From an uncultured Gemmatimonadaceae bacterium (lineage in GTDB: Bacteria; Gemmatimonadota; Gemmatimonadetes; Gemmatimonadales; Gemmatimonadaceae), in assembly GCA_963817955.1 (NCBI GenBank), contig CAWFQK010000004.1, positions 128,001 to 192,000 on the forward strand: a stretch of DNA of 64,000 nucleotides, in the 5' to 3' direction. This document shows positions 1 through 64,000 of the stretch, piece after piece. The notes under the pieces are model-generated. The model worked only from the letters and a program-made list of their open reading frames with translations. It was not told where the DNA came from and did not search any database. The position numbers and the translations under genes are program-made. Positions within the stretch are counted from its first letter, which is position 1, and each line of letters begins with the position of its first letter.

Positions 1-920
1 GGGGGCGGTGGCGGATTCCACCACGTAGATCTCTCGGAAGCGCTCGGCATCTTCATGCGAGACTTCGGTGGGTTCGGCGGAATGGAGGACCTGTTCGGGG
101 GGGAGGCCGCCAGGGCAGCAACGGGCCACGTTCCGGTCCAGATGTGAAGATCACCGTGCCGCTGACCCTTGCAGAAGTGGCCACCGGCGTCGAAAAGAAA
201 GTTCCGCTCAAACTGCTCGATTTGTGCGACCACTGCGACGGAACCGGCGCCGAGCCGGGCACGAAGTCACAGGTCTGCGCGACCTGCTCCGGCGCCGGCG
301 AAGTGCGGCGCGCCCAGCGCTCGTTTTTCGGTCAGTTCGTGACGGTCGCGCCATGTCCCAGCTGCCGTGGCGAAGGACGCATCGTCCAGACGCCGTGTAA
401 GAAATGCCGGGGTGAAGGACGTATACGCGGCGAGCACGAGATCAGTGTGCAGATTCCGCCGGGTGTGGCGACCGGGCAATACATGACGATTCGTGGCCAG
501 GGTAACGCCGGTGCGCGCGGCGCCCCCCGTGGCGACATTCATGTCTTGTTCGAGGTTGCCGACGACCCGCGATTCGAGCGGGATGGCGAGGATCTTTATA
601 CCGAGGTGCTCGTTACATATCCGCAGCTCGTACTTGGCGCCGAGCTTTCCGTGCCCGCCGTCTCAGGCCACGCGCTGCTGAACATGCCGGAATCCACGCA
701 AAGCGGACACGTGTTCCATTTGCGTGGAAAGGGACTGCCGCGCGTGAACGCGAGCGGAACCGGCGACCTACACGTGCGGGTACAGCTCTGGACGCCGGAG
801 CGGCTGAGCGAAGAGGAGCAACAGCTCGTCGCACGACTGGGCGAGTTGCAGCCGGGAGTGCCCGAGGACAGTCGTGGAAAGGGTTTCTGGGCCAAGATGA
901 AAGAAGCGCTGGGCGCGTGA
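1..920 (+). CDS. dnaJ: Molecular chaperone DnaJ (5' truncated by window edge)
   Basis: Four CxxCxGxG zinc-finger repeats and a DnaJ C-terminal domain; G/F-rich region at window start. Confidence 0.97.
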   Translation, partial: GRWRIPPRRSLGSARHLHARLRWVRRNGGPVRGGGRQGSNGPRSGPDVKITVPLTLAEVATGVEKKVPLKLLDLCDHCDGTGAEPGTKSQVCATCSGAGEVRRAQRSFFGQFVTVAPCPSCRGEGRIVQTPCKKCRGEGRIRGEHEISVQIPPGVATGQYMTIRGQGNAGARGAPRGDIHVLFEVADDPRFERDGEDLYTEVLVTYPQLVLGAELSVPAVSGHALLNMPESTQSGHVFHLRGKGLPRVNASGTGDLHVRVQLWTPERLSEEEQQLVARLGELQPGVPEDSRGKGFWAKMKEALGA

Positions 921-1753
921 TCGCCGACAGCTCGTGGGTCACCGTGCGCGTGTTCCCCGGCATCGAAGTTCGCGACGCCGTCATCGCCGCGATGTTCGAT
1001 GCCGGCGTGCAGGGCGTGCAGGAGCTCGGCGATTCGCTCGTCACCCAGGTCCCGACCATGGAAGGCGCGGATGCGATCGTGCGCGCTGCTCTCGCGGTGA
1101 GTCCCGACGTGCGCATCGAGAAGGAGCCGCTGCCGCACGTCGACTGGTCTGAGCAGTGGAAGCAGAGTATCCACGTGCAGACGCTTGGTGGATTATCTAT
1201 TGCGCCCCCGTGGCTGGCCGCCGGTCTCGACCCTGCGCGGACGATCGTGATCGACCCCGGAATGGCATTCGGAACCGGTGAGCATGCCACGACTCGCGGC
1301 GTCGTGCGTCTCATGCAGAATGTCATTCGAGGCGGCGACCGAGTCGCTGACCTCGGCGCTGGCAGCGCAGTGCTCGCCATCGCCACCGTCAAGCTCGGCG
1401 CTGAACACGCCACCGCGATAGAGCTCGATCCGGACGCGATCGGCAACGCCGAGGAGAATGTCGCGCGCAACGGGGTCGCCGATCGTGTGACGGTCATCGA
1501 GGGCGAGGCCGCGACGCTCCTTCCGCTCGTCGCACCGGTTCGCGTGATCACGGCCAATATCATTTCCTCGGTCCTGATCGAACTGCTGCCGTCGATCGCG
1601 CTATCACTCGGAGAGGGCGGCCGCGCGATTCTCAGCGGAATTCTCCTGACCGAGCGCGAGGACATGGTTCGGACGCTCGCTGACTCCGGGTGGCGCATTG
1701 AAGCTGAGGACAGCGAGGATGCGTGGTGGAGCACGACGATCGCGCGCCAGTAG
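917..1753 (+). CDS. prmA: Ribosomal protein L11 methyltransferase
   Basis: IDPGMAFGTGEHATT motif, SAM motif DLGAGS; follows dnaJ. Confidence 0.95.
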   Translation: MIADSSWVTVRVFPGIEVRDAVIAAMFDAGVQGVQELGDSLVTQVPTMEGADAIVRAALAVSPDVRIEKEPLPHVDWSEQWKQSIHVQTLGGLSIAPPWLAAGLDPARTIVIDPGMAFGTGEHATTRGVVRLMQNVIRGGDRVADLGAGSAVLAIATVKLGAEHATAIELDPDAIGNAEENVARNGVADRVTVIEGEAATLLPLVAPVRVITANIISSVLIELLPSIALSLGEGGRAILSGILLTEREDMVRTLADSGWRIEAEDSEDAWWSTTIARQ

Positions 1754-2466
1754 CCACCTTCTACGCGGAGGCGGCGTTCGCGGTCAGTCACGCGATTCAG
1801 CTCGGCGAGGCGGCCGCGCACCACGCCCGCGTGAAGCGTCTCGCTCCGCGCGATCGTGTCCGGCTCACGAATGGCGCTGGTACAATCGCGTCGGGCGACA
1901 TCGCCGCGATCCGCAGTGGCAGCATGGATGTTGTGATCCATGAGCTGGCGGCGGTCGCTCGGCCGCCCGAGATACACCTCCGGGTGCCGGTCGCGGATCG
2001 CGATCGCATGCTGTGGCTGGCTGAAAAGGCAACGGAGTTGGGTGTGACGACGTGGCAAGCGGTGCGGTTTCATCGATCGGCCAGCGTATCGCCTCGGGGG
2101 GAAGGCCCGGCGTTCGCCGAGAAAGTGCGCACCCGCATGATCAGCGCGATCGAACAATCCGGAGGCGCATGGTTGCCCCGCGCGCTACCGAACGCGACGC
2201 TCGACGCACTCGACTCGGCCGGCAGCGAGCTGCTGCTCGTGCTCGACGTGAACGGACAGGCGTTGCTATCCGTCGTCAACGGAGCCGAGCGTCCGCCCGT
2301 TCTTCTGGTCGGTCCCGAGGGCGGGATCGATCCAGCTGAGAGCCTCGCTCTCGCCAATGGGGGATGGATGAGCGTGCGGCTGGCGTCCACGACGCTCCGC
2401 TTTGAAACGGCAGGCATGGCCGCAGTCGCCGCCGTCCGGTCGGCACAACTGCTCAGGGAGGGTTAA
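1723..2466 (+). CDS. rsmE: 16S rRNA m3U1498 methyltransferase
   Basis: EKATELGV, VGPEGG and LRFETA motifs; dnaJ-prmA-rsmE synteny. Confidence 0.93.
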   Translation: MVEHDDRAPVATFYAEAAFAVSHAIQLGEAAAHHARVKRLAPRDRVRLTNGAGTIASGDIAAIRSGSMDVVIHELAAVARPPEIHLRVPVADRDRMLWLAEKATELGVTTWQAVRFHRSASVSPRGEGPAFAEKVRTRMISAIEQSGGAWLPRALPNATLDALDSAGSELLLVLDVNGQALLSVVNGAERPPVLLVGPEGGIDPAESLALANGGWMSVRLASTTLRFETAGMAAVAAVRSAQLLREG

Positions 2467-2468
2467 CG

Positions 2469-2810
2469 ATGGCTGACGATTGTCTGTTCTGTCGTATCGT
2501 CCGGAAGGAGATCCCAGTGTCGCTCGTGCTGGAGACGGACGACTGCATTGCATTCCGGGACATCAATCCACAGGCGCCGGTGCACGTACTCGTGGTGCCG
2601 CGTCAACACGTGGCGTCGCTGAACGAAGCCACGGATCCAGCACTGGTCGGCCGACTCTCGCTCGTCGCCGCGCAGATTGCACAGGACGCAGGGATTGCCG
2701 AGTCCGGTTACCGGACAGTGATCAACACGAACCGAAACGCCGGCCAAACGGTCTTTCATATTCATCTGCATCTACTTGGCGGGCGCGTTCTCGGATGGCC
2801 GCCCGGTTGA
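2469..2810 (+). CDS. hinT: Histidine triad nucleotide-binding protein
   Basis: CLFCRI start, DINPQAPVH, HIHLH triad, WPPG end. Confidence 0.93.
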   Translation: MADDCLFCRIVRKEIPVSLVLETDDCIAFRDINPQAPVHVLVVPRQHVASLNEATDPALVGRLSLVAAQIAQDAGIAESGYRTVINTNRNAGQTVFHIHLHLLGGRVLGWPPG

Positions 2811-2845
2811 GCGGATTTTCACGGAGTCGAGCGCAAGAAGCGTGC

Positions 2846-2875
2846 TTGACACCGCTTCGGCGTGCCACGTAAGTT
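2846..2875 (+). promoter_or_regulatory. Sigma70-type promoter upstream of the YqeY gene
   Basis: TTGACA-18 bp-TAAGTT in the intergenic gap. Confidence 0.55.
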
Positions 2876-2976
2876 GAATTGCCCTTTACACTTACCTGAC
2901 GCCCTCTGCGCCACGACAACGAGTTTGTCGGAAGGTGAAAGCCGCATCCGGAACAACCGTTGCAACCACACGCCCA

Positions 2977-3420
2977 ATGGCTCAACTGTTCAGTCGACTG
3001 CAGCAGGACCTGAATTCCGCACGCAAAGCACGCGACCAGGCGGGAGTACTTCTGCTTGGCACGACCATCTCTGACGTTCGCAACCGCGAGATCGAGTTGA
3101 AGCGCGATCTCACCGACGATGACGTCATGGACGTGCTCCGCCGGGGCATCAAGCGCCGCCGCGAGTCCATTGAGATGTACGAAAAGGGCGGCCGGATGGA
3201 TCTCGCGAGCACCGAGCGCAGCGAAGCCGCGGTGCTCAGTAGCTATCTTCCAGTTGGCGCGAGCGAGGATGAGATCCGCGCTGCGGTCGTCGCCGCAATC
3301 GGTGGCGGCGCGACGAACGTCGGTGCAGTAATGGGCAAGGTGATGTCACAGTTCAAGGGACGCGCGGAAGGCGGCACCATCAACCGGATCGTCCGCGAGG
3401 AGTTAGGCAAGACAGCGTGA
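2977..3420 (+). CDS. GatB/YqeY domain protein
   Basis: KRRRESIEMY...YLP and GAVMGKVM...KGRAEG pattern. Confidence 0.9.
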   Translation: MAQLFSRLQQDLNSARKARDQAGVLLLGTTISDVRNREIELKRDLTDDDVMDVLRRGIKRRRESIEMYEKGGRMDLASTERSEAAVLSSYLPVGASEDEIRAAVVAAIGGGATNVGAVMGKVMSQFKGRAEGGTINRIVREELGKTA

Positions 3421-3499
3421 AGGTGTATCGGTTGGCGAAACTCTTTATCCGGATCAGCGATCCCGCTCGCGCGTCCGGGCCTTGCCGGTTGAGCGCCTC

Positions 3500-5896
3500 A
3501 TGAATGCTCATGCGCTGTCCGTCCTCGAGCTCCCGCGCGTGCTCGACTTCGTGGCAGGCTTTGCCGCCTCTGATCTCGGCGCTGCCCGCATCCGCGCGCT
3601 GTCGCCACGGATCGATTCCGATTGGCTGCAGCGGGAGCACGCGCGAGTCGCCGCGATGCGCTCCGCGCTGCAGGGCGATGATCCCTGGCGCCCTGATACG
3701 ATTCCCGATCTCGCGGATGCGCTGACGCGACTCCGCGTGGTCGGAAGCGTTTGGAACGGCGTCGAGCTGATCGCGGCCGCAACGCTGCTGCGTTCGTCAC
3801 GCCGAACGCAGTTGCAATTGCGGGATCCCAAACGGCCGGCCATCGTCCGCGCACTGCTCGCGTCGTTGCTCGACGCGCTGATCACCGCGTCGGCGCTCGA
3901 GGACCGCATCCAGCGAGCCATCCAGGAAGACGGCGAGGTGAAAGACGATGCCTCCGCCGCCCTGCGACGACTCCGGCGCGAACTGCGCATGGCGCAGGGC
4001 GAGCTGATTCGCATTCTCGAGCGTGAGATGGATCGCCTTGAGCCGCATCACCGCGTGTCCGACATGTCGGTAACGATGCGCAACGGGCGGTACGTCATTC
4101 CAGTGCGGCGCGGAGGGCAGGTCGTGGCGGGAGGCATCGTGCATGACACTTCTGCCTCAGGCGCGACGCTCTTCGTCGAACCGCCGGCCGCGGTGGAGTT
4201 CGGGAATCGCATGCGCGAGCTCGAATCGGAAGAGTTCGAGGAGATCGAGCGCATCCTGCTCGAGCTCACCGACGAGATCCGGCCGCGCCGCGACGAGATG
4301 GTCGCTACGCTCGAGGCGCTCGTTGAATTGGATGGACTGTTCGCCCGCGCGCGTTACGCGAATACGTACGGCTGCGCGCCGGCAACGCTGGTACCGGCCC
4401 GCGACGGCTTTGACATTCGCAGCGGACGCCATCCACTGCTGCTCGCGCAGGGTGCGGACGTCGTGCCCTTCGATCTCCTCATGCACCCGGCGGAGCGGAC
4501 GCTCCTCGTCTCTGGCCCGAACACCGGCGGCAAGACCGTCTTGCTGAAGGCGCTTGGATTGATTTCGGCGCTTGCCCAGTGCGGAATCCCCGCGCCAGTC
4601 GGCCCGGAGAGTCGCATCGCCCTGTTCGATGACGCATTCGCCGACGTCGGTGATGAGCAGTCGATCGAAGCAAGTCTGTCGACGTTCAGCGCGCACCTCA
4701 GGAATCTCGCCGAGATTCTGCGCCTCGCGACGGCTGACTCGCTGGTGTTGATCGACGAGCTGGGTTCGGGCACCGATCCCATCGAAGGCGCCGCCCTTGG
4801 CTGGGCGATTCTCGAAAGTTTGACAGCGCGCGGCACCATGACGGCCGCGACAACGCATCTTGGCACGCTCAAGGAGCTGGCGACGCAGGTGCCAGGCGTG
4901 ATCAACGCGTCGCTCCAATTCGACGCCATCGAGCTCGCGCCGACTTTCCGATTGATCAAGGGAATTCCCGGTCGATCGTACGGAATCTCGATTGCGCGCC
5001 GCCTGCGATTGCCCGATGCGATCGTCTCACGTGCCGAAGAGCGGTTGCCGCAACATGAGCGGGACGTGGCCGCGCTCATCGAACAGTTGGAGCGTCGTGA
5101 GGAGGAGTTGGTCATTCGCGAACGCGAGGCGACGGCCGTGCTCGACGACGCGCGACAACGCATCGCGGATGTGGCGAAGCGTGAGCGTGCCGTGCGCGAG
5201 CGCGAGCGAGCCGCAGAGAAGGAGTCTCGGCAGGACGCCCGGCGCTATCTGCTCGATGCGCGCAGCGAGATCGACCGTACGATACGGGATCTCAAATCGC
5301 GCGGTGCCGAGGCGATCGACGATGCGGGACGCAATGCGCGCAAGCGCGCCGAGCAGTTGGCAGCGCAGCAGAATGTGGAGCTGGAGCGCCTCGACCGCGA
5401 AGAGGCGAACGTTCAACGGCGGACCAGCGCGCGTGCCCGTCAGAGCGCCGTTGCTCCGGACGTCGGCGACCCAGTTGCGGTTGCAACTCTCGGCGGAAAG
5501 CTCGGACGTCTGATCGAGTTGCGCGACGGGGATGCGGTCGTCGCGGTGGGTGGGGTCAAGCTGACCGTGCCGAGAGAGTCGCTGACGCGGGTGGAGCAAC
5601 CGGCCGCGCAGGAAACCGCGGGAACCTGGATCGGCGACTTGCCCGAGGTGTACGCTCCAACAGAGGTCGATTTGCGCGGACTGCGACCGGACGAAGCCGA
5701 ATCGGCGGTCCTGCAGGCGCTCGATGACGCCATTCGCGCCGATCTGCGCAATTTACGAATCATCCACGGAAAGGGGACCGGAGCGTTGCGGGACCGTGTC
5801 ACCGAAATGCTTCGCAAGGACACTCGCGTGAAAGGATTCCGCCTGGGGGCTTGGAACGAGGGGGGCGCGGGGGTCACGCTCGCGGAATTCGCGTGA
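3500..5896 (+). CDS. mutS2: Endonuclease MutS2
   Basis: SGATLFVEP, Walker A GPNTGGKT, DELGSGTDP, C-terminal Smr domain (IHGKGTG). Confidence 0.95.
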   Translation: MNAHALSVLELPRVLDFVAGFAASDLGAARIRALSPRIDSDWLQREHARVAAMRSALQGDDPWRPDTIPDLADALTRLRVVGSVWNGVELIAAATLLRSSRRTQLQLRDPKRPAIVRALLASLLDALITASALEDRIQRAIQEDGEVKDDASAALRRLRRELRMAQGELIRILEREMDRLEPHHRVSDMSVTMRNGRYVIPVRRGGQVVAGGIVHDTSASGATLFVEPPAAVEFGNRMRELESEEFEEIERILLELTDEIRPRRDEMVATLEALVELDGLFARARYANTYGCAPATLVPARDGFDIRSGRHPLLLAQGADVVPFDLLMHPAERTLLVSGPNTGGKTVLLKALGLISALAQCGIPAPVGPESRIALFDDAFADVGDEQSIEASLSTFSAHLRNLAEILRLATADSLVLIDELGSGTDPIEGAALGWAILESLTARGTMTAATTHLGTLKELATQVPGVINASLQFDAIELAPTFRLIKGIPGRSYGISIARRLRLPDAIVSRAEERLPQHERDVAALIEQLERREEELVIREREATAVLDDARQRIADVAKRERAVRERERAAEKESRQDARRYLLDARSEIDRTIRDLKSRGAEAIDDAGRNARKRAEQLAAQQNVELERLDREEANVQRRTSARARQSAVAPDVGDPVAVATLGGKLGRLIELRDGDAVVAVGGVKLTVPRESLTRVEQPAAQETAGTWIGDLPEVYAPTEVDLRGLRPDEAESAVLQALDDAIRADLRNLRIIHGKGTGALRDRVTEMLRKDTRVKGFRLGAWNEGGAGVTLAEFA

Positions 5897-7743
5897 TTCC
5901 TGACGATGTGGTCGACCGAGTGCGCGACGAAGCAGACATCGTCTCCATCGTCGGTGAGTTCGTGAAGCTCAAGCGGGTCGGCAACAGCTTCCGCGGACCC
6001 TGTCCCTTTCACCATGGCAAGAAAGACAATTTCTCGGTGACGACGAAGGGGGGGTACAAGTGCTTCCGCTGCGGCGAATCGGGCGACGTCTTCACGTTCG
6101 TCCAGAAGCACGTCGGACTCGACTTCGTGGAAGCCGTGAAGTGGGTTGGGAGCAAGGCGGGGATCGAGGTGCACGAAGTCGCGCATCGCACAGAGGACAA
6201 GGACCCGCGGGAGCCCCTCTGGGAGGTCAACGCCACCGCTGCTGACTTCTTTCGTTCGCAGCTCTGGGATTCACCCATGGCGAAAATGGCGCGCGAATAC
6301 CTCGCGTCGCGAGGCATTTCCAACGACGATGCCGACCGGTTCGGATTGGGATTCGCGCCCCACGACCTGACGGCCATGCGCGACGCGTTGCGGACCCTTG
6401 GCTTCGCCGACGAACGACAGATTGGCGCCGGGCTGCTCGTCGTTCGGGAGGATCGTCCCGAGCCGCGTCCGCGCTTTCGCGATCGCATCATCTTCCCGAT
6501 CAACGATGCATCCGGCCACGTGGTTGGATTTGGCGGGCGCGTGTTCGGCGCCGGAGAGCCGAAGTACCTGAACTCCGCCGAGTCCGAGGTGTTCTCCAAG
6601 CGGAAACTGCTGTACGGTCTGAATTGGGCCAAACAGGCCATCCGCAAGGCTGAGCGGTTGATCGTGGTCGAAGGATACTTTGATGTCATTCGACTGATGC
6701 TGGCCGGAATCTCCGAAGTCGTCGCGCCCCTCGGCACGGCGCTCACCGAGCAGCAGGCCGCGCTGATTCGCAAGTACACCAAGAACGTATTCCTCCTCTA
6801 TGACAGCGATCAGGCGGGTCTCAAGGCCACGTTCCGCGCCGGTGACGAACTGCTCGCCAACAGCGTTTCGGCGCGTGTGATCTCGCTGCCCGCTGGGGAG
6901 GATCCCGATACCTTCGTCGCCAAACATGGCGCAGAAGGATTCGAGCGTGCTGCCGACGCATCTGTCGACGTGTTCGATCGCAAGATCCAGATCCTCGAGC
7001 GCGGAGGTTGGTTTGCAGATCTGCGGCGCAAACGCGAGGCGCTGGACAAGCTCCTGCCAACCATTCGGGTCGCTGCGGATCAGCTGCTTCGCGACCTGTA
7101 CATCTCGCGCACGGCTGAAGTGGCCGGCGTGTCCCGCGACATGCTGATCCGGGAGCTGGAGACGGGGCCTCGCGAACGGCGATTGGCGGCGGAATCCTCA
7201 GCTCCGCCTGGAGAGCCACCACCGGACTTCGGTCCTCCTCCAGATGACGAGGCCTCCGTCGTGCATATGCGGCGCGGCGATCGCCGCGCGGATCGTGGGG
7301 CCATTGGCGTCCGTGCCGAGCGGGAGCTGGTCCGCATGCTGCTGCACCAACGCCGCTACGTCGAACCCGCCGCAGAACGAATTGGCGCCGAGATATTTGC
7401 GGATCGGGCTTATCGAGCCATCTTCACTGAGCTCACCGCGGGCGACATCGAAGCGTCCGTCGATGAGCTGGCGGCAGCGCTCGACGAGGAAGCCACCGAA
7501 GTCCTCCAGGAACTCATGAACGAAAATGGCGGCCTGGAGCGTGCCGAGGAGACTGTGGTGGCGAGCATCAACGCCTTGTTGTCGCGCGATATTTCGACCC
7601 GCCTCGGCGAAATTGATCGTCTGTTACCGCTTTCGGGATCAGATGAGCAGGACGACTTGATACGCGAGAAAAGGCGCCTGGCGCTCGAGATGCAGGCGCT
7701 CGGACGTCCGCGCTGGAAGAAGTTCAATACGACGCGGACCTGA
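5893..7743 (+). CDS. dnaG: DNA primase
   Basis: CPFH...CFRC zinc finger, KYLNS, EGYFD, YDSDQAG and DPD TOPRIM motifs. Confidence 0.97.
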   Translation: MIPDDVVDRVRDEADIVSIVGEFVKLKRVGNSFRGPCPFHHGKKDNFSVTTKGGYKCFRCGESGDVFTFVQKHVGLDFVEAVKWVGSKAGIEVHEVAHRTEDKDPREPLWEVNATAADFFRSQLWDSPMAKMAREYLASRGISNDDADRFGLGFAPHDLTAMRDALRTLGFADERQIGAGLLVVREDRPEPRPRFRDRIIFPINDASGHVVGFGGRVFGAGEPKYLNSAESEVFSKRKLLYGLNWAKQAIRKAERLIVVEGYFDVIRLMLAGISEVVAPLGTALTEQQAALIRKYTKNVFLLYDSDQAGLKATFRAGDELLANSVSARVISLPAGEDPDTFVAKHGAEGFERAADASVDVFDRKIQILERGGWFADLRRKREALDKLLPTIRVAADQLLRDLYISRTAEVAGVSRDMLIRELETGPRERRLAAESSAPPGEPPPDFGPPPDDEASVVHMRRGDRRADRGAIGVRAERELVRMLLHQRRYVEPAAERIGAEIFADRAYRAIFTELTAGDIEASVDELAAALDEEATEVLQELMNENGGLERAEETVVASINALLSRDISTRLGEIDRLLPLSGSDEQDDLIREKRRLALEMQALGRPRWKKFNTTRT

Positions 7744-7769
7744 TTCTTCACACATCTATCGGAGGGCTC

Positions 7770-8474
7770 GTGCACCCAGACGTTGCCGCGCTATTGACCG
7801 TGCAGGATGACGACGTGGCGATTCACGATCTTGAGACGCGTCTCGCCGCGCTGCGGCCGCGACTCGAAGCCATGGCACGCGAGCGGGACCGGGCGCTTGC
7901 GGCGCTGCAGCAGGCGCGACAGAGCGAGGAGAGCGAGGAGCGTCGTCGCCAGGATGTTGCCGCACGTGTCGCACAGCACCGCTCGCTCCAAGAGAAGAAC
8001 CAGACGGCGCTGAACAGCGTCACGTCGATGCGCGAAGCGACCGCGGCGACCGCGCAGCTCGATCAGGCCAAGCGGATGATCGACGAGGATGAGCGGGAAC
8101 TCGCTGCGATCGGCCAGCAACTGGTCGAGGCCAGACGGCTGCTCGAAGAGCGCACACGCGTCGCCGAGGAACTCGAAACCGCGCAGGTGCAGGCCCGCGA
8201 GTCACTGTCCGCCGATCAAGCGGCGATCGAAGATCAGCTCGCCGCGGCGCGCGGTGTGCGCCAGAGGAAAGCCAAGGCGGTGCCACGCAACCTGCTGTCG
8301 CAATACGAGCGCATCCGCTCGCGAAAACGCGTCTTCGCGGTCTTCGCCCTGCGCGGACAATCCTGCAGCAATTGTGATACGATGATTCCATTGCAGCGTC
8401 GGAGCATGATGACAGGCAGTGGTGCGACCGAGATCTGCGAGGGATGCGGCGTGATGCTCTACGCAACGGATTGA
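7770..8474 (+). CDS. Coiled-coil protein with C-terminal C4 zinc ribbon (DUF164-like)
   Basis: Long coiled coil followed by CSNC...CEGC. Confidence 0.8.
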   Translation: MHPDVAALLTVQDDDVAIHDLETRLAALRPRLEAMARERDRALAALQQARQSEESEERRRQDVAARVAQHRSLQEKNQTALNSVTSMREATAATAQLDQAKRMIDEDERELAAIGQQLVEARRLLEERTRVAEELETAQVQARESLSADQAAIEDQLAAARGVRQRKAKAVPRNLLSQYERIRSRKRVFAVFALRGQSCSNCDTMIPLQRRSMMTGSGATEICEGCGVMLYATD

Positions 8475-8512
8475 TGATTGTTGGTGATCCGCACGACCAA
8501 TAATTTTCGCGA

Positions 8513-10249
8513 GTGACTTCCTCCGCCGTTCGCGCTCGCCCCAAGCGCTGGCTCCTGCCGACCGAGCCTGACCCCGGCGCCGTCGAGCGGCTGCTGCACG
8601 AGCTCCATCTCCCGTTTCCGATCTGCCGCTTGCTCGCGATACGCGGCTACGTGGTGCCGGACGAGGCGAAGACGTACCTCCGTCCGCGCCTGGATCACTT
8701 GCACGATCCGAATTGTCTGGCCGATCTCGATCGTGCAGTCGAGCGACTCGTGCGCGCGCTGCGTGACAACGAGACGATTCTCGTGCACGGCGACTATGAC
8801 GTCGACGGCATGTGTTCGACGACGATCATGGTGCGAGCGCTCGTGGCAGCCGGGGGCAACGCGGTGCCGTTCATCCCTCGCCGTCTCGAGGACGGTTACG
8901 ACCTCACGGACGCCGGGGTACGCGCCGCCCACGCGGCCGGCGCAACGCTAGTCGTGACGTGCGACTGCGGCACGAGCGCGCATCGTCCGATCGCTGAGCT
9001 GCAGGCCACTGGCATCGACGTGATCGTGACCGACCACCATCTTCCCGGCGGCCCGCTGCCGCCCGCGTTCGCCGTACTCAACCCCAAGCGACCCGGTTGT
9101 CCGTCGCCGGACAAGGATCTCGCGGCGGTGGGCGTCGCATTCAAGCTGGCGCTGGCGCTGACGCGCGCCGTTGGCGGAAACGAGCACGCGATCCTCGGCA
9201 TGTTGGATCTGGTTGCGCTGGCCACGATCGCCGACGTCGCGCCATTGCGTGGCGAAAATCGTGTGTTCGTACGCTACGGGCTCAAGCTCCTCAACGAGGC
9301 GAAACGGCCCGGCATTCGCGCAATGATACGCGCGGCGGGTCTCGAGGGGAAAATGCTGACGGCGGGCCGCGTGGGATTCATTCTCGCTCCGCGGCTCAAT
9401 GCCGCCGGCCGACTGGGGAGCGCGTTGCGCGGGGTGGACCTGCTGCTTGCTGCGTCCGACCAGGAAGCCAACCCAATCGCCCGCGAGCTCGAAGAGCTGA
9501 ATGCAACGCGACAGGAAACTGATCGCGCGATCCTCGCTCGCGCACGATCGCTCGTGCAACAGATGGATCTTTCGTCGACGTACGGCATCGTGCTCGCCGA
9601 GCAAGGGTGGCACGCCGGCGTCATCGGGATCGTCGCATCGCGCATCGTCGAGGAGTACGGCCGTCCGACGGTGCTGATCGCGCTCGACGGTGCGGAGGGC
9701 AAGGGGTCGGGCCGTTCGATCAGCGCATTCGACCTGCACGGCGGCCTCGCCGAGTGCGCCGACCTGTTGCTCCGTTTCGGTGGACACCGGTTGGCAGCGG
9801 GGGTGACGATCGCCGCCGAGCAGGTGCCGGCGTTCGCCGCGCGTTTCAACCACGTCGCCGCCGCGCGGCTCACGGAAGACGATCTCGTGTCCGAGCTGCG
9901 CGTCGATCTCGAGTTGCCTCTCCGTGAGGCGGACGATGAGCTCGAAGCGTTGCTTCGCCACATGGAGCCGTGCGGCATCGGGAACCCGTCTCCGCTCTTC
10001 GTCTCTCGGGGCGTCACCGTGGCAGCGCCGCCGCGCGTCGTTGGCAAGGACGGGCTCAAGCTGATGCTGAGCTGCGACGGATATGAGCTCACCGCACTAG
10101 GCTGGGGCATGGGTCCGCGGGCGCGCGAGCTGTCTGCGGGCGCCGTCATCGATGTGGCGTTCCGCCTGGAGCGCGACGAGTGGCATGGCGACTCGCGACT
10201 CCAGGCACGACTTGCAGATTTCGTCACACCAAAACCAGGGCACGCCTAG
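8513..10249 (+). CDS. recJ: Single-stranded-DNA-specific exonuclease RecJ
   Basis: GDYDVDG, TDHH, PRLNAAGR, FGGH DHH-family motifs. Confidence 0.97.
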   Translation: MTSSAVRARPKRWLLPTEPDPGAVERLLHELHLPFPICRLLAIRGYVVPDEAKTYLRPRLDHLHDPNCLADLDRAVERLVRALRDNETILVHGDYDVDGMCSTTIMVRALVAAGGNAVPFIPRRLEDGYDLTDAGVRAAHAAGATLVVTCDCGTSAHRPIAELQATGIDVIVTDHHLPGGPLPPAFAVLNPKRPGCPSPDKDLAAVGVAFKLALALTRAVGGNEHAILGMLDLVALATIADVAPLRGENRVFVRYGLKLLNEAKRPGIRAMIRAAGLEGKMLTAGRVGFILAPRLNAAGRLGSALRGVDLLLAASDQEANPIARELEELNATRQETDRAILARARSLVQQMDLSSTYGIVLAEQGWHAGVIGIVASRIVEEYGRPTVLIALDGAEGKGSGRSISAFDLHGGLAECADLLLRFGGHRLAAGVTIAAEQVPAFAARFNHVAAARLTEDDLVSELRVDLELPLREADDELEALLRHMEPCGIGNPSPLFVSRGVTVAAPPRVVGKDGLKLMLSCDGYELTALGWGMGPRARELSAGAVIDVAFRLERDEWHGDSRLQARLADFVTPKPGHA

Positions 10250-10252
10250 CAC

Positions 10253-10786
10253 ATGCGCATCGTGGCTGGAAAATGGCGCGGACGCCGGATCGCTCCGCCA
10301 GCCGACGCACGCGTGCGGCCCACGGGAGATCGCGTGCGCGAAGCATGGTTGAGTATCGTCAACCCGTGGCTCGCGGGCGCACGCGTGCTCGACTTGTTCG
10401 CCGGCTCGGGCGCACTCGGGCTCGAGGCGCTGTCGCGCGGCGCCGAGGTCGTGGACTTCATCGAGCTGTCGCCGATCAGTATCGCGGCGATCCGCGGCAA
10501 CGCCGAACTGTTGGGCGCGGGCCCCGGAGCCGTCTTCCATCGCGCCGACGCCCTGCGATTCGTCGAGAAACTGGAGCCGCATGCGTACGACGTGGCCTTC
10601 GCTGATCCGCCGTACGATCTCGGCTTCGCGACCAAGCTCGCTGATGCGTGGCTCGCCGCGCCGTTCGCCGACATCCTCGGCATCGAACATCGCACGAGCG
10701 AAACGCTCGTCGGTGGCGAGGACCGGCGGTATGGCAACACGACGGTGACGATCTATCGGGTCTCCGATCCCGGAAACCGGGCGTAG
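10253..10786 (+). CDS. rsmD: 16S rRNA m2G966 methyltransferase
   Basis: MRIVAG...RPT, DLFAGSG, DPPY. Confidence 0.93.
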   Translation: MRIVAGKWRGRRIAPPADARVRPTGDRVREAWLSIVNPWLAGARVLDLFAGSGALGLEALSRGAEVVDFIELSPISIAAIRGNAELLGAGPGAVFHRADALRFVEKLEPHAYDVAFADPPYDLGFATKLADAWLAAPFADILGIEHRTSETLVGGEDRRYGNTTVTIYRVSDPGNRA

Positions 10787-10899
10787 GGCTGGGCCGGGCC
10801 CGCGGAGCGATTCGTTGCTGGTCCAGTGGTTCGCAGCCCCGGCCTTCGGTACGTTCCTCGTACGTCCAAGCGGCAACCTCATCTTCCACCGTGTGTTTT

Positions 10900-11382
10900 G
10901 TGCGGGTAGCCATCTACGCCGGCAGCTTCGATCCACTTACGCGTGGACATGAAGATCTCATTCTGCGCAGCCTCGAGTTCGTCGATCGTCTGATCGTCGC
11001 CGTGGCCACCAATGTCGCGAAAGAACCACTGTTCACGATCGAGGAGCGTGTGTCGCTCATTCGTACGGCGGTGGGAAACGAGGCGCGGATCGACGTGAAG
11101 GGATTCACTGGTCTGCTGGTGGAATTCGCCAAGCAGGAAAGTGCGAACGTGCTCATTCGTGGACTGCGCGCCGTGAGTGATTTTGAATACGAGTACCAGA
11201 TGGCGCTGATGAACCGGCATCTGTTGCCGCGCCTGGAGACGGTCTTCATGGTGCCGTCTCTCGATACGACGTACATCAGCGCGAGTCTCGTGCGCGAAAT
11301 CGCCCGCTATGGCGGCGACGTCTCCGGTCTCGTGCACCCAGCGGTGGCCGAGGCCCTGCGAGCGAGGACCGCGAAGCCGTGA
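10900..11382 (+). CDS. coaD: Phosphopantetheine adenylyltransferase
   Basis: [12 protein letters not shown] and [15 protein letters not shown] start inferred at 10900. Confidence 0.96.
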
Positions 11383-12392
11383 CGTTTCTCACCGACGTGC
11401 AGGTGCGTGCGGCGGCCGACGTTCGGCGCATTGTCTTTCCTGAGACGGCCGATGAGCGCACGATTGCCGCCGTCGCGGAACTGCGGCGCCGACAGATCGT
11501 CGAGCCGGTGCTCGTGCTCGACCCCACGGCGCCGCAGTCGCACGACGCCGTCCGTGCCCTGGGCGTGGAAGTTCGCGATCCAACGACCGATTCACTCGGA
11601 CCACGAGCCGCGGAGCGACTGTTCGCCGCGCGTGCGGGGAAGATCACAAAACAGCAGGCTGATGCCTTTCTCCACACCTCCTTGCCCTTCGCCGATGCCC
11701 TCGTAGCTGACGGGCAGGCGGACGGCTGCGTTGCTGGTGCCGTACACACCACCGGCGATGTCCTGCGTGCGGCCCTCTGGTTGGTCGGCCCGGGTGAGGG
11801 GGTGCGAACGGTATCGAGCGCGTTCTACATGGTGGTGCCGCCATTTCGCGGCACGATCGAGCCGGAGGTGCTTACGTTTACTGACTGCGCCGTCGTCCGG
11901 TATCCGGATGCCGAGCAGTTGGCGGACATCGCTATAGCGGCGGCCGGCGATCGACATCGGATCGTCGGCGATGAGCCGATCGTCGCGTTTCTGTCGTTCA
12001 GTACGCGTGGAAGCGCGGCAGGGCCGTCCGTCGAGTTGGTGCGTGAAGCCGTGGCGATGGTGCGGGCGAAAGCGCCTCACCTTGCTGTGGACGGAGAATT
12101 GCAAGGAGATGCAGCGCTCGCTAACGTCGTTGCCGCCCGGAAGGCGCCGGACAGCGCGGTAGCGGGCCGGGCGAATGTGCTGGTGTTCCCGTCGCTCGAT
12201 GCCGGGAATATTGCGTATAAGCTGGTACAGCGGCTCGCAGGCGCGAGTGCGGTCGGTCCGATCGTTCAGGGATTACGCCGGCCTTGCAGTGATCTCTCGC
12301 GCGGCGCCGATGTGGATGACATTATCAATGTGGCTGCCATCACGGCGCTCCAGGCCGCGGAAGCGCGGGTGGCAACGAACGAGTCCCGCTAG
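11379..12392 (+). CDS. pta: Phosphate acetyl/acyltransferase (short form)
   Basis: [31 protein letters not shown]. Confidence 0.88.
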
Positions 12393-12403
12393 GAGAGTAC
12401 GAC

Positions 12404-12736
12404 ATGAGCTTCTCGATCAAGAAGGACGGAGAGGTCGTCGTGGTTGATGTGGAGGGTCAGCTCATCGTAGGCAATCGGCAGGAGCTGAAGCAAAAGGTGC
12501 TTGATGAGCTGGAGCGTGGGGAGAGAAAGTTCCTCATCGACTTCTCGCAGACCGGCTACATCGACAGTTCGGGGCTCGGCGTCCTCGTGTCGCTCTCGAA
12601 GAAGATTCGCGAGCAGGGCGGGGAACTTCGCCTGGCCAACCTCAATGACGATCTCAAGACGTTGTTTGAGCTGACAAAGCTCGATACCCTTTTCCAAATC
12701 GCTGACACGCGCGAGCGCGCGCTGCAGAGCTTCTGA
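12404..12736 (+). CDS. STAS-domain anti-sigma factor antagonist
   Basis: YIDSSGLGVL motif; AGGAG RBS. Confidence 0.93.
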   Translation: MSFSIKKDGEVVVVDVEGQLIVGNRQELKQKVLDELERGERKFLIDFSQTGYIDSSGLGVLVSLSKKIREQGGELRLANLNDDLKTLFELTKLDTLFQIADTRERALQSF

Positions 12737-12768
12737 CCGGCGCGTTCTTCGGCGCCACGTGACGTTTG

Positions 12769-12816
12769 CTCGTGGCTCGTGAGGCGTTGCATTCGCAACG
12801 CCTCACGAGCCACGAG
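12769..12816. repeat. Perfect 22-bp inverted repeat (4-nt loop)
   Basis: CTCGTGGCTCGTGAGGCGTTGC-attc-GCAACGCCTCACGAGCCACGAG. Confidence 0.9.
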
Positions 12817-12842
12817 TCACGAATACCGGCTATTATTCCCGC

Positions 12843-13295
12843 ATGAGTGCTGCTTTCGAGAACGAACGCTCCCACGACGATGTTCGGGTCGTCGAGGTGG
12901 ATATCCCCAGCGACGTTCGCTTCATCGAAAAGGTGGTCGAGCTGATCCGCCGCGAGTGTGTGATCATGGAGTTTGCGCAGCGCCAGATCACCCTCAACGT
13001 CCCCGTCGCGCTCGCGGAAGCGATCTCCAACGCGATTCTGCGTGGCAACGGCGATGACCCTGCCAAGTACGTGCACGTCAGTGCCCGCGTCGATGCCGAG
13101 CGCCTCGTCGTGGAAGTGGCAGACGAGGGCGGCGGCTTCGATCTCGATCGCGCGGAGGTTGACCCGACCACGCCAGAGAATATCGACCGTGAAGACGGCC
13201 GCGGGCTCTACCTCATGCGGAAGCTCATGGACCGCGTGGAGCGCGTCGATGCGCCGGGAGGCAGTGTCGTTCGCATGACGTTGAATCGCGAATGA
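12843..13295 (+). CDS. Anti-sigma factor / Ser kinase (RsbW/SpoIIAB-like)
   Basis: EAISNA, DEGGGFD, GRGLYLM GHKL motifs. Confidence 0.88.
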   Translation: MSAAFENERSHDDVRVVEVDIPSDVRFIEKVVELIRRECVIMEFAQRQITLNVPVALAEAISNAILRGNGDDPAKYVHVSARVDAERLVVEVADEGGGFDLDRAEVDPTTPENIDREDGRGLYLMRKLMDRVERVDAPGGSVVRMTLNRE

Positions 13296-14884
13296 ACGAT
13301 CTCGCGCGCGTCCTCGCCGCTTTCCAGGAAGCCACGCGCTGTGCAGCAGGCGTCTGGGTACAGCCGGCCGTGGGGGACACGCCGCCCGTGCGTGGCGCAT
13401 CCACCCCGAACGCGCCCACGCCCTCACGCTTTCCTTCGGTCGCCGAGGGTGCCCAAACGGTGCCTGCGACCACGGATGCCGTCCTCGTGGCTGCCGTTCC
13501 CGGACCGCGGCGTGCCTGGCTTGCTCTCGGCCCGTGCGAGCAATCGCACGTCGAGCTGTCCAGTTATATGGCGTTCCTTCTTCCCGTGGTCACGCAGTAC
13601 CTGCAATCGGCCCTCGAAGTGGAGCACGCGGCAAATGAGCTCGCGGAGCGCTATGAGGAGATCAATCTTCTCTACACGATCAGCGAGATCCTCGGTCGGA
13701 CCGTCGCCCTTGACGAGGCCATGCGGACGATCCTCGGCGAGGTGTCCGAGACGGTGGGTGCGCGCCGCGCGTCAGTGCTGGTGTTCGACCGCGGCACGAA
13801 TACGCTCAGGCCAGTCGCCGCACTCGGTGCCGACCTCGCGACGGTGCCGCCGATCAGCATCGACGATGGGTGCAGCGTGAGCGCGCGGGTCTACCGGACG
13901 CAGCACCCGATGCTCGCCGAACCGGACGAGATGCTCTGCCCTCAAGAGGCGACGTATCGCCGAGGCGCGATGCTCTCCGTGCCGATCATGTGGACGGCGC
14001 CGGCGCCCGGCGGCGCCGAGCCGCTGGGCGTCGTGAACCTGTCCGACCGTCGCTCGCCATTCACCGCCGGTGATCAGAAGCTGATCGCCGCCATTGCGAC
14101 GCAGATCGGAACCGCCATTCAGAATACGCGCCTCGTCCGGGCCTCCGTCGAGCAACAGCGCCTCGCGCACGAAATGCAGCTCGCCCACGATCTGCAAATG
14201 AAGCTGCTGCCGAACAACACCATCGTCTCGCCGCAAGCCACGGTCGCCGCGCGCGTCGTGCCCGCGGAGAGCGTCGGTGGCGACTTCTATAATCTCTTCC
14301 GCCTCCCCGACGCCAAGACCGGTGTGATGATCGGCGACGTGTCGGGACACGGCTACCAGGCGGCGCTGATCATGGCGTTGACGATGAGCGCCTCGGCGAT
14401 TCATTCTCAGTCGACCAACGATCCCGGCGAGATGCTCCACGCGCTCATGTCCACGCTGCGCGAAGAGCTCACGATGACCGAGATGTTCATCTCCGCGTTC
14501 TACGCCGTGGTTGACCCGGCGCGTGGCGAGCTGCGCTACGCGAATACGGGACATCCGCACGCGTTTCTGCTCACCGAGGGGCGCGACTTCGAGCGGCTCG
14601 CGGCGAGCGACCCGCCACTCGGCATGGACGAGCGCCAGCCGGTCACCGCTCGGCGTACATGGCAGGTCGGGCACGATCTGCTCGTCCTGTTCACTGACGG
14701 CGTGAGCGACGCGCGCAATCGCGCGGGTGTGCGTCTGGGCGAAGAACGCGTGCTCGAGACCATTCGTGCGCATCGAAATGCGGCACCCGCCGAGATCCTC
14801 GATCGGCTCTTCGAAGTGATCGAGTCGCACACGACCGGCGCGCCGCTTCGAGACGATCTCACCATCGTTCTGATGCGGAGCTGA
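13292..14884 (+). CDS. GAF-domain SpoIIE/RsbU-family PP2C phosphatase
   Basis: GGDFY, GDVSGHG, FTDGV, DDLT motifs after a GAF domain. Confidence 0.92.
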   Translation: MNDLARVLAAFQEATRCAAGVWVQPAVGDTPPVRGASTPNAPTPSRFPSVAEGAQTVPATTDAVLVAAVPGPRRAWLALGPCEQSHVELSSYMAFLLPVVTQYLQSALEVEHAANELAERYEEINLLYTISEILGRTVALDEAMRTILGEVSETVGARRASVLVFDRGTNTLRPVAALGADLATVPPISIDDGCSVSARVYRTQHPMLAEPDEMLCPQEATYRRGAMLSVPIMWTAPAPGGAEPLGVVNLSDRRSPFTAGDQKLIAAIATQIGTAIQNTRLVRASVEQQRLAHEMQLAHDLQMKLLPNNTIVSPQATVAARVVPAESVGGDFYNLFRLPDAKTGVMIGDVSGHGYQAALIMALTMSASAIHSQSTNDPGEMLHALMSTLREELTMTEMFISAFYAVVDPARGELRYANTGHPHAFLLTEGRDFERLAASDPPLGMDERQPVTARRTWQVGHDLLVLFTDGVSDARNRAGVRLGEERVLETIRAHRNAAPAEILDRLFEVIESHTTGAPLRDDLTIVLMRS

Positions 14885-14890
14885 TCGCGC

Positions 14891-15709
14891 ATGAGTGCAC
14901 CGCGTAACGACCGCCCGCCGCGCGGGCTTCCGCCCATTCGCAAGAGCCTCGGCCAGCATTTTCTCAACGATCGCCGCATTCTCCAGCGGATCGTGGATGC
15001 GCTCGAGCTCACGGGGCAAGAAACGGTCATCGAGATCGGACCAGGGCGGGGCAGCCTCAGCGCGCTGCTCGCGCCGCATGCGCGTCGACTGGTCCTGATC
15101 GAGTACGATCGCGCGCTCGCCGCAAGACTACGCGTCACATACGCCGACACGCCGTCCGTCGAGATTCTGGAAGCCGATGTGTTGACTGTGAACCTGAGCC
15201 AGGCGGCCGGCGGCCCGTTCCGGCTCGTGGGGAACGTCCCGTACTACATCACCACGCCAATCCTCTTCCACGCGCTCGAACGCCCCCGTCCGGATCGCGC
15301 AGTGTACCTCGTGCAGCGGGAGGTAGCGGATCGCATCGTAGCGCCTCCCGGCTCGGAGGCGTACGGCGCGCTCTCGGTAAACGTGCAAGCCGTGGCCAAG
15401 CCGACGCATCTCTTCCGCGTGGCGCCGGGCTCGTTTCAGCCGCCGCCACGAGTGGAGAGCGCCGTGCTGAGCATCGAATCGCGCCCCGACCCCGCGATCA
15501 CGCCGGACGAGGAGGCGACCTTCCGGCGTTTTGTCCTCGATGCGTTCGGAATGCGTCGCAAGCAGCTGCGACGAGTTCTGCGAAGCTTGTGGCTGCTCTC
15601 GGCCGAGCAGGCAGATACGATCTTGTCTCGCGCCGGCATCGACCCTATCGCACGGCCGGAAACGCTATCGCCTGAGGATTTCGCACGGCTGATGCGGAGC
15701 AGGGCGTAG
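14891..15709 (+). CDS. rsmA: 16S rRNA dimethyladenosine transferase
   Basis: KSLGQHFL, EIGPGRG, GNVPYYITT. Confidence 0.96.
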   Translation: MSAPRNDRPPRGLPPIRKSLGQHFLNDRRILQRIVDALELTGQETVIEIGPGRGSLSALLAPHARRLVLIEYDRALAARLRVTYADTPSVEILEADVLTVNLSQAAGGPFRLVGNVPYYITTPILFHALERPRPDRAVYLVQREVADRIVAPPGSEAYGALSVNVQAVAKPTHLFRVAPGSFQPPPRVESAVLSIESRPDPAITPDEEATFRRFVLDAFGMRRKQLRRVLRSLWLLSAEQADTILSRAGIDPIARPETLSPEDFARLMRSRA

Positions 15710-15723
15710 CAACCCGCAGCTGC

Positions 15724-16347
15724 TCAGGATCGATTCGTGAGCGCGAAGCTGAGTCCTTCGAGCTCCATCGCCATATTCACGCTTTTCACGGTCACATCGG
15801 CGGGCGCGTGAAGCAGCGTTGGGGCGAAATTGAGAATTGCCTTGATCCCCGCGACGACGATGCGGTCCACGACACGCTGTGCTTCTTCGCCCGGAACAGT
15901 GAGGACAACGATATCCGGTTTCTCGCGCTGGAAGTCCTTCTCCAGTTGCTCGATGTCACGCACCGGGATGCCTGCGAGCGTGCGTCCGACCTTGTCCGAA
16001 TTGATGTCGTAGGCCGCGAGGATCGTGAACCCCCGCTGGCGGAAGCCCCGATATTGCGCAAGGGCGGCGCCGATCTTTCCTGCCCCAATGATTACGACGC
16101 GCCACTCGTGCCCGAGGCCGAGGATCTCGCGCAAGCGATTGGCGAGCTCGGGTACTGAATACCCCAAACCACGTTTGCCAAAGGAACCAAAAAAAGACAG
16201 ATCCTTTCGGACCTGGGCCGACGTCGTTCCACCCTGATGCGCCAGTTCATCGCTCGATATGGTCTCCAATCCTCGGTGCTCGAAATCCTCCAGGAACCGG
16301 AGGTAGGCCGACAGCCGACGAACGGTCGAGTCTGCAATATGTTTCAC
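15724..16347 (-). CDS. rex: Redox-sensing transcriptional repressor Rex
   Basis: RRLSAY, QVRKDLSFFGSFGKRGLGY, GAGKIG, ILNFAP. Confidence 0.96.
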   Translation of the reverse strand: MKHIADSTVRRLSAYLRFLEDFEHRGLETISSDELAHQGGTTSAQVRKDLSFFGSFGKRGLGYSVPELANRLREILGLGHEWRVVIIGAGKIGAALAQYRGFRQRGFTILAAYDINSDKVGRTLAGIPVRDIEQLEKDFQREKPDIVVLTVPGEEAQRVVDRIVVAGIKAILNFAPTLLHAPADVTVKSVNMAMELEGLSFALTNRS

Positions 16348-16360
16348 GGGAGACAGGGGC

Positions 16361-16378
16361 TTGTGAATTCATTCACAA
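16361..16378. promoter_or_regulatory. Rex operator
   Basis: TTGTGAA-ttca-TTCACAA, an exact match to the established Rex consensus, 13 bp upstream of the rex start. Confidence 0.9.
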
Positions 16379-16434
16379 GTTAAGGGAGCTCCTCTGCCTG
16401 CACCAGCCGCTCCGGGGCTGCTAGCTTAGGCCCC

Positions 16435-17670
16435 ATGCCCGTCCACGTCTCCTCCGAAATCGGCCGTTTGCGCGCCGTGCTCGTGCACTCGCCCGGACCG
16501 GAACTACTTGCTGTTACTCCGAGCAATCGCGCGGATTACCTGTACGATGACATCATCGAGGCCGAGGCGGCCCAGCGTGAGCATCGCCGCCTGATCGCCA
16601 TTCTGGAGCGATTCACGACTGTCTACCAGGTCCGCTCGCTGCTCACCGACATCCTCGCCAATGCCGAGTCCCGCGACCTGCTGATTCGGGAGACGATGGA
16701 CATCGTCCCGTCGGAGCCGCTGGCGCGGGACATCAGCGAGCTGGACGCAGCCGCGCTCGTTCGCATGCTGATCGAGGGACGCGAGGAGCCGCCTGGCCCG
16801 ATCGCCAAAGCGCTCAACGAGCCAGGATACGTGCTGCCCCCGCTGCCGAACATGTTCTTTACGCGCGACAGCTGCATCGTGGCCGGCGATCATGTGCTCG
16901 TTGGATCCATGCGGTATGCCATCCGCTGGACCGAAGCAATCATCATGAAGGCGCTGTTCACGCACCACGCCGATCTCGCCAACGCCGGGATTCTGTATGA
17001 CGGCGCCTCCGAACGGCGCGTCAACTACACGGTGGAAGGCGGAGACGTCCATCCATTGCGGCGCGACTTGGTGGTCATCGGGTTCAGCGAGCGCTCGAGT
17101 CCGGCAGCGATCGACCAGCTGGCGTCGATCTTCTTTGAACGGACCGAAGTGCGCGACGTGATCGTCGTCGTCATGCCGAAGGAAAACACGGCGATTCATC
17201 TGGATATGATCTTCACACAGATCGACCGCGAGCTCTGCGCGGTGTTTCCTCCGCACTTCATCGGGCCGGAGCGGCTGCCCGTGTTGCACTACCGCAAGGG
17301 CGAGCACACGATCTACGAACGGGCGAGTATCTTCGCCGCGCTCGCCGCGTGCGACATGCCCATCGAGCCAGTGTTCTGCGGCGGGGAGCGCCGGACGATT
17401 CAGGAACGCGAGCAGTGGGCCTCGGGCTGCAACTTCGTGGCGATGCGGCCCGGCGTGATTCTGTCGTACCAGCGCAACGAAGTAACCCTCCACGAGCTGC
17501 AGCGCATGGGATTCCGCCTCGTGAGCGGTACGGCATTTCTCACCGGCGAGGAGCGTGTGGTGGAAGGAGAGCGCACAGTCATTACGTTTGAGGGATCGGA
17601 GCTCGTGCGAGGCGGCGGTGGCCCGCGCTGCATGACGATGCCGATTCGCCGCGACGATCCCTGGTCCTGA
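16435..17670 (+). CDS. arcA: Arginine deiminase family protein
   Basis: SEIGRL, PNMFFTRD, EGGD, HLD, ELVRGGGGPRCMT. Confidence 0.9.
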   Translation: MPVHVSSEIGRLRAVLVHSPGPELLAVTPSNRADYLYDDIIEAEAAQREHRRLIAILERFTTVYQVRSLLTDILANAESRDLLIRETMDIVPSEPLARDISELDAAALVRMLIEGREEPPGPIAKALNEPGYVLPPLPNMFFTRDSCIVAGDHVLVGSMRYAIRWTEAIIMKALFTHHADLANAGILYDGASERRVNYTVEGGDVHPLRRDLVVIGFSERSSPAAIDQLASIFFERTEVRDVIVVVMPKENTAIHLDMIFTQIDRELCAVFPPHFIGPERLPVLHYRKGEHTIYERASIFAALAACDMPIEPVFCGGERRTIQEREQWASGCNFVAMRPGVILSYQRNEVTLHELQRMGFRLVSGTAFLTGEERVVEGERTVITFEGSELVRGGGGPRCMTMPIRRDDPWS

Positions 17671-17683
17671 CGCCTGACGCTCG

Positions 17684-18580
17684 ATGTCTGCTGGTCTCAC
17701 ACTCGGCGCCCCTGACACGCTGCTCACCGACCGCGCGGCCGACTATCTCGCCGCCGGTCCGGCCGACGCCCAGTCGCTGATCTCGCACGTGTGCCAGCTG
17801 CCCGGTGCGCCGCGCCACGTGGCGGAGCACATGGCCGCCGCGTTGTTTGCCGGCCATCGCCGTTTCTCGCGAGACATCGACGGTCGGTGGCGGCTTCGTG
17901 AATTGTCGGCGCCGATCGAGTGCTCGGTTGCCGCGATCACCGAGCTGCAGAGGCAATCGTTCGTCGTCGTCGACGTGGAGACCACGGGTATGCGGGCGGA
18001 TGGCGGCGATCGCATCACCGAAATTGCCGTGGTGCTCGTGCGCGACGGAGTGGTGACGCCGATATTCGACTCGCTGATCAACCCTGAGCGCGCCATCCCT
18101 CCGGCGATCACGGCGATCACGAGCATCACCTGGGAAATGGTGAAGGACGCGCCGCGATTCGGCGACATCTGCGATCAGCTGCTTGGCGCACTCGAGGGGC
18201 ACATTTTCGTTGCGCACAACGCCAGCTTCGACTGGCGCTTCGTTTCGGCGGAGGTTGCGCGTGCGACGCGCCGGCAGTTGCAGGGGCGAACGCTCTGCAC
18301 AGTGCGCATGGCGCGCAAGCTCGTCCCGCAGCTACGCCGCCGGAATCTGGATTCCGTCACGACCTTCTTTGGCATCGAGATCCAGGGCCGCCACCGCGCC
18401 GGCGGCGATGCCGTTGCTACCGCGCACGTGCTCTTGCGTTTGCTCGACGCCGCGCGCGAGCGCGGCTGCACCACGTACGAGGACATCGACCAGCTCCTCA
18501 GCGGTGCGGCGGCACGCCAGAGGCGTCCTCGGCGTGCTCCCGCCCTTCCGCACTCGGCAACCGACGACGCGACGGCATGA
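17684..18580 (+). CDS. DEDDh 3'-5' exonuclease (DnaQ/epsilon-like)
   Basis: DVETTG, AHNASFD, HRAGGD. Confidence 0.9.
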   Translation: MSAGLTLGAPDTLLTDRAADYLAAGPADAQSLISHVCQLPGAPRHVAEHMAAALFAGHRRFSRDIDGRWRLRELSAPIECSVAAITELQRQSFVVVDVETTGMRADGGDRITEIAVVLVRDGVVTPIFDSLINPERAIPPAITAITSITWEMVKDAPRFGDICDQLLGALEGHIFVAHNASFDWRFVSAEVARATRRQLQGRTLCTVRMARKLVPQLRRRNLDSVTTFFGIEIQGRHRAGGDAVATAHVLLRLLDAARERGCTTYEDIDQLLSGAAARQRRPRRAPALPHSATDDATA

Positions 18581-19455
18581 CACCAGTTCCCAAGCCTCTC
18601 GTAGAAACGCGGCAGCTCGGACGCTGGCGCATACACGCCATCCAGGCAGGCGGCCAGAAGCTCGACGGCGGCGCGATGTTCGGCGTCGTGCCGAAGCCGC
18701 TCTGGGAACGCCGCATCCAGGCCGACGAACGCAATCGTATTCAGCTCGGAATGCGTTGCCTGCTCATCGAGCACGACATCGGTCCCATTCTCATCGACAC
18801 CGGCGCAGGCAACAAGGAGTCGGCGAAGTTCTACGAGATCTATGGCGTCGAGAACGCTGGATCTCCCGGGCCGACGGCGCTCGAAGATGGGTTGCGGCAG
18901 GCGGGGTTCACGCCCGATGACATCGTGCTGGTGATCAACAGCCACCTGCATTTCGATCACGCCGGCGGCAACACGTTCAGGAACAGTTCGGGCGACGTGC
19001 GGCCCACGTTCTCCAACGCGAAGTACGTGATGCAACGCGGCGAATACGAGTATGCCACGCACACGAACGAACGAACGGGCGCCAGCTACTTCCCGCACAA
19101 CTTCGTACCACTGCAGGAAGCAGGCATGGTAGAGTTCCTCGATGGTGAACGTGAGATCGTGCCAGGCATTCGTGGCATACCCACTCCCGGGCACACGCCG
19201 CACCATCAGGGACTTCTCATCGAGTCTGACGGGGAACGGGCGTTCTACGTTGCCGATCTCGTGCCGACGACGGCGCATCTTCCCCTGCCGTGGATCATGG
19301 GCTACGACGTGGAGCCGCTGGTGACGCTGGAGACGAAGCGGCGGATTCTTGGTCGCGCATTGGCCGAGGATTGGTTGATGGTGTTCGAGCACGACGCCAC
19401 CACCCCGTGGGCGAAGATTGCCAACGACGGAAAGGCCTACGGTCCGCGCAAATAG
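18577..19455 (+). CDS. MBL-fold metallo-hydrolase (YtnP-like)
   Basis: LDGGAMFGVVPK, HLHFDHAGG, PGHT. Confidence 0.92.
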   Translation: MTPVPKPLVETRQLGRWRIHAIQAGGQKLDGGAMFGVVPKPLWERRIQADERNRIQLGMRCLLIEHDIGPILIDTGAGNKESAKFYEIYGVENAGSPGPTALEDGLRQAGFTPDDIVLVINSHLHFDHAGGNTFRNSSGDVRPTFSNAKYVMQRGEYEYATHTNERTGASYFPHNFVPLQEAGMVEFLDGEREIVPGIRGIPTPGHTPHHQGLLIESDGERAFYVADLVPTTAHLPLPWIMGYDVEPLVTLETKRRILGRALAEDWLMVFEHDATTPWAKIANDGKAYGPRK

Positions 19456-19465
19456 CGGCGGCGAA

Positions 19466-20644
19466 TTGCCCGCTGGATGGTGGATCGATGCTCTCCGCTC
19501 ACCGGACGGCGCGCGGATACTCGACGAGTTGGCGCGCGAGCCACTGACCCGCGAGAGCGAAATCCGACGCATCACTCAGCTTCGCGACCGATATCCCGTC
19601 GAGTTGGTGACGGCGGCCTTGGAGTTGGCGCGGTTGCGCGCACGTGCCGCGCCGAAGTTCACGCGCGCAGACACGATGTGGTTCACGCAGGCGGGACTCG
19701 AACAAGCGTCGTCCGAGCGCATGGCGCGGCATCACGCGCGCCGTTACGCCTCGTTCGAACGGATCGCTGATCTCTGCAGCGGTATCGGCGGCGACTTGAT
19801 CGGGCTCGCGGCCGATCGCCAAGTCGTCGCCGTGGACATGGATCCCGTCCACATCCGCCTCGCGGTGTTGAACGCCGAGGCAAACGCCGTATTGCATCAG
19901 GTCAGCACGGTCTGCGCCGACGTACGAGACGTCGATCTCCGAAACGTGTCGGCCGCGTTCATCGATCCGGCGCGGCGGTCTTCCGACCGCCGCTTTCGCG
20001 CGGGAACGAGCAACCCGCCTCTGAACTGGTGCTTCGCGCTGGCCGATCGAGGCACCGCCGTGGGCATCAAGGCGGCTCCTGGGTTGCCACTCGATCTCGT
20101 GCCGGCGGGGTGGGAACTGGAATTCGTGTCGGAGGATCGCGAGCTCAAGGAGTCAGCGCTCTGGTCGCCCACTCTGGCCACTACGCAGCGCCGCGCCACG
20201 ATCCTTCCCGGCGGTGAAACGCTGCAAACGGGCGACGCAATCGCGGATATCTGTGTGGACGCACCCGGGCGTTATCTGCTCGACGTGGACCCGGCAGTCA
20301 CGCGCGCTGGCCTGGTGGATGAGCTCGCGACGGTACTCGGCGATTGTTGGAAGATCGATCCACAAATCGGATTTCTGTCGTCCGATCGCGAACTCGTGAC
20401 GCCCTTCGGACGAACCCTCCGCGTGGAGGCGTCCGAGGCTTGGAGCCTGAGCCGGCTGCGGACCGCGCTGAGGACGTTGAATGTTGGGACGGTCGACATT
20501 CGGAAGCGTGGCTCAGCGGTAGACGTTGACGATCTGCAGCGACGCCTCAAACTGACGGGGACTCGTCGCGCGATTGCGGTACTCACGCGCGTGTCTGACA
20601 AACCATGGATGCTCGTGTGCAGTGAGCTGTCGAGCCGGACTTGA
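19466..20644 (+). CDS. Class I SAM methyltransferase with C-terminal THUMP-like domain
   Basis: LEQAS, DLCSGIGGD, DPARR, KAAPG; TTG start uncertain. Confidence 0.8.
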   Translation: MPAGWWIDALRSPDGARILDELAREPLTRESEIRRITQLRDRYPVELVTAALELARLRARAAPKFTRADTMWFTQAGLEQASSERMARHHARRYASFERIADLCSGIGGDLIGLAADRQVVAVDMDPVHIRLAVLNAEANAVLHQVSTVCADVRDVDLRNVSAAFIDPARRSSDRRFRAGTSNPPLNWCFALADRGTAVGIKAAPGLPLDLVPAGWELEFVSEDRELKESALWSPTLATTQRRATILPGGETLQTGDAIADICVDAPGRYLLDVDPAVTRAGLVDELATVLGDCWKIDPQIGFLSSDRELVTPFGRTLRVEASEAWSLSRLRTALRTLNVGTVDIRKRGSAVDVDDLQRRLKLTGTRRAIAVLTRVSDKPWMLVCSELSSRT

Positions 20645-20669
20645 CCTAAATTACGGTTCGGTCTAGGTT
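20641..20669 (+). promoter_or_regulatory. Sigma70-type promoter of infC-rpmI-rplT
   Basis: TTGACC-17 bp-TAGGTT. Confidence 0.7.
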
Positions 20670-20674
20670 TAGCA

Positions 20675-20830
20675 GACAACTCGGAAAGTGGACCGTCGTA
20701 GGTCCCACCCTCTGGCCCTCGCGTATGTCGTGAGGTGTGCTGCAGGAGTTCACGATTCAGCCGATCGTCCGCCATGTGCGGAGGAGCGGCCGCATGCGCG
20801 GACTCTGTCACAGGATCCGCGTTTTTTTTG
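20675..20830 (+). promoter_or_regulatory. Structured infC leader with attenuator-like terminator (putative L20-responsive leader)
   Basis: Hairpin GTGGACC-gtcgta-GGTCCCAC, then stem CGCGGA...TCCGCG followed by T8 at 20797-20829. Confidence 0.55.
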
Positions 20831-20855
20831 TTTTCTCTCTTTGAGGACTTTCGGT

Positions 20856-21374
20856 ATTCAGGACACAACGAAGCGTGTGCGAGTCAACCGTCAGATTCGC
20901 ATTAGCCCGGTCCGCGTGATCGGCTCGGACGGATCGCAGCTCGGCATTCTCGAAGTAGACGTCGCGCTGCGCATGGCGGAAGAGCAAGGGCTGGATCTGG
21001 TCGAAGTCGCTGCGACGGCTCGCCCGCCTGTTGTTCGCATCATGGACTACGGCAAGTACAAGTTCGAGATGGCGAAGCAGGCGCGGCAGGCGAAAAAGAA
21101 GCAGCATGTGATCGAGCTCAAGGAGGTCAAGTACCGTCCCGGGATCGACGATCACGATTTCGACACGAAGACTCGGCACGCGCGGCGGTTCTTGGAAGAG
21201 AAGAACAAAGTGAAAGTGACGATGATGTTCCGCGGCCGTCAGGTGGCGCACCCCGAGCTCGGACAGGCGGTGCTCACGCGAGTGGCGACGGCGCTGGCCG
21301 ACATTGGGAAAATTGAGAGCTCGGGAAGACTGGAAGGCAAGTCGATCACCATGATTCTCGCGCCGAAATCTTGA
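20856..21374 (+). CDS. infC: Translation initiation factor IF-3 with ATT start codon
   Basis: GAGGA SD then in-frame [24 protein letters not shown]. Confidence 0.96.
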
Positions 21375-21384
21375 GGATGTTCAG

Positions 21385-21582
21385 ATGCCAAAAATGAAGA
21401 CTCACAAGGGCGCCAAGAAGCGCTTCAAGGTGACTGGCTCGGGAAAGGTCCGCCGCTACAAGGCGTACAAGAGCCACATCCTGACCAAGAAGACGTCCAA
21501 GCGGAAGCGCCGCCTCCGTCAGCCCGGTCTCGTCGCAACAACCGGTGACCAAAAGCGCGTCAAGCGCCTGATTCAGGCTTAA
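21385..21582 (+). CDS. rpmI: 50S ribosomal protein L35
   Basis: [15 protein letters not shown]. Confidence 0.98.
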
Positions 21583-21594
21583 GGAGAGACTCCC

Positions 21595-21957
21595 ATGCCT
21601 CGTGCCGTATCGAACGTTCCGCGCCTGAAGCGGAAAAAACAGATCATGAAGGCCGCGCGCGGTGCCTTCGGTGCCCGCAGCAAGCTGTGGAAGCCGGCGA
21701 AGGAGACCGTCGAGCGCGGTTGGAAGTATGCATACCGCGACCGCAAGAACAAGAAGCGCGATTTCCGCAAGCTATGGATCATGCGCATCAACGCGGGTGC
21801 ACATCAGCACGACATGAACTACAACACGTTCATGAACGGGCTGAAGCTCGCCGGCGTCGAAGTGAACCGGAAGATCCTCGCCGATCTGGCGGTGCACGAT
21901 CCGGCCGCGTTTACGGCGCTCGTTGACCGGGCGCGCTCCGCGTTGAACGCAGCGTAA
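21595..21957 (+). CDS. rplT: 50S ribosomal protein L20
   Basis: YAYRDRKNKKRDFRKLWIMRINA, NRKILADLA. Confidence 0.98.
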   Translation: MPRAVSNVPRLKRKKQIMKAARGAFGARSKLWKPAKETVERGWKYAYRDRKNKKRDFRKLWIMRINAGAHQHDMNYNTFMNGLKLAGVEVNRKILADLAVHDPAAFTALVDRARSALNAA

Positions 21958-21974
21958 ATTCTCGCTAGTCATAC

Positions 21975-22017
21975 ACGGCGGCAGCGCGACATTCAGTCGT
22001 TGCTGCCGCCGTTTCGT
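21975..22017 (+). terminator. Terminator-like hairpin after rplT
   Basis: ACGGCGGCAGC...GCTGCCGCCGT followed by TTCGTT. Confidence 0.65.
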
Positions 22018-22043
22018 TGCTCGTGACTCGTTGCCGATCCCCG

Positions 22044-23072
22044 ATGCATCTCAACGACTATATCTCGGAAGCAGACACCATCGAGCGCGAGGGCGTCGCG
22101 ACGCTGCAGAGTGCAGCCGACGCGGACGCGCTCGAGGCGGCGCGCATCGCCTTCCTTGGCGACCGGCAGGGACGGGTCAGGGCGCTGCAGGAAGCGCTCA
22201 AGGCGATCGCGAAGGAAGACAAGCCGGCAGCCGGCAAGCGCTTCAACGAAGCGCGCACGCGCCTCGAGACGCTGTACGCCGAATGTCAGGCGAGGCTGGA
22301 TGCGTCGCGCGGCTCGAACGCCGGTGACGACCTGACGCTTCCGCCGCGCCGGCAGTGGCGTGGCGCCAAGCATCCCGTCACACTCGTCATCGAGGAGATC
22401 GAGTCGATCTTCCGTGAGCTCGGGTTCACCATTGCTCAGGGGCCTGAAGCGGAAACGGAGTGGTACAACTTCGGGGCGCTCAATTTCCCGGCGGACCACC
22501 CGGCGCTCGATGTGCACGACACCATGTACCTCGAGGCCGAGGGGTTGCTGCGCACGCACACCTCACCGGTGCAGGTGCGCACGCTCCAGAAGTACGCGCC
22601 GCCTATTCGCGTGCTGATTCCCGGCAAGGTGTATCGCCGCGATCCGTTTGACGCATCGCACGCCCCGGCGTTCGAGCAGATCGAGGGACTCTGCGTCGAC
22701 GAGGGCGTCAGCTTCGTCGATCTCAAGGCGACGCTCAACCTGTTCGCCGAGCGTTTCTTTGGCGCGTCGCGCACCCGCTTCCGGCCGTCGTACTTCCCGT
22801 TCACGGAGCCGTCGGCCGAGATGGACGTCCAGTGCGGCATCTGCGGCGGGGGCGGCTGTGCGGCTTGCAAAGGGACGGGGTGGATCGAGATCCTCGGCTC
22901 GGGAATGGTGCACCCCAGCGTGCTCGAGGCCGCCGGCATCGACAGCGAGCGGTACACCGGCTGGGCCTTCGGCATGGGGCCTGCGCGCATCGCCATCAGC
23001 CGGTATGGAATTCCGGACATCCGAATTCTTTACGATTCGGACGTGCGATTCCTGGAGCAGATCGCCGAATGA
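22044..23072 (+). CDS. pheS: Phenylalanine--tRNA ligase alpha subunit
   Basis: LRTHTSPVQ, FRPSYFPFTEPS, GWAFGMG. Confidence 0.98.
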   Translation: MHLNDYISEADTIEREGVATLQSAADADALEAARIAFLGDRQGRVRALQEALKAIAKEDKPAAGKRFNEARTRLETLYAECQARLDASRGSNAGDDLTLPPRRQWRGAKHPVTLVIEEIESIFRELGFTIAQGPEAETEWYNFGALNFPADHPALDVHDTMYLEAEGLLRTHTSPVQVRTLQKYAPPIRVLIPGKVYRRDPFDASHAPAFEQIEGLCVDEGVSFVDLKATLNLFAERFFGASRTRFRPSYFPFTEPSAEMDVQCGICGGGGCAACKGTGWIEILGSGMVHPSVLEAAGIDSERYTGWAFGMGPARIAISRYGIPDIRILYDSDVRFLEQIAE

Positions 23073-25513
23073 ACGTTTCGTACGAGTGGCTGAAAGCGTT
23101 CGTCCCGTTCGAACAGACGGCTGGCGAACTGCGAGAGCTCATCACCGCGCACATCGCGACGGTCGATGAGATGATGTCGTTGCGCGACGACCTCGCGCCG
23201 TTCGTCATTGCGCGAGTGGTCGAGGAGGCTCCGCATCCCGATTCCGACCACTTGCACATCACCAAGGTGGACGTGGGCACGGGCACGCTGCTCGACGTCG
23301 TCTGCGGCGCCCCCAACGTCGCGGCGGGCAAGATGTATCCGTTCGCGCCCACCGGCACGGTGCTGCCCGGTGGCCTCAAGATCGAGAAGCGAAAGATCCG
23401 CGGAGCCGTCTCGAACGGCATGCTCTGCTCGGCGCGCGAGCTTGGACTGGGACAGGAGCAGGACGGTATCCTCGAACTGGATGTCGACGTGCCACCCGGC
23501 ACGCCGCTGCTCAGCGCCCTGCCGCTCGGTGACATGCAGCTCGTCATCGATGTCGGTGCAAATCGCCCCGACCTGCTCTCGCACATCGGCCTCGCGCGCG
23601 ACGTCGCGGCGGTGACACGCAGCCCGTTCGGGCTGCCGGCCATTGCAGGTCTCGACGCCGCCGTGCCCACGGCAATTCCTGCGGCCGAAGCGGCACGGGC
23701 GGGACCAGTGAGCGTACGCGTCGCCGAGGCCGATCTCGTGCGTCGGTTCATGGGTGTCGCGATTCGCGGCGTGAAGATCGGGCCGAGTCCCGAGTGGCTT
23801 GTCCGGCGTTTGCAGGCGGTCGGCTCGCGTTCGATCAACAACATCGTCGATGCGAGCAATTATGTCCTGCATGAACTCGGGCAGCCGACGCACGCGTTTG
23901 ACCTCGCCAAGTTGAACGGCGCGAGCATCGTGGTGCGCCGCGCGATGACCGGCGAGCGCATCACGACGCTGGACGGCGCGGAGCGTACGCTGCGGGACGA
24001 CATGATTGTCATCGCCGACGCGGTGCGTCCGCAGGCGGTGGCCGGGGTCATGGGCGGCCGCGACAGCGAGGTGACGGATGACACCACCGACATCTTTCTC
24101 GAGGTTGCAAACTTCAACCCAGCGCGCATTCGTGATGCGCATCGCGCACTCGGATTGTCTACCGACGCGAGCCACCGCTTCGAGCGCGGCGTGGATCTCG
24201 AGATCGCCCCGCGCGCGCTGGAACGGTGCGCGCAGCTCATCATGCTGCTCGCCGGCGGCAAGGTCGATGGCTCGCCGGTCGACCTCGCGTACGACCGTCC
24301 GGCTCCGACGATCGTTGATCTGCGCACGAGGCGCGTCGCTGCGGTGCTCGGCGAAACGCTCGGCACGGATGAGATCGCGGCATTCCTCCTGAGCATTGGC
24401 TTCGGCGTGGATCGCGTCAACGACGATCTGCGCGTGACGGTCCCTACGTGGCGCCTGGACGTGACGGCGGAAGTCGATCTCATAGAAGAGGTCGCGCGGC
24501 TTCGCGGCTACGACAGTTTCCCGGTAGAGGTTCGTCCATTCCGTCCGGGGACGGTCGCGGATGATCCCCAGTGGGTCGCGTCGAAACGCGTTCGCGAACG
24601 GCTCGTCGGCAGCGGCCTGCTTGAAACCCGGCCCATGCCGTTTGTCACGGGCGGCGAGGGCTTCGTGCGTCTTGCGAATCCTCTGTCGGAGAACGAGGCC
24701 TATCTGCGGCGCGACGTGCTCGACACACTCGCGCGCCGCGCCGAGTATAACTTGGCGCGCATGCAGGGCAACGTCCGGATCTTCGAAATCGGATCGGTGT
24801 TCGCCCCGCGGATGAGCGAATTGCCGAACGAAGAGTTGCGCGTTGGGGCACTCGTCATGGGCCGGCGCCAGCCGCCGCACTTCAGCGATCCCAAATCACT
24901 GGAATTCGACACCTGGGCAACATTCGAGCATTGGGACGTCAAGGCACTCGCGCAGGCGATCGCTGAAGCGGCGTACCCCAATGCCACCATCGTGATCGAA
25001 CCTGGTGAGAGCGATGACGTTCTCTGGCAGGTGACGGCCGACCAGGGGGCGATTGGATTGGTGCGCCGTGTGGCACTCGATGCGCCGGTGTGGGCATCGC
25101 CGGCATTCGGTGTGGAGATTTCGCTTGGAGCCATAGACTCCGGGCAGGTGGCACCCGCCGGCGAGTCCGCATACCGTCCCGCTCCACGCCCGGAGCCGAC
25201 CGTCACCCGCTACCAGCCGCTGCCGACCACGCCAGCAGCCGAATTCGATCTCGCGTTACTCGTGCCGGAAACCGTCGAGGCCGAGCGCGTAGTGTCGGTG
25301 ATGCGCCGGGTGGCTGGGAGACTCTTGGAGCGTGTGGAGCTGTTTGATCGCTATCTTGGGAAGGGGGTCGATCCTGGCTTCCGAAGCCTGGCCTGGCGGT
25401 TGACCTTCCGCCATGCCGAGCGCACTCTACGGGACCGAGAGATCGATGCCCGCCGCTCCGACATTCTTCGAGCACTCGCCGACGAGCTCAATGTCAGACA
25501 ACGTACAAGCTGA
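23069..25513 (+). CDS. pheT: Phenylalanine--tRNA ligase beta subunit
   Basis: VCGAPNV, GMLCS, NRPD, FERGVD, DLIEEVAR. Confidence 0.97.
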   Translation: MNVSYEWLKAFVPFEQTAGELRELITAHIATVDEMMSLRDDLAPFVIARVVEEAPHPDSDHLHITKVDVGTGTLLDVVCGAPNVAAGKMYPFAPTGTVLPGGLKIEKRKIRGAVSNGMLCSARELGLGQEQDGILELDVDVPPGTPLLSALPLGDMQLVIDVGANRPDLLSHIGLARDVAAVTRSPFGLPAIAGLDAAVPTAIPAAEAARAGPVSVRVAEADLVRRFMGVAIRGVKIGPSPEWLVRRLQAVGSRSINNIVDASNYVLHELGQPTHAFDLAKLNGASIVVRRAMTGERITTLDGAERTLRDDMIVIADAVRPQAVAGVMGGRDSEVTDDTTDIFLEVANFNPARIRDAHRALGLSTDASHRFERGVDLEIAPRALERCAQLIMLLAGGKVDGSPVDLAYDRPAPTIVDLRTRRVAAVLGETLGTDEIAAFLLSIGFGVDRVNDDLRVTVPTWRLDVTAEVDLIEEVARLRGYDSFPVEVRPFRPGTVADDPQWVASKRVRERLVGSGLLETRPMPFVTGGEGFVRLANPLSENEAYLRRDVLDTLARRAEYNLARMQGNVRIFEIGSVFAPRMSELPNEELRVGALVMGRRQPPHFSDPKSLEFDTWATFEHWDVKALAQAIAEAAYPNATIVIEPGESDDVLWQVTADQGAIGLVRRVALDAPVWASPAFGVEISLGAIDSGQVAPAGESAYRPAPRPEPTVTRYQPLPTTPAAEFDLALLVPETVEAERVVSVMRRVAGRLLERVELFDRYLGKGVDPGFRSLAWRLTFRHAERTLRDREIDARRSDILRALADELNVRQRTS

Positions 25514-25796
25514 ACAACCCGCCATCCACGAGTTAGGGATACTTGTCCATCATCTCGCGGACGAGCTGGCTGGTTTCCGCCGGCGAGCGTTGCTTGCCGA
25601 AGCGCGCCTCAAGGAGATCGGTGCCCAGGAAGGCGGAGCGGTGAATCTGGAGTTGGCTACGAGAGTTGCGCAGCTGGAGACGGACAACGCAGCGCTACAG
25701 ACGAAGCTCGAGACGGCAACCATGCGGGCCAAGCAGATGCTGGACCGGGTGAAGTTCCTTCGACAGCAGGCACAAGCCGGAGGGGGCGAGCGGTGA
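25491..25796 (+). CDS. Small coiled-coil protein (ZapB-like position)
   Basis: Coiled coil between pheT and zapA with overlapping start/stop. Confidence 0.65.
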   Translation: MSDNVQAEQPAIHELGILVHHLADELAGFRRRALLAEARLKEIGAQEGGAVNLELATRVAQLETDNAALQTKLETATMRAKQMLDRVKFLRQQAQAGGGER

Positions 25797-26098
25797 CGAC
25801 GAAGAAGCACACCCTGCGCGTGTCCATCCTCAACGAGGAATACGCCATCCGCAGCGACACCCCACCGGAGCACGCCCGTGCGGTGGCGCATTACCTGGAT
25901 CAGGCGATCAGGAAAGTGATGGCGAGTGGCGCGGTCGTGGAATCGAATCGGGCAGTAGTCCTGGCGGCGCTGCAGATTACCGCCGAGCTGTTTGAGGCGA
26001 GATCCGCAGCCACGTCCGCGACGGCGTCGGTGCGAGAATTGAGTGAATATGTGCGGCCGTTGTTGCCACCGTCCAAGCGGCAGACGGCGTCTACCTGA
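25793..26098 (+). CDS. zapA: Cell division protein ZapA
   Basis: VSILNEEY...VLAALQITAEL; pheT-zapA-rny synteny. Confidence 0.85.
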   Translation: MTTKKHTLRVSILNEEYAIRSDTPPEHARAVAHYLDQAIRKVMASGAVVESNRAVVLAALQITAELFEARSAATSATASVRELSEYVRPLLPPSKRQTAST

Positions 26099-26142
26099 CC
26101 CGGGCTTTGTTGCCTTTTCCGCATCGGGCGTCTAACCTTAGC

Positions 26143-26295
26143 GGGCAGTTGCCGAGCTGACCCGTAGGTCCAAGCGCACTTTGTAGTTAGCGGACCCATC
26201 TCAGGCCCTTCGCCGGCGTGGGATCGGAACGTAAACATCAGGTGCGGCGTCGCGAAGCGGTGGTACTCCTTGTCCTGCGGCCGTGAGGCTGCGGT
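26143..26295 (+). ncRNA. ssrS: Putative 6S RNA (boundaries approximate)
   Basis: Promoter TTGCCT-17-TAACCT at 26110-26138; complementary ends (GCAGT/GCTGC, CCGTAGG/CCTGCGG); zapA-ssrS-rny synteny. Confidence 0.55.
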
Positions 26296-26311
26296 GGAGC
26301 ATAGATCCCAT

Positions 26312-27895
26312 ATGGACGTGATTGCAATCATTGCCGCGCTAGGCGTGTTCGTCATTGCCGCGCCGGCTTTTTTCTTAGTAGGGCGCAGCATCGGCACCAA
26401 GGGCGAGCTGGCGAAACAAGCCGCTGCCAAGGCCACCGCGGAAGAAACATCCAAGCGAATCATCGGCGAAGCCGAGCGCGACTCCGAAAACCTGCGCAAG
26501 AGCGCCGTGGTTTCCGGCAAGGAAGAGCTGATCAAGCTCCGCGAGAACTTCGAGTCTGACGTCCGTGGCCGCCGCGAAGAGGTGGAGCGCGAAGAGCGCC
26601 GTCTGTCCGAGCGCGAGGGCGTGCTCGACCGCAAATTCGAGCTGCTGGAGCAGCGCGAAAAGGATCTCGGTCGCCGTGCCAGCGAGTTCGGCCGGCGTGA
26701 AAAGACGATGGTTGATCGCGAACAGGAGCTCGAACGCCTGGTCGGCGAGGAACGGCGTCGCATCGAACAGATGGCCGGCATGTCGGCTGAGGACGCGAAG
26801 AACGAGCTGATTCGCCGTATGGAGGACGAGGCGCAGGCCGACGCCGCCAATCGCGTGCGCGAGATCCGCGAATCGGCAAAGCGCAACGCCGAGCGGGAAG
26901 CGAAGAAGATTGTCGCGCTCGCTATCCAGCGCATCGCCGCCGACCACACGGCAGAGAGCACGGTATCGGCCGTGTCGCTGCCGAATGACGAGATGAAGGG
27001 ACGCATCATCGGGCGCGAAGGGCGAAACATTCGTGCGTTCGAGCTCGCCACCGGGGTCGACGTGATCATCGACGACACGCCCGACACTGTGGTCGTGTCC
27101 TGCTTCGACCCGATCCGCCGCGAAGTGGCGCGTCTCGCGCTGGAGAAGCTCGTGTCTGACGGACGCATCCACCCCGGTCGCATCGAAGAGGTCGTCAACA
27201 AGTCACGTAAGGAAGTGGAGACACAGATCGTCGAGACCGGCGAACAGGCGGCGTACGAAGCCGGCGTTCACGGACTCCACCCCGAGCTGATCAAGCTTGT
27301 GGGACGCATGCGCTGGCGCACGAGCTACGGCCAGAACATTCTGCAGCATTCGAAGGAAACGGCCTGGCTTGCCGGGATCATGGCTGCCGAACTCGGGCTC
27401 GACGTGAGCATGGCGCGGCGTGGCGCGCTGCTGCACGACATCGGTAAGGTGCTCACGCACGAGCACGAGGGAACGCACGTGCAGCTCGGCGTGGAAGTCG
27501 CCACGAAGTACGGTGAGAACCCGTTGGTGGTGAACTGTATCGCGGCGCACCACGACGACGTGCCGCACGAGAGCGAGATTTCTGTTCTCGTGCAGGCGGC
27601 GGACGCCATCTCGGGGTCGCGACCCGGCGCGCGCCGCGAAGCGTTCGAAACGTACGTGAAGCGCCTCGAGGGACTCGAGAAGATCGCGGCGAGCTACAAG
27701 GGCGTGGAAAAGGTGTTCGCGATCCAGGCAGGGCGCGAGGTCCGGGTCATCGTGCTGCCTGAGGACGTGGACGACGTGCGCATGACGACAATGTCAGAGG
27801 AGATCGCGCGGCGCATCGAAGCCGAGCTGCAGTATCCGGGACAGATCAAAGTGGTCGTGATTCGCGAGACAAGAGCGGTGGACTTTGCCCGCTGA
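26312..27895 (+). CDS. rny: Ribonuclease Y
   Basis: N-terminal TM helix, KH ([12 protein letters not shown]), HD domain (LHDIGK), SRPGAR. Confidence 0.97.
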
Positions 27896-27899
27896 AGCG

Positions 27900-28788
27900 A
27901 TGATGGCCGAACAGAAGTTGATCGACGGGGCCGTGTTGGCCGATCGCGTCAAGGCGGAAGCTGCGTTGAAAGTGGCCGGTCTCAAGGCGCGCGGCATCAC
28001 GCCCGGGCTGACCGTCGTGCTCGTGGGCGAGGACCCGGGGAGCACGGTGTACGTCGGCTCCAAGGAGCAGGCCTGCATCGAGGCCGGCATGCACGGCGAG
28101 ACGATTCGCCGTGCCCGCGACCACCACGCAGGACGAGCTGCTCGCGGTCGTCGACCGGCTGAACGCCGATCCCGCGATCCACGGCATTCTCGTGCAGATG
28201 CCGCTCCCGAAGCAGATCGAGCCCCGACGCGGTCATGCGCCGCATCCGTCCCGACAAGGACGTGGACGGCTTCCACCCGGTGAACGTCGGCAAGGTGCTC
28301 ATCGGCGAGAACGACGGATTTGCGCCGTGCACGCCGTCGGGCGTGCATGTACATGCTTCAGGCGTACGGCGTGCGGACGGCCGGCACGGAGTGCGTCATC
28401 ATCGGGCGAAGCAACATCGTCGGCAAGCCGATGGCGACGCTGATGGTGCAGGCCGGGCATCGACGCCACGGTGACGGTCTGCCACAGCCGCACGCGCGAT
28501 CTCGCCGCGCACACTCGGCGCGCCGACATTCTCATCGTCGCCGCCGGCCGCGCGCGGATGGTCACGGCGGAGATGGTCAAGCCTGGGGCGGTCGTGATCG
28601 ACGTCGGCATGAACCGCATTCCCGACGCCACGAAAAAGAGCGGCACGCGCCTCGTAGGCGATGTGGATTTTGACGGTGTGCGCGAGGTGGCTTCGCTGAT
28701 CACGCCTGTGCCGGGCGGCGTGGGGAAGATGACCATCGCCATGCTCATGGCAAATACCGTGCGTGCCGCGGCGCAACTGTCGCAGTGA
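27900..28788 (+). pseudogene. folD: Bifunctional methylene-THF dehydrogenase/cyclohydrolase broken by four +1 frameshifts (probably assembly errors)
   Basis: [30 protein letters not shown] and TPVPGGVG motifs in five successive frames; shifts near 28110, 28223, 28345, 28456. Confidence 0.9.
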
Positions 28789-30047
28789 GCGGTCGGCGCG
28801 GTCCGCGCGCCAGCGAGCGCGCGGATCTCGATCTTTTTTCGCTGCCGCCGGCACCGCCGGTGGCAGCGCCCGCGGACCCCGGGGTGTTGGACACCGCGAG
28901 CTATCCGGGCGAGACGCCACAGTCGGCCGTACCGGTATCTCTGCTCACCCAGACGGCGAAGGATGTCATCGAGGGCGCGTTCATTCCGCTCTGGGTGCGC
29001 GGCGAGATCAGCGATTTCAAGTCACACCGCAATGGCCACTGGTACTTCTGCCTGCGCGACCACGCGGCCCAGATTCGGTGCGTCGTGTGGAAGCGCGACC
29101 AGCGCGGCATTGCGGCGGCGCCTGATGACGGCATGCAGGTGGCCGCACTGGGACGCCTCACAGTGTATGCGGCGCGGGGCGAGATGCAGTTCACGATCAC
29201 GCGCATGGAAGCGGAAGGTGACGGCCTCCGGCGCAAGGCGCTGGAGATCACGCGTGCCCGCCTGGAGGCGGACGGTCTGCTCGCGCCGGAACGCAAGCGT
29301 CCACTGCCGCGCTTCCCGCGCGTGATCGCCATCGTGACGAGTCCCGACGGCGCGGCGCTGCACGACATCGTGGCCGTCGCCAGGCGGCGCGGCGCGAACA
29401 TTCGGCTCGTGGTGGTGCCGGCGGCAGTGCAGGGCGACGCGGCCCCTGAGGAGCTGTGTTTCGCGCTCGATCAGGTGGACCGATGGGGCGGCGCCGATCT
29501 CGTCATCATCGGGCGCGGCGGCGGGTCGCGCGAAGATCTCTGGGCGTTCAACGACGAACGCGTTGCGCGGGCGGTGGCCGCCTGCCGTGTGCCGACGATC
29601 TCCGCCGTGGGACACGAGATCGACATCTCGATCTGCGATCTCGTTGCCGACCACCGTGCGGCGACACCGTCGGCGGCCGCCGAGCTGGCCACGCGCTCCC
29701 GCGACGAGCTGCAGGCCGAGTTGCGCAAATGCTCATTGCGCATGAGTAGCGCCTCACGCGCACTCGTGCGCAGCAAGGCCGACCACGTGCGGAACATCGG
29801 GCGCGATATCGCCTCCGCCGGGAGCATGCAGGTGACCCAGCGGCAGCATCAGGTCCAGGCCGTCGCGGGACGATTGCACGCGCTCAGTCCGCTCGCCACG
29901 CTCGCGCGCGGATACGCGGTCGCGCGCGATGGTGCGGGCAACACGCTCAGCGCCACCGCGGCGTTTGCGCCGGGCATGCCGTTCGATCTCGTCGTGCGCG
30001 ATGGCACCGTTCCGGCGCAGGTGCGCGTGAACCAGGGAACGCCATGA
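28785..30047 (+). CDS. xseA: Exodeoxyribonuclease VII large subunit
   Basis: GEIS...[32 protein letters not shown]. Confidence 0.96.
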
Positions 30048-30253
30048 CGTTTGAGGAACGCCTCGCCCGTCTCGAACAGATTGCGGCCGAGCTGGAGGGC
30101 GACGTCGAGTTGGCTCGTGCGCTCGCGTTGTTCGAGGAAGGCATCGAAGTCCTGCGCGCCGCGTCGGATGAATTGACACAGGTCGAGGCGCGCCTGCAGC
30201 ATCTGGTGGAGCGCGCCGACGGCACCTTCGATACCCTCGATCCCCGTGAATAG
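30044..30253 (+). CDS. xseB: Exodeoxyribonuclease VII small subunit
   Basis: [12 protein letters not shown]...LFEEG; synteny. Confidence 0.92.
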   Translation: MTFEERLARLEQIAAELEGDVELARALALFEEGIEVLRAASDELTQVEARLQHLVERADGTFDTLDPRE

Positions 30254-31154
30254 CGCGGCCGCCATCCACTGGGTGGCGGATCGCACCGCCATCGATCGCG
30301 CGTTGGCCGTGGTGTGCGAGCACTACGCGGCGGCGCTTCCCGGCACCGTGAGTGACGCGGTCACCTACAGCTTGCAGGGCGGCGGCAAACGACTTCGCGG
30401 ACTCCTCTTGCTCGCTGCGTACCGCACCGCCGGCGGCCGCGCCGACGCGAGCGCCCTCGCGGCGGCGATCGAGGTGGTCCACGCCTACTCGCTCGTGCAC
30501 GACGACCTGCCATGCATGGACGACGACGACATGCGGCGCGGGCGGCCCACGGTGCACCGCGTGTTCGGCGTGAACGCGGCGACTGCGGCGGGCGTGGCGA
30601 TGGTGCCGCTGGCCGCCAGTGCAGCGCTCTCCGCGAGCCGTGCGCTTGGATTGTCGCGGCCTGCGTGCGGGCAGATCGTGTCGGAGCTCATGCGCGCGTC
30701 GGGAGCCAGCGGGATGATCGGCGGACAACTGCTCGACCTCGAAGGGGAGGGTCGGCCGCTTGGTCTCGACGATCTCGAGCGAATTCACCGCGTGAAGACG
30801 GGCGCGCTGATCCGCGCGTCGGTGGTACTCGGCGGCATCGCGGCAAATGCGGAACCACGAGTCGTCGACGCGCTGTCGCACTTCGGCGCGGCCATTGGAC
30901 TCGCATTTCAGATTGCCGACGACGTGCTGGACGTCACCGGAACGACCGATTGCTTGGGCAAGACCGCCGGCCGGGACATCGCCCTGCAGAAGAGCACGTA
31001 CCCGGCGCTGCTTGGTGTCGGCGGCGCCACGCAACGCGCCGGCGACTTGGTGGCCGACGGATGCTCCGCGCTGCGTTCCGCGGGGCTGCTGTCGACTGAG
31101 CTCGAGGTCCTCGCGCGGTTCGTCATTGAGCGGGAGTCTTACGCCGCCCGCTAG
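30246..31154 (+). CDS. ispA: Polyprenyl (farnesyl) diphosphate synthase
   Basis: GGKRLR, HDDLPCMDDDDMRRG, FQIADDVLD. Confidence 0.92.
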   Translation: MNSAAAIHWVADRTAIDRALAVVCEHYAAALPGTVSDAVTYSLQGGGKRLRGLLLLAAYRTAGGRADASALAAAIEVVHAYSLVHDDLPCMDDDDMRRGRPTVHRVFGVNAATAAGVAMVPLAASAALSASRALGLSRPACGQIVSELMRASGASGMIGGQLLDLEGEGRPLGLDDLERIHRVKTGALIRASVVLGGIAANAEPRVVDALSHFGAAIGLAFQIADDVLDVTGTTDCLGKTAGRDIALQKSTYPALLGVGGATQRAGDLVADGCSALRSAGLLSTELEVLARFVIERESYAAR

Positions 31155-31181
31155 CTTTCTCGCTGATACTATGTGATGAGC

Positions 31182-33076
31182 ATGACCATTCTCGACCGAG
31201 TACATTCTCCCGCCGACATGCGCGGCATGACGCGCGACGAGCTGAAGCAGCTCGCCGACGCGGTGCGGCGCGTGTCATCGACGTCTGTTCCCGCACCGGC
31301 GGACACATCGGTTCGGGGCTCGGCGTCGTTGAACTCACCATCGCGCTGCACGTCGCATTCGATACACCGCGCGACCAGCTGGTCTGGGACGTTGGGCATC
31401 AGGGGTATCCGCACAAGCTGCTCACCGGCCGCAACACGGACTTCGAGACCCTGCGGCAGGAAGACGGGCTTTCGGGTTTCCTCAAGCGCTCCGAGAGCGA
31501 GTACGACACATTCGGTGCGGGCCATGCGGCGACGTCGATCTCTGCGGCCTTCGGCATGGCCGCGGGGCGCGACCTGAAGGGTGAAGACTTCAAGGTCGTC
31601 GCCATCATCGGCGACGGTGCCATGACGTCCGGACTCGCGTACGAAGGGTTGAACAACGCCGGCCACTCGGATCGTGACGTCGTCGTGGTGCTGAACGACA
31701 ACGAAATGTCCATCGCGCCGAATGTCGGTGCGATGCACAAGTATCTCACGTCGGTGCAGCGCAATTCGCTCTACAATCGCGTGCGTTCGGCGATCGGTGA
31801 CTTCGTGGATCACGTGCCCGGGCCGCTCGCGTCGATGAGCACACTCGTTCGCAAGTGGGAGGAGAGCGTGAAGACGTTCCTCACGCCCGGCGTGCTGTTC
31901 GAGGAGCTCGGCTTTCGGTACTTCGGTCCGATCGACGGGCACGACATCGACGGGCTGGTCGAAACGTTCACGGCGGTCCGTGAGATGAAGGGACCGCGGC
32001 TCGTCCACGTGATCACGCAGAAGGGAAAGGGATTCCCCGCGGGCGAGACGAGCCGGGAGAAATGGCACGCCCTGCCTCCGGGACACGATCCGGCGACCGG
32101 CGCTCAACTGAAGCCGTCGACGGCCAATCCCGCGTACACCGCGGTGTTCGGTAAGGGACTGTCCGAGCTCGGCAGAGAAGTGCCGGATCTTGTCGCGATC
32201 ACCGCGGCGATGCCGAGCGGCACGGGGACGGACGTCTTCGCGAAGGCACACCCTGATCGGTTCTTCGACGTGGGCATCGCCGAAGGGCACGCCGTCACAT
32301 TCGCTGCCGGCATGGCCACGCGAGGCATACGCCCCGTCGTAGCCATCTACTCCACGTTTCTGCAGCGTGGATTCGACAACATCATCCACGACGTGGCCAT
32401 TCAGTCGCTGCCCGTGGTGTTCTGCATGGATCGAGCGGGACTCGTCGGCGAAGACGGCGAGACTCACATGGGCCTGTACGACATCGCCTACATGCTCACC
32501 GTGCCGAAGATGACGGTCACCGCGCCGAAGGACGCGGGCGAGATGCTCGGACTGCTGCGCGCCGGTGTGAACCATCGCAGCGGACCCTTTTCCATCCGGT
32601 ATCCGCGCGATGCCTCACCCGACCAGCCGGGGCCGATGTCGGAGACCGAACCGGTGCCATACGGCACGTGGGAAGTGCTGCGCCGGGGAACGGGCGTGGC
32701 GATCCTCGCCGTTGGCACCATGGCACTGACGTCCGTCGCTGCGGCGGAGTCGCTCGCCGCGGACGGGCTGGACGTCACCGTCGTGAACTGCCGATACCTC
32801 AAGCCGTACGATGAGGTCACGCTCGCGGCTGTCCTCGCGGATCATCGGCAGGTGCTCGTGGTGGAGGAGGGAACCGTCGTCAATGGATTTGGCGCGTTCA
32901 TGTCTACGGTGATCGCACGATATGATTCGTCGGTCCAGGTGGCCGTGCATGGTGTGCCGGATCGCTTCATCTACTCGGCGTCGCGGGCACGGCAGCTCGC
33001 CATGTGCGGTCTCGATGCCGCCGGAATTGCATCCCGCGTGCGCGCGCTCCTCGAGAGCGAGGCGATCGCGGGGTGA
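31182..33076 (+). pseudogene. dxs: 1-deoxy-D-xylulose-5-phosphate synthase with one -1 frameshift near 31270 (probably assembly error)
   Basis: WDVGHQGYPHK, GDGAMT, LNDN, DVGIAEGH, YSTFLQR; N-terminus in a different frame. Confidence 0.9.
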
Positions 33077-33942
33077 TGCGACTCGGCGTCGTCGGCCACC
33101 TCGGCTACTTGGAACTTCCGGCGGTGCTGCGGACGCTTGCTGAGCTCGCGCCAGCGCTGGACCTGGAGTTGTATTACGAGCGCGCGCTCTACGACTTCGC
33201 ACGCGACGGCAGCCTGCTCGATGACCCGTCGGCGCTTGATGCCCTCCTCACGCTGGGTGGCGACGGGACGTTGCTTCGCGGCGCGCGCATCATCTCGCCG
33301 CATGCCGTACCGATCCTGGGGATCAATCTCGGGCATCTGGGATTCCTCACGTGCTGCAACGCCGACCAGCTGTCGAATGCGTTGATGCGGTTCGCGCGCC
33401 AGGACTATTATGCGGAAACGCGCATGGCGCTGGAGGCGCGCGTGATCGACACGGCGGGCGCGGAGCGGTTGAAGTGGATCGCCATGAACGACGTGGTGCT
33501 TCACAAAGGCGGATTCGCGCGAGTCGTCCAGCTCAGGGTGGCGGCCGACGGCGAGCCGGTCGCGACATACGCGGCTGACGGCGTCGTGCTGTCGACGCCG
33601 ACCGGATCCACGGCGTACAGTCTCTCGGCCGGAGGGCCGGTCGTCTTTCCAACGCTCGAGACGATCCTCGTGACGCCGGTGTCGCCGCATACGCTGGCCA
33701 TCCGCCCGCTCATCCTGCCGTCGAGCGTGGACGTGACCTTGCATGCGGATGATGGTCCCGCGGAGCTTTTGGTGACGGTCGACGGACAGGTCGGCACCAG
33801 CTTCCTCCCGGGTGAGACCCTGAGTGTGCGGCGTGCACAGGGCGGCGTGCTGATCATCCGTTTTACCGGAACGAGCTTCTTCAACACGCTGCGCCAAAAG
33901 CTGGGCTGGGGAGGCCTCGCCGATCGCGATGGATCCACGTAG
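33076..33942 (+). CDS. nadK: NAD kinase
   Basis: LGGDGT, GHLGFL, ND, STPTGSTAYSLSAGG. Confidence 0.95.
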   Translation: MRLGVVGHLGYLELPAVLRTLAELAPALDLELYYERALYDFARDGSLLDDPSALDALLTLGGDGTLLRGARIISPHAVPILGINLGHLGFLTCCNADQLSNALMRFARQDYYAETRMALEARVIDTAGAERLKWIAMNDVVLHKGGFARVVQLRVAADGEPVATYAADGVVLSTPTGSTAYSLSAGGPVVFPTLETILVTPVSPHTLAIRPLILPSSVDVTLHADDGPAELLVTVDGQVGTSFLPGETLSVRRAQGGVLIIRFTGTSFFNTLRQKLGWGGLADRDGST

Positions 33943-35673
33943 ATGTTGACCGAGCTGCGCATCAAGAATTTCGCGATCATCGAGTCGCTGACGCTGCCGC
34001 TCGGTCGAGGTTTCAACGTGCTGTCGGGCGAGACGGGCGCCGGCAAGTCGATCATCGTCGGTGCACTCGGACTCCTCCTTGGCGACCGCGCCAGCGCCGA
34101 CGTCATCCGCACCGGTGCCGAACGGGCGACGGTCGAGGGTGTCTTCGACATCACCGATCGCTCCGAGATCCGGGCTCTCCTGGACGAACGCGGTATCGAC
34201 GTCGACGAATCGGTGGTCGTGCTCAAACGCGAGGTGGCGAACGGCCGTGCGCGTGCCTGGATCAACGGCACCACGGTGAACGCCGGCATGTTCGTGGACG
34301 TCGGCCGGCTGTTGGTGAACCTGCATGGGCAGCACGAAGCGCAGACGCTGCTCGATCCCGAGGCGCAGCGACGCATTCTCGACGCCTTCGCGGGGGCAAC
34401 CGAGCAGTCGGCGCTCGTGAGGCAATCCCACGAGGAGCTCGCGTCGATCATTCGGGACATCACCAATCTGTCCAAGCGCCGTGCCGACGCGGAGCGCCGC
34501 GCCGATTATCTGCGTCATGTCGTCCAGGAAATCGGGGACGCCAACCTCACGGCGGGCGAGGACGCTCGTCTGGAAGATGAGGCGCGGCGATTGGAGAATG
34601 CTGAAGAGCTGCGAAGCCTGGCGAGTGGCATTGCCGGCGCGCTCGATGGGGAAGAGGACACGGTGCTGCAGAAGCTCAGCGCCATCGCTCGGCAGCTGTC
34701 GGCCATCCAGCGCATCGATCCAACGCTGTCGCACGTGCAGGAGTCCTACGATAGCGCGTACTACGCCATCGAAGCACTCGCGCGCGACCTCGAGGAGTAC
34801 GAAGGCTCCATCGACCTCGATCCATCGCGACTCGAGGACGTGCGCCGCCGCCGCGATCTGTTGTTTCGTCTCACGAAGAAGTACGGTGGCACGCTCACGG
34901 ACGTCATCCGCACCGCTGAGGAAGCGAGGGCGGAGCTCGACCTCGTCGATTCGGCAGGGCTCGACATCAAGCAGCTCGAATTGCGCGAGCGCGGCGCGCG
35001 TGCGGCCCTGCGCGAACGCGCGACCGAGTTGTCCGCGCGGCGCGCCGCGGGCGCCGAGCGCCTCGATCAGGCCGTGGACGCCGTGCTGCCCGACCTCGGC
35101 ATGCCCGACGGTCACGTGACGGTGTCGCTCCAGCCCCTGCAGGAGATCGGGCCATGCGGGGCCGAAGACGTGGAGTTCTGCGTGGCGCTCAACGTCGGCC
35201 ACGAGCCGCGGCCGCTCGCCCGCGTGGCGTCGGGCGGTGAATTGTCGCGCGTCATGCTGGCGCTCAAGACCATCCTGGCGCGGCTCGATCGTGTGCCCAC
35301 CCTGGTGTTTGACGAAGTGGACGCCGGCATCGGCGGGCGCGTCGGCTTACAAGTGGGCGAAACGATGCGCTGCGTGGCCAGCTACCATCAGGTGTTCGCG
35401 ATCACGCATCTGCCGCAGATCGCGGCGCGCGGCCACCATCACATTCTCGTCAGCAAGGGCGCGCGTGGCGGCGTCACGACCGCGGATGTCACCGTGGTGA
35501 GTGGCGACGAACGTGTCACGGAGATCGCGCGGATGCTCGGTGGCGACCCGGAGAGCGAGGTCAGCCGCGCACATGCGCGCGAGCTGTTGGAGCACGCCGT
35601 GGCCGATGCGCGCAGCGGGAGCGGTGAACGCACACGCGAGCCGGCCCCCGCCAAGAAGAAACGCGGCGACTGA
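33943..35673 (+). CDS. recN: DNA repair protein RecN
   Basis: GETGAGKS, HGQH, ASGGELSR, FDEVDAG, THLPQ. Confidence 0.97.
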   Translation: MLTELRIKNFAIIESLTLPLGRGFNVLSGETGAGKSIIVGALGLLLGDRASADVIRTGAERATVEGVFDITDRSEIRALLDERGIDVDESVVVLKREVANGRARAWINGTTVNAGMFVDVGRLLVNLHGQHEAQTLLDPEAQRRILDAFAGATEQSALVRQSHEELASIIRDITNLSKRRADAERRADYLRHVVQEIGDANLTAGEDARLEDEARRLENAEELRSLASGIAGALDGEEDTVLQKLSAIARQLSAIQRIDPTLSHVQESYDSAYYAIEALARDLEEYEGSIDLDPSRLEDVRRRRDLLFRLTKKYGGTLTDVIRTAEEARAELDLVDSAGLDIKQLELRERGARAALRERATELSARRAAGAERLDQAVDAVLPDLGMPDGHVTVSLQPLQEIGPCGAEDVEFCVALNVGHEPRPLARVASGGELSRVMLALKTILARLDRVPTLVFDEVDAGIGGRVGLQVGETMRCVASYHQVFAITHLPQIAARGHHHILVSKGARGGVTTADVTVVSGDERVTEIARMLGGDPESEVSRAHARELLEHAVADARSGSGERTREPAPAKKKRGD

Positions 35674-35707
35674 TCGCCGCCGCGCCCCCTGTGCCGTCGC
35701 CGATCGC

Positions 35708-37375
35708 CTACGGCCAATACACCCGCAGCTCGATCTGATCGCGAAAGGTTTTCGGCACCGGACCGCCACTCCCTGATATCGTCTCGAGATGGCTGAACGA
35801 TGCCTCGAATGGCAGGGCACCCGGCCCGCGACGTGGCGACACGATCGTTGAATAGGAGAACCCTATTCCCACCTGTTGCGCGGTACTTGCTGCCACGCCG
35901 AACGGAGCGACGGGCGTGACGAAGATGGGCGCAATGACGCCGGGTATTGGATCGATGACGGGCGGCACGACAGGGGCCACCGTGTATCGGTCAGCGCCCG
36001 TTCGTACCATGGAATACAGCCCGTTCAAGCTGAAGTAGCCGGCCAGCCGCCACCGCGGAACGAGCGACAGCGCCAGCACGTTGCCCGCCGAGTAGGTGTT
36101 GCCCGCGCCGATCCCCGTCCCAAACGTGCTGCCGAGCGGAAAGATGGCGTTGCCAGCATTCGGAACCCGCGCCGTTGCCACGGACCCGAGCTGCGTAGTG
36201 TACGACGCGATCGCGCTCGTCGTCAGCGTGCGGCCGATTTGCACATCCGTGGCGAACCCAGCTTCCACACCGGCCTGCCCGTATCCCGTGCCGATATCGA
36301 ACAAGCGATTCCGGTTTGCCGGCTGCCCGGTGCCGATGCGATAGGTGACGTTGATCGCGGCGCGAAAGTGCGTGCGCCCCGCAGCCTCAGCGCTCGTGTC
36401 GCCGAACGTGTTGGCGAGCTGATACGTTGCGCCCACTGAAATATCGCCGATCGACGTGCGGTCCGTGGACTGCAACGTGTCGTGTCCAAAACTCGTGAGC
36501 AAACTCTGAAGCTGCCCGTACGCAGCCGGACCAGGCGCGCCGGTGACGGCCCCGGTGATGACGTTGCCGCTGCCGAGAAAGTTCTGAAACTGCGTGCTCA
36601 GCGATTGAATCTGGGCGTTGATCGCTGTCTGCGTGGCACCGGTCGCGAGCGGCACAAACGCCTGGCCAGTGTGCGACGCATCGGTGCCGTATAATTCCTG
36701 GATCGCGTTCGAAAAGACCCCCGACGTCTGGATGAGCGACTGGGCGGCGGATTGCTGCGCCAGGAGCGTGGAGCAGCCGCTGCCGCTCGGGTTGGCCTGA
36801 CAACCCGTGAGCTGCTGCTGCAGCGTCGATGCGGCGCCACGAATCGATAGCACCAACGCTGCCGATTGGGCGAGCAACCCACTATTGAGTTGCTCAGGGT
36901 TGGGGCCGACGTTGGCGTGCAACGTGTCTGGATTCAGCCGCGCGGAGAGCGTCGTGCGCGTCTGGACGAAGGGTACGACGACGCCAAGCGTGAGCTTGCT
37001 CGTGAGTCCGTACTGTACGATGAGCGGTGCGGTCACCACACGCGAGTTGGCGGCGGACACGATCTGCCCCGCGTTCACCTGGAAATTCGACAACCCGGAC
37101 GCCGTGCGGATTGCCGCTTGCGTGCCCCCCAGGACCGGGAGCTGCGTGGGGCCGAGCGAATCCGTGTTGAAGCTCGCCGCCAGGTTCCGGGCGCCGCCGT
37201 TGCCAAGCAGCTCGTCGTAGCGGGTCCATGAGCTCAGTAGCCGAAATCCGAACATGCGCGACTCGAGGACGGTCGCGTCGGGCAGCAACGAGGTCGTCGT
37301 CTGCGCGACCACTCGGTGCGGGAGGAGCAGCGCGAGGAGCATCGCGCTCGATCGAAGAGAGGTTCGAACCGACAA
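35708..37375 (-). CDS. Exported hypothetical protein, possibly outer-membrane beta-barrel
   Basis: 555-aa ORF with signal-peptide-like N-terminus, GDISVG segment and aromatic C-terminus (ELRVYWP). Confidence 0.6.
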   Translation of the reverse strand: MSVRTSLRSSAMLLALLLPHRVVAQTTTSLLPDATVLESRMFGFRLLSSWTRYDELLGNGGARNLAASFNTDSLGPTQLPVLGGTQAAIRTASGLSNFQVNAGQIVSAANSRVVTAPLIVQYGLTSKLTLGVVVPFVQTRTTLSARLNPDTLHANVGPNPEQLNSGLLAQSAALVLSIRGAASTLQQQLTGCQANPSGSGCSTLLAQQSAAQSLIQTSGVFSNAIQELYGTDASHTGQAFVPLATGATQTAINAQIQSLSTQFQNFLGSGNVITGAVTGAPGPAAYGQLQSLLTSFGHDTLQSTDRTSIGDISVGATYQLANTFGDTSAEAAGRTHFRAAINVTYRIGTGQPANRNRLFDIGTGYGQAGVEAGFATDVQIGRTLTTSAIASYTTQLGSVATARVPNAGNAIFPLGSTFGTGIGAGNTYSAGNVLALSLVPRWRLAGYFSLNGLYSMVRTGADRYTVAPVVPPVIDPIPGVIAPIFVTPVAPFGVAASTAQQVGIGFSYSTIVSPRRGPGALPFEASFSHLETISGSGGPVPKTFRDQIELRVYWP

Positions 37376-37458
37376 TCGCAGGATCGCCTCGTGCCGTAGG
37401 TGAGATGCCGCGACTGGGTTATCATTCCACCCAGTCGCCCATCAATATACTCATCCTC

Positions 37459-39236
37459 GTGACGCTGCTCCCACCGCCCAGCATTCCCTGGCAGATCACC
37501 GGCAACCATTGGGTGTCGCTGCCGTGTATTCACCCGGCCGACGCGTCGATCCATGCCGTCGGCATGCTGCATCGCGGCTCCCGCTCGGCGATCGAGTTTC
37601 TCGGGTCACCCGATTTTGACCAGGGCACCGGTCCCGCCCTGGCTCGGCCCAGCCTCGACATCGGCGGCGTACGCCACGAGCTCTCAGATGTTCCCATTGC
37701 CTGGGAGCGCGCCCTCGGGTGGATCCCGACATTCACCTGCACGATCGCCGACCTGGTATTGCGCGGAACCATCTTTGCGCCGTACGGCCGCGACGCGGAC
37801 GTCTCGGGAGCGGTGTACGCGCTCTCCATCGAGAACCGCAGCGCGAATGATCTGGACATCGACGTCACCCTGGCAGGTACCCTCGGGCACCGTCAGCTTC
37901 GCGTTCGTACCCCGCGTCCTTTCGAGGACGCATCGCTCGTTTCGCTCGGCGCGTCGGGTGCTGTGCTGCTCGAAGGTGCCTCGCTGCCCGGGTTGGCCGC
38001 CGTCGCCCTGGTAGCCGATGGCGACGCCAGCGCCGAAGTGGACGGCCAGACTTATTCTCTGCGTCGCTCCATCCGCGTTGCGGGCGGTGGACGCGAGCAG
38101 ATCGCGTTTTATCTGGCTGTTGGTCCAGAACGCGACGGGGCCGAGGCGACGGCGAGCGTGTTGCGCCGTCGCGGCTGGCGCGAGCTGCTGTCGGCAACCC
38201 GCGACGCGCTGCGGAGCCTGGAGCAGAGCACCGGACATGAGGCGCTCGACCGGCTGATCAATCGCAATCTGCTCTTCGCGTACTTCTATGGTGTGGGCCG
38301 GGCGCTGGACGACGCACAGTACTACCTCGTGCGAACGCGGACACCCTGGAATGGCCATGGCGTGACGGTGCGCGATTGGGAAGCGCTCGATGTGGACGAT
38401 TCCGGCCGTGCAACTCGCCGATCCACCGCTTGCGCGGGAGTTGCTGTTGCGCATGTGCGAGCTCCATGGCTACGCGCCAGGCCGTGGCGTGCACTACCTG
38501 GATGGCACGCTGTTCGAACCCGGGTTCGCGCTGGAAGGCGTGGCCAGCTATGCGCTGGCCACCGACCGGTACATTCGCGACACCGGCGACGATCGGGTCG
38601 TGGATGAGCCGGCGCTCACCGACACGCTGTACCTGAGCGCCGAGGACCTCGAGACACGCCGCGACAAGAACGTGCCGCTGTATGCCACCGAGGTTAGTCC
38701 CTCCGGGGCGCCCGTGGTCGCATCCGTTCACGCTCCACGGCAACGCCGTCGTCGCGCAGGCCCTCGACGTGCTTCGGCACACGCTGGACGAGGAGACGGC
38801 GCGCGGGCTTCAGGATCCAGATGCCGTGCGTGCCGCCATCAATCGGCATTTCGTGGTCGACGCGGCAGGACGCTCGACGTTTGCCTCGGCCGTCGATCTG
38901 GCTGGTGCGACTTCGGTGGCGGACGATCCCGCCGCGTCGGCATTCTGGCTGCCGCTCTACGATGCGGTCGCGCGGCAGGACTCCACCTACCGCCGCACAG
39001 TAAAGAACATCGGCTTGACGCCGCACTCATTGACACAGCAGTGCGCCCGCCTGATCGGTCCGGATGCGAATGCCGTGCTGCAATGGCTGCGGCGTGCGCC
39101 GCTGGACGGTGGCTGGGCTGCGGAAGTGGTGGACGAAGACGGCCGAGTGGCCGCGAATGGCGGTGACGCGTCGCTATCCGGGCTGCTCGCTTGGTCGGTG
39201 TGGTACGCCGTGAATGCTCTCGGGGAACGCCCGTAA
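37459..39236 (+). pseudogene. Hypothetical protein, possibly six-hairpin glycosidase-like, with two +1 frameshifts (~38388, ~38720)
   Basis: Coherent protein runs across ORFs 37228/38390/38682; RD-W...W-PA-QL and C-terminal segments loosely resemble GH125-like proteins. Confidence 0.5.
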
Positions 39237-39320
39237 GCCGCGCTCTGTTTTCCCCTATTCCAATCCCCTCGAGTCGTCGCCACTGTTCTTGTGTTCGCTG
39301 CACCATATATTTCGCGGCGC

Positions 39321-39393
39321 GCGGGAATAGCTCAGTTGGTAGAGCACAACCTTGCCAAGGTTGGGGTCGCGGGTTCGAGTCCCGTTTCCCGCT
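39321..39393 (+). tRNA. tRNA-Gly (GCC)
   Basis: GCGGGAA acceptor stem, D-loop TTGGTA, anticodon loop TT-GCC-AA, GGTTCGAGTCC; CCA not encoded. Confidence 0.98.
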
Positions 39394-39436
39394 CTGGGTC
39401 AAGCAGGCAGTAGGGTCCAGGGTGTCAGGACGGTGT

Positions 39437-39472
39437 GCGGCCCCGCGCGTTGCGCGGGGCCGCTTTACTTTA
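39437..39472 (+). terminator. Terminator-like hairpin between the two tRNAs
   Basis: GCGGCCCCGCGC-gtt-GCGCGGGGCCGC followed by TTTACTTT. Confidence 0.6.
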
Positions 39473-39481
39473 TCCAGTCCT

Positions 39482-39565
39482 GCCGGGATGGCGAAACGGG
39501 TAGACGCGAGGGACTTAAAATCCCTTTCCCGCAAGGGAGTCCGGGTTCGAGTCCCGGTCCTGGCA
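39482..39565 (+). tRNA. tRNA-Leu (TAA), island integration target
   Basis: 84 nt, long variable arm TCCCGCAAGGGA, anticodon loop CT-TAA-AA, GGTTCGAGTCC. Confidence 0.98.
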
Positions 39566-39569
39566 TTCG
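39510..39569 (+). repeat. attL core: 60-bp direct repeat
   Basis: Identical to 54716-54775 (GGGACTTAAAATCCC...CCTGGCATTCG). Confidence 0.97.
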
Positions 39570-39605
39570 ACTGTTTTACCTCGTAAAAATGTGAGAACTC
39601 GCACG

Positions 39606-39636
39606 AAAATGGCTGCCTTGTGAGGCAGCCGTTTTT
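39606..39636. terminator. Bidirectional terminator after tRNA-Leu, supplied by the island
   Basis: AAAATGGCTGCCT-tgtg-AGGCAGCCGTTTTT. Confidence 0.8.
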
Positions 39637-39640
39637 GCCT

Positions 39641-39660
39641 TGGTGGTAAGAATGGTGGTA
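39641..39660 (+). repeat. Putative integrase arm-type doublet (left)
   Basis: TGGTGGTAAGAATGGTGGTA, identical to 54590-54609. Confidence 0.8.
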
Positions 39661-40302
39661 GCGACCATCACGGCGAATCACGCCGAATGGCGACGATATG
39701 ATCGGCGTCGTGATGTAGAGCTGCGGCGTACGGCGCCGCCGCACTCAGCCGCGCAGGCCCCTGGCGTGGGCAAAGGGGGGGGCGACCTTGTACTAGGTCG
39801 CCCCCTTCGACGCGCGCAAGCTCCCCCCGTACCTCGCGGCGCGGGACCAAGGGGGTGCTCGTCGTCGAATTCGCCGCGGTGCGCGTCGCCGATGGGCCGC
39901 GCATGGCCAAGCGGGCGGCACCTCCCTGGGGACGCGGCCTGGCTCGTCTGCGAGTGGCGCGCGACGGGCTAGCGGAAATACTACCAGACGAATCATCCGC
40001 CGCGGACCTCGCTCCAGACGCTGGCCCGCGATCAAGGCGCGCTGGGTCTGCGAGCAAGTGCATCAACAGTTGAAGGAGGAACAACCGTAGCAAAATTTCG
40101 CACACTCATTGCGCGCCGTGGCGGCGACTCGCACTCGGCTTCAGACAGGCCGCAGTTATCCCATTATTGCATCGACGGCTTGCCCACGCGGCGCCGAACC
40201 ACTGAGACACCTTTGGTGGTAGAGAATGCGACGGAGCATCCATGCCACGGTGAAGGGGCCTGCTTGAGCAAGCGCAGGTTCCGGCGGTTCCTTACACCAG
40301 CC

Positions 40303-40482
40303 TCAGCTTTCTTCTTGCAACGCATTTATCGCTTGCTCCAGGGTATCGAATGAACCTCGATGTGGCTCGCCGTCTTTGTGCATGTAGTACTTTATTGAAA
40401 TGTTTAGCGGTCCGGCGCTCTTTACGATCTCATACTCGTGGTTTCCAATGGTTTGCGTGTGGGCAATTTCCATGTCGTCCAT
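40303..40482 (-). CDS. Small hypothetical protein (59 aa)
   Basis: GGAGG RBS 8 nt before ATG; AT-richer codon usage. Confidence 0.65.
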   Translation of the reverse strand: MDDMEIAHTQTIGNHEYEIVKSAGPLNISIKYYMHKDGEPHRGSFDTLEQAINALQEES

Positions 40483-40744
40483 GCGTACATCCTCCGAAGC
40501 GCTGTGCGAGCTAGACCGATGCGGCTGCGCTGGCCGCACGGCACGGGAGTTAGTCAGAATGAAGCGACTGGCTCGCGGTCGTCGTAACGTGGGTTAGGCA
40601 GTCGGAATGAGCCGATCACCCAGAACCACAACACGACGGAGCCGGTTGGGTGAGTCCCAGCCCTAGTTGCAAAACAGGTGGTGCCGCGGTACAAGAGTGT
40701 GAATCCCTGCCAGGATCTCCACTCGTTCCCGAGGACACCACCCA

Positions 40745-41963
40745 TGCCAAGAGTACGACGGAAACAGCCGAAGAACCAGTCATCGAACCAGTCGGCGGAC
40801 GCGCGATGCGCGAAGGCTGCCCAGCAGACGATGCCGCTCGATGACGGGACTCTCGCGACGCCAGGAAACGCGGCGACAATAGCGATGATTCAAGCGTTGA
40901 TCCCCTTGGGACTCCACGCGGTCGAAGAGGCGCTGGTGGCTGAAGTGCTGGCGCTGGCCGGGCCCCGCTACGCGCATCAGGATGGGCGGCCCGACATCGC
41001 GCGGTGGGGCAGCCGCGACCTGCGCAGCAGGCGAGTGTCGGCCTCTTTCGCCGGGTGCTCGGTGGCCTGTCGTGTCGCGAGTATGAAGCCGCGGCCGAAG
41101 CGGTGCCGGAGGCGTTCGGGCTGACGAAGTCCAGCGTCTCCCGCCGCTTCATTCGCGCGAGTGCGCGGGAGTTGGGCCGGCTGCAGGAGCGGCGGCTGGA
41201 TGATGCCGAGTGGCTGGTGCTCGTGCTCGACGGCAAATCGTTCGCCGGCGACCAGCTCGTGGTCGCGCTCGGCGTGACGACCACGGGCGAGAAGCGCATC
41301 CTCGGGACTCGTGCAGACCGCGAGCGAGAACAAGCGCGCGAGAACAAGCGCGCGAGAACAAGCGCGCGATTGCCAGTTTCCTCCGCGAGCTCGGGGAGCG
41401 CGGCTTTCCGCTCGACCAGCCGCTCTTGGCCGTGCTTGATGGCGCGAAGGGCCTCCGCGCCGCGGTGCGCGACGTGTTCGGCGACATCCCCGTGCAGCGG
41501 TGCCAGTGGCACAAGCGTGAGAATGTGGTGAGCTATCTCGCCAAGCGGGACCAGCCCACGTGGCGCCGAAAGCTCAACGCCGCGTGGGCGCATCCGGCTT
41601 ATGCGGATGCCAAGCGCGCTGGAGCGGTTGTATGGTGAGCTCCGGTTCGTGAACGAATCCGCCGCAGCGAGCCTTGCCGAAGGACTCGAGGAAACGCTGA
41701 CGCTCCATCGGCTGAACGTGTTCCCCGAACTCGGCGTGAGCTTCAAAACGACGAATCTGATCGAGAGCGTCATGGCGCGCCTGGAGGCGAAGACGCACCG
41801 CGTCACGCGCTGGCGGACGAGCGATCAGAAGCTACGCTGGTGTGCGTCGGCGCTCTGGAGCACCGAGCGGCAGTTTCGGCGCGTGAAGAACTATCGCCAG
41901 TTGTCCTTGCTCAAGCAGGCGCTTCAGCCCAAACTCTCTTCCACGAAGACCGCCGCGGCGTAA
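40745..41963 (+). pseudogene. IS256 (Mutator-like) transposase pseudogene
   Basis: SSVSRRF, LDG, VLDGAKGL, QRCQWHK, TTNLIES motifs split over four ORFs, with an apparent internal deletion near 41010. Confidence 0.9.
41324..41369 (+). repeat. 14-bp tandem repeat x3 inside the transposase
   Basis: GCGAGAACAAGCGC three times. Confidence 0.9.
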
Positions 41964-42016
41964 GCCGCCTCACCGCGCGGCATCGCCTGAATTGCAACTA
42001 CGAAAGGGACATTCCC

Positions 42017-42267
42017 TGCCGGTGCAGCGATGATTTTTCCAACCGCGGCCGACCGACGGAGATGAATGACGGAGAGGTTACCGCGCTGCCGCAGGCCGGC
42101 GTTCTAGTCAGCCCAGTTGGTGATGCGATCGGGGCGGTGGTAGCGCCCGTGGGGCCGGGAAGTGTGGGACACAGACATCGAGAGACTCTCGCAAAGGGTG
42201 ATCTCGATCCAGTGCCCCAGCTTCCCGGCTCCTTTCTATGGCCTGGCCCTATTTACGCGACAACGCC
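42017..42267 (-). mobile_element. IS5-family (IS903-group-like) remnant: left IR plus transposase N-terminus with an in-frame stop
   Basis: Minus strand GGCGTTGTCGCGTAAATAG (42267-42249) and translation RITNWAD*NAGLRQRGNLSV. Confidence 0.7.
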
Positions 42268-42340
42268 TCAGGCCCACCCAACGCGGCACGCGGCGAGCCG
42301 CCGAAGCAGCCCGCCGCGTTCCGGTGCAGTGTCGTGCAGG

Positions 42341-45300
42341 TTACGGCGCGACCGACACGAGAGAGCTGAGCGTGTACACTTTGTTCGTGGCGTCCTTGAA
42401 GGTGAGCGTCACTACGTACGTTCCGGCCTTCGCGTACGTCGCAGCCGGTGTGGCGGACGTAGATGTCGCCCCGTTGCCGAAGGCCCACGAGTACGTGGAC
42501 GCCTTCGTGCCGCTCGCCAACTGCACCGTGTAGCTGCAGGCGAGATGCGTGCACTTCGGCGTGAAGGACACCGGCAACGGGGTCAAGGTGGCGATCGTCA
42601 CGGACTGCGTTTTCGTCGCCGTAGCGCCGTCCGTATCGGTCACCGTGAGCGTCAGCGTGAACGTCCCGGTCTTGGCATAGGTGTGCGAGGCCGTCGCGCC
42701 CACAACCGTCGCGGTCCCGTCACCGAACGACCATTGGACCTTCGCAATGCCGGCGTCGTCGGTTGACGGCGCGGAGCTCGCTTGGCAGATCCTGGCCGTG
42801 CAGGCAACGAGGAGGCCTGCCGTCGGCACCGCATTCTTGACCGTGACCGTCGCCGTCGTGCTACTGGTTTGTCCGCGGGAGTCGCGCACTGTCAACGTCC
42901 CGGTGACCGTCCCGAGCGGGAATGCGAGCGTCACCGTCGGCGTGGTTGCCGCGCCGCCGTGGCTGAACGTCCAGGCGTAGGTCACCGTCCCCGCGTCGTC
43001 GGTGGACGAACGTCCGTCGAAGGTGCAGGACCGGCCGATACAGGAGACCGTCGCCTTGGCGACCGGCCGGTTGTCCTTGACCGAGACCGCGACGATCGCC
43101 GTGTCGGTATGTCTCGCCGAGTCGGTGACGATCAGCTTCGCTGTGTAGGATCCAACCGCGGCGTACCGGTGCGCGACCGAACCGACCGTCTTGGCCGTGG
43201 TCGTCTGCCCGTCGCCAAAGATCCACGTCACACCGGTCACGCCCCAATCGTCGGTCGACGACGCGCTGGAGAACGTGCAGGTGACGACGGTGCAGGTCAC
43301 GCTGCCTTTGGCGACCGGCGGGTTGTCCTTCTTGACCGAGACCGCGACGATCGCCGTGTCGGCATGTCTCGCCGAGTCAGTGACGATCAGCGTCGCCGTG
43401 TAGGATCCAGACGCGGCGTACGTGTGCGCGACCGAACCGACCGTCTTGGCCGTGGTCGTCTGCCCGTCGCCAAAGATCCACGTCACACCGGTCACGCCCC
43501 AATCGTCGGTGGACGACGCGCTGGAGAACGTACAGGTGACGACGGTGCAGGTCACGCTGCCTTTGGCGACCGGCGGCGTATCCGTGAACGTGATCGGCTG
43601 TGTGACCGAATCCGTCTGCAACGCCGAGTCCGTGACGATGAGGCGTGCCCAGGTGGCCGTCGGCGTCGCGAACGTCTTCGAGACCGTCGCGCCGCCGGAC
43701 GTGGCGTTATCGCCAAAGCGCCAGAGGTAGGTCGTGATCGGCAATGAGCTCGTCGTCGTCGAGGCGTTGAGCGAGCACGTGAGACGCGTGCACGACACGG
43801 TGAACTTCGCGGTCGGCGCAAAGGCCGCTGCGGCGACGGTCTTCGTTATCACGTCGCTTTGTTGCGCCGCATCCGTGACCGTCAGCGTCACCGCAAACGC
43901 CCCACTCGTGGCGAAGGTCTTCGTCACCTTCACCCCGGAGGCGGTCGTTTGGTCAGCAAACTGCCAGGCGTAGGTCGCGATGCCCTTGTCGTCGAGCGAG
44001 CCGGACGCGTCGAACGTGCAGACGAGTTTCACGCACGACGTCGTGAAGGTCGCCGTCGGCGGCAGATCGGGCATGATAAAGCCGGTGTAGAGCAACCGGT
44101 TGGGCGAGTTGACGTCGCGCAACGCGGTCAGCTTGCCCGTCGTCGCCTTGCTCGTGATGGCGCTCGTGACCGTCGCCGGTGTCGCGGTCGGATTCGTCTC
44201 GAGATAGAGCGCGGCGGTCCCCGCAACCGCCGGCGCCGCCATGGAGGTTCCGGTGGCGTACATCATCTGCGTGTCGCTGGTGCCCCAGGCGGAGTACACG
44301 TTCGCGCCCGGGGCGAAGATCTTGACGCACTGGCCAACGTTGCTGAATGCGCCCACCGAATCGGCGGACGTCGTCGCACCGACGGTGATGGCGTCGGCCG
44401 AGCGCGCCGGCGAGTATTTACACGCGTCCGTGCTGTTGTTGCCCGCGGCGACGACGACGACGACGCCCGCGACCACGGCGCGATGCACGGCGTCATCCAA
44501 CGCCTGCGAGGCGTCGCCCCCGAGGCTCATGTTGACGACGGCGGGACGCGTCGGGTTGGCCTTGCGGTCGGCGGTGACCCAATCGAGGCCCGCGATCACG
44601 TCGGACCACCAGCCACTCCCATCGCAGCTCAGCACGCGGACGCCGACGAGGGTCGCGGCCCGCGCGACGCCGACGGTGTTGCCGCCGGCCGTCCCGGCCA
44701 CGTGCGTGCCGTGCCCGTTGCAATCGGCCGACGTCCCGTTCGGGGTCACGATATCCGGTCCCGCGACGGCACGACCGCCGAACTGCGCGTGCGTGAGCCG
44801 GATGCCGGTGTCGAGGATGTAGATGCGCGTGCCACGGCCGGTGGCGTAATAGCTGTAGTGCTGATCGAGCGGGAGGCCAACCTGATCGATGCGGTCGAGG
44901 TTCCAGCCAGGCGCGTTCTGCACGCTCAAACCCGGCGTACCCGTTGTGCTCGTCGTACCCGTCGCGTGCCGTTCCACGATCGTCGCGTGCGCATGGCCAT
45001 CCGCCTCGATGTACGCGACGCGCGGATCGCGGCGGAGCAGCGCGGCATCGTCAGCCGTCAAATCGGCGCGGAAGCCGCGCAACGCCTCCGTGTAGACCGG
45101 GCCCGTCGCATCGGCGCTCGTCGGGGCCGCGCTGATCGCGCGCGAGAACGACGCACCGCTCGCGGGCAGCGTCAGCCCACGGCCCGCGGCCGTCATCGCG
45201 CGCAGGGTCCGAGCAGCGGTCGGCACGTCGCGCACCGAGTCAGCGAAGACGACGATGTAGCGCGTGGTCAGCGAGGTCGCCGCCGGCGTCGTCACCGGCG

Positions 45301-45511
45301 CGGCGACGGGGCGATGCGTGATTTCAGTTGGGACGTCGCTACAGGCGGCGACGGCGACCGCGAAAGCGGGCGCGACCCGCACGAAGGTGCGAAGCGCGGC
45401 GCCGAAGAGAGGACGGATCGAGGTGATCGGAGAGCGCGCAACGGAGGAAACGGATGAACGCTGGTCGCCGCGCACATGCGACAGGCGACCTTGAGCGTCG
45501 AAGAAGCCCAT
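42341..45511 (-). CDS. S8 subtilase lipoprotein with I9-like prodomain and seven PKD domains
   Basis: Lipobox AVAAC; catalytic DTG, HGTHVAG, GTSMAAP; repeated W-FGDG...LTVTD modules; start uncertain (ORF open to 45700). Confidence 0.92.
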   Translation of the reverse strand: MGFFDAQGRLSHVRGDQRSSVSSVARSPITSIRPLFGAALRTFVRVAPAFAVAVAACSDVPTEITHRPVAAPVTTPAATSLTTRYIVVFADSVRDVPTAARTLRAMTAAGRGLTLPASGASFSRAISAAPTSADATGPVYTEALRGFRADLTADDAALLRRDPRVAYIEADGHAHATIVERHATGTTSTTGTPGLSVQNAPGWNLDRIDQVGLPLDQHYSYYATGRGTRIYILDTGIRLTHAQFGGRAVAGPDIVTPNGTSADCNGHGTHVAGTAGGNTVGVARAATLVGVRVLSCDGSGWWSDVIAGLDWVTADRKANPTRPAVVNMSLGGDASQALDDAVHRAVVAGVVVVVAAGNNSTDACKYSPARSADAITVGATTSADSVGAFSNVGQCVKIFAPGANVYSAWGTSDTQMMYATGTSMAAPAVAGTAALYLETNPTATPATVTSAITSKATTGKLTALRDVNSPNRLLYTGFIMPDLPPTATFTTSCVKLVCTFDASGSLDDKGIATYAWQFADQTTASGVKVTKTFATSGAFAVTLTVTDAAQQSDVITKTVAAAAFAPTAKFTVSCTRLTCSLNASTTTSSLPITTYLWRFGDNATSGGATVSKTFATPTATWARLIVTDSALQTDSVTQPITFTDTPPVAKGSVTCTVVTCTFSSASSTDDWGVTGVTWIFGDGQTTTAKTVGSVAHTYAASGSYTATLIVTDSARHADTAIVAVSVKKDNPPVAKGSVTCTVVTCTFSSASSTDDWGVTGVTWIFGDGQTTTAKTVGSVAHRYAAVGSYTAKLIVTDSARHTDTAIVAVSVKDNRPVAKATVSCIGRSCTFDGRSSTDDAGTVTYAWTFSHGGAATTPTVTLAFPLGTVTGTLTVRDSRGQTSSTTATVTVKNAVPTAGLLVACTARICQASSAPSTDDAGIAKVQWSFGDGTATVVGATASHTYAKTGTFTLTLTVTDTDGATATKTQSVTIATLTPLPVSFTPKCTHLACSYTVQLASGTKASTYSWAFGNGATSTSATPAATYAKAGTYVVTLTFKDATNKVYTLSSLVSVAP
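43076..43576. repeat. Near-identical tandem duplication of one PKD-coding unit (255-bp period)
   Basis: 43076-43321 versus 43331-43576. Confidence 0.92.
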
Positions 45512-45941
45512 GTCTTGTGTGTCCCCGCGGCCTTCGAGCGAGGCCGCTGATCGATCGTGACGCCGCGGTGGGCACAGGAGCCGAGCTGAGTGCTGGCCGC
45601 TCACCGAAGCGTGCCGGGCCTGGGCGACAGCACCACCCGTCATGGCCTGACCCAACGCAGTGTCGGCCGGCCCGGCGGTGCGATCGATCACACGGGCCAT
45701 AATCTGTAATAGAATGTGACAGTCTGCTCAGCATTGGCCATTCAGGCGATGCCAGTCTTCCCTGTGCATCGAGTGAAATATTCACGAGTATAACGAGCGT
45801 ATTCTCGTCATGAGGCGCCAACGAGTATTTGCACACCCGGCGCCGGCATGCTGAAATGGGCAACGGTTGCGCACGGTCTGGAACCACTCTTCGAGCATGC
45901 CGACGTGGCAGTGGCGGCCGGCCGGCCGCGACCGTGAGCCC

Positions 45942-46120
45942 CTTCCGGGATTGGGATGTGGCGCCCATGATAGTATGGTGTTCTCATTAGAAAACCAGCG
46001 ATAGCGGACCGGACCACATACGCGACGATCCTGGGGCCACTGCCACGGCAGTGGGCTGGGGCCTCGCTCCCCGATGATGAAAATCTTCTAATCTTTCCCC
46101 ACCCATTCTGAGGCCGGAAG
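45942..46120. repeat. 179-bp non-coding element, copy 1
   Basis: CTTCCGG...CCGGAAG termini; about 75% identical to 47150-47328 by manual alignment. Confidence 0.88.
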
Positions 46121-46306
46121 CTCCCAGCCTTCTCATCTTTCCCGCCTACTTGCTATAGAGTCGGAAGACGCACGACCTTCGAGTCAAGTTCGCGCACGTC
46201 CCGACCGATGATTGCGGGGGGATTCCAGTCTGGTGCCAGGCTGGTACCTCAATCCCTGCGAACTATTCCGCCGGGACGAATCCGCCGCTCTTGTGCACCC
46301 TCCGCC

Positions 46307-47071
46307 ATGCCCACCGTATCTCCCGCTCCCCCGCGCTCCTCGCTGCGCGTCTCGCTGCGTTCCTCCCTGCGCTCCTCGCTCGCTCGCACCTTCGCCGCCA
46401 TCGGCCTGTTGGCCATGGGCGTGGTGGCGTGCAGCGGAAGCCCGATGGGCCCGGATGGGCCACCACTGCCGCCCTTCCACCCGCCTCACACGCTCAGCCA
46501 ACTGAAGTTTGCCCCGGACAGCCTCGCGCTCGACAAGGGTGGGCAGGGCCAAGTGACACTGGTCGGGTTCTATGCCGACGGGGCCATATTGCCCATCGCC
46601 GACGCGTCCTGGCTGGTCGGCGATACGTCCATCGTTCGCCTCGACTCGGCCACCCATCAGGCCACGGGGCGCCGTGGTGGCCAGACGACGATTGTGGCAA
46701 CCAAAGATGGGGTCAATGCAACGCTGCAGGTCACGGTCGTCGCCCCGTTCTTCATCTACGTGTCGCCCGGCGCAGATTGTATGCGGCTGGTTTTCCCGGG
46801 CCTGCAGGATTCCGCCTGGGTCATCGACACGAAGACGCGTCTCCGGTTGCCGGACCGCCCCGTCACGTCCTGGCGCTCGTCGGACTCGACGGTCATGGCC
46901 GTCGATCAGACGGGGTTCATGACGCCACACCACGCGGGCGTGGCCAACATCATCGCGGAAGTCGATGGCGAGATCGGCATGAATTACAACGTCGTCGATC
47001 CGGCGCCGTTGGGTACACCGATGACCTGCACCGGGCTCTTCTCATCTTCCGCTCCCGCACGCAAACCATGA
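46307..47071 (+). CDS. Lipoprotein with two Ig-like (Big_2-like) domains
   Basis: Lipobox VVAC; W-SSD-TV--VDQTG and G-TTIVAT patterns. Confidence 0.75.
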   Translation: MPTVSPAPPRSSLRVSLRSSLRSSLARTFAAIGLLAMGVVACSGSPMGPDGPPLPPFHPPHTLSQLKFAPDSLALDKGGQGQVTLVGFYADGAILPIADASWLVGDTSIVRLDSATHQATGRRGGQTTIVATKDGVNATLQVTVVAPFFIYVSPGADCMRLVFPGLQDSAWVIDTKTRLRLPDRPVTSWRSSDSTVMAVDQTGFMTPHHAGVANIIAEVDGEIGMNYNVVDPAPLGTPMTCTGLFSSSAPARKP

Positions 47072-47149
47072 CAGGGCGACTGGGCCAGTGCGCCGAAAAC
47101 CGGGCGGCGGGCAATCCGCTGGCATCGGGGGTGCCGAGCGAATCTGGGT

Positions 47150-47328
47150 CTTCCGGGATTGGAGTAGGTCGCCCGGCATAGTAGGTCTCTTCATTGTGAG
47201 AACCAGGGATGGAGGACCGGGCGCTCTACGCAACGATCCAAGGGATCTACTGCCACCGCGGTGGGCTGGACCGCGATCCCCGATAATGAGAATCTTCTCA
47301 TCTTTCTCACTCACTATCAAGCCGGAAG
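47150..47328. repeat. 179-bp non-coding element, copy 2
   Basis: Terminal IR extends to TGGGTCTTCCGG / CCGGAAGACCCA; homologous to 45942-46120. Confidence 0.88.
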
Positions 47329-47521
47329 ACCCAAGGATTCCACCACATCTTGCGTCGCGCTTGACGTGGCTGGCTCAGTCTTCCTTCTTCATGGGCGGTG
47401 CCTCCTTTTCGTGCCGGGATTCTCCCCGGGGGGGATTAGTCTCACCCGAGAAGGTGTCACGACCTTCCGTCTATTCTTCCGTCTATTTCCACACCTTTTC
47501 ACAGTAGCTCAGTCGAACCTC

Positions 47522-48826
47522 GTGATCACCGAATCTGACGCTGTCGCCTCTGGCGACTGCAACGCGACGGTCGATGCCGCAACGGCTCGCGCCGATGCCA
47601 TGCGACTCACCGATGCGCGCGCGGGGGTGGTCGTCGCGGACGAAGCGGCAGCACTCGCTCGGGCCCACGGCTATCGCCTTGGTGAGGCGCGCGCCTTGCG
47701 CGCCGGAGCGGTATGCCGGTCGCGTCTCCTGGATGTCCAGCGCGCTCTGGAACACGCCACGACAGCCGCGACGATCTTTGCCCAACTCGGCGAGGGTCGG
47801 GAGCGCGCCGCAACGCTCAACGCGATCGGTCGTCTGCACCTACAGCGTGGAGATTGCGCGGAAGCCGCTCGCTTCCACGTCGCCGCCCTCGAGCTGCAAC
47901 GTGATCTGCTCGACACCGCCGGTGAGGCCGAAACGCGGACCGCGCTTGGCGCCGTTCATTTCGCCGCTGGCGAAATCGCACCTGCGATCGATCAGTTTCG
48001 GGTGAGCCACGATCTATTCGAGGCGCTTGGCGATACCCGTGGCGTGATGATGGCCATGATGGACATCGGGTCCGCGCTCGGATCGGCCGGACAGGTTCGT
48101 GAAGGGCTCGCGTATCACGAGCGCGCCCTGGACTACGCCCTCCATTGCTCGAATGTTGAGCACGCCGCTATCGCGCACAACAACATTGGGTATGGGCACG
48201 CCAGGCTCGGTGACCGGGACACCGCGCTCATGCACTATCAGACATCGCTCACGCTCGCACGTTCCGCCGGCAACGTCGAGGGGGAGGTTGCGTTTCTCGA
48301 GAACATTGGGCTTCTGAAATCGGACGCCGGGGACATTGAAGGCGCGCTCGCGATCTTTCGTCAAGTAGCCGACATGAGCGACGAGAGCCAGCTCCGGGTT
48401 CACCAAGCCGAAGCCAAACTGCGCACGGGTGAGCTGTTGGCGCGCGTCGGGCAGTATGACTCCGCGCTGATCACGTTGCATGCCGCGCTCGACCTGAACG
48501 GAGAAACGGGCGCACGGCAGCAACTGGGGGACATTCACCACGCGCTCGTGGCAGTGCATGAAGCGCTCGACGAGCCGGCGCTCGCCTTGCGCCATTTCAA
48601 GCTGTTTTACGATGTGCGCGAAGAACTGCGTGGGGCGGACGCCGAGCGCCGCGTGCTCAGTGTCATGATCCAGTCCGAGGTGCGCGAAAAGGAACGAGAG
48701 GCAACCTTGCTCCGTGAGCGCAACGCGGCGCTCGATGCTGCGAACCAGGAGAAGGCTCGCCTCCTGGCCCAACTCGAAGAACAGGCCGCGGAGCTCGATC
48801 GATTAGGGCGTGTGATGGAGTATTGA
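47522..48826 (+). CDS. Tetratricopeptide repeat protein ending in a coiled coil (appears C-terminally truncated)
   Basis: Repeated LNAIG/NNIG/ENIG TPR helices; start uncertain (ORF open from 47261). Confidence 0.82.
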   Translation: MITESDAVASGDCNATVDAATARADAMRLTDARAGVVVADEAAALARAHGYRLGEARALRAGAVCRSRLLDVQRALEHATTAATIFAQLGEGRERAATLNAIGRLHLQRGDCAEAARFHVAALELQRDLLDTAGEAETRTALGAVHFAAGEIAPAIDQFRVSHDLFEALGDTRGVMMAMMDIGSALGSAGQVREGLAYHERALDYALHCSNVEHAAIAHNNIGYGHARLGDRDTALMHYQTSLTLARSAGNVEGEVAFLENIGLLKSDAGDIEGALAIFRQVADMSDESQLRVHQAEAKLRTGELLARVGQYDSALITLHAALDLNGETGARQQLGDIHHALVAVHEALDEPALALRHFKLFYDVREELRGADAERRVLSVMIQSEVREKEREATLLRERNAALDAANQEKARLLAQLEEQAAELDRLGRVMEY

Positions 48827-48991
48827 GTAGCGCGATGACTTTCGGCAACATGAGACAGGCGGAGGCGAGATAGTGCAGACCGGCCAGGGTCTCGGGCAAT
48901 CGCTAGAAATCGCGTGCGAGCCGACGAAAGCGCGCCATCCACGCGTAGCTGCGTTCCACCAGCGCGGGCCGACAGCGACGACGATGCGCCT

Positions 48992-49348
48992 ATGCCCGAA
49001 TTGACGCCAACGACTCCGCTGCAAGTGGCCATCTCCAAACGCGCCTTCAATGCGATCGATATGGATCGCCTGCGCGCTCGGCTGGTGGCGATGGGATCGG
49101 CGCGGACACGATTCGAATCCAACGAGCGGCACGCGGGCATCGGGGATGTCCGGCTTACCTGCCCCGTACTCATCGCGACAGGAATTGTCGACGAGCTCCG
49201 GGTGTGCGCGGGTGAAGCTGAAGTGCGCCACGACTCGGCGACGCTCATCGCCTGCGCCGAAGCTGTCGCGGCAATCTTCCGGGCGATGGATGAGGAGAGA
49301 GATCGGCCCGCGTGGGCGGGTTGGCAAACGCGCCCTGCGCCGAAGTAG
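48992..49348 (+). CDS. Hypothetical protein
   Basis: ORF with plausible composition; no recognised motif. Confidence 0.5.
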   Translation: MPELTPTTPLQVAISKRAFNAIDMDRLRARLVAMGSARTRFESNERHAGIGDVRLTCPVLIATGIVDELRVCAGEAEVRHDSATLIACAEAVAAIFRAMDEERDRPAWAGWQTRPAPK

Positions 49349-49444
49349 AGGGTCATGCCAGGGCGGCCCGACCCGTTCGACCGCTCCGAGCGCATTGTCA
49401 CCGCCTGGGTTCGCTCCCGACGCCTCGTCATCGTGTCTGTTGGG

Positions 49445-49657
49445 TCAGTCATCGCGCCTGATTACGCATGACATGACAGTCCTATAAATCTCGTCAAGCG
49501 CGGCGCGCGTCAATTCAGTCAATGCGATGACCCCACACTCGCACTGGCCCGCCTCACCGAGCAATTGTAGGCGGTGGTCGTGATTGAGCGAGATGATGCA
49601 AGGCGCGCAAACGACGGGTGCGCCGCAGCACTGGCAGGTGGTCGTCGGAGTGTCCAT
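49445..49657 (-). CDS. Small Cys-rich hypothetical protein
   Basis: CQCC, CAPC, CEC in 70 aa. Confidence 0.45.
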   Translation of the reverse strand: MDTPTTTCQCCGAPVVCAPCIISLNHDHRLQLLGEAGQCECGVIALTELTRAALDEIYRTVMSCVIRRDD

Positions 49658-50295
49658 GTGGCGAGCCTACCCGGCGGCCGCGTCTCGGGTCTGCTCGGCG
49701 CCGCCACGCGTCGTGGATCGGGACCATGGCGCGCGGTCGTACGAGTTACGAGCATGGCACAAGGCTTGGTCTGCGCATCGGCCATGCACGCCAGGGAGAT
49801 CGCGCATCTGAAACGGCCGCGCACCGGCGGACATCGGGGGACGATCCAAACGGCGCCGCGAAATGCGCGCCTCTCGACGCGCCGGGCGACTCGCGACGGT
49901 CTCCCATTCACGTATCGGAGGGAGCATGCGACGAGATGGCGCGATGGATCGGATGCGGCGTCTGGGGCGTGGTCGTCGCAGCGGGATCCCTCGCCTGGCG
50001 TCTGCCGGGCACGACTGCGCGATGCTGACTCTCGGGCACGACGAGGCGGGCCGGCTAGTATCAGTCGGCGCGATCGATGACATCGACCAAATCGACTGAA
50101 CCGTGGACGAGGATGGCGAGTACAGATATGCCTGTTCATTCGGCGGGGATCCCTCGCCTGTAGTGATCCGGGCCGGGTCGCTCGCGGGCGGCGGCCGTGA
50201 ACCGGTCTGGGTGTCTTCCGGTTAGCGCCAGTGGACCGGGCAGCCGCCGGCAAGGGGGGAGGCCACATTCGGGCCGGCCGGCGCGGGATCCCCGA

Positions 50296-50490
50296 TTAGG
50301 CCGCGCTCTTCCGCGCGGCCATTCCGGCGTCGGCGCGCCGCGCGTCGATGAGCTCCGGGTCGGTCACCGCCGTCACCTCGAGCTCGACGCGGGGGTTGGC
50401 GCGATCGTAGCGCCGCTCGCCGGCACGCGCGCGCACCTGGCCATCGTCCGCCCAGAATCCGGCGTGCGTGAGGGCGTTCCAAAGCGCCTT
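50296..50490 (-). pseudogene. RusA-like Holliday junction resolvase C-terminal remnant
   Basis: KALWNALTHAGFWADDGQV...RYDRANPRVELEV resembles RusA K---DAL--AG---DD-QV; DxDN catalytic motif absent. Confidence 0.65.
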
Positions 50491-50655
50491 GCCGTCCGGG
50501 GTGCCGAGCCGACGGGAAGGCTGGATACGCTCTGAGTCGAACTCGGCGCTTTCCTGGATGGGATGCAGAGCCCAGAGGTAGCCCACGCGATCGCGCGCAG
50601 CTGCGCGGCCACGCCGGAGGAAATGGGGCGCGCGGCGTTATCCCTTCCTCATGCC

Positions 50656-50696
50656 CGCATAGGCCCCCCAGTCGGTCGAAATGGGGGGCCTATGCG
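50656..50696. repeat. Perfect 15-bp inverted repeat beside the iteron cluster
   Basis: CGCATAGGCCCCCCA-11 nt-TGGGGGGCCTATGCG. Confidence 0.9.
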
Positions 50697-50723
50697 ATGC
50701 GTACGAGGGTCGGTTTTCGGGGA

Positions 50724-50999
50724 GGAACACGGTGTTCCAGGTGTGTTCCATTTGGTGTTCCGTGTTAAGTCAATGGTATATAGAGATATAGATACTCATG
50801 GAGAGTGGAACACCTGGAACACCCTTTTAGCCCCTACGCGTGACGCGCAAGGGACATGGGCGCCGATTGCGCGACATTCTCTCCAAAAGAAATACACGTC
50901 CCGATGTTCAAGAAGGTGTTCCACCCAACGGCATGGGCCTAAACATCATAGAGGCCAATGACTTATGGTGGAACACCCGCGGTGTCCGCCCGGTGTTCC
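50724..50999. other. Iteron cluster / putative replication origin
   Basis: Nine exact GTGTTCC/GGAACAC heptamers in both orientations around AT-rich TATATAGAGATATAGATA. Confidence 0.7.
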
Positions 51000-51106
51000 G
51001 TTGGGCTCCAAAGCCCGGTGTCGAACTGCAAAATGACTCGCTCGATCTTGTGCTCTGCGTTTGCAGTGCCTGGCGACCACCCCTGCTCGCCGGGTAAGAT
51101 GGTCGC

Positions 51107-51865
51107 ATGCCCTCTCAGTCACCTCCCGTCTTGAGCGACATTGCCGAAGCACTCTCGCAGGTCATCGGAGTGCTCCCTCCAGGTGATCTGTCGTCCCCGG
51201 AGTACGCGGCATGGTCCACCACCAGACTGGCCTTCTCTGCAGGACTTCTGGAGAGCGCCTTCACACGCATTGGATGGCTCGCCGCTTACGTCGGCGGCGG
51301 CGTGCTCCAGTTCCACTTGGGTGGGGAGGGTTACCAGACTGGGGACCTCGACATGGTTGTCGCTCAGCGCACGGGGCTCCCCGTCCCTCGTTCCACGCTT
51401 AACGACGTGATGCACCGCCTGGGCGGCCGACCGAGCGGTGCACGCCACTGGACCTTCGGGAGTGCCCCTGCCGAGCTACTCATAGAGATTCCCAACAGCG
51501 ACCTTCCGCTCGATACCGACCGCGTTGCATTGCCCGGCGACCTAATGCTCACGATGGATTCAGTCGAGCATGTCATCACGGGCCGGATCATCGAGTTTCA
51601 TAACACCGGCAACGCCGACCACGCGCTGCAGGCCATTCACGCGCTGCGCGCTCTCCGTGGTCGCCTGGACCACGCACGGCTCCAACGGTGTATAGCGAAG
51701 GAGAACGTCGTCGAGGCGAGCAACATCATCATGGCGCTGGTGGATCGCCCGGGGCAGATCACCACCGAGTTACTAGCGTACGCGCATGAGATGCTCCGGG
51801 GCCAGAAGCGCTGGTGTGATCTGCGCGACCCGCAATGCGGCCCCGTTGGGCGGCGCCGCCGATAA
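51107..51865 (+). CDS. Putative Pol-beta-superfamily nucleotidyltransferase (AbiEii/DUF6036-like)
   Basis: VGGG...YQTGDLD matches the GG...T-D-D motif; intact 252-aa ORF. Confidence 0.7.
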   Translation: MPSQSPPVLSDIAEALSQVIGVLPPGDLSSPEYAAWSTTRLAFSAGLLESAFTRIGWLAAYVGGGVLQFHLGGEGYQTGDLDMVVAQRTGLPVPRSTLNDVMHRLGGRPSGARHWTFGSAPAELLIEIPNSDLPLDTDRVALPGDLMLTMDSVEHVITGRIIEFHNTGNADHALQAIHALRALRGRLDHARLQRCIAKENVVEASNIIMALVDRPGQITTELLAYAHEMLRGQKRWCDLRDPQCGPVGRRRR

Positions 51866-51920
51866 CGCTTCGATAACGCTTATAGTACAAATGACGGTCA
51901 CTTCCTGACTCCTTGTTCAA

Positions 51921-52172
51921 ATGCCTGGTCGCCTTCCTGATGTGAACGCCGCTGATCGCCGTGCCGCGCTCGACGCCTTCTGGGCCGAACGCCGTGCGCT
52001 GGCGCGGGCTGCCAGGTCCGGACTGGACTTCGCCGGCGCAATCCGCCCACCGCGGGCGGCGGCAGAGCGGCAGTGGCTCAAAGAACAGGCGCAGATGGGT
52101 GGGCCGTCGGCAGAGCGGGAGGACGCTTCCACGCTCGAATCCCCCCAGGGTCGGCGGCGGCGGCAGGGCTAG
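51921..52172 (+). CDS. Small hypothetical protein, possible partner of the nucleotidyltransferase
   Basis: 83-aa ORF between the NTase gene and a terminator. Confidence 0.4.
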   Translation: MPGRLPDVNAADRRAALDAFWAERRALARAARSGLDFAGAIRPPRAAAERQWLKEQAQMGGPSAEREDASTLESPQGRRRRQG

Positions 52173-52191
52173 TAGCCTCGGTGGCCGGTGT

Positions 52192-52241
52192 GAAGAAATC
52201 GAGAGGCCCCGACCCACCGGCCGGGGCCTCTCTATTTCTTC
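52192..52241. terminator. Bidirectional terminator-like hairpin
   Basis: GAAGAAATcGAGAGGCCCCG-10 nt-CGGGGCCTCTCtATTTCTTC. Confidence 0.75.
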
Positions 52242-52519
52242 GTCTACCGCTCAGGCACCGCAGCCAGAACTACGAGAGAGCGTGCCCGGTCCGCCGACCC
52301 TCAGCGCCCAAACGACTTCCGCGAGCCGGCGGCATGCCTGTGCGACAACTCGGGCTCTCCGCTGAGGGCGCTCCGAGATGCCGATCCCCTTCGCCTGACA
52401 ACGGCCGTGCGCGGCACGGACCTCAGCGGCCTGCGCCCAGCGGCCGGCGTGGCTGACAGCATGCAGCCACGCAGAACCACAGCCGGCCGACGTCGAACCC
52501 GTCCAACGGCCGCACCGGG

Positions 52520-52783
52520 CACCGCGGGGCCGAAGGCGTCGAGGAGCCCAAGGTCACGTGGTTCAAGGAATCGGGGGACATCGAGGCGGAAATGGACGTG
52601 GGGATCATCCTCACGGGCGAGCGCCTCGTGGGGTGCGTGGCGCCGCGCACGGCGTGGCTCGTGAAGCAGCGCCGGGGCATCGCCAACGTCTCGGCCACGT
52701 ACATGTTCGATCAGGCCACCTGCGTGTTCGACCCGGACGCCCCGGCGAGCGGGCCCGCGGCCGGGTCGTTGTTCGCCCCATGA
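52520..52783 (+). pseudogene. DnaB-like replicative helicase C-terminal remnant
   Basis: HRGAEGVEEPKVTWFKESGDIEAEMDVGIIL...KQRRG parallels DnaB NR..E...P....RESG.IEQDAD...K.R.G; in-frame stop upstream at 52454. Confidence 0.7.
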
Positions 52784-52853
52784 CCACCCCCATGACCACC
52801 CCTCCCCCATGACCACCCCCATGACCACCCCCATGACCACCCTCATGACCACC
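52780..52853 (+). repeat. 12-bp tandem repeat, six copies
   Basis: ATGACCACCCCC units at 52780, 52792, 52809, 52821, 52833, 52845. Confidence 0.9.
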
Positions 52854-52899
52854 GGGCGGCCCGCGCCCGCGCCCGCGCAGGCCCCGGGGCACGCCCCCA

Positions 52900-53107
52900 T
52901 CCTGGTGACGTATGACCTGGGGGCGCGCACCCGCAAGGCGGTGACGTTGCCGCCGGCAAACCGGATCGCGCGCGCTTCGAGCGGCAAGCGGGGATCAGTG
53001 ATTACGAGCGTCGCGAACACATCGGCGCTCTCGATTCCGTCGTACTCCTCCAGCACCGTGTCAATGATTTGCACGGCGTGATTGTTGATGCGGATGGTCT
53101 GTGCCAT
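52900..53107 (-). CDS. Probable gene start (MAQTIRINN...); 3' end disrupted or uncertain
   Basis: GGAGAA RBS before ATG at 53107; frame then runs into the tandem repeat and antisense to the DnaB relic. Confidence 0.4.
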
Positions 53108-53599
53108 AGTCGTTCTCCGGTGTGGTGGTGGTGGTGTGATTGGTCGGTGGTCCTGGCTGCTACAGCTCCCGTAGTGATGTCGGCGCGAGCTGGCGGAGTG
53201 CTTCGTGTCCGTGCGCCCATGAACCTCTCGCAGAGCGTAGTCGCAGGGGGCTGAGCCGGTGGCGGCCGCGCGCTTCGCGATCGTCACCGCAGATGCCCAA
53301 TTCCGGCTCTGCGGCGATGAGGCGACGCGCCGTGAACGGATCGGCACCGCGCGCGTCACCGTTCAAAACGGGTTTTCGTTGTCGGTCGAGCGGGTCGCGG
53401 CAGAAAACGCCGAGCGACTGCGCGCACGGCGTCCGCGATTCTTGGCGTTGGCCGGGCACGTCCGAAGAACGCGATTGGCCGGCTGGCTGGCGAGCGGATC
53501 GAGCTGGTCAAAACAGGTCGTGCACATGGGGACATCCGGGAGGAGTGCGGAGCACTGTGCTTCTGCCGGGCACGCTGTCGGGCGCGCGCGAGCGAGACG

Positions 53600-53815
53600 G
53601 TGTGCGAGGCGTGCGGCGCGCCGGGCCGGGACTGGGGCCGGGAGGACTATGACGCGGCGTGCGCGGCCGGTGCGAGCCCGCCGCGGTGGGAGATCACCCT
53701 GTGTTCGGGCTGCGGCTGGCGATTGTTCTACGAAGGCGCGCGGGGGCGGCCGGCGATTCGAGGCGATGTCACGCTGGACGGTTGCGACGGCGACGGCGAC
53801 CTGGACGACCTTTGA
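53600..53815 (+). CDS. Small putative zinc-binding protein
   Basis: CEAC...CSGC; stop overlaps the next start (TTGA). Confidence 0.45.
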   Translation: MCEACGAPGRDWGREDYDAACAAGASPPRWEITLCSGCGWRLFYEGARGRPAIRGDVTLDGCDGDGDLDDL

Positions 53816-54051
53816 GCGAGGGATCCCCAACAGGCCCGGAGCTCGCGGCTGTTGTCCGCCGGGCCCTCCTCGCGAACTGGCGCCTCTACCTCGGCCACGG
53901 ACCTGAAACGGCCCCAGCCCGGGGGCGTCTCGAAGTGGTTCTGCTGAGCATCGCTCGGCTGCGCTGGCTCGAGTCAATCTTCGATGCGGCCGGGGCGGAC
54001 CCGGAGCACGTCGAGTTCGCGCTGGACTTGGGGCTACTCGAGCGGCGGTAG
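53812..54051 (+). CDS. Small hypothetical protein
   Basis: TTG start overlapping the previous stop; helical composition. Confidence 0.4.
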   Translation: MSEGSPTGPELAAVVRRALLANWRLYLGHGPETAPARGRLEVVLLSIARLRWLESIFDAAGADPEHVEFALDLGLLERR

Positions 54052-54333
54052 GCCGTGCTTCGCGCGCAACGCGGCCGCCGGCGCGGTCGGCGCGGTCGGC
54101 GATGCTTTGCCCAGCGCCTCGAGCAGAGCGTGCCGGTCGCTCGCGTCCTCAAGCAGGGGCTGGAACTCCGGCGGGACGTCGAGCTGATCCAATACCTCGA
54201 GTCGCAGCCGGACGATGGCCGCGAGTCGCGGCACGTCCGCCCCGTTGGCCCGGGCCTCCAACTCTGCGAGCTCCGCGGGCGTGGGGAGCGGCACCTCATG
54301 CCGCTGGTCGGGGCGGTCGGGTTCCTTTGGCAT
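54034..54333 (-). CDS. Small hypothetical protein
   Basis: 99-aa helical ORF from ATG 54333. Confidence 0.5.
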   Translation of the reverse strand: MPKEPDRPDQRHEVPLPTPAELAELEARANGADVPRLAAIVRLRLEVLDQLDVPPEFQPLLEDASDRHALLEALGKASPTAPTAPAAALRAKHGLPPLE

Positions 54334-54589
54334 GCCGGAATTCAGGGGATCCGTCGTCCGGATACGCGTACGCTCACACGGGCGAGAGGTCCAAGGACGC
54401 GAAGCGCCGTTGGAATCAGCTGGGACCCGAGCGCAGACAGGGGTGGGAAGGTGCGGCCTGCTGGGCGCGCAACTTGGCAAAACGGCATGCCCGATCCCGA
54501 TGCCGTCAATTGATCGTTGACCTCTGGCGGCATGACAATTTCACCTGTCACTTTCATAGAGGGAAAGGGCATGTGTGGCGAAGTGGCAG

Positions 54590-54609
54590 TGGTGGTAAGA
54601 ATGGTGGTA
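54590..54609 (+). repeat. Putative integrase arm-type doublet (right)
   Basis: TGGTGGTAAGAATGGTGGTA, identical to 39641-39660. Confidence 0.8.
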
Positions 54610-54715
54610 ATTCGATGTGCCGACATGTGCCGTCATTCGGCGTCATTGCATTGGTGAACGCCCGGTCGCACCTGGGGAAACGCCGCCATCGGGCGCCATT
54701 AACTGCCCACTGAAT

Positions 54716-54775
54716 GGGACTTAAAATCCCTTTCCCGCAAGGGAGTCCGGGTTCGAGTCCCGGTCCTGGCATTCG
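54716..54775 (+). repeat. attR core: displaced 3' part of tRNA-Leu
   Basis: Exact copy of 39510-39569, lacking the 5' acceptor strand and D-arm. Confidence 0.97.
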
Positions 54776-54802
54776 GTTGGCGCGCCACAGTTTAGTGTTC
54801 AA

Positions 54803-54840
54803 TAACAACGGGCCCTCGTCTTGCGAGGGCCCGTCTGTTG
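54803..54840 (+). terminator. Probable original tRNA terminator
   Basis: ACGGGCCCTCG-tcttg-CGAGGGCCCGT then CTGTTG. Confidence 0.7.
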
Positions 54841-54885
54841 TTCGTGGCAAGAAGAACCATAGTGGTGCATCACGGCTCCGACCCC

Positions 54886-56187
54886 ATGGACCAGTCACAC
54901 GGCGTGCCTCGCCCTCGCGTGATCATCATCGGCTCCGGATTCGCTGGGCTCGCAGCGGCGCGCGTGCTCGGCCGTACGGAAGTGGACGTCACGCTGCTCG
55001 ATCGCACGAATCACCACCTCTTCCAGCCGCTGCTCTATCAAGTGGCCACGGCCACGCTGTCCGCGCCGGACATCACGGCACCGATCCGCTGGCTGGTACG
55101 CAAACGGCGGAACATGGAAGTGTTGATGGCCGAGGTCGTGTCGATCGATCCCGGGCGACGCGTCGTTCGTCTCGACGACTCGACCGAGCTCGCGTACGAT
55201 TACCTGCTCGTCGCGGCCGGCGCGCACCACTCGTACTTCGGCCATGATGAATGGGAGCGTTACGCGCCCGGTCTCAAGAGCATTGACGATGCGCTGGAGA
55301 TCCGACGTCGCTTCCTGCTCGCGTTCGAGATGGCCGAGCGCGCCGAGAGTGACGCGGAGCGCTCGGCTTGGCTTACATTCGTCATCGTCGGGGCCGGACC
55401 AACGGGTGTCGAGCTGGCGGGAATGCTTCCCACCGTCGCACGCTTCTCGCTCCGCGCCGATTTCCGGCGCATCGACACGGCCGCCGCGCGAGTGTTCCTG
55501 CTCGAGGGCGGCTCTCGTGTATTACCGAGCTTTCCCGAGGATCTTGCCGCGAGCGCGGCGGCTGATCTGCGCGCACTCGGCGTTCAGCTGCGGACGAACT
55601 CGGTGGTGACCGGCGTCGACGAAGGAGGTGTGTGGGTAGGCGACGAACGGATTGTCGCGCGTACGGTGTTCTGGGCCGCCGGTAATGCCGCGTCGCCGTT
55701 AGGCCGCATGCTCGGTGCGCCCGTGGATCGGGCTGGCCGCGTGATAGTCGACGCGGACCTCAGCATATCAGGCCACCCGGAAGTCTTCGTTGCTGGCGAT
55801 CTGGCCGCGATGGCGACCGATGGCAAGGCCGTGCCCGGCGTTGCTCCGGCTGCCATGCAGAGTGGCGCGGTGGCCGCGCGCAACATCCTGCGCCGCGTGC
55901 GAGGTGACGACCCACAGACCTTCCGCTACCGCAACAAGGGCGATCTCGCGACCATCGGTCGTTGGAAAGCGATCGCTGCGTTCGGCAACGTACACGTGCG
56001 CGGCCTGGCCGCGTGGGTGCTCTGGCTGTTCGTCCACATCATGTATCTGGCGGGCTTTCGGAACCGCGTCAGTGTGCTCGTCGAGTGGGCCTGGGCGTTC
56101 TTCACGTACGAGCGTGGCGCACGGCTGATCGAGCGCCCGGTGGGCGCACCGGCGCGGCTCGGCAGAGCGGTCAACGACATCCGGTGA
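54886..56187 (+). CDS. ndh: Type II NADH dehydrogenase family FAD oxidoreductase
   Basis: GSGFAG, FQPLLYQVAT, GAGPTGVELAG, WAAG, KGDLATIGR. Confidence 0.9.
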   Translation: MDQSHGVPRPRVIIIGSGFAGLAAARVLGRTEVDVTLLDRTNHHLFQPLLYQVATATLSAPDITAPIRWLVRKRRNMEVLMAEVVSIDPGRRVVRLDDSTELAYDYLLVAAGAHHSYFGHDEWERYAPGLKSIDDALEIRRRFLLAFEMAERAESDAERSAWLTFVIVGAGPTGVELAGMLPTVARFSLRADFRRIDTAAARVFLLEGGSRVLPSFPEDLAASAAADLRALGVQLRTNSVVTGVDEGGVWVGDERIVARTVFWAAGNAASPLGRMLGAPVDRAGRVIVDADLSISGHPEVFVAGDLAAMATDGKAVPGVAPAAMQSGAVAARNILRRVRGDDPQTFRYRNKGDLATIGRWKAIAAFGNVHVRGLAAWVLWLFVHIMYLAGFRNRVSVLVEWAWAFFTYERGARLIERPVGAPARLGRAVNDIR

Positions 56188-56297
56188 GTGGCCGTTGGGA
56201 ACGCGCTATGCTGGTATCCCTGCTCGAGTCAGGCGCATGTCGCGGGCCGGGTGTCGATCATTCACCGGCCGAGAACGCCGCAACACAGGGATAGACA

Positions 56298-56735
56298 ATG
56301 GATCAGTCCGAGACCACTCCATCCGCGGGCGTTGATGCACGGCACAGTCCCTTCTACGAGTGGATGGACAACTCGAGCATTCGAGATCTCGTGCGTCGCG
56401 GCATCGAGCTCTCTGTCGGTGAACGGCTCATGGTCATCAAGGGCCTGATGCCCGGGCTGGTCGAGGCCATGGGACTCGCAAAGTTCGACGCGTTCCTGGA
56501 AGAGGTTGGCGTCAAGGCACACCGGTTCCAGGAAGCCATCGATCATCCCGGAGAAGGTCGCGCATCCAGAGCCACTCCTGGCGAGGAGATCGGTGGACCG
56601 ACGCCCGATGGTCACGACCATATGCCGACCCCGCGAGACGCCAACCATCGCGGTGCGCGCGAGGCCGAGCGGACCCTCGAGCGGGAGCTGTGGACGCGAA
56701 CACAGGATGGGCCGCGCGCGGACGAAGGGATCTGA
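56298..56735 (+). CDS. Hypothetical protein
   Basis: 145-aa ORF with AGGGA RBS, co-oriented between ndh and tkt. Confidence 0.7.
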   Translation: MDQSETTPSAGVDARHSPFYEWMDNSSIRDLVRRGIELSVGERLMVIKGLMPGLVEAMGLAKFDAFLEEVGVKAHRFQEAIDHPGEGRASRATPGEEIGGPTPDGHDHMPTPRDANHRGAREAERTLERELWTRTQDGPRADEGI

Positions 56736-56753
56736 CAAACGACGAGGCCGCTC

Positions 56754-58679
56754 ATGGGCATGATCACCACTGGCAACACCAACGCTCCGCGCACGCACCA
56801 ACGCTCCTCGGCAACGCTCCACGCGATCGCCACGCAACTCCGCATCGACTGCGTGCAGGCGACGACCGCGGCCGGGAGCGGGCACCCCACGAGCTGCGCA
56901 TCAGCAGCAGAGATCATGGCGGTGCTGTTCTTCGACGTGATGCGCTACGACGTGCAGGTGCCGCGCGCGCCATACAACGACGTCTTCGTTCTCTCCAAAG
57001 GCCATGCGGCGCCGATTCTCTATGCAGCATGGGCCGAGGCGGGCGCGTTTCCGCGTGAGCATTTGCTCACGTTGCGGCAACTCGGCTCGGACCTCGAAGG
57101 CCACCCGACTCCGCGCGTGCCATTCGTCGATGTGGCCACGGGCTCGCTCGGGCAAGGCCTCTCGGCGGGCATCGGGCTCGCACTCGACGCGCGACTGCTC
57201 GGTGTCGGGCGCCGCACATACGTGCTGTTGGGCGATGGCGAGAGCGCCGAGGGCTCGGTATGGGAAGCAGCTGAACTTGGCGCGCGCTATCAACTCGGCA
57301 GCCTGTGCGCCACGATCGACATCAATCGGCTGGGGCAGAGCCAGCCGACGATGCTCCAGTACGACACGGATGCGTACAAGGCTCGTTGGGAATCGTTTGG
57401 TTGGCAGGCCATCGTGGTGGATGGCCACGACATCGACGCGTTGCGCGCTGCATATCGGTTGGCGGCGGACGTGAACGACCGGCCGACGATCGTGCTCGCC
57501 CATACGGTGAAGGGAAAGGGCCTGCCGGCTATCGAGGGCAAGGAAGGATGGCACGGCAAGGCGCTCTCAGCCGATGATGCGAAGCGCGCGGTGTCGGCAC
57601 TCGAGCAGGAGCTACACGGACAACGCGGGCCGTGGCCGCCGCGGCCGCCGCGGCCGCCGCGGCCGCCCGTTGGCGATACTGGCGACGCGCAGCCGGATGG
57701 CGCAACACGCCGGAGCGGTGCGACACCGAAACCTCCATATGTCGTGGGCGGAAAGCCATTCGCGCCGCGCAAGGCGTTTGGCGCAGCGCTCGCCGCGATT
57801 GGTCGCGACTGGCCCGCCGTCGTCGCGATCGATGGGGACGTAGAGAACTCGACGTTCACCGAAGATTTCCAGGCCGTCGCGCCGGAACGCTTCTTCGAAG
57901 GGTTCATCGCCGAGCAGAACATGGTGGGCATGGCAATGGGCCTGGCCGCGCGAGACCGGGTTCCATTCGTGTCGACGTTCGGCGCGTTCTTCGCCCGCGC
58001 GTTCGATTTCGCGCGCATGGCTTGCGTGGGCGGTACCGCGATCAAGCTGGCGGGCACGCACGTCGGCGTCTCGATCGGCGAGGACGGGCCGTCGCAGATG
58101 GGCCTGGAGGACCTCGCGATGATGTGCGCCGAACCGAACATGACCGTACTGTATCCGGCGGACGCGACCAGCGCGTGGCGCGCGACGGAACTCGTGGCCT
58201 CGCATCCTGGTCCGTGCTATCTACGGTTGGGACGGCCGGATGCGCCGATCATCTACGGCCCAGACGAACAGTTCAAGGTCGGCCAATGCAAGGTGCTGCG
58301 ACAGGGGGAACACGATCGCGCACTCGTAGTGGCGGGCGGCGTGACGGTGGCCGAAGCGTTGTCGGCGCACGACGAGCTCGCGAAGGCGGGTATCCCTACG
58401 CGGGTGATCGACCTGTTCAGCGTCCAACCCATAGACCGTGACGGGCTCATTACGGCGGCGCGTGCCTGTGGCGGCGTCGTCATCACGGTGGAGGATCACT
58501 ATGCTCACGGCGGCATGGGCGACGCGGTGCTAGCGGCGCTCGCCGAAGATCGATGCGCCGTACACAAGCTTGCCGTGCGCGAGATACCGCATAGTGGCAA
58601 GCCGAAAGAACTGCTCGCTCACTATGGCATCTCGGCAAGTCACATCGTTGCGGCAGTGAGAGCGGCGGTGCTCACGTGA
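56754..58679 (+). CDS. tkt: Transketolase (single chain)
   Basis: SGHPTS, LSKGHA, LEGHP, TGSLGQG, GDGE, IAEQNM, EDGPSQ. Confidence 0.94.
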   Translation: MGMITTGNTNAPRTHQRSSATLHAIATQLRIDCVQATTAAGSGHPTSCASAAEIMAVLFFDVMRYDVQVPRAPYNDVFVLSKGHAAPILYAAWAEAGAFPREHLLTLRQLGSDLEGHPTPRVPFVDVATGSLGQGLSAGIGLALDARLLGVGRRTYVLLGDGESAEGSVWEAAELGARYQLGSLCATIDINRLGQSQPTMLQYDTDAYKARWESFGWQAIVVDGHDIDALRAAYRLAADVNDRPTIVLAHTVKGKGLPAIEGKEGWHGKALSADDAKRAVSALEQELHGQRGPWPPRPPRPPRPPVGDTGDAQPDGATRRSGATPKPPYVVGGKPFAPRKAFGAALAAIGRDWPAVVAIDGDVENSTFTEDFQAVAPERFFEGFIAEQNMVGMAMGLAARDRVPFVSTFGAFFARAFDFARMACVGGTAIKLAGTHVGVSIGEDGPSQMGLEDLAMMCAEPNMTVLYPADATSAWRATELVASHPGPCYLRLGRPDAPIIYGPDEQFKVGQCKVLRQGEHDRALVVAGGVTVAEALSAHDELAKAGIPTRVIDLFSVQPIDRDGLITAARACGGVVITVEDHYAHGGMGDAVLAALAEDRCAVHKLAVREIPHSGKPKELLAHYGISASHIVAAVRAAVLT

Positions 58680-58707
58680 TCTGTCATGTGAGCACCGCCG
58701 CGTAGAC

Positions 58708-59016
58708 TCACGATTTGGCGGAAGGTCGTCGTTCTGCCCGCCCCATCAGTGTGGCGAGTTCGTCGTCGGACAAGAGCATCCAACCGTTGGGGATCGGTGC
58801 GAGTCGCGCCCGTGCATGCCGGCCCTGAAACGCCAGCCAACCCTCGCGAAGCTCAGCTGGGATGGCCAGGTGAAACTGGCCTTGCTGCCGCCGCTCCTCC
58901 GTATCCCGCGACTCCGAACGACGCTCGACCTCAAGCCGCCGCTCGACCGCGGAGGGATGAACCTCCCAGGCCTCCCACGCGCTCCCTTCCGAATCCGTGA
59001 ACCGCCGGTACGACAT
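58708..59016 (-). CDS. Hypothetical protein (FTD...W..W / GWL.F / PIP..W family)
   Basis: Trp-rich pattern I associate with Gemmatimonadota hypothetical proteins. Confidence 0.7.
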   Translation of the reverse strand: MSYRRFTDSEGSAWEAWEVHPSAVERRLEVERRSESRDTEERRQQGQFHLAIPAELREGWLAFQGRHARARLAPIPNGWMLLSDDELATLMGRAERRPSAKS

Positions 59017-59115
59017 TTCGCCTACGCCCATATTGACTGTTACCGACTATGGAAGGGCAAAACGTGCGCCGAAACTCGCGGTCCCCTGATTGGCAGAGGC
59101 AGGTCCGCCGTTTCA

Positions 59116-59664
59116 TCAGGCTGGTGCGGCGGCGGCCGATCGACTGATTCGCCGCGTAGCCGTTCGCCCAACACGGCGAGCGTACACGTCGGCCGGATCC
59201 TCAGCGGGCTTGGCAAATTTTCCGTCGCCGTCCACTTGCACCCAGTTCTGCTCGTAGGCGTACAGTTCGTGCGCGACGCCGAACCGAACCGCCGCGCGCT
59301 TGAACGCGTCGGTGGCGGCCTGCTTGTAGTCCCGGCCGGTGCCGACGTCCTCGCGGATCACTCCGAGAATCTGCAGCCTGGCCTTGAACGAGCAGGCTGC
59401 CTCGCCGGTCTCGTCGGACGCCAGCGACGGCAACAGCTCGAGCGTGAGATCCCATTCTCCAGGGACCACGCCGTCCAGTCGCTCGCGAACCGTGTTCGCG
59501 TCCACGTAGGCAACGAACCGCGCAAAGAACTTTCCGTCGCGCTGAATCGGCCGGCCATCCTGCCGCCAGGAAATCACGCCTGCCGGCAGCGGAGCCGACA
59601 GTTGCGCCCAGATGTCCTTCGCGTCTGCGGCCTTTTCTACCATCGCGTCATGTCGTGCGATCAT
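59116..59664 (-). CDS. Rad52/Rad22-family (DdrA-like) single-strand annealing protein
   Basis: L-AP...YVDANTVRERLD...RLQILGVIREDVG...YKQAATDAFKRAAVRFGV. Confidence 0.88.
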   Translation of the reverse strand: MIARHDAMVEKAADAKDIWAQLSAPLPAGVISWRQDGRPIQRDGKFFARFVAYVDANTVRERLDGVVPGEWDLTLELLPSLASDETGEAACSFKARLQILGVIREDVGTGRDYKQAATDAFKRAAVRFGVAHELYAYEQNWVQVDGDGKFAKPAEDPADVYARRVGRTATRRISRSAAAAPA

Positions 59665-60059
59665 ACTCTCATCCTCGCGTTGTGATTCGGTCCATGTTGT
59701 CGTGCGCCAACACCGGATTTCCGTGCATGCGGCACTGCGGGGCAGTTCCGTCCATGCACGCAGTACCAGCCGTGCCGGTCGAAGAACACCAAGTGCGAGA
59801 GCGCCGGCCCCGACGGCGGCTGCTCGTCGATTCGATACAGCCGCTGCACGGATGTGCCCGGTCCACACTTTTTGATCGGATCGAGTTCCCGAATGCGAAA
59901 CGTGGACTTGGGAGCGGCAGGCTTCTTTGCCGCTGCCGGCCTTCTCGCCTTCTCGGCTTTCTTTCCCTTCTCGGCCTTCTTTCCCCGAACAGCCTTCACC
60001 CCCCGAACCCGCTTCAGCGGTTTGGTGCGCCGAACCCGCTTCTTGTTGACTCTGCTCAC
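59661..60059 (-). CDS. Basic Lys-rich protein with C-terminal Cys/His cluster
   Basis: GGAGAGG RBS; KKAEK repeats; C...WYCVHGRNC; stop overlaps the Rad52-like start. Confidence 0.72.
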   Translation of the reverse strand: MSRVNKKRVRRTKPLKRVRGVKAVRGKKAEKGKKAEKARRPAAAKKPAAPKSTFRIRELDPIKKCGPGTSVQRLYRIDEQPPSGPALSHLVFFDRHGWYCVHGRNCPAVPHARKSGVGARQHGPNHNARMRV

Positions 60060-60119
60060 TTCCTCTCCGTATTTCAGTCGCGAATCCAGCGAAGATTCGG
60101 GGTATGTTCGGTGACGTGA

Positions 60120-60148
60120 AGTTTAATATTTGGTACTCCGACGGTCAA
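60120..60148 (-). promoter_or_regulatory. Sigma70-type promoter of the Rad52-like unit
   Basis: Minus strand TTGACC-17 bp-TAAACT. Confidence 0.65.
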
Positions 60149-60201
60149 TGGAAGGGGGGTGAAACTGTGATGCACGCAGAGGATCGGCTAACTTTGCCGA
60201 C

Positions 60202-61197
60202 ATGACCGACGTCGTCGCCCTCGCTGCCGAATTGCTCACGATCGACTCGTCCACCGGTGCCGAAGGCGGCACGGTGGATTTCGTTTCAAAATGGCTTGTC
60301 GCCCGCGGATGGAACGTGTCGCTGCAGGAGGTCACGCGCGGGCGTGCGAATGTTTGGGCCTCGCGTTCCGGCCACGGCGTCACATTGTCGACGCACCTCG
60401 ATACTGTGCCGCCATACACGGCACCGCGCCTCGAGGGCGATCGGCTGTACGGCCGCGGCGCCTGCGACGCAAAGGGTATCGCTGCCGCCATGCTCGTGGC
60501 CGCGGACAACCTGGCGAATGGAGGTGAGCAACGCGTCGATCTGTTGTTTGTCGTCGGGGAGGAAAAGGGGTCGGACGGCGCGCGCGCCGCGAACCGCCTT
60601 GCCGCCACGAGCAAGTTCCTCGTCAACGGCGAGCCGACGGAAAGCAAACTCGCCAGTGGCGCCAAAGGATCGCTTCGCGTCACCGTGCGTACGCGGGGTC
60701 GGGCGGCGCATTCGGCGTATTCGCACCTCGGCGAGTCCGCAATCACGCCCATGCTCGCACTCTTGCCAACTGTGGAGCACTTGCAATTGCCCACCGACGA
60801 GCTGCTCGGTGAGACAACCGTGAATATCGGCACGTTGCGCGGCGGTACCGAGGCGAACATCGTCCCGGCGGAGGCGGAAGCCGAGATGATGTTCCGGATC
60901 GTGGGCGACGTGAAGCCGGTTCGCGCCAAGATCGACGCCTGGGCCAAGGGACGCGCCGAGCTGGAGTACGGATCGTACATCCCGGCGCAGCACTTTCATA
61001 CGCTGCCAGGCTTTGACGCCGCACCGGTGGCGTACACATCGGATATCCCGCTGCTCGGCAAGTGGGGTACGCCGTTGCTGTTCGGGCCGGGATCAATCCT
61101 CGTAGCACACACGCCCGATGAGTACATCGACGTCAACGAGCTCCGTGCGGCAGTCGACGCATACGAGCGCATCGTGCGGAGCCTGTTGAGCGCATGA
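60202..61197 (+). CDS. M20 family (ArgE/DapE-like) deacylase
   Basis: THLDTVP, GRGACDAKG, GEE, GEPT, AHTPDE. Confidence 0.9.
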   Translation: MTDVVALAAELLTIDSSTGAEGGTVDFVSKWLVARGWNVSLQEVTRGRANVWASRSGHGVTLSTHLDTVPPYTAPRLEGDRLYGRGACDAKGIAAAMLVAADNLANGGEQRVDLLFVVGEEKGSDGARAANRLAATSKFLVNGEPTESKLASGAKGSLRVTVRTRGRAAHSAYSHLGESAITPMLALLPTVEHLQLPTDELLGETTVNIGTLRGGTEANIVPAEAEAEMMFRIVGDVKPVRAKIDAWAKGRAELEYGSYIPAQHFHTLPGFDAAPVAYTSDIPLLGKWGTPLLFGPGSILVAHTPDEYIDVNELRAAVDAYERIVRSLLSA

Positions 61198-62264
61198 CGA
61201 CGCCTCTGACGCGCCGCCACCGTGTTGCGGTTCTAGGCGCCACCGGAGCCGTGGGACAGGCTTTCGTCCGGCTGCTGGCGAATCATCCGTGGTTCGAGTT
61301 GGCCGAGCTTGCTGCATCGGAGCGGTCCGCGGGCAAGCCGTACGCCCAGGCGACGCGCTGGATTGGCTCTGACGAGATGCCCGCCTCGGTGGCGGGAATG
61401 ACCGTACAGCCGTGCGATCCGGCGCACATTTCCGCGGACATTGTGTTCTCGGCGCTCGATTCAGCCGTGGCCGGCGACGCCGAGCCAGCGTTCGCGCGCG
61501 CCGGCAAGGTCGTACTGACGAACGCCAAGAACTACCGCATGGACCCGGATGTGCCGCTCGTGATCGCCGAGGTCAATCCCTCCCACCTCGACATTCTCGA
61601 GGCGCAGCGGCGCGGCCGCGGGTGGAGTGGTGCGATCGTGGCGAACGGCAACTGTGCATCGATCGTGGCCGCGCTGGCGCTGGCGCCAATCCATGAGCGC
61701 TTTGGTATTGCGAAACTCATGGTCATGACGATGCAGGCGGTGTCCGGCGCTGGGTACCCGGGTGTGCCGACGCTCGACATTCTCGGAAACGTCATTCCGT
61801 TCATCAATGACGAAGAGCCCAAGATCGAGACCGAGATTCAGAAGTTCCTCGGCACTACCAGCGGTCCGACCATTGCCCACGCTGCGTTCCCGGTGAGCGC
61901 ACACGCGAACCGTGTTCCCGTCGAGCACGGTCATACCATCTGCATGTCGATCGCGCTCAAGACCAAGGCGGATGCCGGCGCGGTGGAACGCGCCATCGCC
62001 GACTGGCGCGGCGCGGAATCGGCGCGCAAGCTGCCGACTGCGCCGGCGCGTCCGGTAGTTCTCACCGCACGGCCGGACCAGCCGCAGCCGCGCCGCCAGG
62101 TGAACACCGGCAACGGCATGACTGTCGTCGTCGGACGCGTGCGCGCCGATCCAATCTTCGACGTGAAACTCGTCGCCATGGGACACAACGTGGTGCGCGG
62201 TGCGGCCGGCGCTTCGGTGCTGAACGCCGAGCTCATGGTGCACCGCGGCCTGCTCGACGGCTGA
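61194..62264 (+). CDS. asd: Aspartate-semialdehyde dehydrogenase
   Basis: GATGAVG, NGNC, QAVSGAG, RVPVEHGH, HNVVRGAAG. Confidence 0.95.
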   Translation: MTTPLTRRHRVAVLGATGAVGQAFVRLLANHPWFELAELAASERSAGKPYAQATRWIGSDEMPASVAGMTVQPCDPAHISADIVFSALDSAVAGDAEPAFARAGKVVLTNAKNYRMDPDVPLVIAEVNPSHLDILEAQRRGRGWSGAIVANGNCASIVAALALAPIHERFGIAKLMVMTMQAVSGAGYPGVPTLDILGNVIPFINDEEPKIETEIQKFLGTTSGPTIAHAAFPVSAHANRVPVEHGHTICMSIALKTKADAGAVERAIADWRGAESARKLPTAPARPVVLTARPDQPQPRRQVNTGNGMTVVVGRVRADPIFDVKLVAMGHNVVRGAAGASVLNAELMVHRGLLDG

Positions 62265-63625
62265 TGATCGTTCTCAAATTCGGCGGAACGTCCGTCGGTG
62301 ACGCCGAAGCCATCACGCGGACGGGACGCATCGTGGCGACGCGCGCCAACGCAGGCGCCATTGTCGTGGTGTCGGCGCTCGGGGGCGTCACGAACGCGCT
62401 CCTCTCGATTGCCGAGCACGCCGTCAAGCGAAACCTGATCGGCGCGCTGCGGGGCGTGGAAGCGCTGCGTGAGCGACATCTCGAGCAGGCGGAACTGCTG
62501 CTCGGCGCCACCGACGAATGTGCCGACACGTGCGCTGAATTGAGCGTCATGATCGACGAGCTGGCCCAGCTCGCCGAGGCGCTGGCAACGCTCGGCGATC
62601 TGACACCGCGCAGCCTCGACGCCATCGCGTCGTTGGGCGAGAAGATGTCCTCATTGTTGTGCGTTGCCGCATTCAAGCAGTTGGGCGTTCCAGCCGTGCA
62701 CGTGGACGCATGCGACGTCATGATCACCGATGCCACGTTCACGCGCGCCGAGCCACAGACCGAAGCCATCGCCGCGGCCTGCCGCACGGCGATCCTCCCG
62801 CTCGTTCGCGCGGGTCAGGTGCCGGTGCTGGGCGGTTTCATCGGATCCGTGGAGGGCACCGGGATCACCACCACGCTCGGCCGCGGTGGCAGCGACTACA
62901 GCGCCTCGTTGATCGGCGCGGCCGTGCACGCCGACGCCATCGAGATCTGGACCGACGTGGACGGCATGCTCACGGCCGATCCACGGGTGGTGCCGGGGGC
63001 GCAACTCATAGAGCAGATCGCGTTCGACGAAGCATCGGAACTGGCATCGTTCGGCGCGAAGGTATTGCACCCGAACACCATTGCGCCCGCGGTGCGGCTC
63101 GGCATTCCGGTGTACGTGCTGAATTCGCGGCGGCCCCACGGCACGGGCACCAAGATCACGTTCGACGCACCCAAGCGGCCGGTGAGCGCCATCGCCGGCA
63201 AGAACAACGTATCGCTGGTGAAGGTCGGCTCGTCGCGCATGCTGCTCACGGAGGGATTTCTCCGGGCGCTCTTTGAGATCTTCGAACGACACCGCACGTC
63301 GGTGGACGTCGTCGCTACGTCGGAGGTGTCGGTGTCACTCACGGTCGACGACTCGTCGCGCCTCGAGATGATTCTGTCCGATCTGCGCGCGCTTGGCGAC
63401 GTCGCGGTCGAGCGCAATCGTGGCATCGTCGCGGTCGTTGGCGGATCCATCTCCGACGGTGGCGAGACGATGGCGCGCGCACTGCACGCAATCGGCGGCG
63501 TCCGTGTGCACATGCTGTCGCTCAGCGCCACGGGCATCAACCTGACCATGGTGGTGGATGACGAGCACGTGCAGCCGGCAATCCAACGGCTACACGCCGC
63601 GTTCTTTGGCGGAGGAGCAACATGA
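62264..63625 (+). CDS. lysC: Aspartate kinase
   Basis: KFGGTSV, TTLGRGGSDYSA, GAKVLHP, ACT domains. Confidence 0.95.
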   Translation: MIVLKFGGTSVGDAEAITRTGRIVATRANAGAIVVVSALGGVTNALLSIAEHAVKRNLIGALRGVEALRERHLEQAELLLGATDECADTCAELSVMIDELAQLAEALATLGDLTPRSLDAIASLGEKMSSLLCVAAFKQLGVPAVHVDACDVMITDATFTRAEPQTEAIAAACRTAILPLVRAGQVPVLGGFIGSVEGTGITTTLGRGGSDYSASLIGAAVHADAIEIWTDVDGMLTADPRVVPGAQLIEQIAFDEASELASFGAKVLHPNTIAPAVRLGIPVYVLNSRRPHGTGTKITFDAPKRPVSAIAGKNNVSLVKVGSSRMLLTEGFLRALFEIFERHRTSVDVVATSEVSVSLTVDDSSRLEMILSDLRALGDVAVERNRGIVAVVGGSISDGGETMARALHAIGGVRVHMLSLSATGINLTMVVDDEHVQPAIQRLHAAFFGGGAT

Positions 63626-64000
63626 CGCGTCGGTTGGCGATCGTCGGCATGGGAAAGATGGGTCACGCCGTCAGCGAGCTTGCACCGTCGCGCGGGTGGG
63701 ACGTGGTGGCTCGGCTCGACGCAGCGGCCACGAAACAGGGCATTACCAGAGAGGCGTTGGCCGGTGCAGACGTGGCGGTGGAGTTCACGACGCCCAGCGC
63801 CGCGCCGGCGAACATTCGCGCCCTCGTGGCAGCGCATTGTCCAGTGGTGGTCGGCACCACCGGGTGGTACGATGCCATGCCGAGCCTGCGCCAGGACGTG
63901 GAGGCGGATAATGGTGCGCTGCTCGCGGCAGCGAATTTCTCCCTTGGCGTGAACATCTTCGAGCAGATCGTGGAGACCGCGGCGCGCCTGTTATCGCGCG
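63622..64000 (+). CDS. dapB: 4-hydroxy-tetrahydrodipicolinate reductase (3' truncated by window)
   Basis: GMGKMG, EFTTP, VGTTG, ANFSLGVN. Confidence 0.92.
   Translation, partial: MTRRLAIVGMGKMGHAVSELAPSRGWDVVARLDAAATKQGITREALAGADVAVEFTTPSAAPANIRALVAAHCPVVVGTTGWYDAMPSLRQDVEADNGALLAAANFSLGVNIFEQIVETAARLLSR

Follow-up and report, generated by a model that had tools for sequence, protein, structure and literature searches.

Two short non-coding elements on either side of a single gene in a stretch of 64,000 nucleotides of Gemmatimonadaceae DNA (the window, that is, the whole stretch analysed) are very probably old MITE copies, produced from an ISL3-family insertion sequence (IS) by one internal deletion that removed nearly the whole transposase gene. 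The halves of the elements are homologous to both ends of an intact IS, their copies have a deletion junction in common, and the family is dispersed in multiple copies over the source genome. A sequence-only reading of the window had offered several identities for the pair, of which the MITE-like element was thereby the right one. That reading recognised no known family, but there is one: the blocks conserved between the elements correspond to the ends of an ISL3-family IS, with codons from either end of the transposase gene (the first 12 and the last 13) among them. Decay from a known protein gene and identity with a known IS end, both named by that reading as grounds for refutation, thus apply to the elements.

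The 179-bp elements and their relation to ISL3 insertion sequences

The two copies (copy 1, or c4a, with its core at 45942-46120, and copy 2, or c4b, with its core at 47150-47328) had been described as 179 bp long, starting with CTTCCGG, ending with CCGGAAG and about 75% identical, and all of this held. The pair is 75.3% identical over 182 columns (blastn E 1.5e-23; E 1.3e-24 in a whole-genome search), far above chance, or 72.4% when gaps are scored as mismatches, and indels do break any reading frame common to the two. The 12-bp inverted repeat ascribed to copy 2 is likewise present (TGGGTCTTCCGG / CCGGAAGACCCA). The true termini of the element, GGGTCTTCCGG...CCGGAAGACCC, lie 4 nt beyond these cores; counting the 4-nt outer termini of the parent IS, each copy measures 187 bp, and the copies occupy 45938..46124 and 47146..47332, both on the + strand. 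The parent-like termini are intact in copy 2, and the outer 4 nt of copy 1 have diverged (GCCC...CTCC versus GGGT...ACCC in the parent). Both copies, at 179-187 bp, are smaller than about 500 bp and contain no transposase gene. The terminal complementarity is a pair of inverted repeats, and the conserved blocks are relics of IS ends and codons.

The lead to the IS came solely from a profile search; copy 1 itself gave no blastn matches at E <= 0.001 in 40 relatives. In one relative genome (G002), a family profile built with copy 1 included (R1) matched with its positions 90-179 only (E 1.5e-13), where an ISL3 transposase pseudogene with a frameshift comes to its 3' end (...TEGLNAKIQWIKYSSRGFRDRERFKRAIYFHCGGLDMDPR, then stops) and is followed by GCCGGAAGACCC; searching 400 genomes of the class with the 76-aa C-terminal piece returned a single weak match that was of no use. 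We then fetched 80 loci encoding relatives of the G002 transposase and searched 37 sources with R1. At two loci of a MAG from the same family (L033 and L034), both halves of the profile matched: positions 2-117/120 at L034:1904-2013 (E 2e-11) and L033:1905-2016 (E 2e-9), and positions 88/90-179 at L034:3140-3223 (E 3e-10) and L033:3144-3229 (E 2e-11). In either case, the two half-matches are on one strand, about 1.3 kb apart, on either side of a transposase gene, and the collinearity of the element's halves with the IS ends, which was checked, holds. A further locus, L037, was matched by both halves as well (E 0.03 and 2e-6).

L033 and L034 carry an intact ISL3-family IS of 1.33 kb. The transposase ORFs enclosed by the two profile matches encode 408 and 410 aa, contain the domains DDE_Tnp_ISL3 (PF01610; E 4.6e-70 and 9e-70), Zn_ribbon_ISL3 and HTH_Tnp_ISL3 (PF14690 and PF13542), and have the N-terminus MDDRTLYATILGIAPPW and the C-terminus AIYFHCGGLDLDPR. 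Their closest annotated relatives bear the name 'ISL3 family transposase' (about 38% identity, full length), with the plasmid-borne 'ISL3-like element ISKox3 family transposase' likewise near (about 38% amino acid identity). The termini of this IS, GGGTCTTCCGG / CCGGAAGACCC, are the same as those of copy 2, whose right and left halves align to it by blastn with 78.7% identity over 89 bp (E 6.6e-14) and 71.8% identity over 103 bp (E 1.8e-8), respectively. Two of the five copies, namely copy 1 and a diverged copy elsewhere in the genome (c2c), gave no blastn match to the parent-type IS at E <= 1e-3; their tie to it runs through the family profile and copy c2a. Inverted repeats, 5' UTR, first 12 and last 13 codons, and 3' tail are collinear between the IS and the elements, and because the elements are only 69-80% identical to this nearest intact IS, we regard it as a relative of the parent rather than the parent itself.

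Codon relics, the deletion junction and the genomic copies

The left part of the element comprises the left inverted repeat, the 5' UTR and transposase codons 1-12 (M-x-D-R-x-x-Y-A-T-I-L/Q-G), and the right part comprises the last 13 codons (IYxHxGGLDxDPR-stop), a 3' tail of about 45 bp and the right inverted repeat. Some 1.14 kb of the IS, with all of the catalytic transposase, is missing from the window elements. In copy 2, the 12 first and 13 last codons still form an in-frame mini-ORF of 25 codons (47209..47286, + strand; MEDRALYATIQG|IYCHRGGLDRDPR, stop), which is found in this copy only. In copy 1. In copy 1 it is broken: the relic of codons 1-12 (46001..46036, + strand) has its start mutated to ATA and reads IADRTTYATILG before going out of frame, the corresponding stretch of intact transposases being MDDRTLYATILG.

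The two parts are fused at a CTCGGGATC/CTCGCGATC microhomology, which in copy 2 appears as GGGATC at 47242..47247 (+ strand) in alignments to the IS. In the parent IS, CTCGGGATC follows codon 12 and CTCGCGATC precedes the final 13 codons; the junction lies within these 9-bp direct repeats, which agree at 8 of 9 positions. All four full copies that were aligned have the junction at the same place, and the diverged c2c, inspected by eye, looks consistent with it.

Across the source genome, nhmmer located the family at seven places on contigs C2 and C4 (E < 0.01), namely four full copies, one diverged copy and two short fragments, which share 66-82% mutual identity and represent about four independent contexts. 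Copy 1 and c2a are 84% identical over 418 bp with flanks included; the corresponding segmental duplicate in the window (45839..46254, + strand, matching C2:887318-887731) contains copy 1 and extends beyond it by 99 bp upstream and 130 bp downstream. The partial copies c2d and c2e keep different pieces of the element. All seven members are intergenic, upstream of and co-oriented with a gene, the downstream genes encoding Big_2 proteins, TPR or TPR-GGDEF proteins, a MacB-type permease and a secreted protein. This co-orientation of all copies could hint at selection.

Under the origin that we favour, a single internal deletion would have joined the left repeat, 5' UTR and 12 codons to the last 13 codons, 3' tail and right repeat. 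For its movement, the product would depend on an ISL3 transposase provided in trans and binding both inverted repeats, and each insertion should duplicate 8 bp of the target. The copies would have spread by such trans-mobilisation, and segmental duplications would later have multiplied c4a/c2a as well as c4b/c2d/c2e. Alternatively, the elements may never have been mobile as MITEs, a full-length ISL3 element having been present at each site and having suffered the same in-situ deletion each time, favoured by the 9-bp repeats. The 8-of-9 microhomology could indeed make the deletion recurrent, and neither target duplications nor empty sites are there to prove MITE insertion. However, a single junction is compatible with all copies aligned over it (the four full ones and c2c), and the source genome keeps no copy of the IS that is full-length or deleted in another way. 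One deletion with subsequent spread is more parsimonious than four independent identical deletions coupled with the loss of all intact copies. We consider this alternative unlikely.

Target sites, partner elements and the bracketed gene

Among related IS copies with the same CTTCCGG...CCGGAAG architecture, L059, L068 and L072 are bordered by clean 8-bp direct repeats (GAAATCAT, GAGAAAAG and GAAGTTCT, respectively), and for the Gemmatimonadaceae IS, 8-bp duplications were inferred across contigs (GAATCCTT from L033 left and L034 right; GAGAGCTC from L034 left and L124 right). Unlike these relatives, the window elements keep no duplication: the 8 bp to the left (GCGAATCT) and right (AAGGATTC) of copy 2 are 3/8 identical, and the flanks of copy 1 contain nothing recognisable. 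Age and recombination would be expected to erase target duplications, and the missing duplication weakens the proof of transposition, not that of IS origin. An empty site was sought, and not found, through a third copy of the upstream flank (C2:911031-911164), in which homology ends exactly at the MITE border with no resumption downstream. Among the sequencing runs listed as containing this DNA, none was of RNA, and four DNA runs from one study contained small shares, which gave only short low-depth contigs and no joints. Two 151-nt records (47042-47192 and 47064-47214) bridge the left border of copy 2, and no piece spans an element.

Whereas the ISL3 IS encodes its own transposase, the window elements do not, and a PF01610 search of the source assembly (94% complete) revealed no intact ISL3 transposase that could act as a partner; the assembly holds a 46-position fragment of a different ISL3 element (C1:533614-533751). 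Considering the lack of an intact transposase in the assembly, the divergence of the copies and the absence of remaining target duplications, the copies are old and now probably immobile relics.

The gene between the copies (46307..47071, + strand) encodes a putative lipoprotein with a bacterial Ig-like domain (Pfam Big_2, 6.5e-7). As described earlier, each copy lies some 190 bp upstream of a + strand gene, with 186 bp to the ATG at 46307 and 193 bp to the GTG at 47522. The earlier observation that the two copies bracket one gene is correct as geometry, but there is no indication of an acting unit. It is highly improbable that the directly oriented pair together with the gene constitutes a MITE-bounded composite transposon or cassette that brought the Big_2 lipoprotein gene, even though the outer ends (the left repeat of copy 1 and the right repeat of copy 2) make a valid ISL3 end pair, the region is full of IS debris, and close orthologs of the gene are absent from 30 other genomes of the genus (1/30 matched at E <= 1e-10, at 29% identity). 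No 8-bp flank is shared outside the pair, the Big_2 unit is not present twice in the genome (one match only), and the two copies, at 75% identity, are embedded in flanks that are mosaics of other repeats: copy 1 is closer to c2a, and copy 2 shares an IS256 remnant with c2d and c2e. Because each is shared with copies elsewhere, the flanks came together by segmental duplication and not by one transposition. With no sign of the pair acting as a unit, the suggested cassette recombination site delimiting the Ig-lipoprotein gene is unsupported.

Copy 2 is directly abutted by a 5'-end remnant of an IS256-family element (47333..47510, - strand), consisting of the end, 5' UTR, Shine-Dalgarno sequence and ATG AAG AAG, followed by a frameshift. 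By blastn, 47353-47510 is 83-84% identical to C4:729759-729906, C4:1379306-1379452 and C2:902474-902620, all three of which directly adjoin a Transposase_mut (PF00872) gene. The words noticed earlier in both downstream spacers, GGGGGGATT..AGTCT and CACGACCTTC, could not be confirmed as meaningful: they occur in opposite order in the two spacers and, in the second, lie inside this remnant. The gene downstream of copy 2 (47522..48826, + strand; Pfam TPR_12) is a truncated paralog of the TPR-GGDEF gene on C2, its product being 86% identical over 430 aa to the 608-aa C2 protein and ending before the GGDEF domain. Nucleotide homology (86%) extends over 47355-48000 to C2:893889-893257, and the TPR gene was copied in one piece with debris of the MITE and IS256 elements. 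In this region, the DNA between genes is a patchwork of IS debris in which an ISL3-derived MITE stands beside an IS256 end, and it was copied along with neighbouring genes.

Regulatory readings and comparison with known systems

A different function has to be weighed, in which the elements, co-opted or not, would serve the genes downstream, which encode surface and signalling proteins, as a structured cis-regulatory RNA, leader or promoter module. The intergenic, upstream and co-oriented position of all seven members is compatible with such a role, the relic transposase promoter and 5' UTR could drive read-through, and the - strand of copy 2 folds more stably than its shuffles (z = -3.3). The other three single-sequence folds (both strands and both copies being folded) are within the range of the shuffles, however, with z from -0.6 to -1.3, and RNAalifold on four copies found 1/42 pairs compensatory on each strand, that is, no covariation. 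Neither strand of 44000-49000 has an Rfam match at E <= 1, and a consensus scan of 45700-47560, covering sigma-70-type promoters only, returned none. The three helices whose pairing had been thought conserved have 0/20 pairs changed on both sides and exceed shuffles by no measure; the inner hairpin falls in the codons YxHxGG, and by hand count two of its seven positions are unpaired in the parent IS. The orientation bias is not significant, because only about four of the insertion events are independent, and the partial copies c2d and c2e keep differing pieces. Taken with the IS-derived content, these results leave the 'unnamed structured RNA or leader' unsupported and make a regulatory module extremely improbable. 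As a candidate in its own right, a structured RNA was rejected on the Rfam result, the lack of covarying pairs, and the match of the ends and codons to an ISL3 IS.

It is also very unlikely that the relic MITEs are anything but inert, whether through co-option of the retained transposase promoter and 5' UTR for downstream genes, or through the direct-oriented pair still being mobilisable as a 1.4-kb Big_2-carrying unit once an ISL3 transposase enters the cell. Co-option is conceivable because each copy precedes, in the same orientation, a gene whose product is a surface or signalling protein.

The core of an attC site is GTTRRRY. With integron attC sites and structured RNAs, the window elements have in common an imperfect terminal self-complementarity and a place between co-oriented genes. 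Yet their ends, by direct reading, are CTTCCGG/CCGGAAG, and their content is IS-derived coding and end sequence; from structured non-coding RNA families they are set apart by the lack of an Rfam match and of covariation. A false lead is hereby cleared, in that a conserved, self-complementary and seemingly non-coding 179-bp repeat beside surface-protein genes is neither a new riboswitch nor a new sRNA or recombination site. The elements are ordinary mobile-DNA debris, and with them the small number of ISL3-derived MITEs described so far gains one from Gemmatimonadaceae. Knowing that the intergenic DNA is such a patchwork helps to annotate the source genome and to mask repeats when regulatory RNAs are sought.

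A close counterpart is a MITE of 187 nt in Microcystis aeruginosa PCC 7806, with repeats (GGCTCTTCG...) like those of ISL3 elements, which have 8-nt direct repeats (PMC11448079). As described there, the Microcystis MITE is attributed to ISL3-family transposases; its copies number more than 30, are identical and come with 8-nt direct repeats, and it is evidently active (PMC11448079). The window elements, by contrast, belong to another phylum and to a family of four full and three partial copies that are 66-82% identical and keep no duplications. The two are nevertheless of the same kind and size (187 bp with termini), their inverted repeats, likened here by description, are both ISL3-like (GGCTCTTCG... 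in Microcystis, GGGTCTTCCGG here), and each is found mostly between genes and includes short relic ORFs (PMC11448079).

The element family in the genome

Reading of the window sequence, which is C4:128001-192000 of the own assembly, confirmed two 179-bp look-alikes, copy 1 (c4a) at 45942-46120 and copy 2 (c4b) at 47150-47328, both beginning CTTCCGG and ending CCGGAAG. Their alignment spans 182 columns at 75.3% identity (E 1.5e-23; 72.4% with gaps counted). A blastn search of the bacterium's own genome with copy 1 returned four strong matches and one short one, and an nhmmer profile built from four full copies, namely c4a, c4b and, on contig C2, c2a (C2:887452-887628) and c2b (C2:912708-912885), placed the family at seven places at E < 0.01. 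The profile also detected a diverged copy, c2c (C2:289778-289925), and two short pieces, c2d (C2:893882-893949) and c2e (C2:901148-901203). Compared pairwise, the four full copies are 66-82% identical to one another. Orientation relative to the downstream genes is uniform across the family, but with about four independent insertion contexts (c4a/c2a; c4b/c2d/c2e; c2b; c2c) this uniformity carries no statistical weight.

Two ISL3 ends joined by an internal deletion

A sequence-only covariance model of the four full copies (R1), run over 30 other genomes of the genus, gave partial matches in three, the best of which (G002, E 1.5e-13) covers positions 90-179 only. On direct reading, the match covers the 3' end of a pseudogene, a frameshifted ISL3-type transposase gene that closes with ...HRITNAVTEGLNAKIQWIKYSSRGFRDRERFKRAIYFHCGGLDMDPR, two stops, about 45 bp and then GCCGGAAGACCC. 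A search of genome contigs with a 90-aa piece of this pseudogene confirmed 386 relatives, 80 loci of which were kept; the nearest among these 80, L033 (87% amino acid identity) and L034 (82%), both come from one Gemmatimonadaceae MAG. Over 37 loci, R1 gave 23 matches at E <= 1. In L034, its positions 2-117 match 1904-2013 (E 2.3e-11) and positions 90-179 match 3140-3223 (E 2.6e-10), and the corresponding half-matches in L033 lie at 1905-2016 (E 2.4e-9) and 3144-3229 (E 1.9e-11). Both halves are matched more weakly in L037 (E 0.032 and 2.4e-6), the right half only in L035 and G002, and the left half only in L036 and genome G024.

In each locus the two half-matches enclose an intact ORF, 408 aa long in L034 and 410 aa in L033, with the domains DDE_Tnp_ISL3 (E 9e-70 and 4.6e-70, respectively), Zn_ribbon_ISL3 and HTH_Tnp_ISL3; the IS in L034 is 1,329 bp long, with termini GGGTCTTCCGGGAATTGAGTGGGT... 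and ...CAAAGCCGGAAGACCC. Eight R1 matches, several at contig ends, occur in the MAG that holds L033 and L034 (G435, = G472), and the IS is therefore multi-copy there. In a plasmid search with the L033 transposase (tblastn), all matches fell below 60% identity, the best being annotated 'ISL3 family transposase' and one 'ISL3-like element ISKox3 family' (about 38% identity). R1 matches of any kind were present in three of 150 family genomes, each a half-match or fragment, and a contiguous match outside the own assembly was not found in those searched among the 30 genus and 150 family genomes, a fraction of the candidates having been scored.

The L033 and L034 transposases begin with MDDRTLYATILGIAPPW and end with AIYFHCGGLDLDPR, and copy 2 reads ATG-MEDRALYATIQG-IYCHRGGLDRDPR-TAA-TGA at 47209-47289; copy 1 reads IADRTTYATILG from 46001, with its start codon mutated to ATA and the frame shifting afterwards. 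The element is collinear with the IS from the left terminus through ...ACGATCCTNGGGATC (left-end alignment, A5) and from ...GCGATCTACTNCCAC to the right terminus (right-end alignment, A6). At the deletion junction, CTCGGGATC after codon 12 meets CTCGCGATC 13 codons before the stop, with 8-of-9 microhomology; the junction is identical in the four full copies aligned there (A5/A6), and in the diverged c2c, aligned separately, it looks consistent by eye. Against the two IS, blastn aligned the right half of c4b at 78.7% over 89 bp and its left half at 71.8% over 103 bp, c2a at 75.0% over 96 bp and 73.4% over 79 bp, and c2b at 80.4% over 92 bp and 75.4% over 57 bp. Neither c4a nor c2c gave a blastn row at E <= 1e-3, and the family tie of c4a follows from its 84% identity to c2a and its profile match.

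The element consists of both ends of an ISL3-family IS, brought together by one internal deletion. The MITE-like option of the sequence-only reading is borne out by the collinearity of both halves with the IS ends and the common junction in the four full copies. The same microhomology-driven deletion could have arisen in situ at each copy, which is less parsimonious than one deletion followed by spread.

The alternative of a structured RNA or leader is unsupported. No Rfam family matched either strand of 44000-49000 at E <= 1, and single-fold z-scores were within shuffles (-0.6 and -1.3 on the + strand, -0.8 on the - strand) except for copy 2 on the - strand (-3.3). RNAalifold of the four copies found a compensatory change in 1 of 42 pairs per strand, with a covariation term positive or near zero. 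In the three helices proposed from sequence, none of 20 pairs is altered on both sides, no measure exceeds shuffles, and covariation is no better than for slid partners. The proposed inner hairpin lies inside transposase codons (Y-x-H-x-G-G), and two of its seven positions are unpaired in the parent-type IS, counted by eye from the parent sequence. Co-option of the elements as promoter or leader likewise found no positive support.

Element termini, target sites and spread

The true termini lie 4 nt beyond the earlier coordinates on each side; copy 2 has kept them intact (47146-47332, GGGT...ACCC), and in copy 1 they have diverged (45938-46124, GCCC...CTCC). ISL3 relatives in other phyla, among the 80 loci, have CTTCCGG...CCGGAAG ends plus four further terminal bases. 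Clean 8-bp direct repeats flank L059 (GAAATCAT), L068 (GAGAAAAG) and L072 (GAAGTTCT), in a scan limited to such ends spaced 1.2-1.5 kb, most of whose 31 rows are chance pairs. The left flank of L033 equals the right flank of L034 (GAATCCTT), and the left flank of L034 equals the right flank of a further copy, L124 (GAGAGCTC); these are probably two 8-bp duplications, with partners split by assembly or recombination across IS copies. Such pairing across contigs points to recombination between IS copies, or to a chimeric join, in the assembly of this MAG.

The window elements have a direct precedent, alike in kind and size, in a 187-nt Microcystis MITE, whose described repeats (GGCTCTTCG...) match ISL3 elements with 8-nt direct repeats (PMC11448079). 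The window element probably spread non-autonomously, with an ISL3 transposase acting in trans to recognise its terminal inverted repeats and duplicate 8 bp at the target. Segmental duplication would later have multiplied two of the copies, and all would since have decayed without a resident transposase. The window copies show no 8-bp duplication (copy 2 is flanked by GCGAATCT on the left and AAGGATTC on the right), and no empty insertion site was found. A PF01610 search of the own assembly found no intact ISL3 transposase; its sole trace, C1:533614-533751, is a 46-position C-terminal fragment from another ISL3 lineage, at nucleotide level unrelated to the MITE.

The 8-mer target sites used by this ISL3 lineage resemble one another (GAATCCTT, GAGAGCTC, GAGGATTC and AAGGATTC, the last being the reverse complement of the first). 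They lie at L033:1892-1899, L034:1891-1898 and 3228-3235, L124 about 1486-1497, L127 about 1604-1615 and window 47333-47340, and in the MAG TTA precedes and/or TAA follows them; a target-site preference is possible.

Mosaic surroundings

Judged from its sequence, the intergenic DNA around the elements is a mosaic of repeats. Just past copy 2, 47353-47510 is 83-84% identical to C4:729759-729906, C4:1379306-1379452 and C2:902474-902620, and likewise to the DNA adjoining c2d and c2e. All three homologous places directly adjoin a Transposase_mut (IS256-family) gene, two of which look full-length (open frames of 457 and 429 aa). Read by eye, the full copies run on the - strand from a Shine-Dalgarno through ATG AAG AAG ATG AAG GAT GAG... 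into the transposase, and the conserved spacer is therefore an IS256-family 5' end. The window remnant (47333-47510, - strand) keeps the Shine-Dalgarno and ATG AAG AAG and then shifts frame, having lost 2 bp relative to the full copies at that point; its homology reaches AAGGATTCCA, directly after the MITE terminus, and copy 2 abuts it. The words said to be common to both downstream spacers come in the reverse order in spacer 1, without collinearity.

A 418-bp segment containing copy 1 (45839-46254) is 84% identical to C2:887318-887731, which makes c4a and c2a segmental duplicates. C2 also carries a duplicate of copy 2, the IS256 remnant and the opening 1.3 kb of the TPR gene (47355-48000 versus C2:893889-893257, 86%). 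The window TPR protein (47522-48826) shares 86% amino acid identity over 430 aa with a 608-aa TPR-GGDEF protein (C2:891915-893744) and ends just before the GGDEF domain of this counterpart, a diguanylate-cyclase gene; the window gene may be a pseudogene or else a paralog lacking that domain.

The idea of a cassette recombination site delimiting the Big_2 gene is unsupported, the conserved content being ISL3 ends and transposase codons, and that the copies act as a composite transposon for this gene found no positive support. Four DNA sequencing runs gave short, low-depth contigs only, with no joints. The Big_2 gene has no close ortholog among the 30 other genus genomes, one of which matched at E <= 1e-10 (29% identity).

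Upstream of copy 1, a third small repeat family (45789-45937, C2:887633-887731 and C2:911031-911164; 80-87% identity) includes a hairpin-type palindrome, ACGAGCGTATTCTCGT (45793-45808), and its homology stops exactly at the MITE border; it may be an operator site or another IS end. A further Transposase_mut (IS256-family) fragment lies at 41345-41617 (+ strand, E 8e-10), and this part of the window thus holds several IS relics. Divergent from the copy-1 region, 42341-45700 (- strand) encodes a 1119-aa secreted subtilase (Peptidase_S8 with I9 propeptide) with seven PKD repeats, of which two have almost the same sequence.
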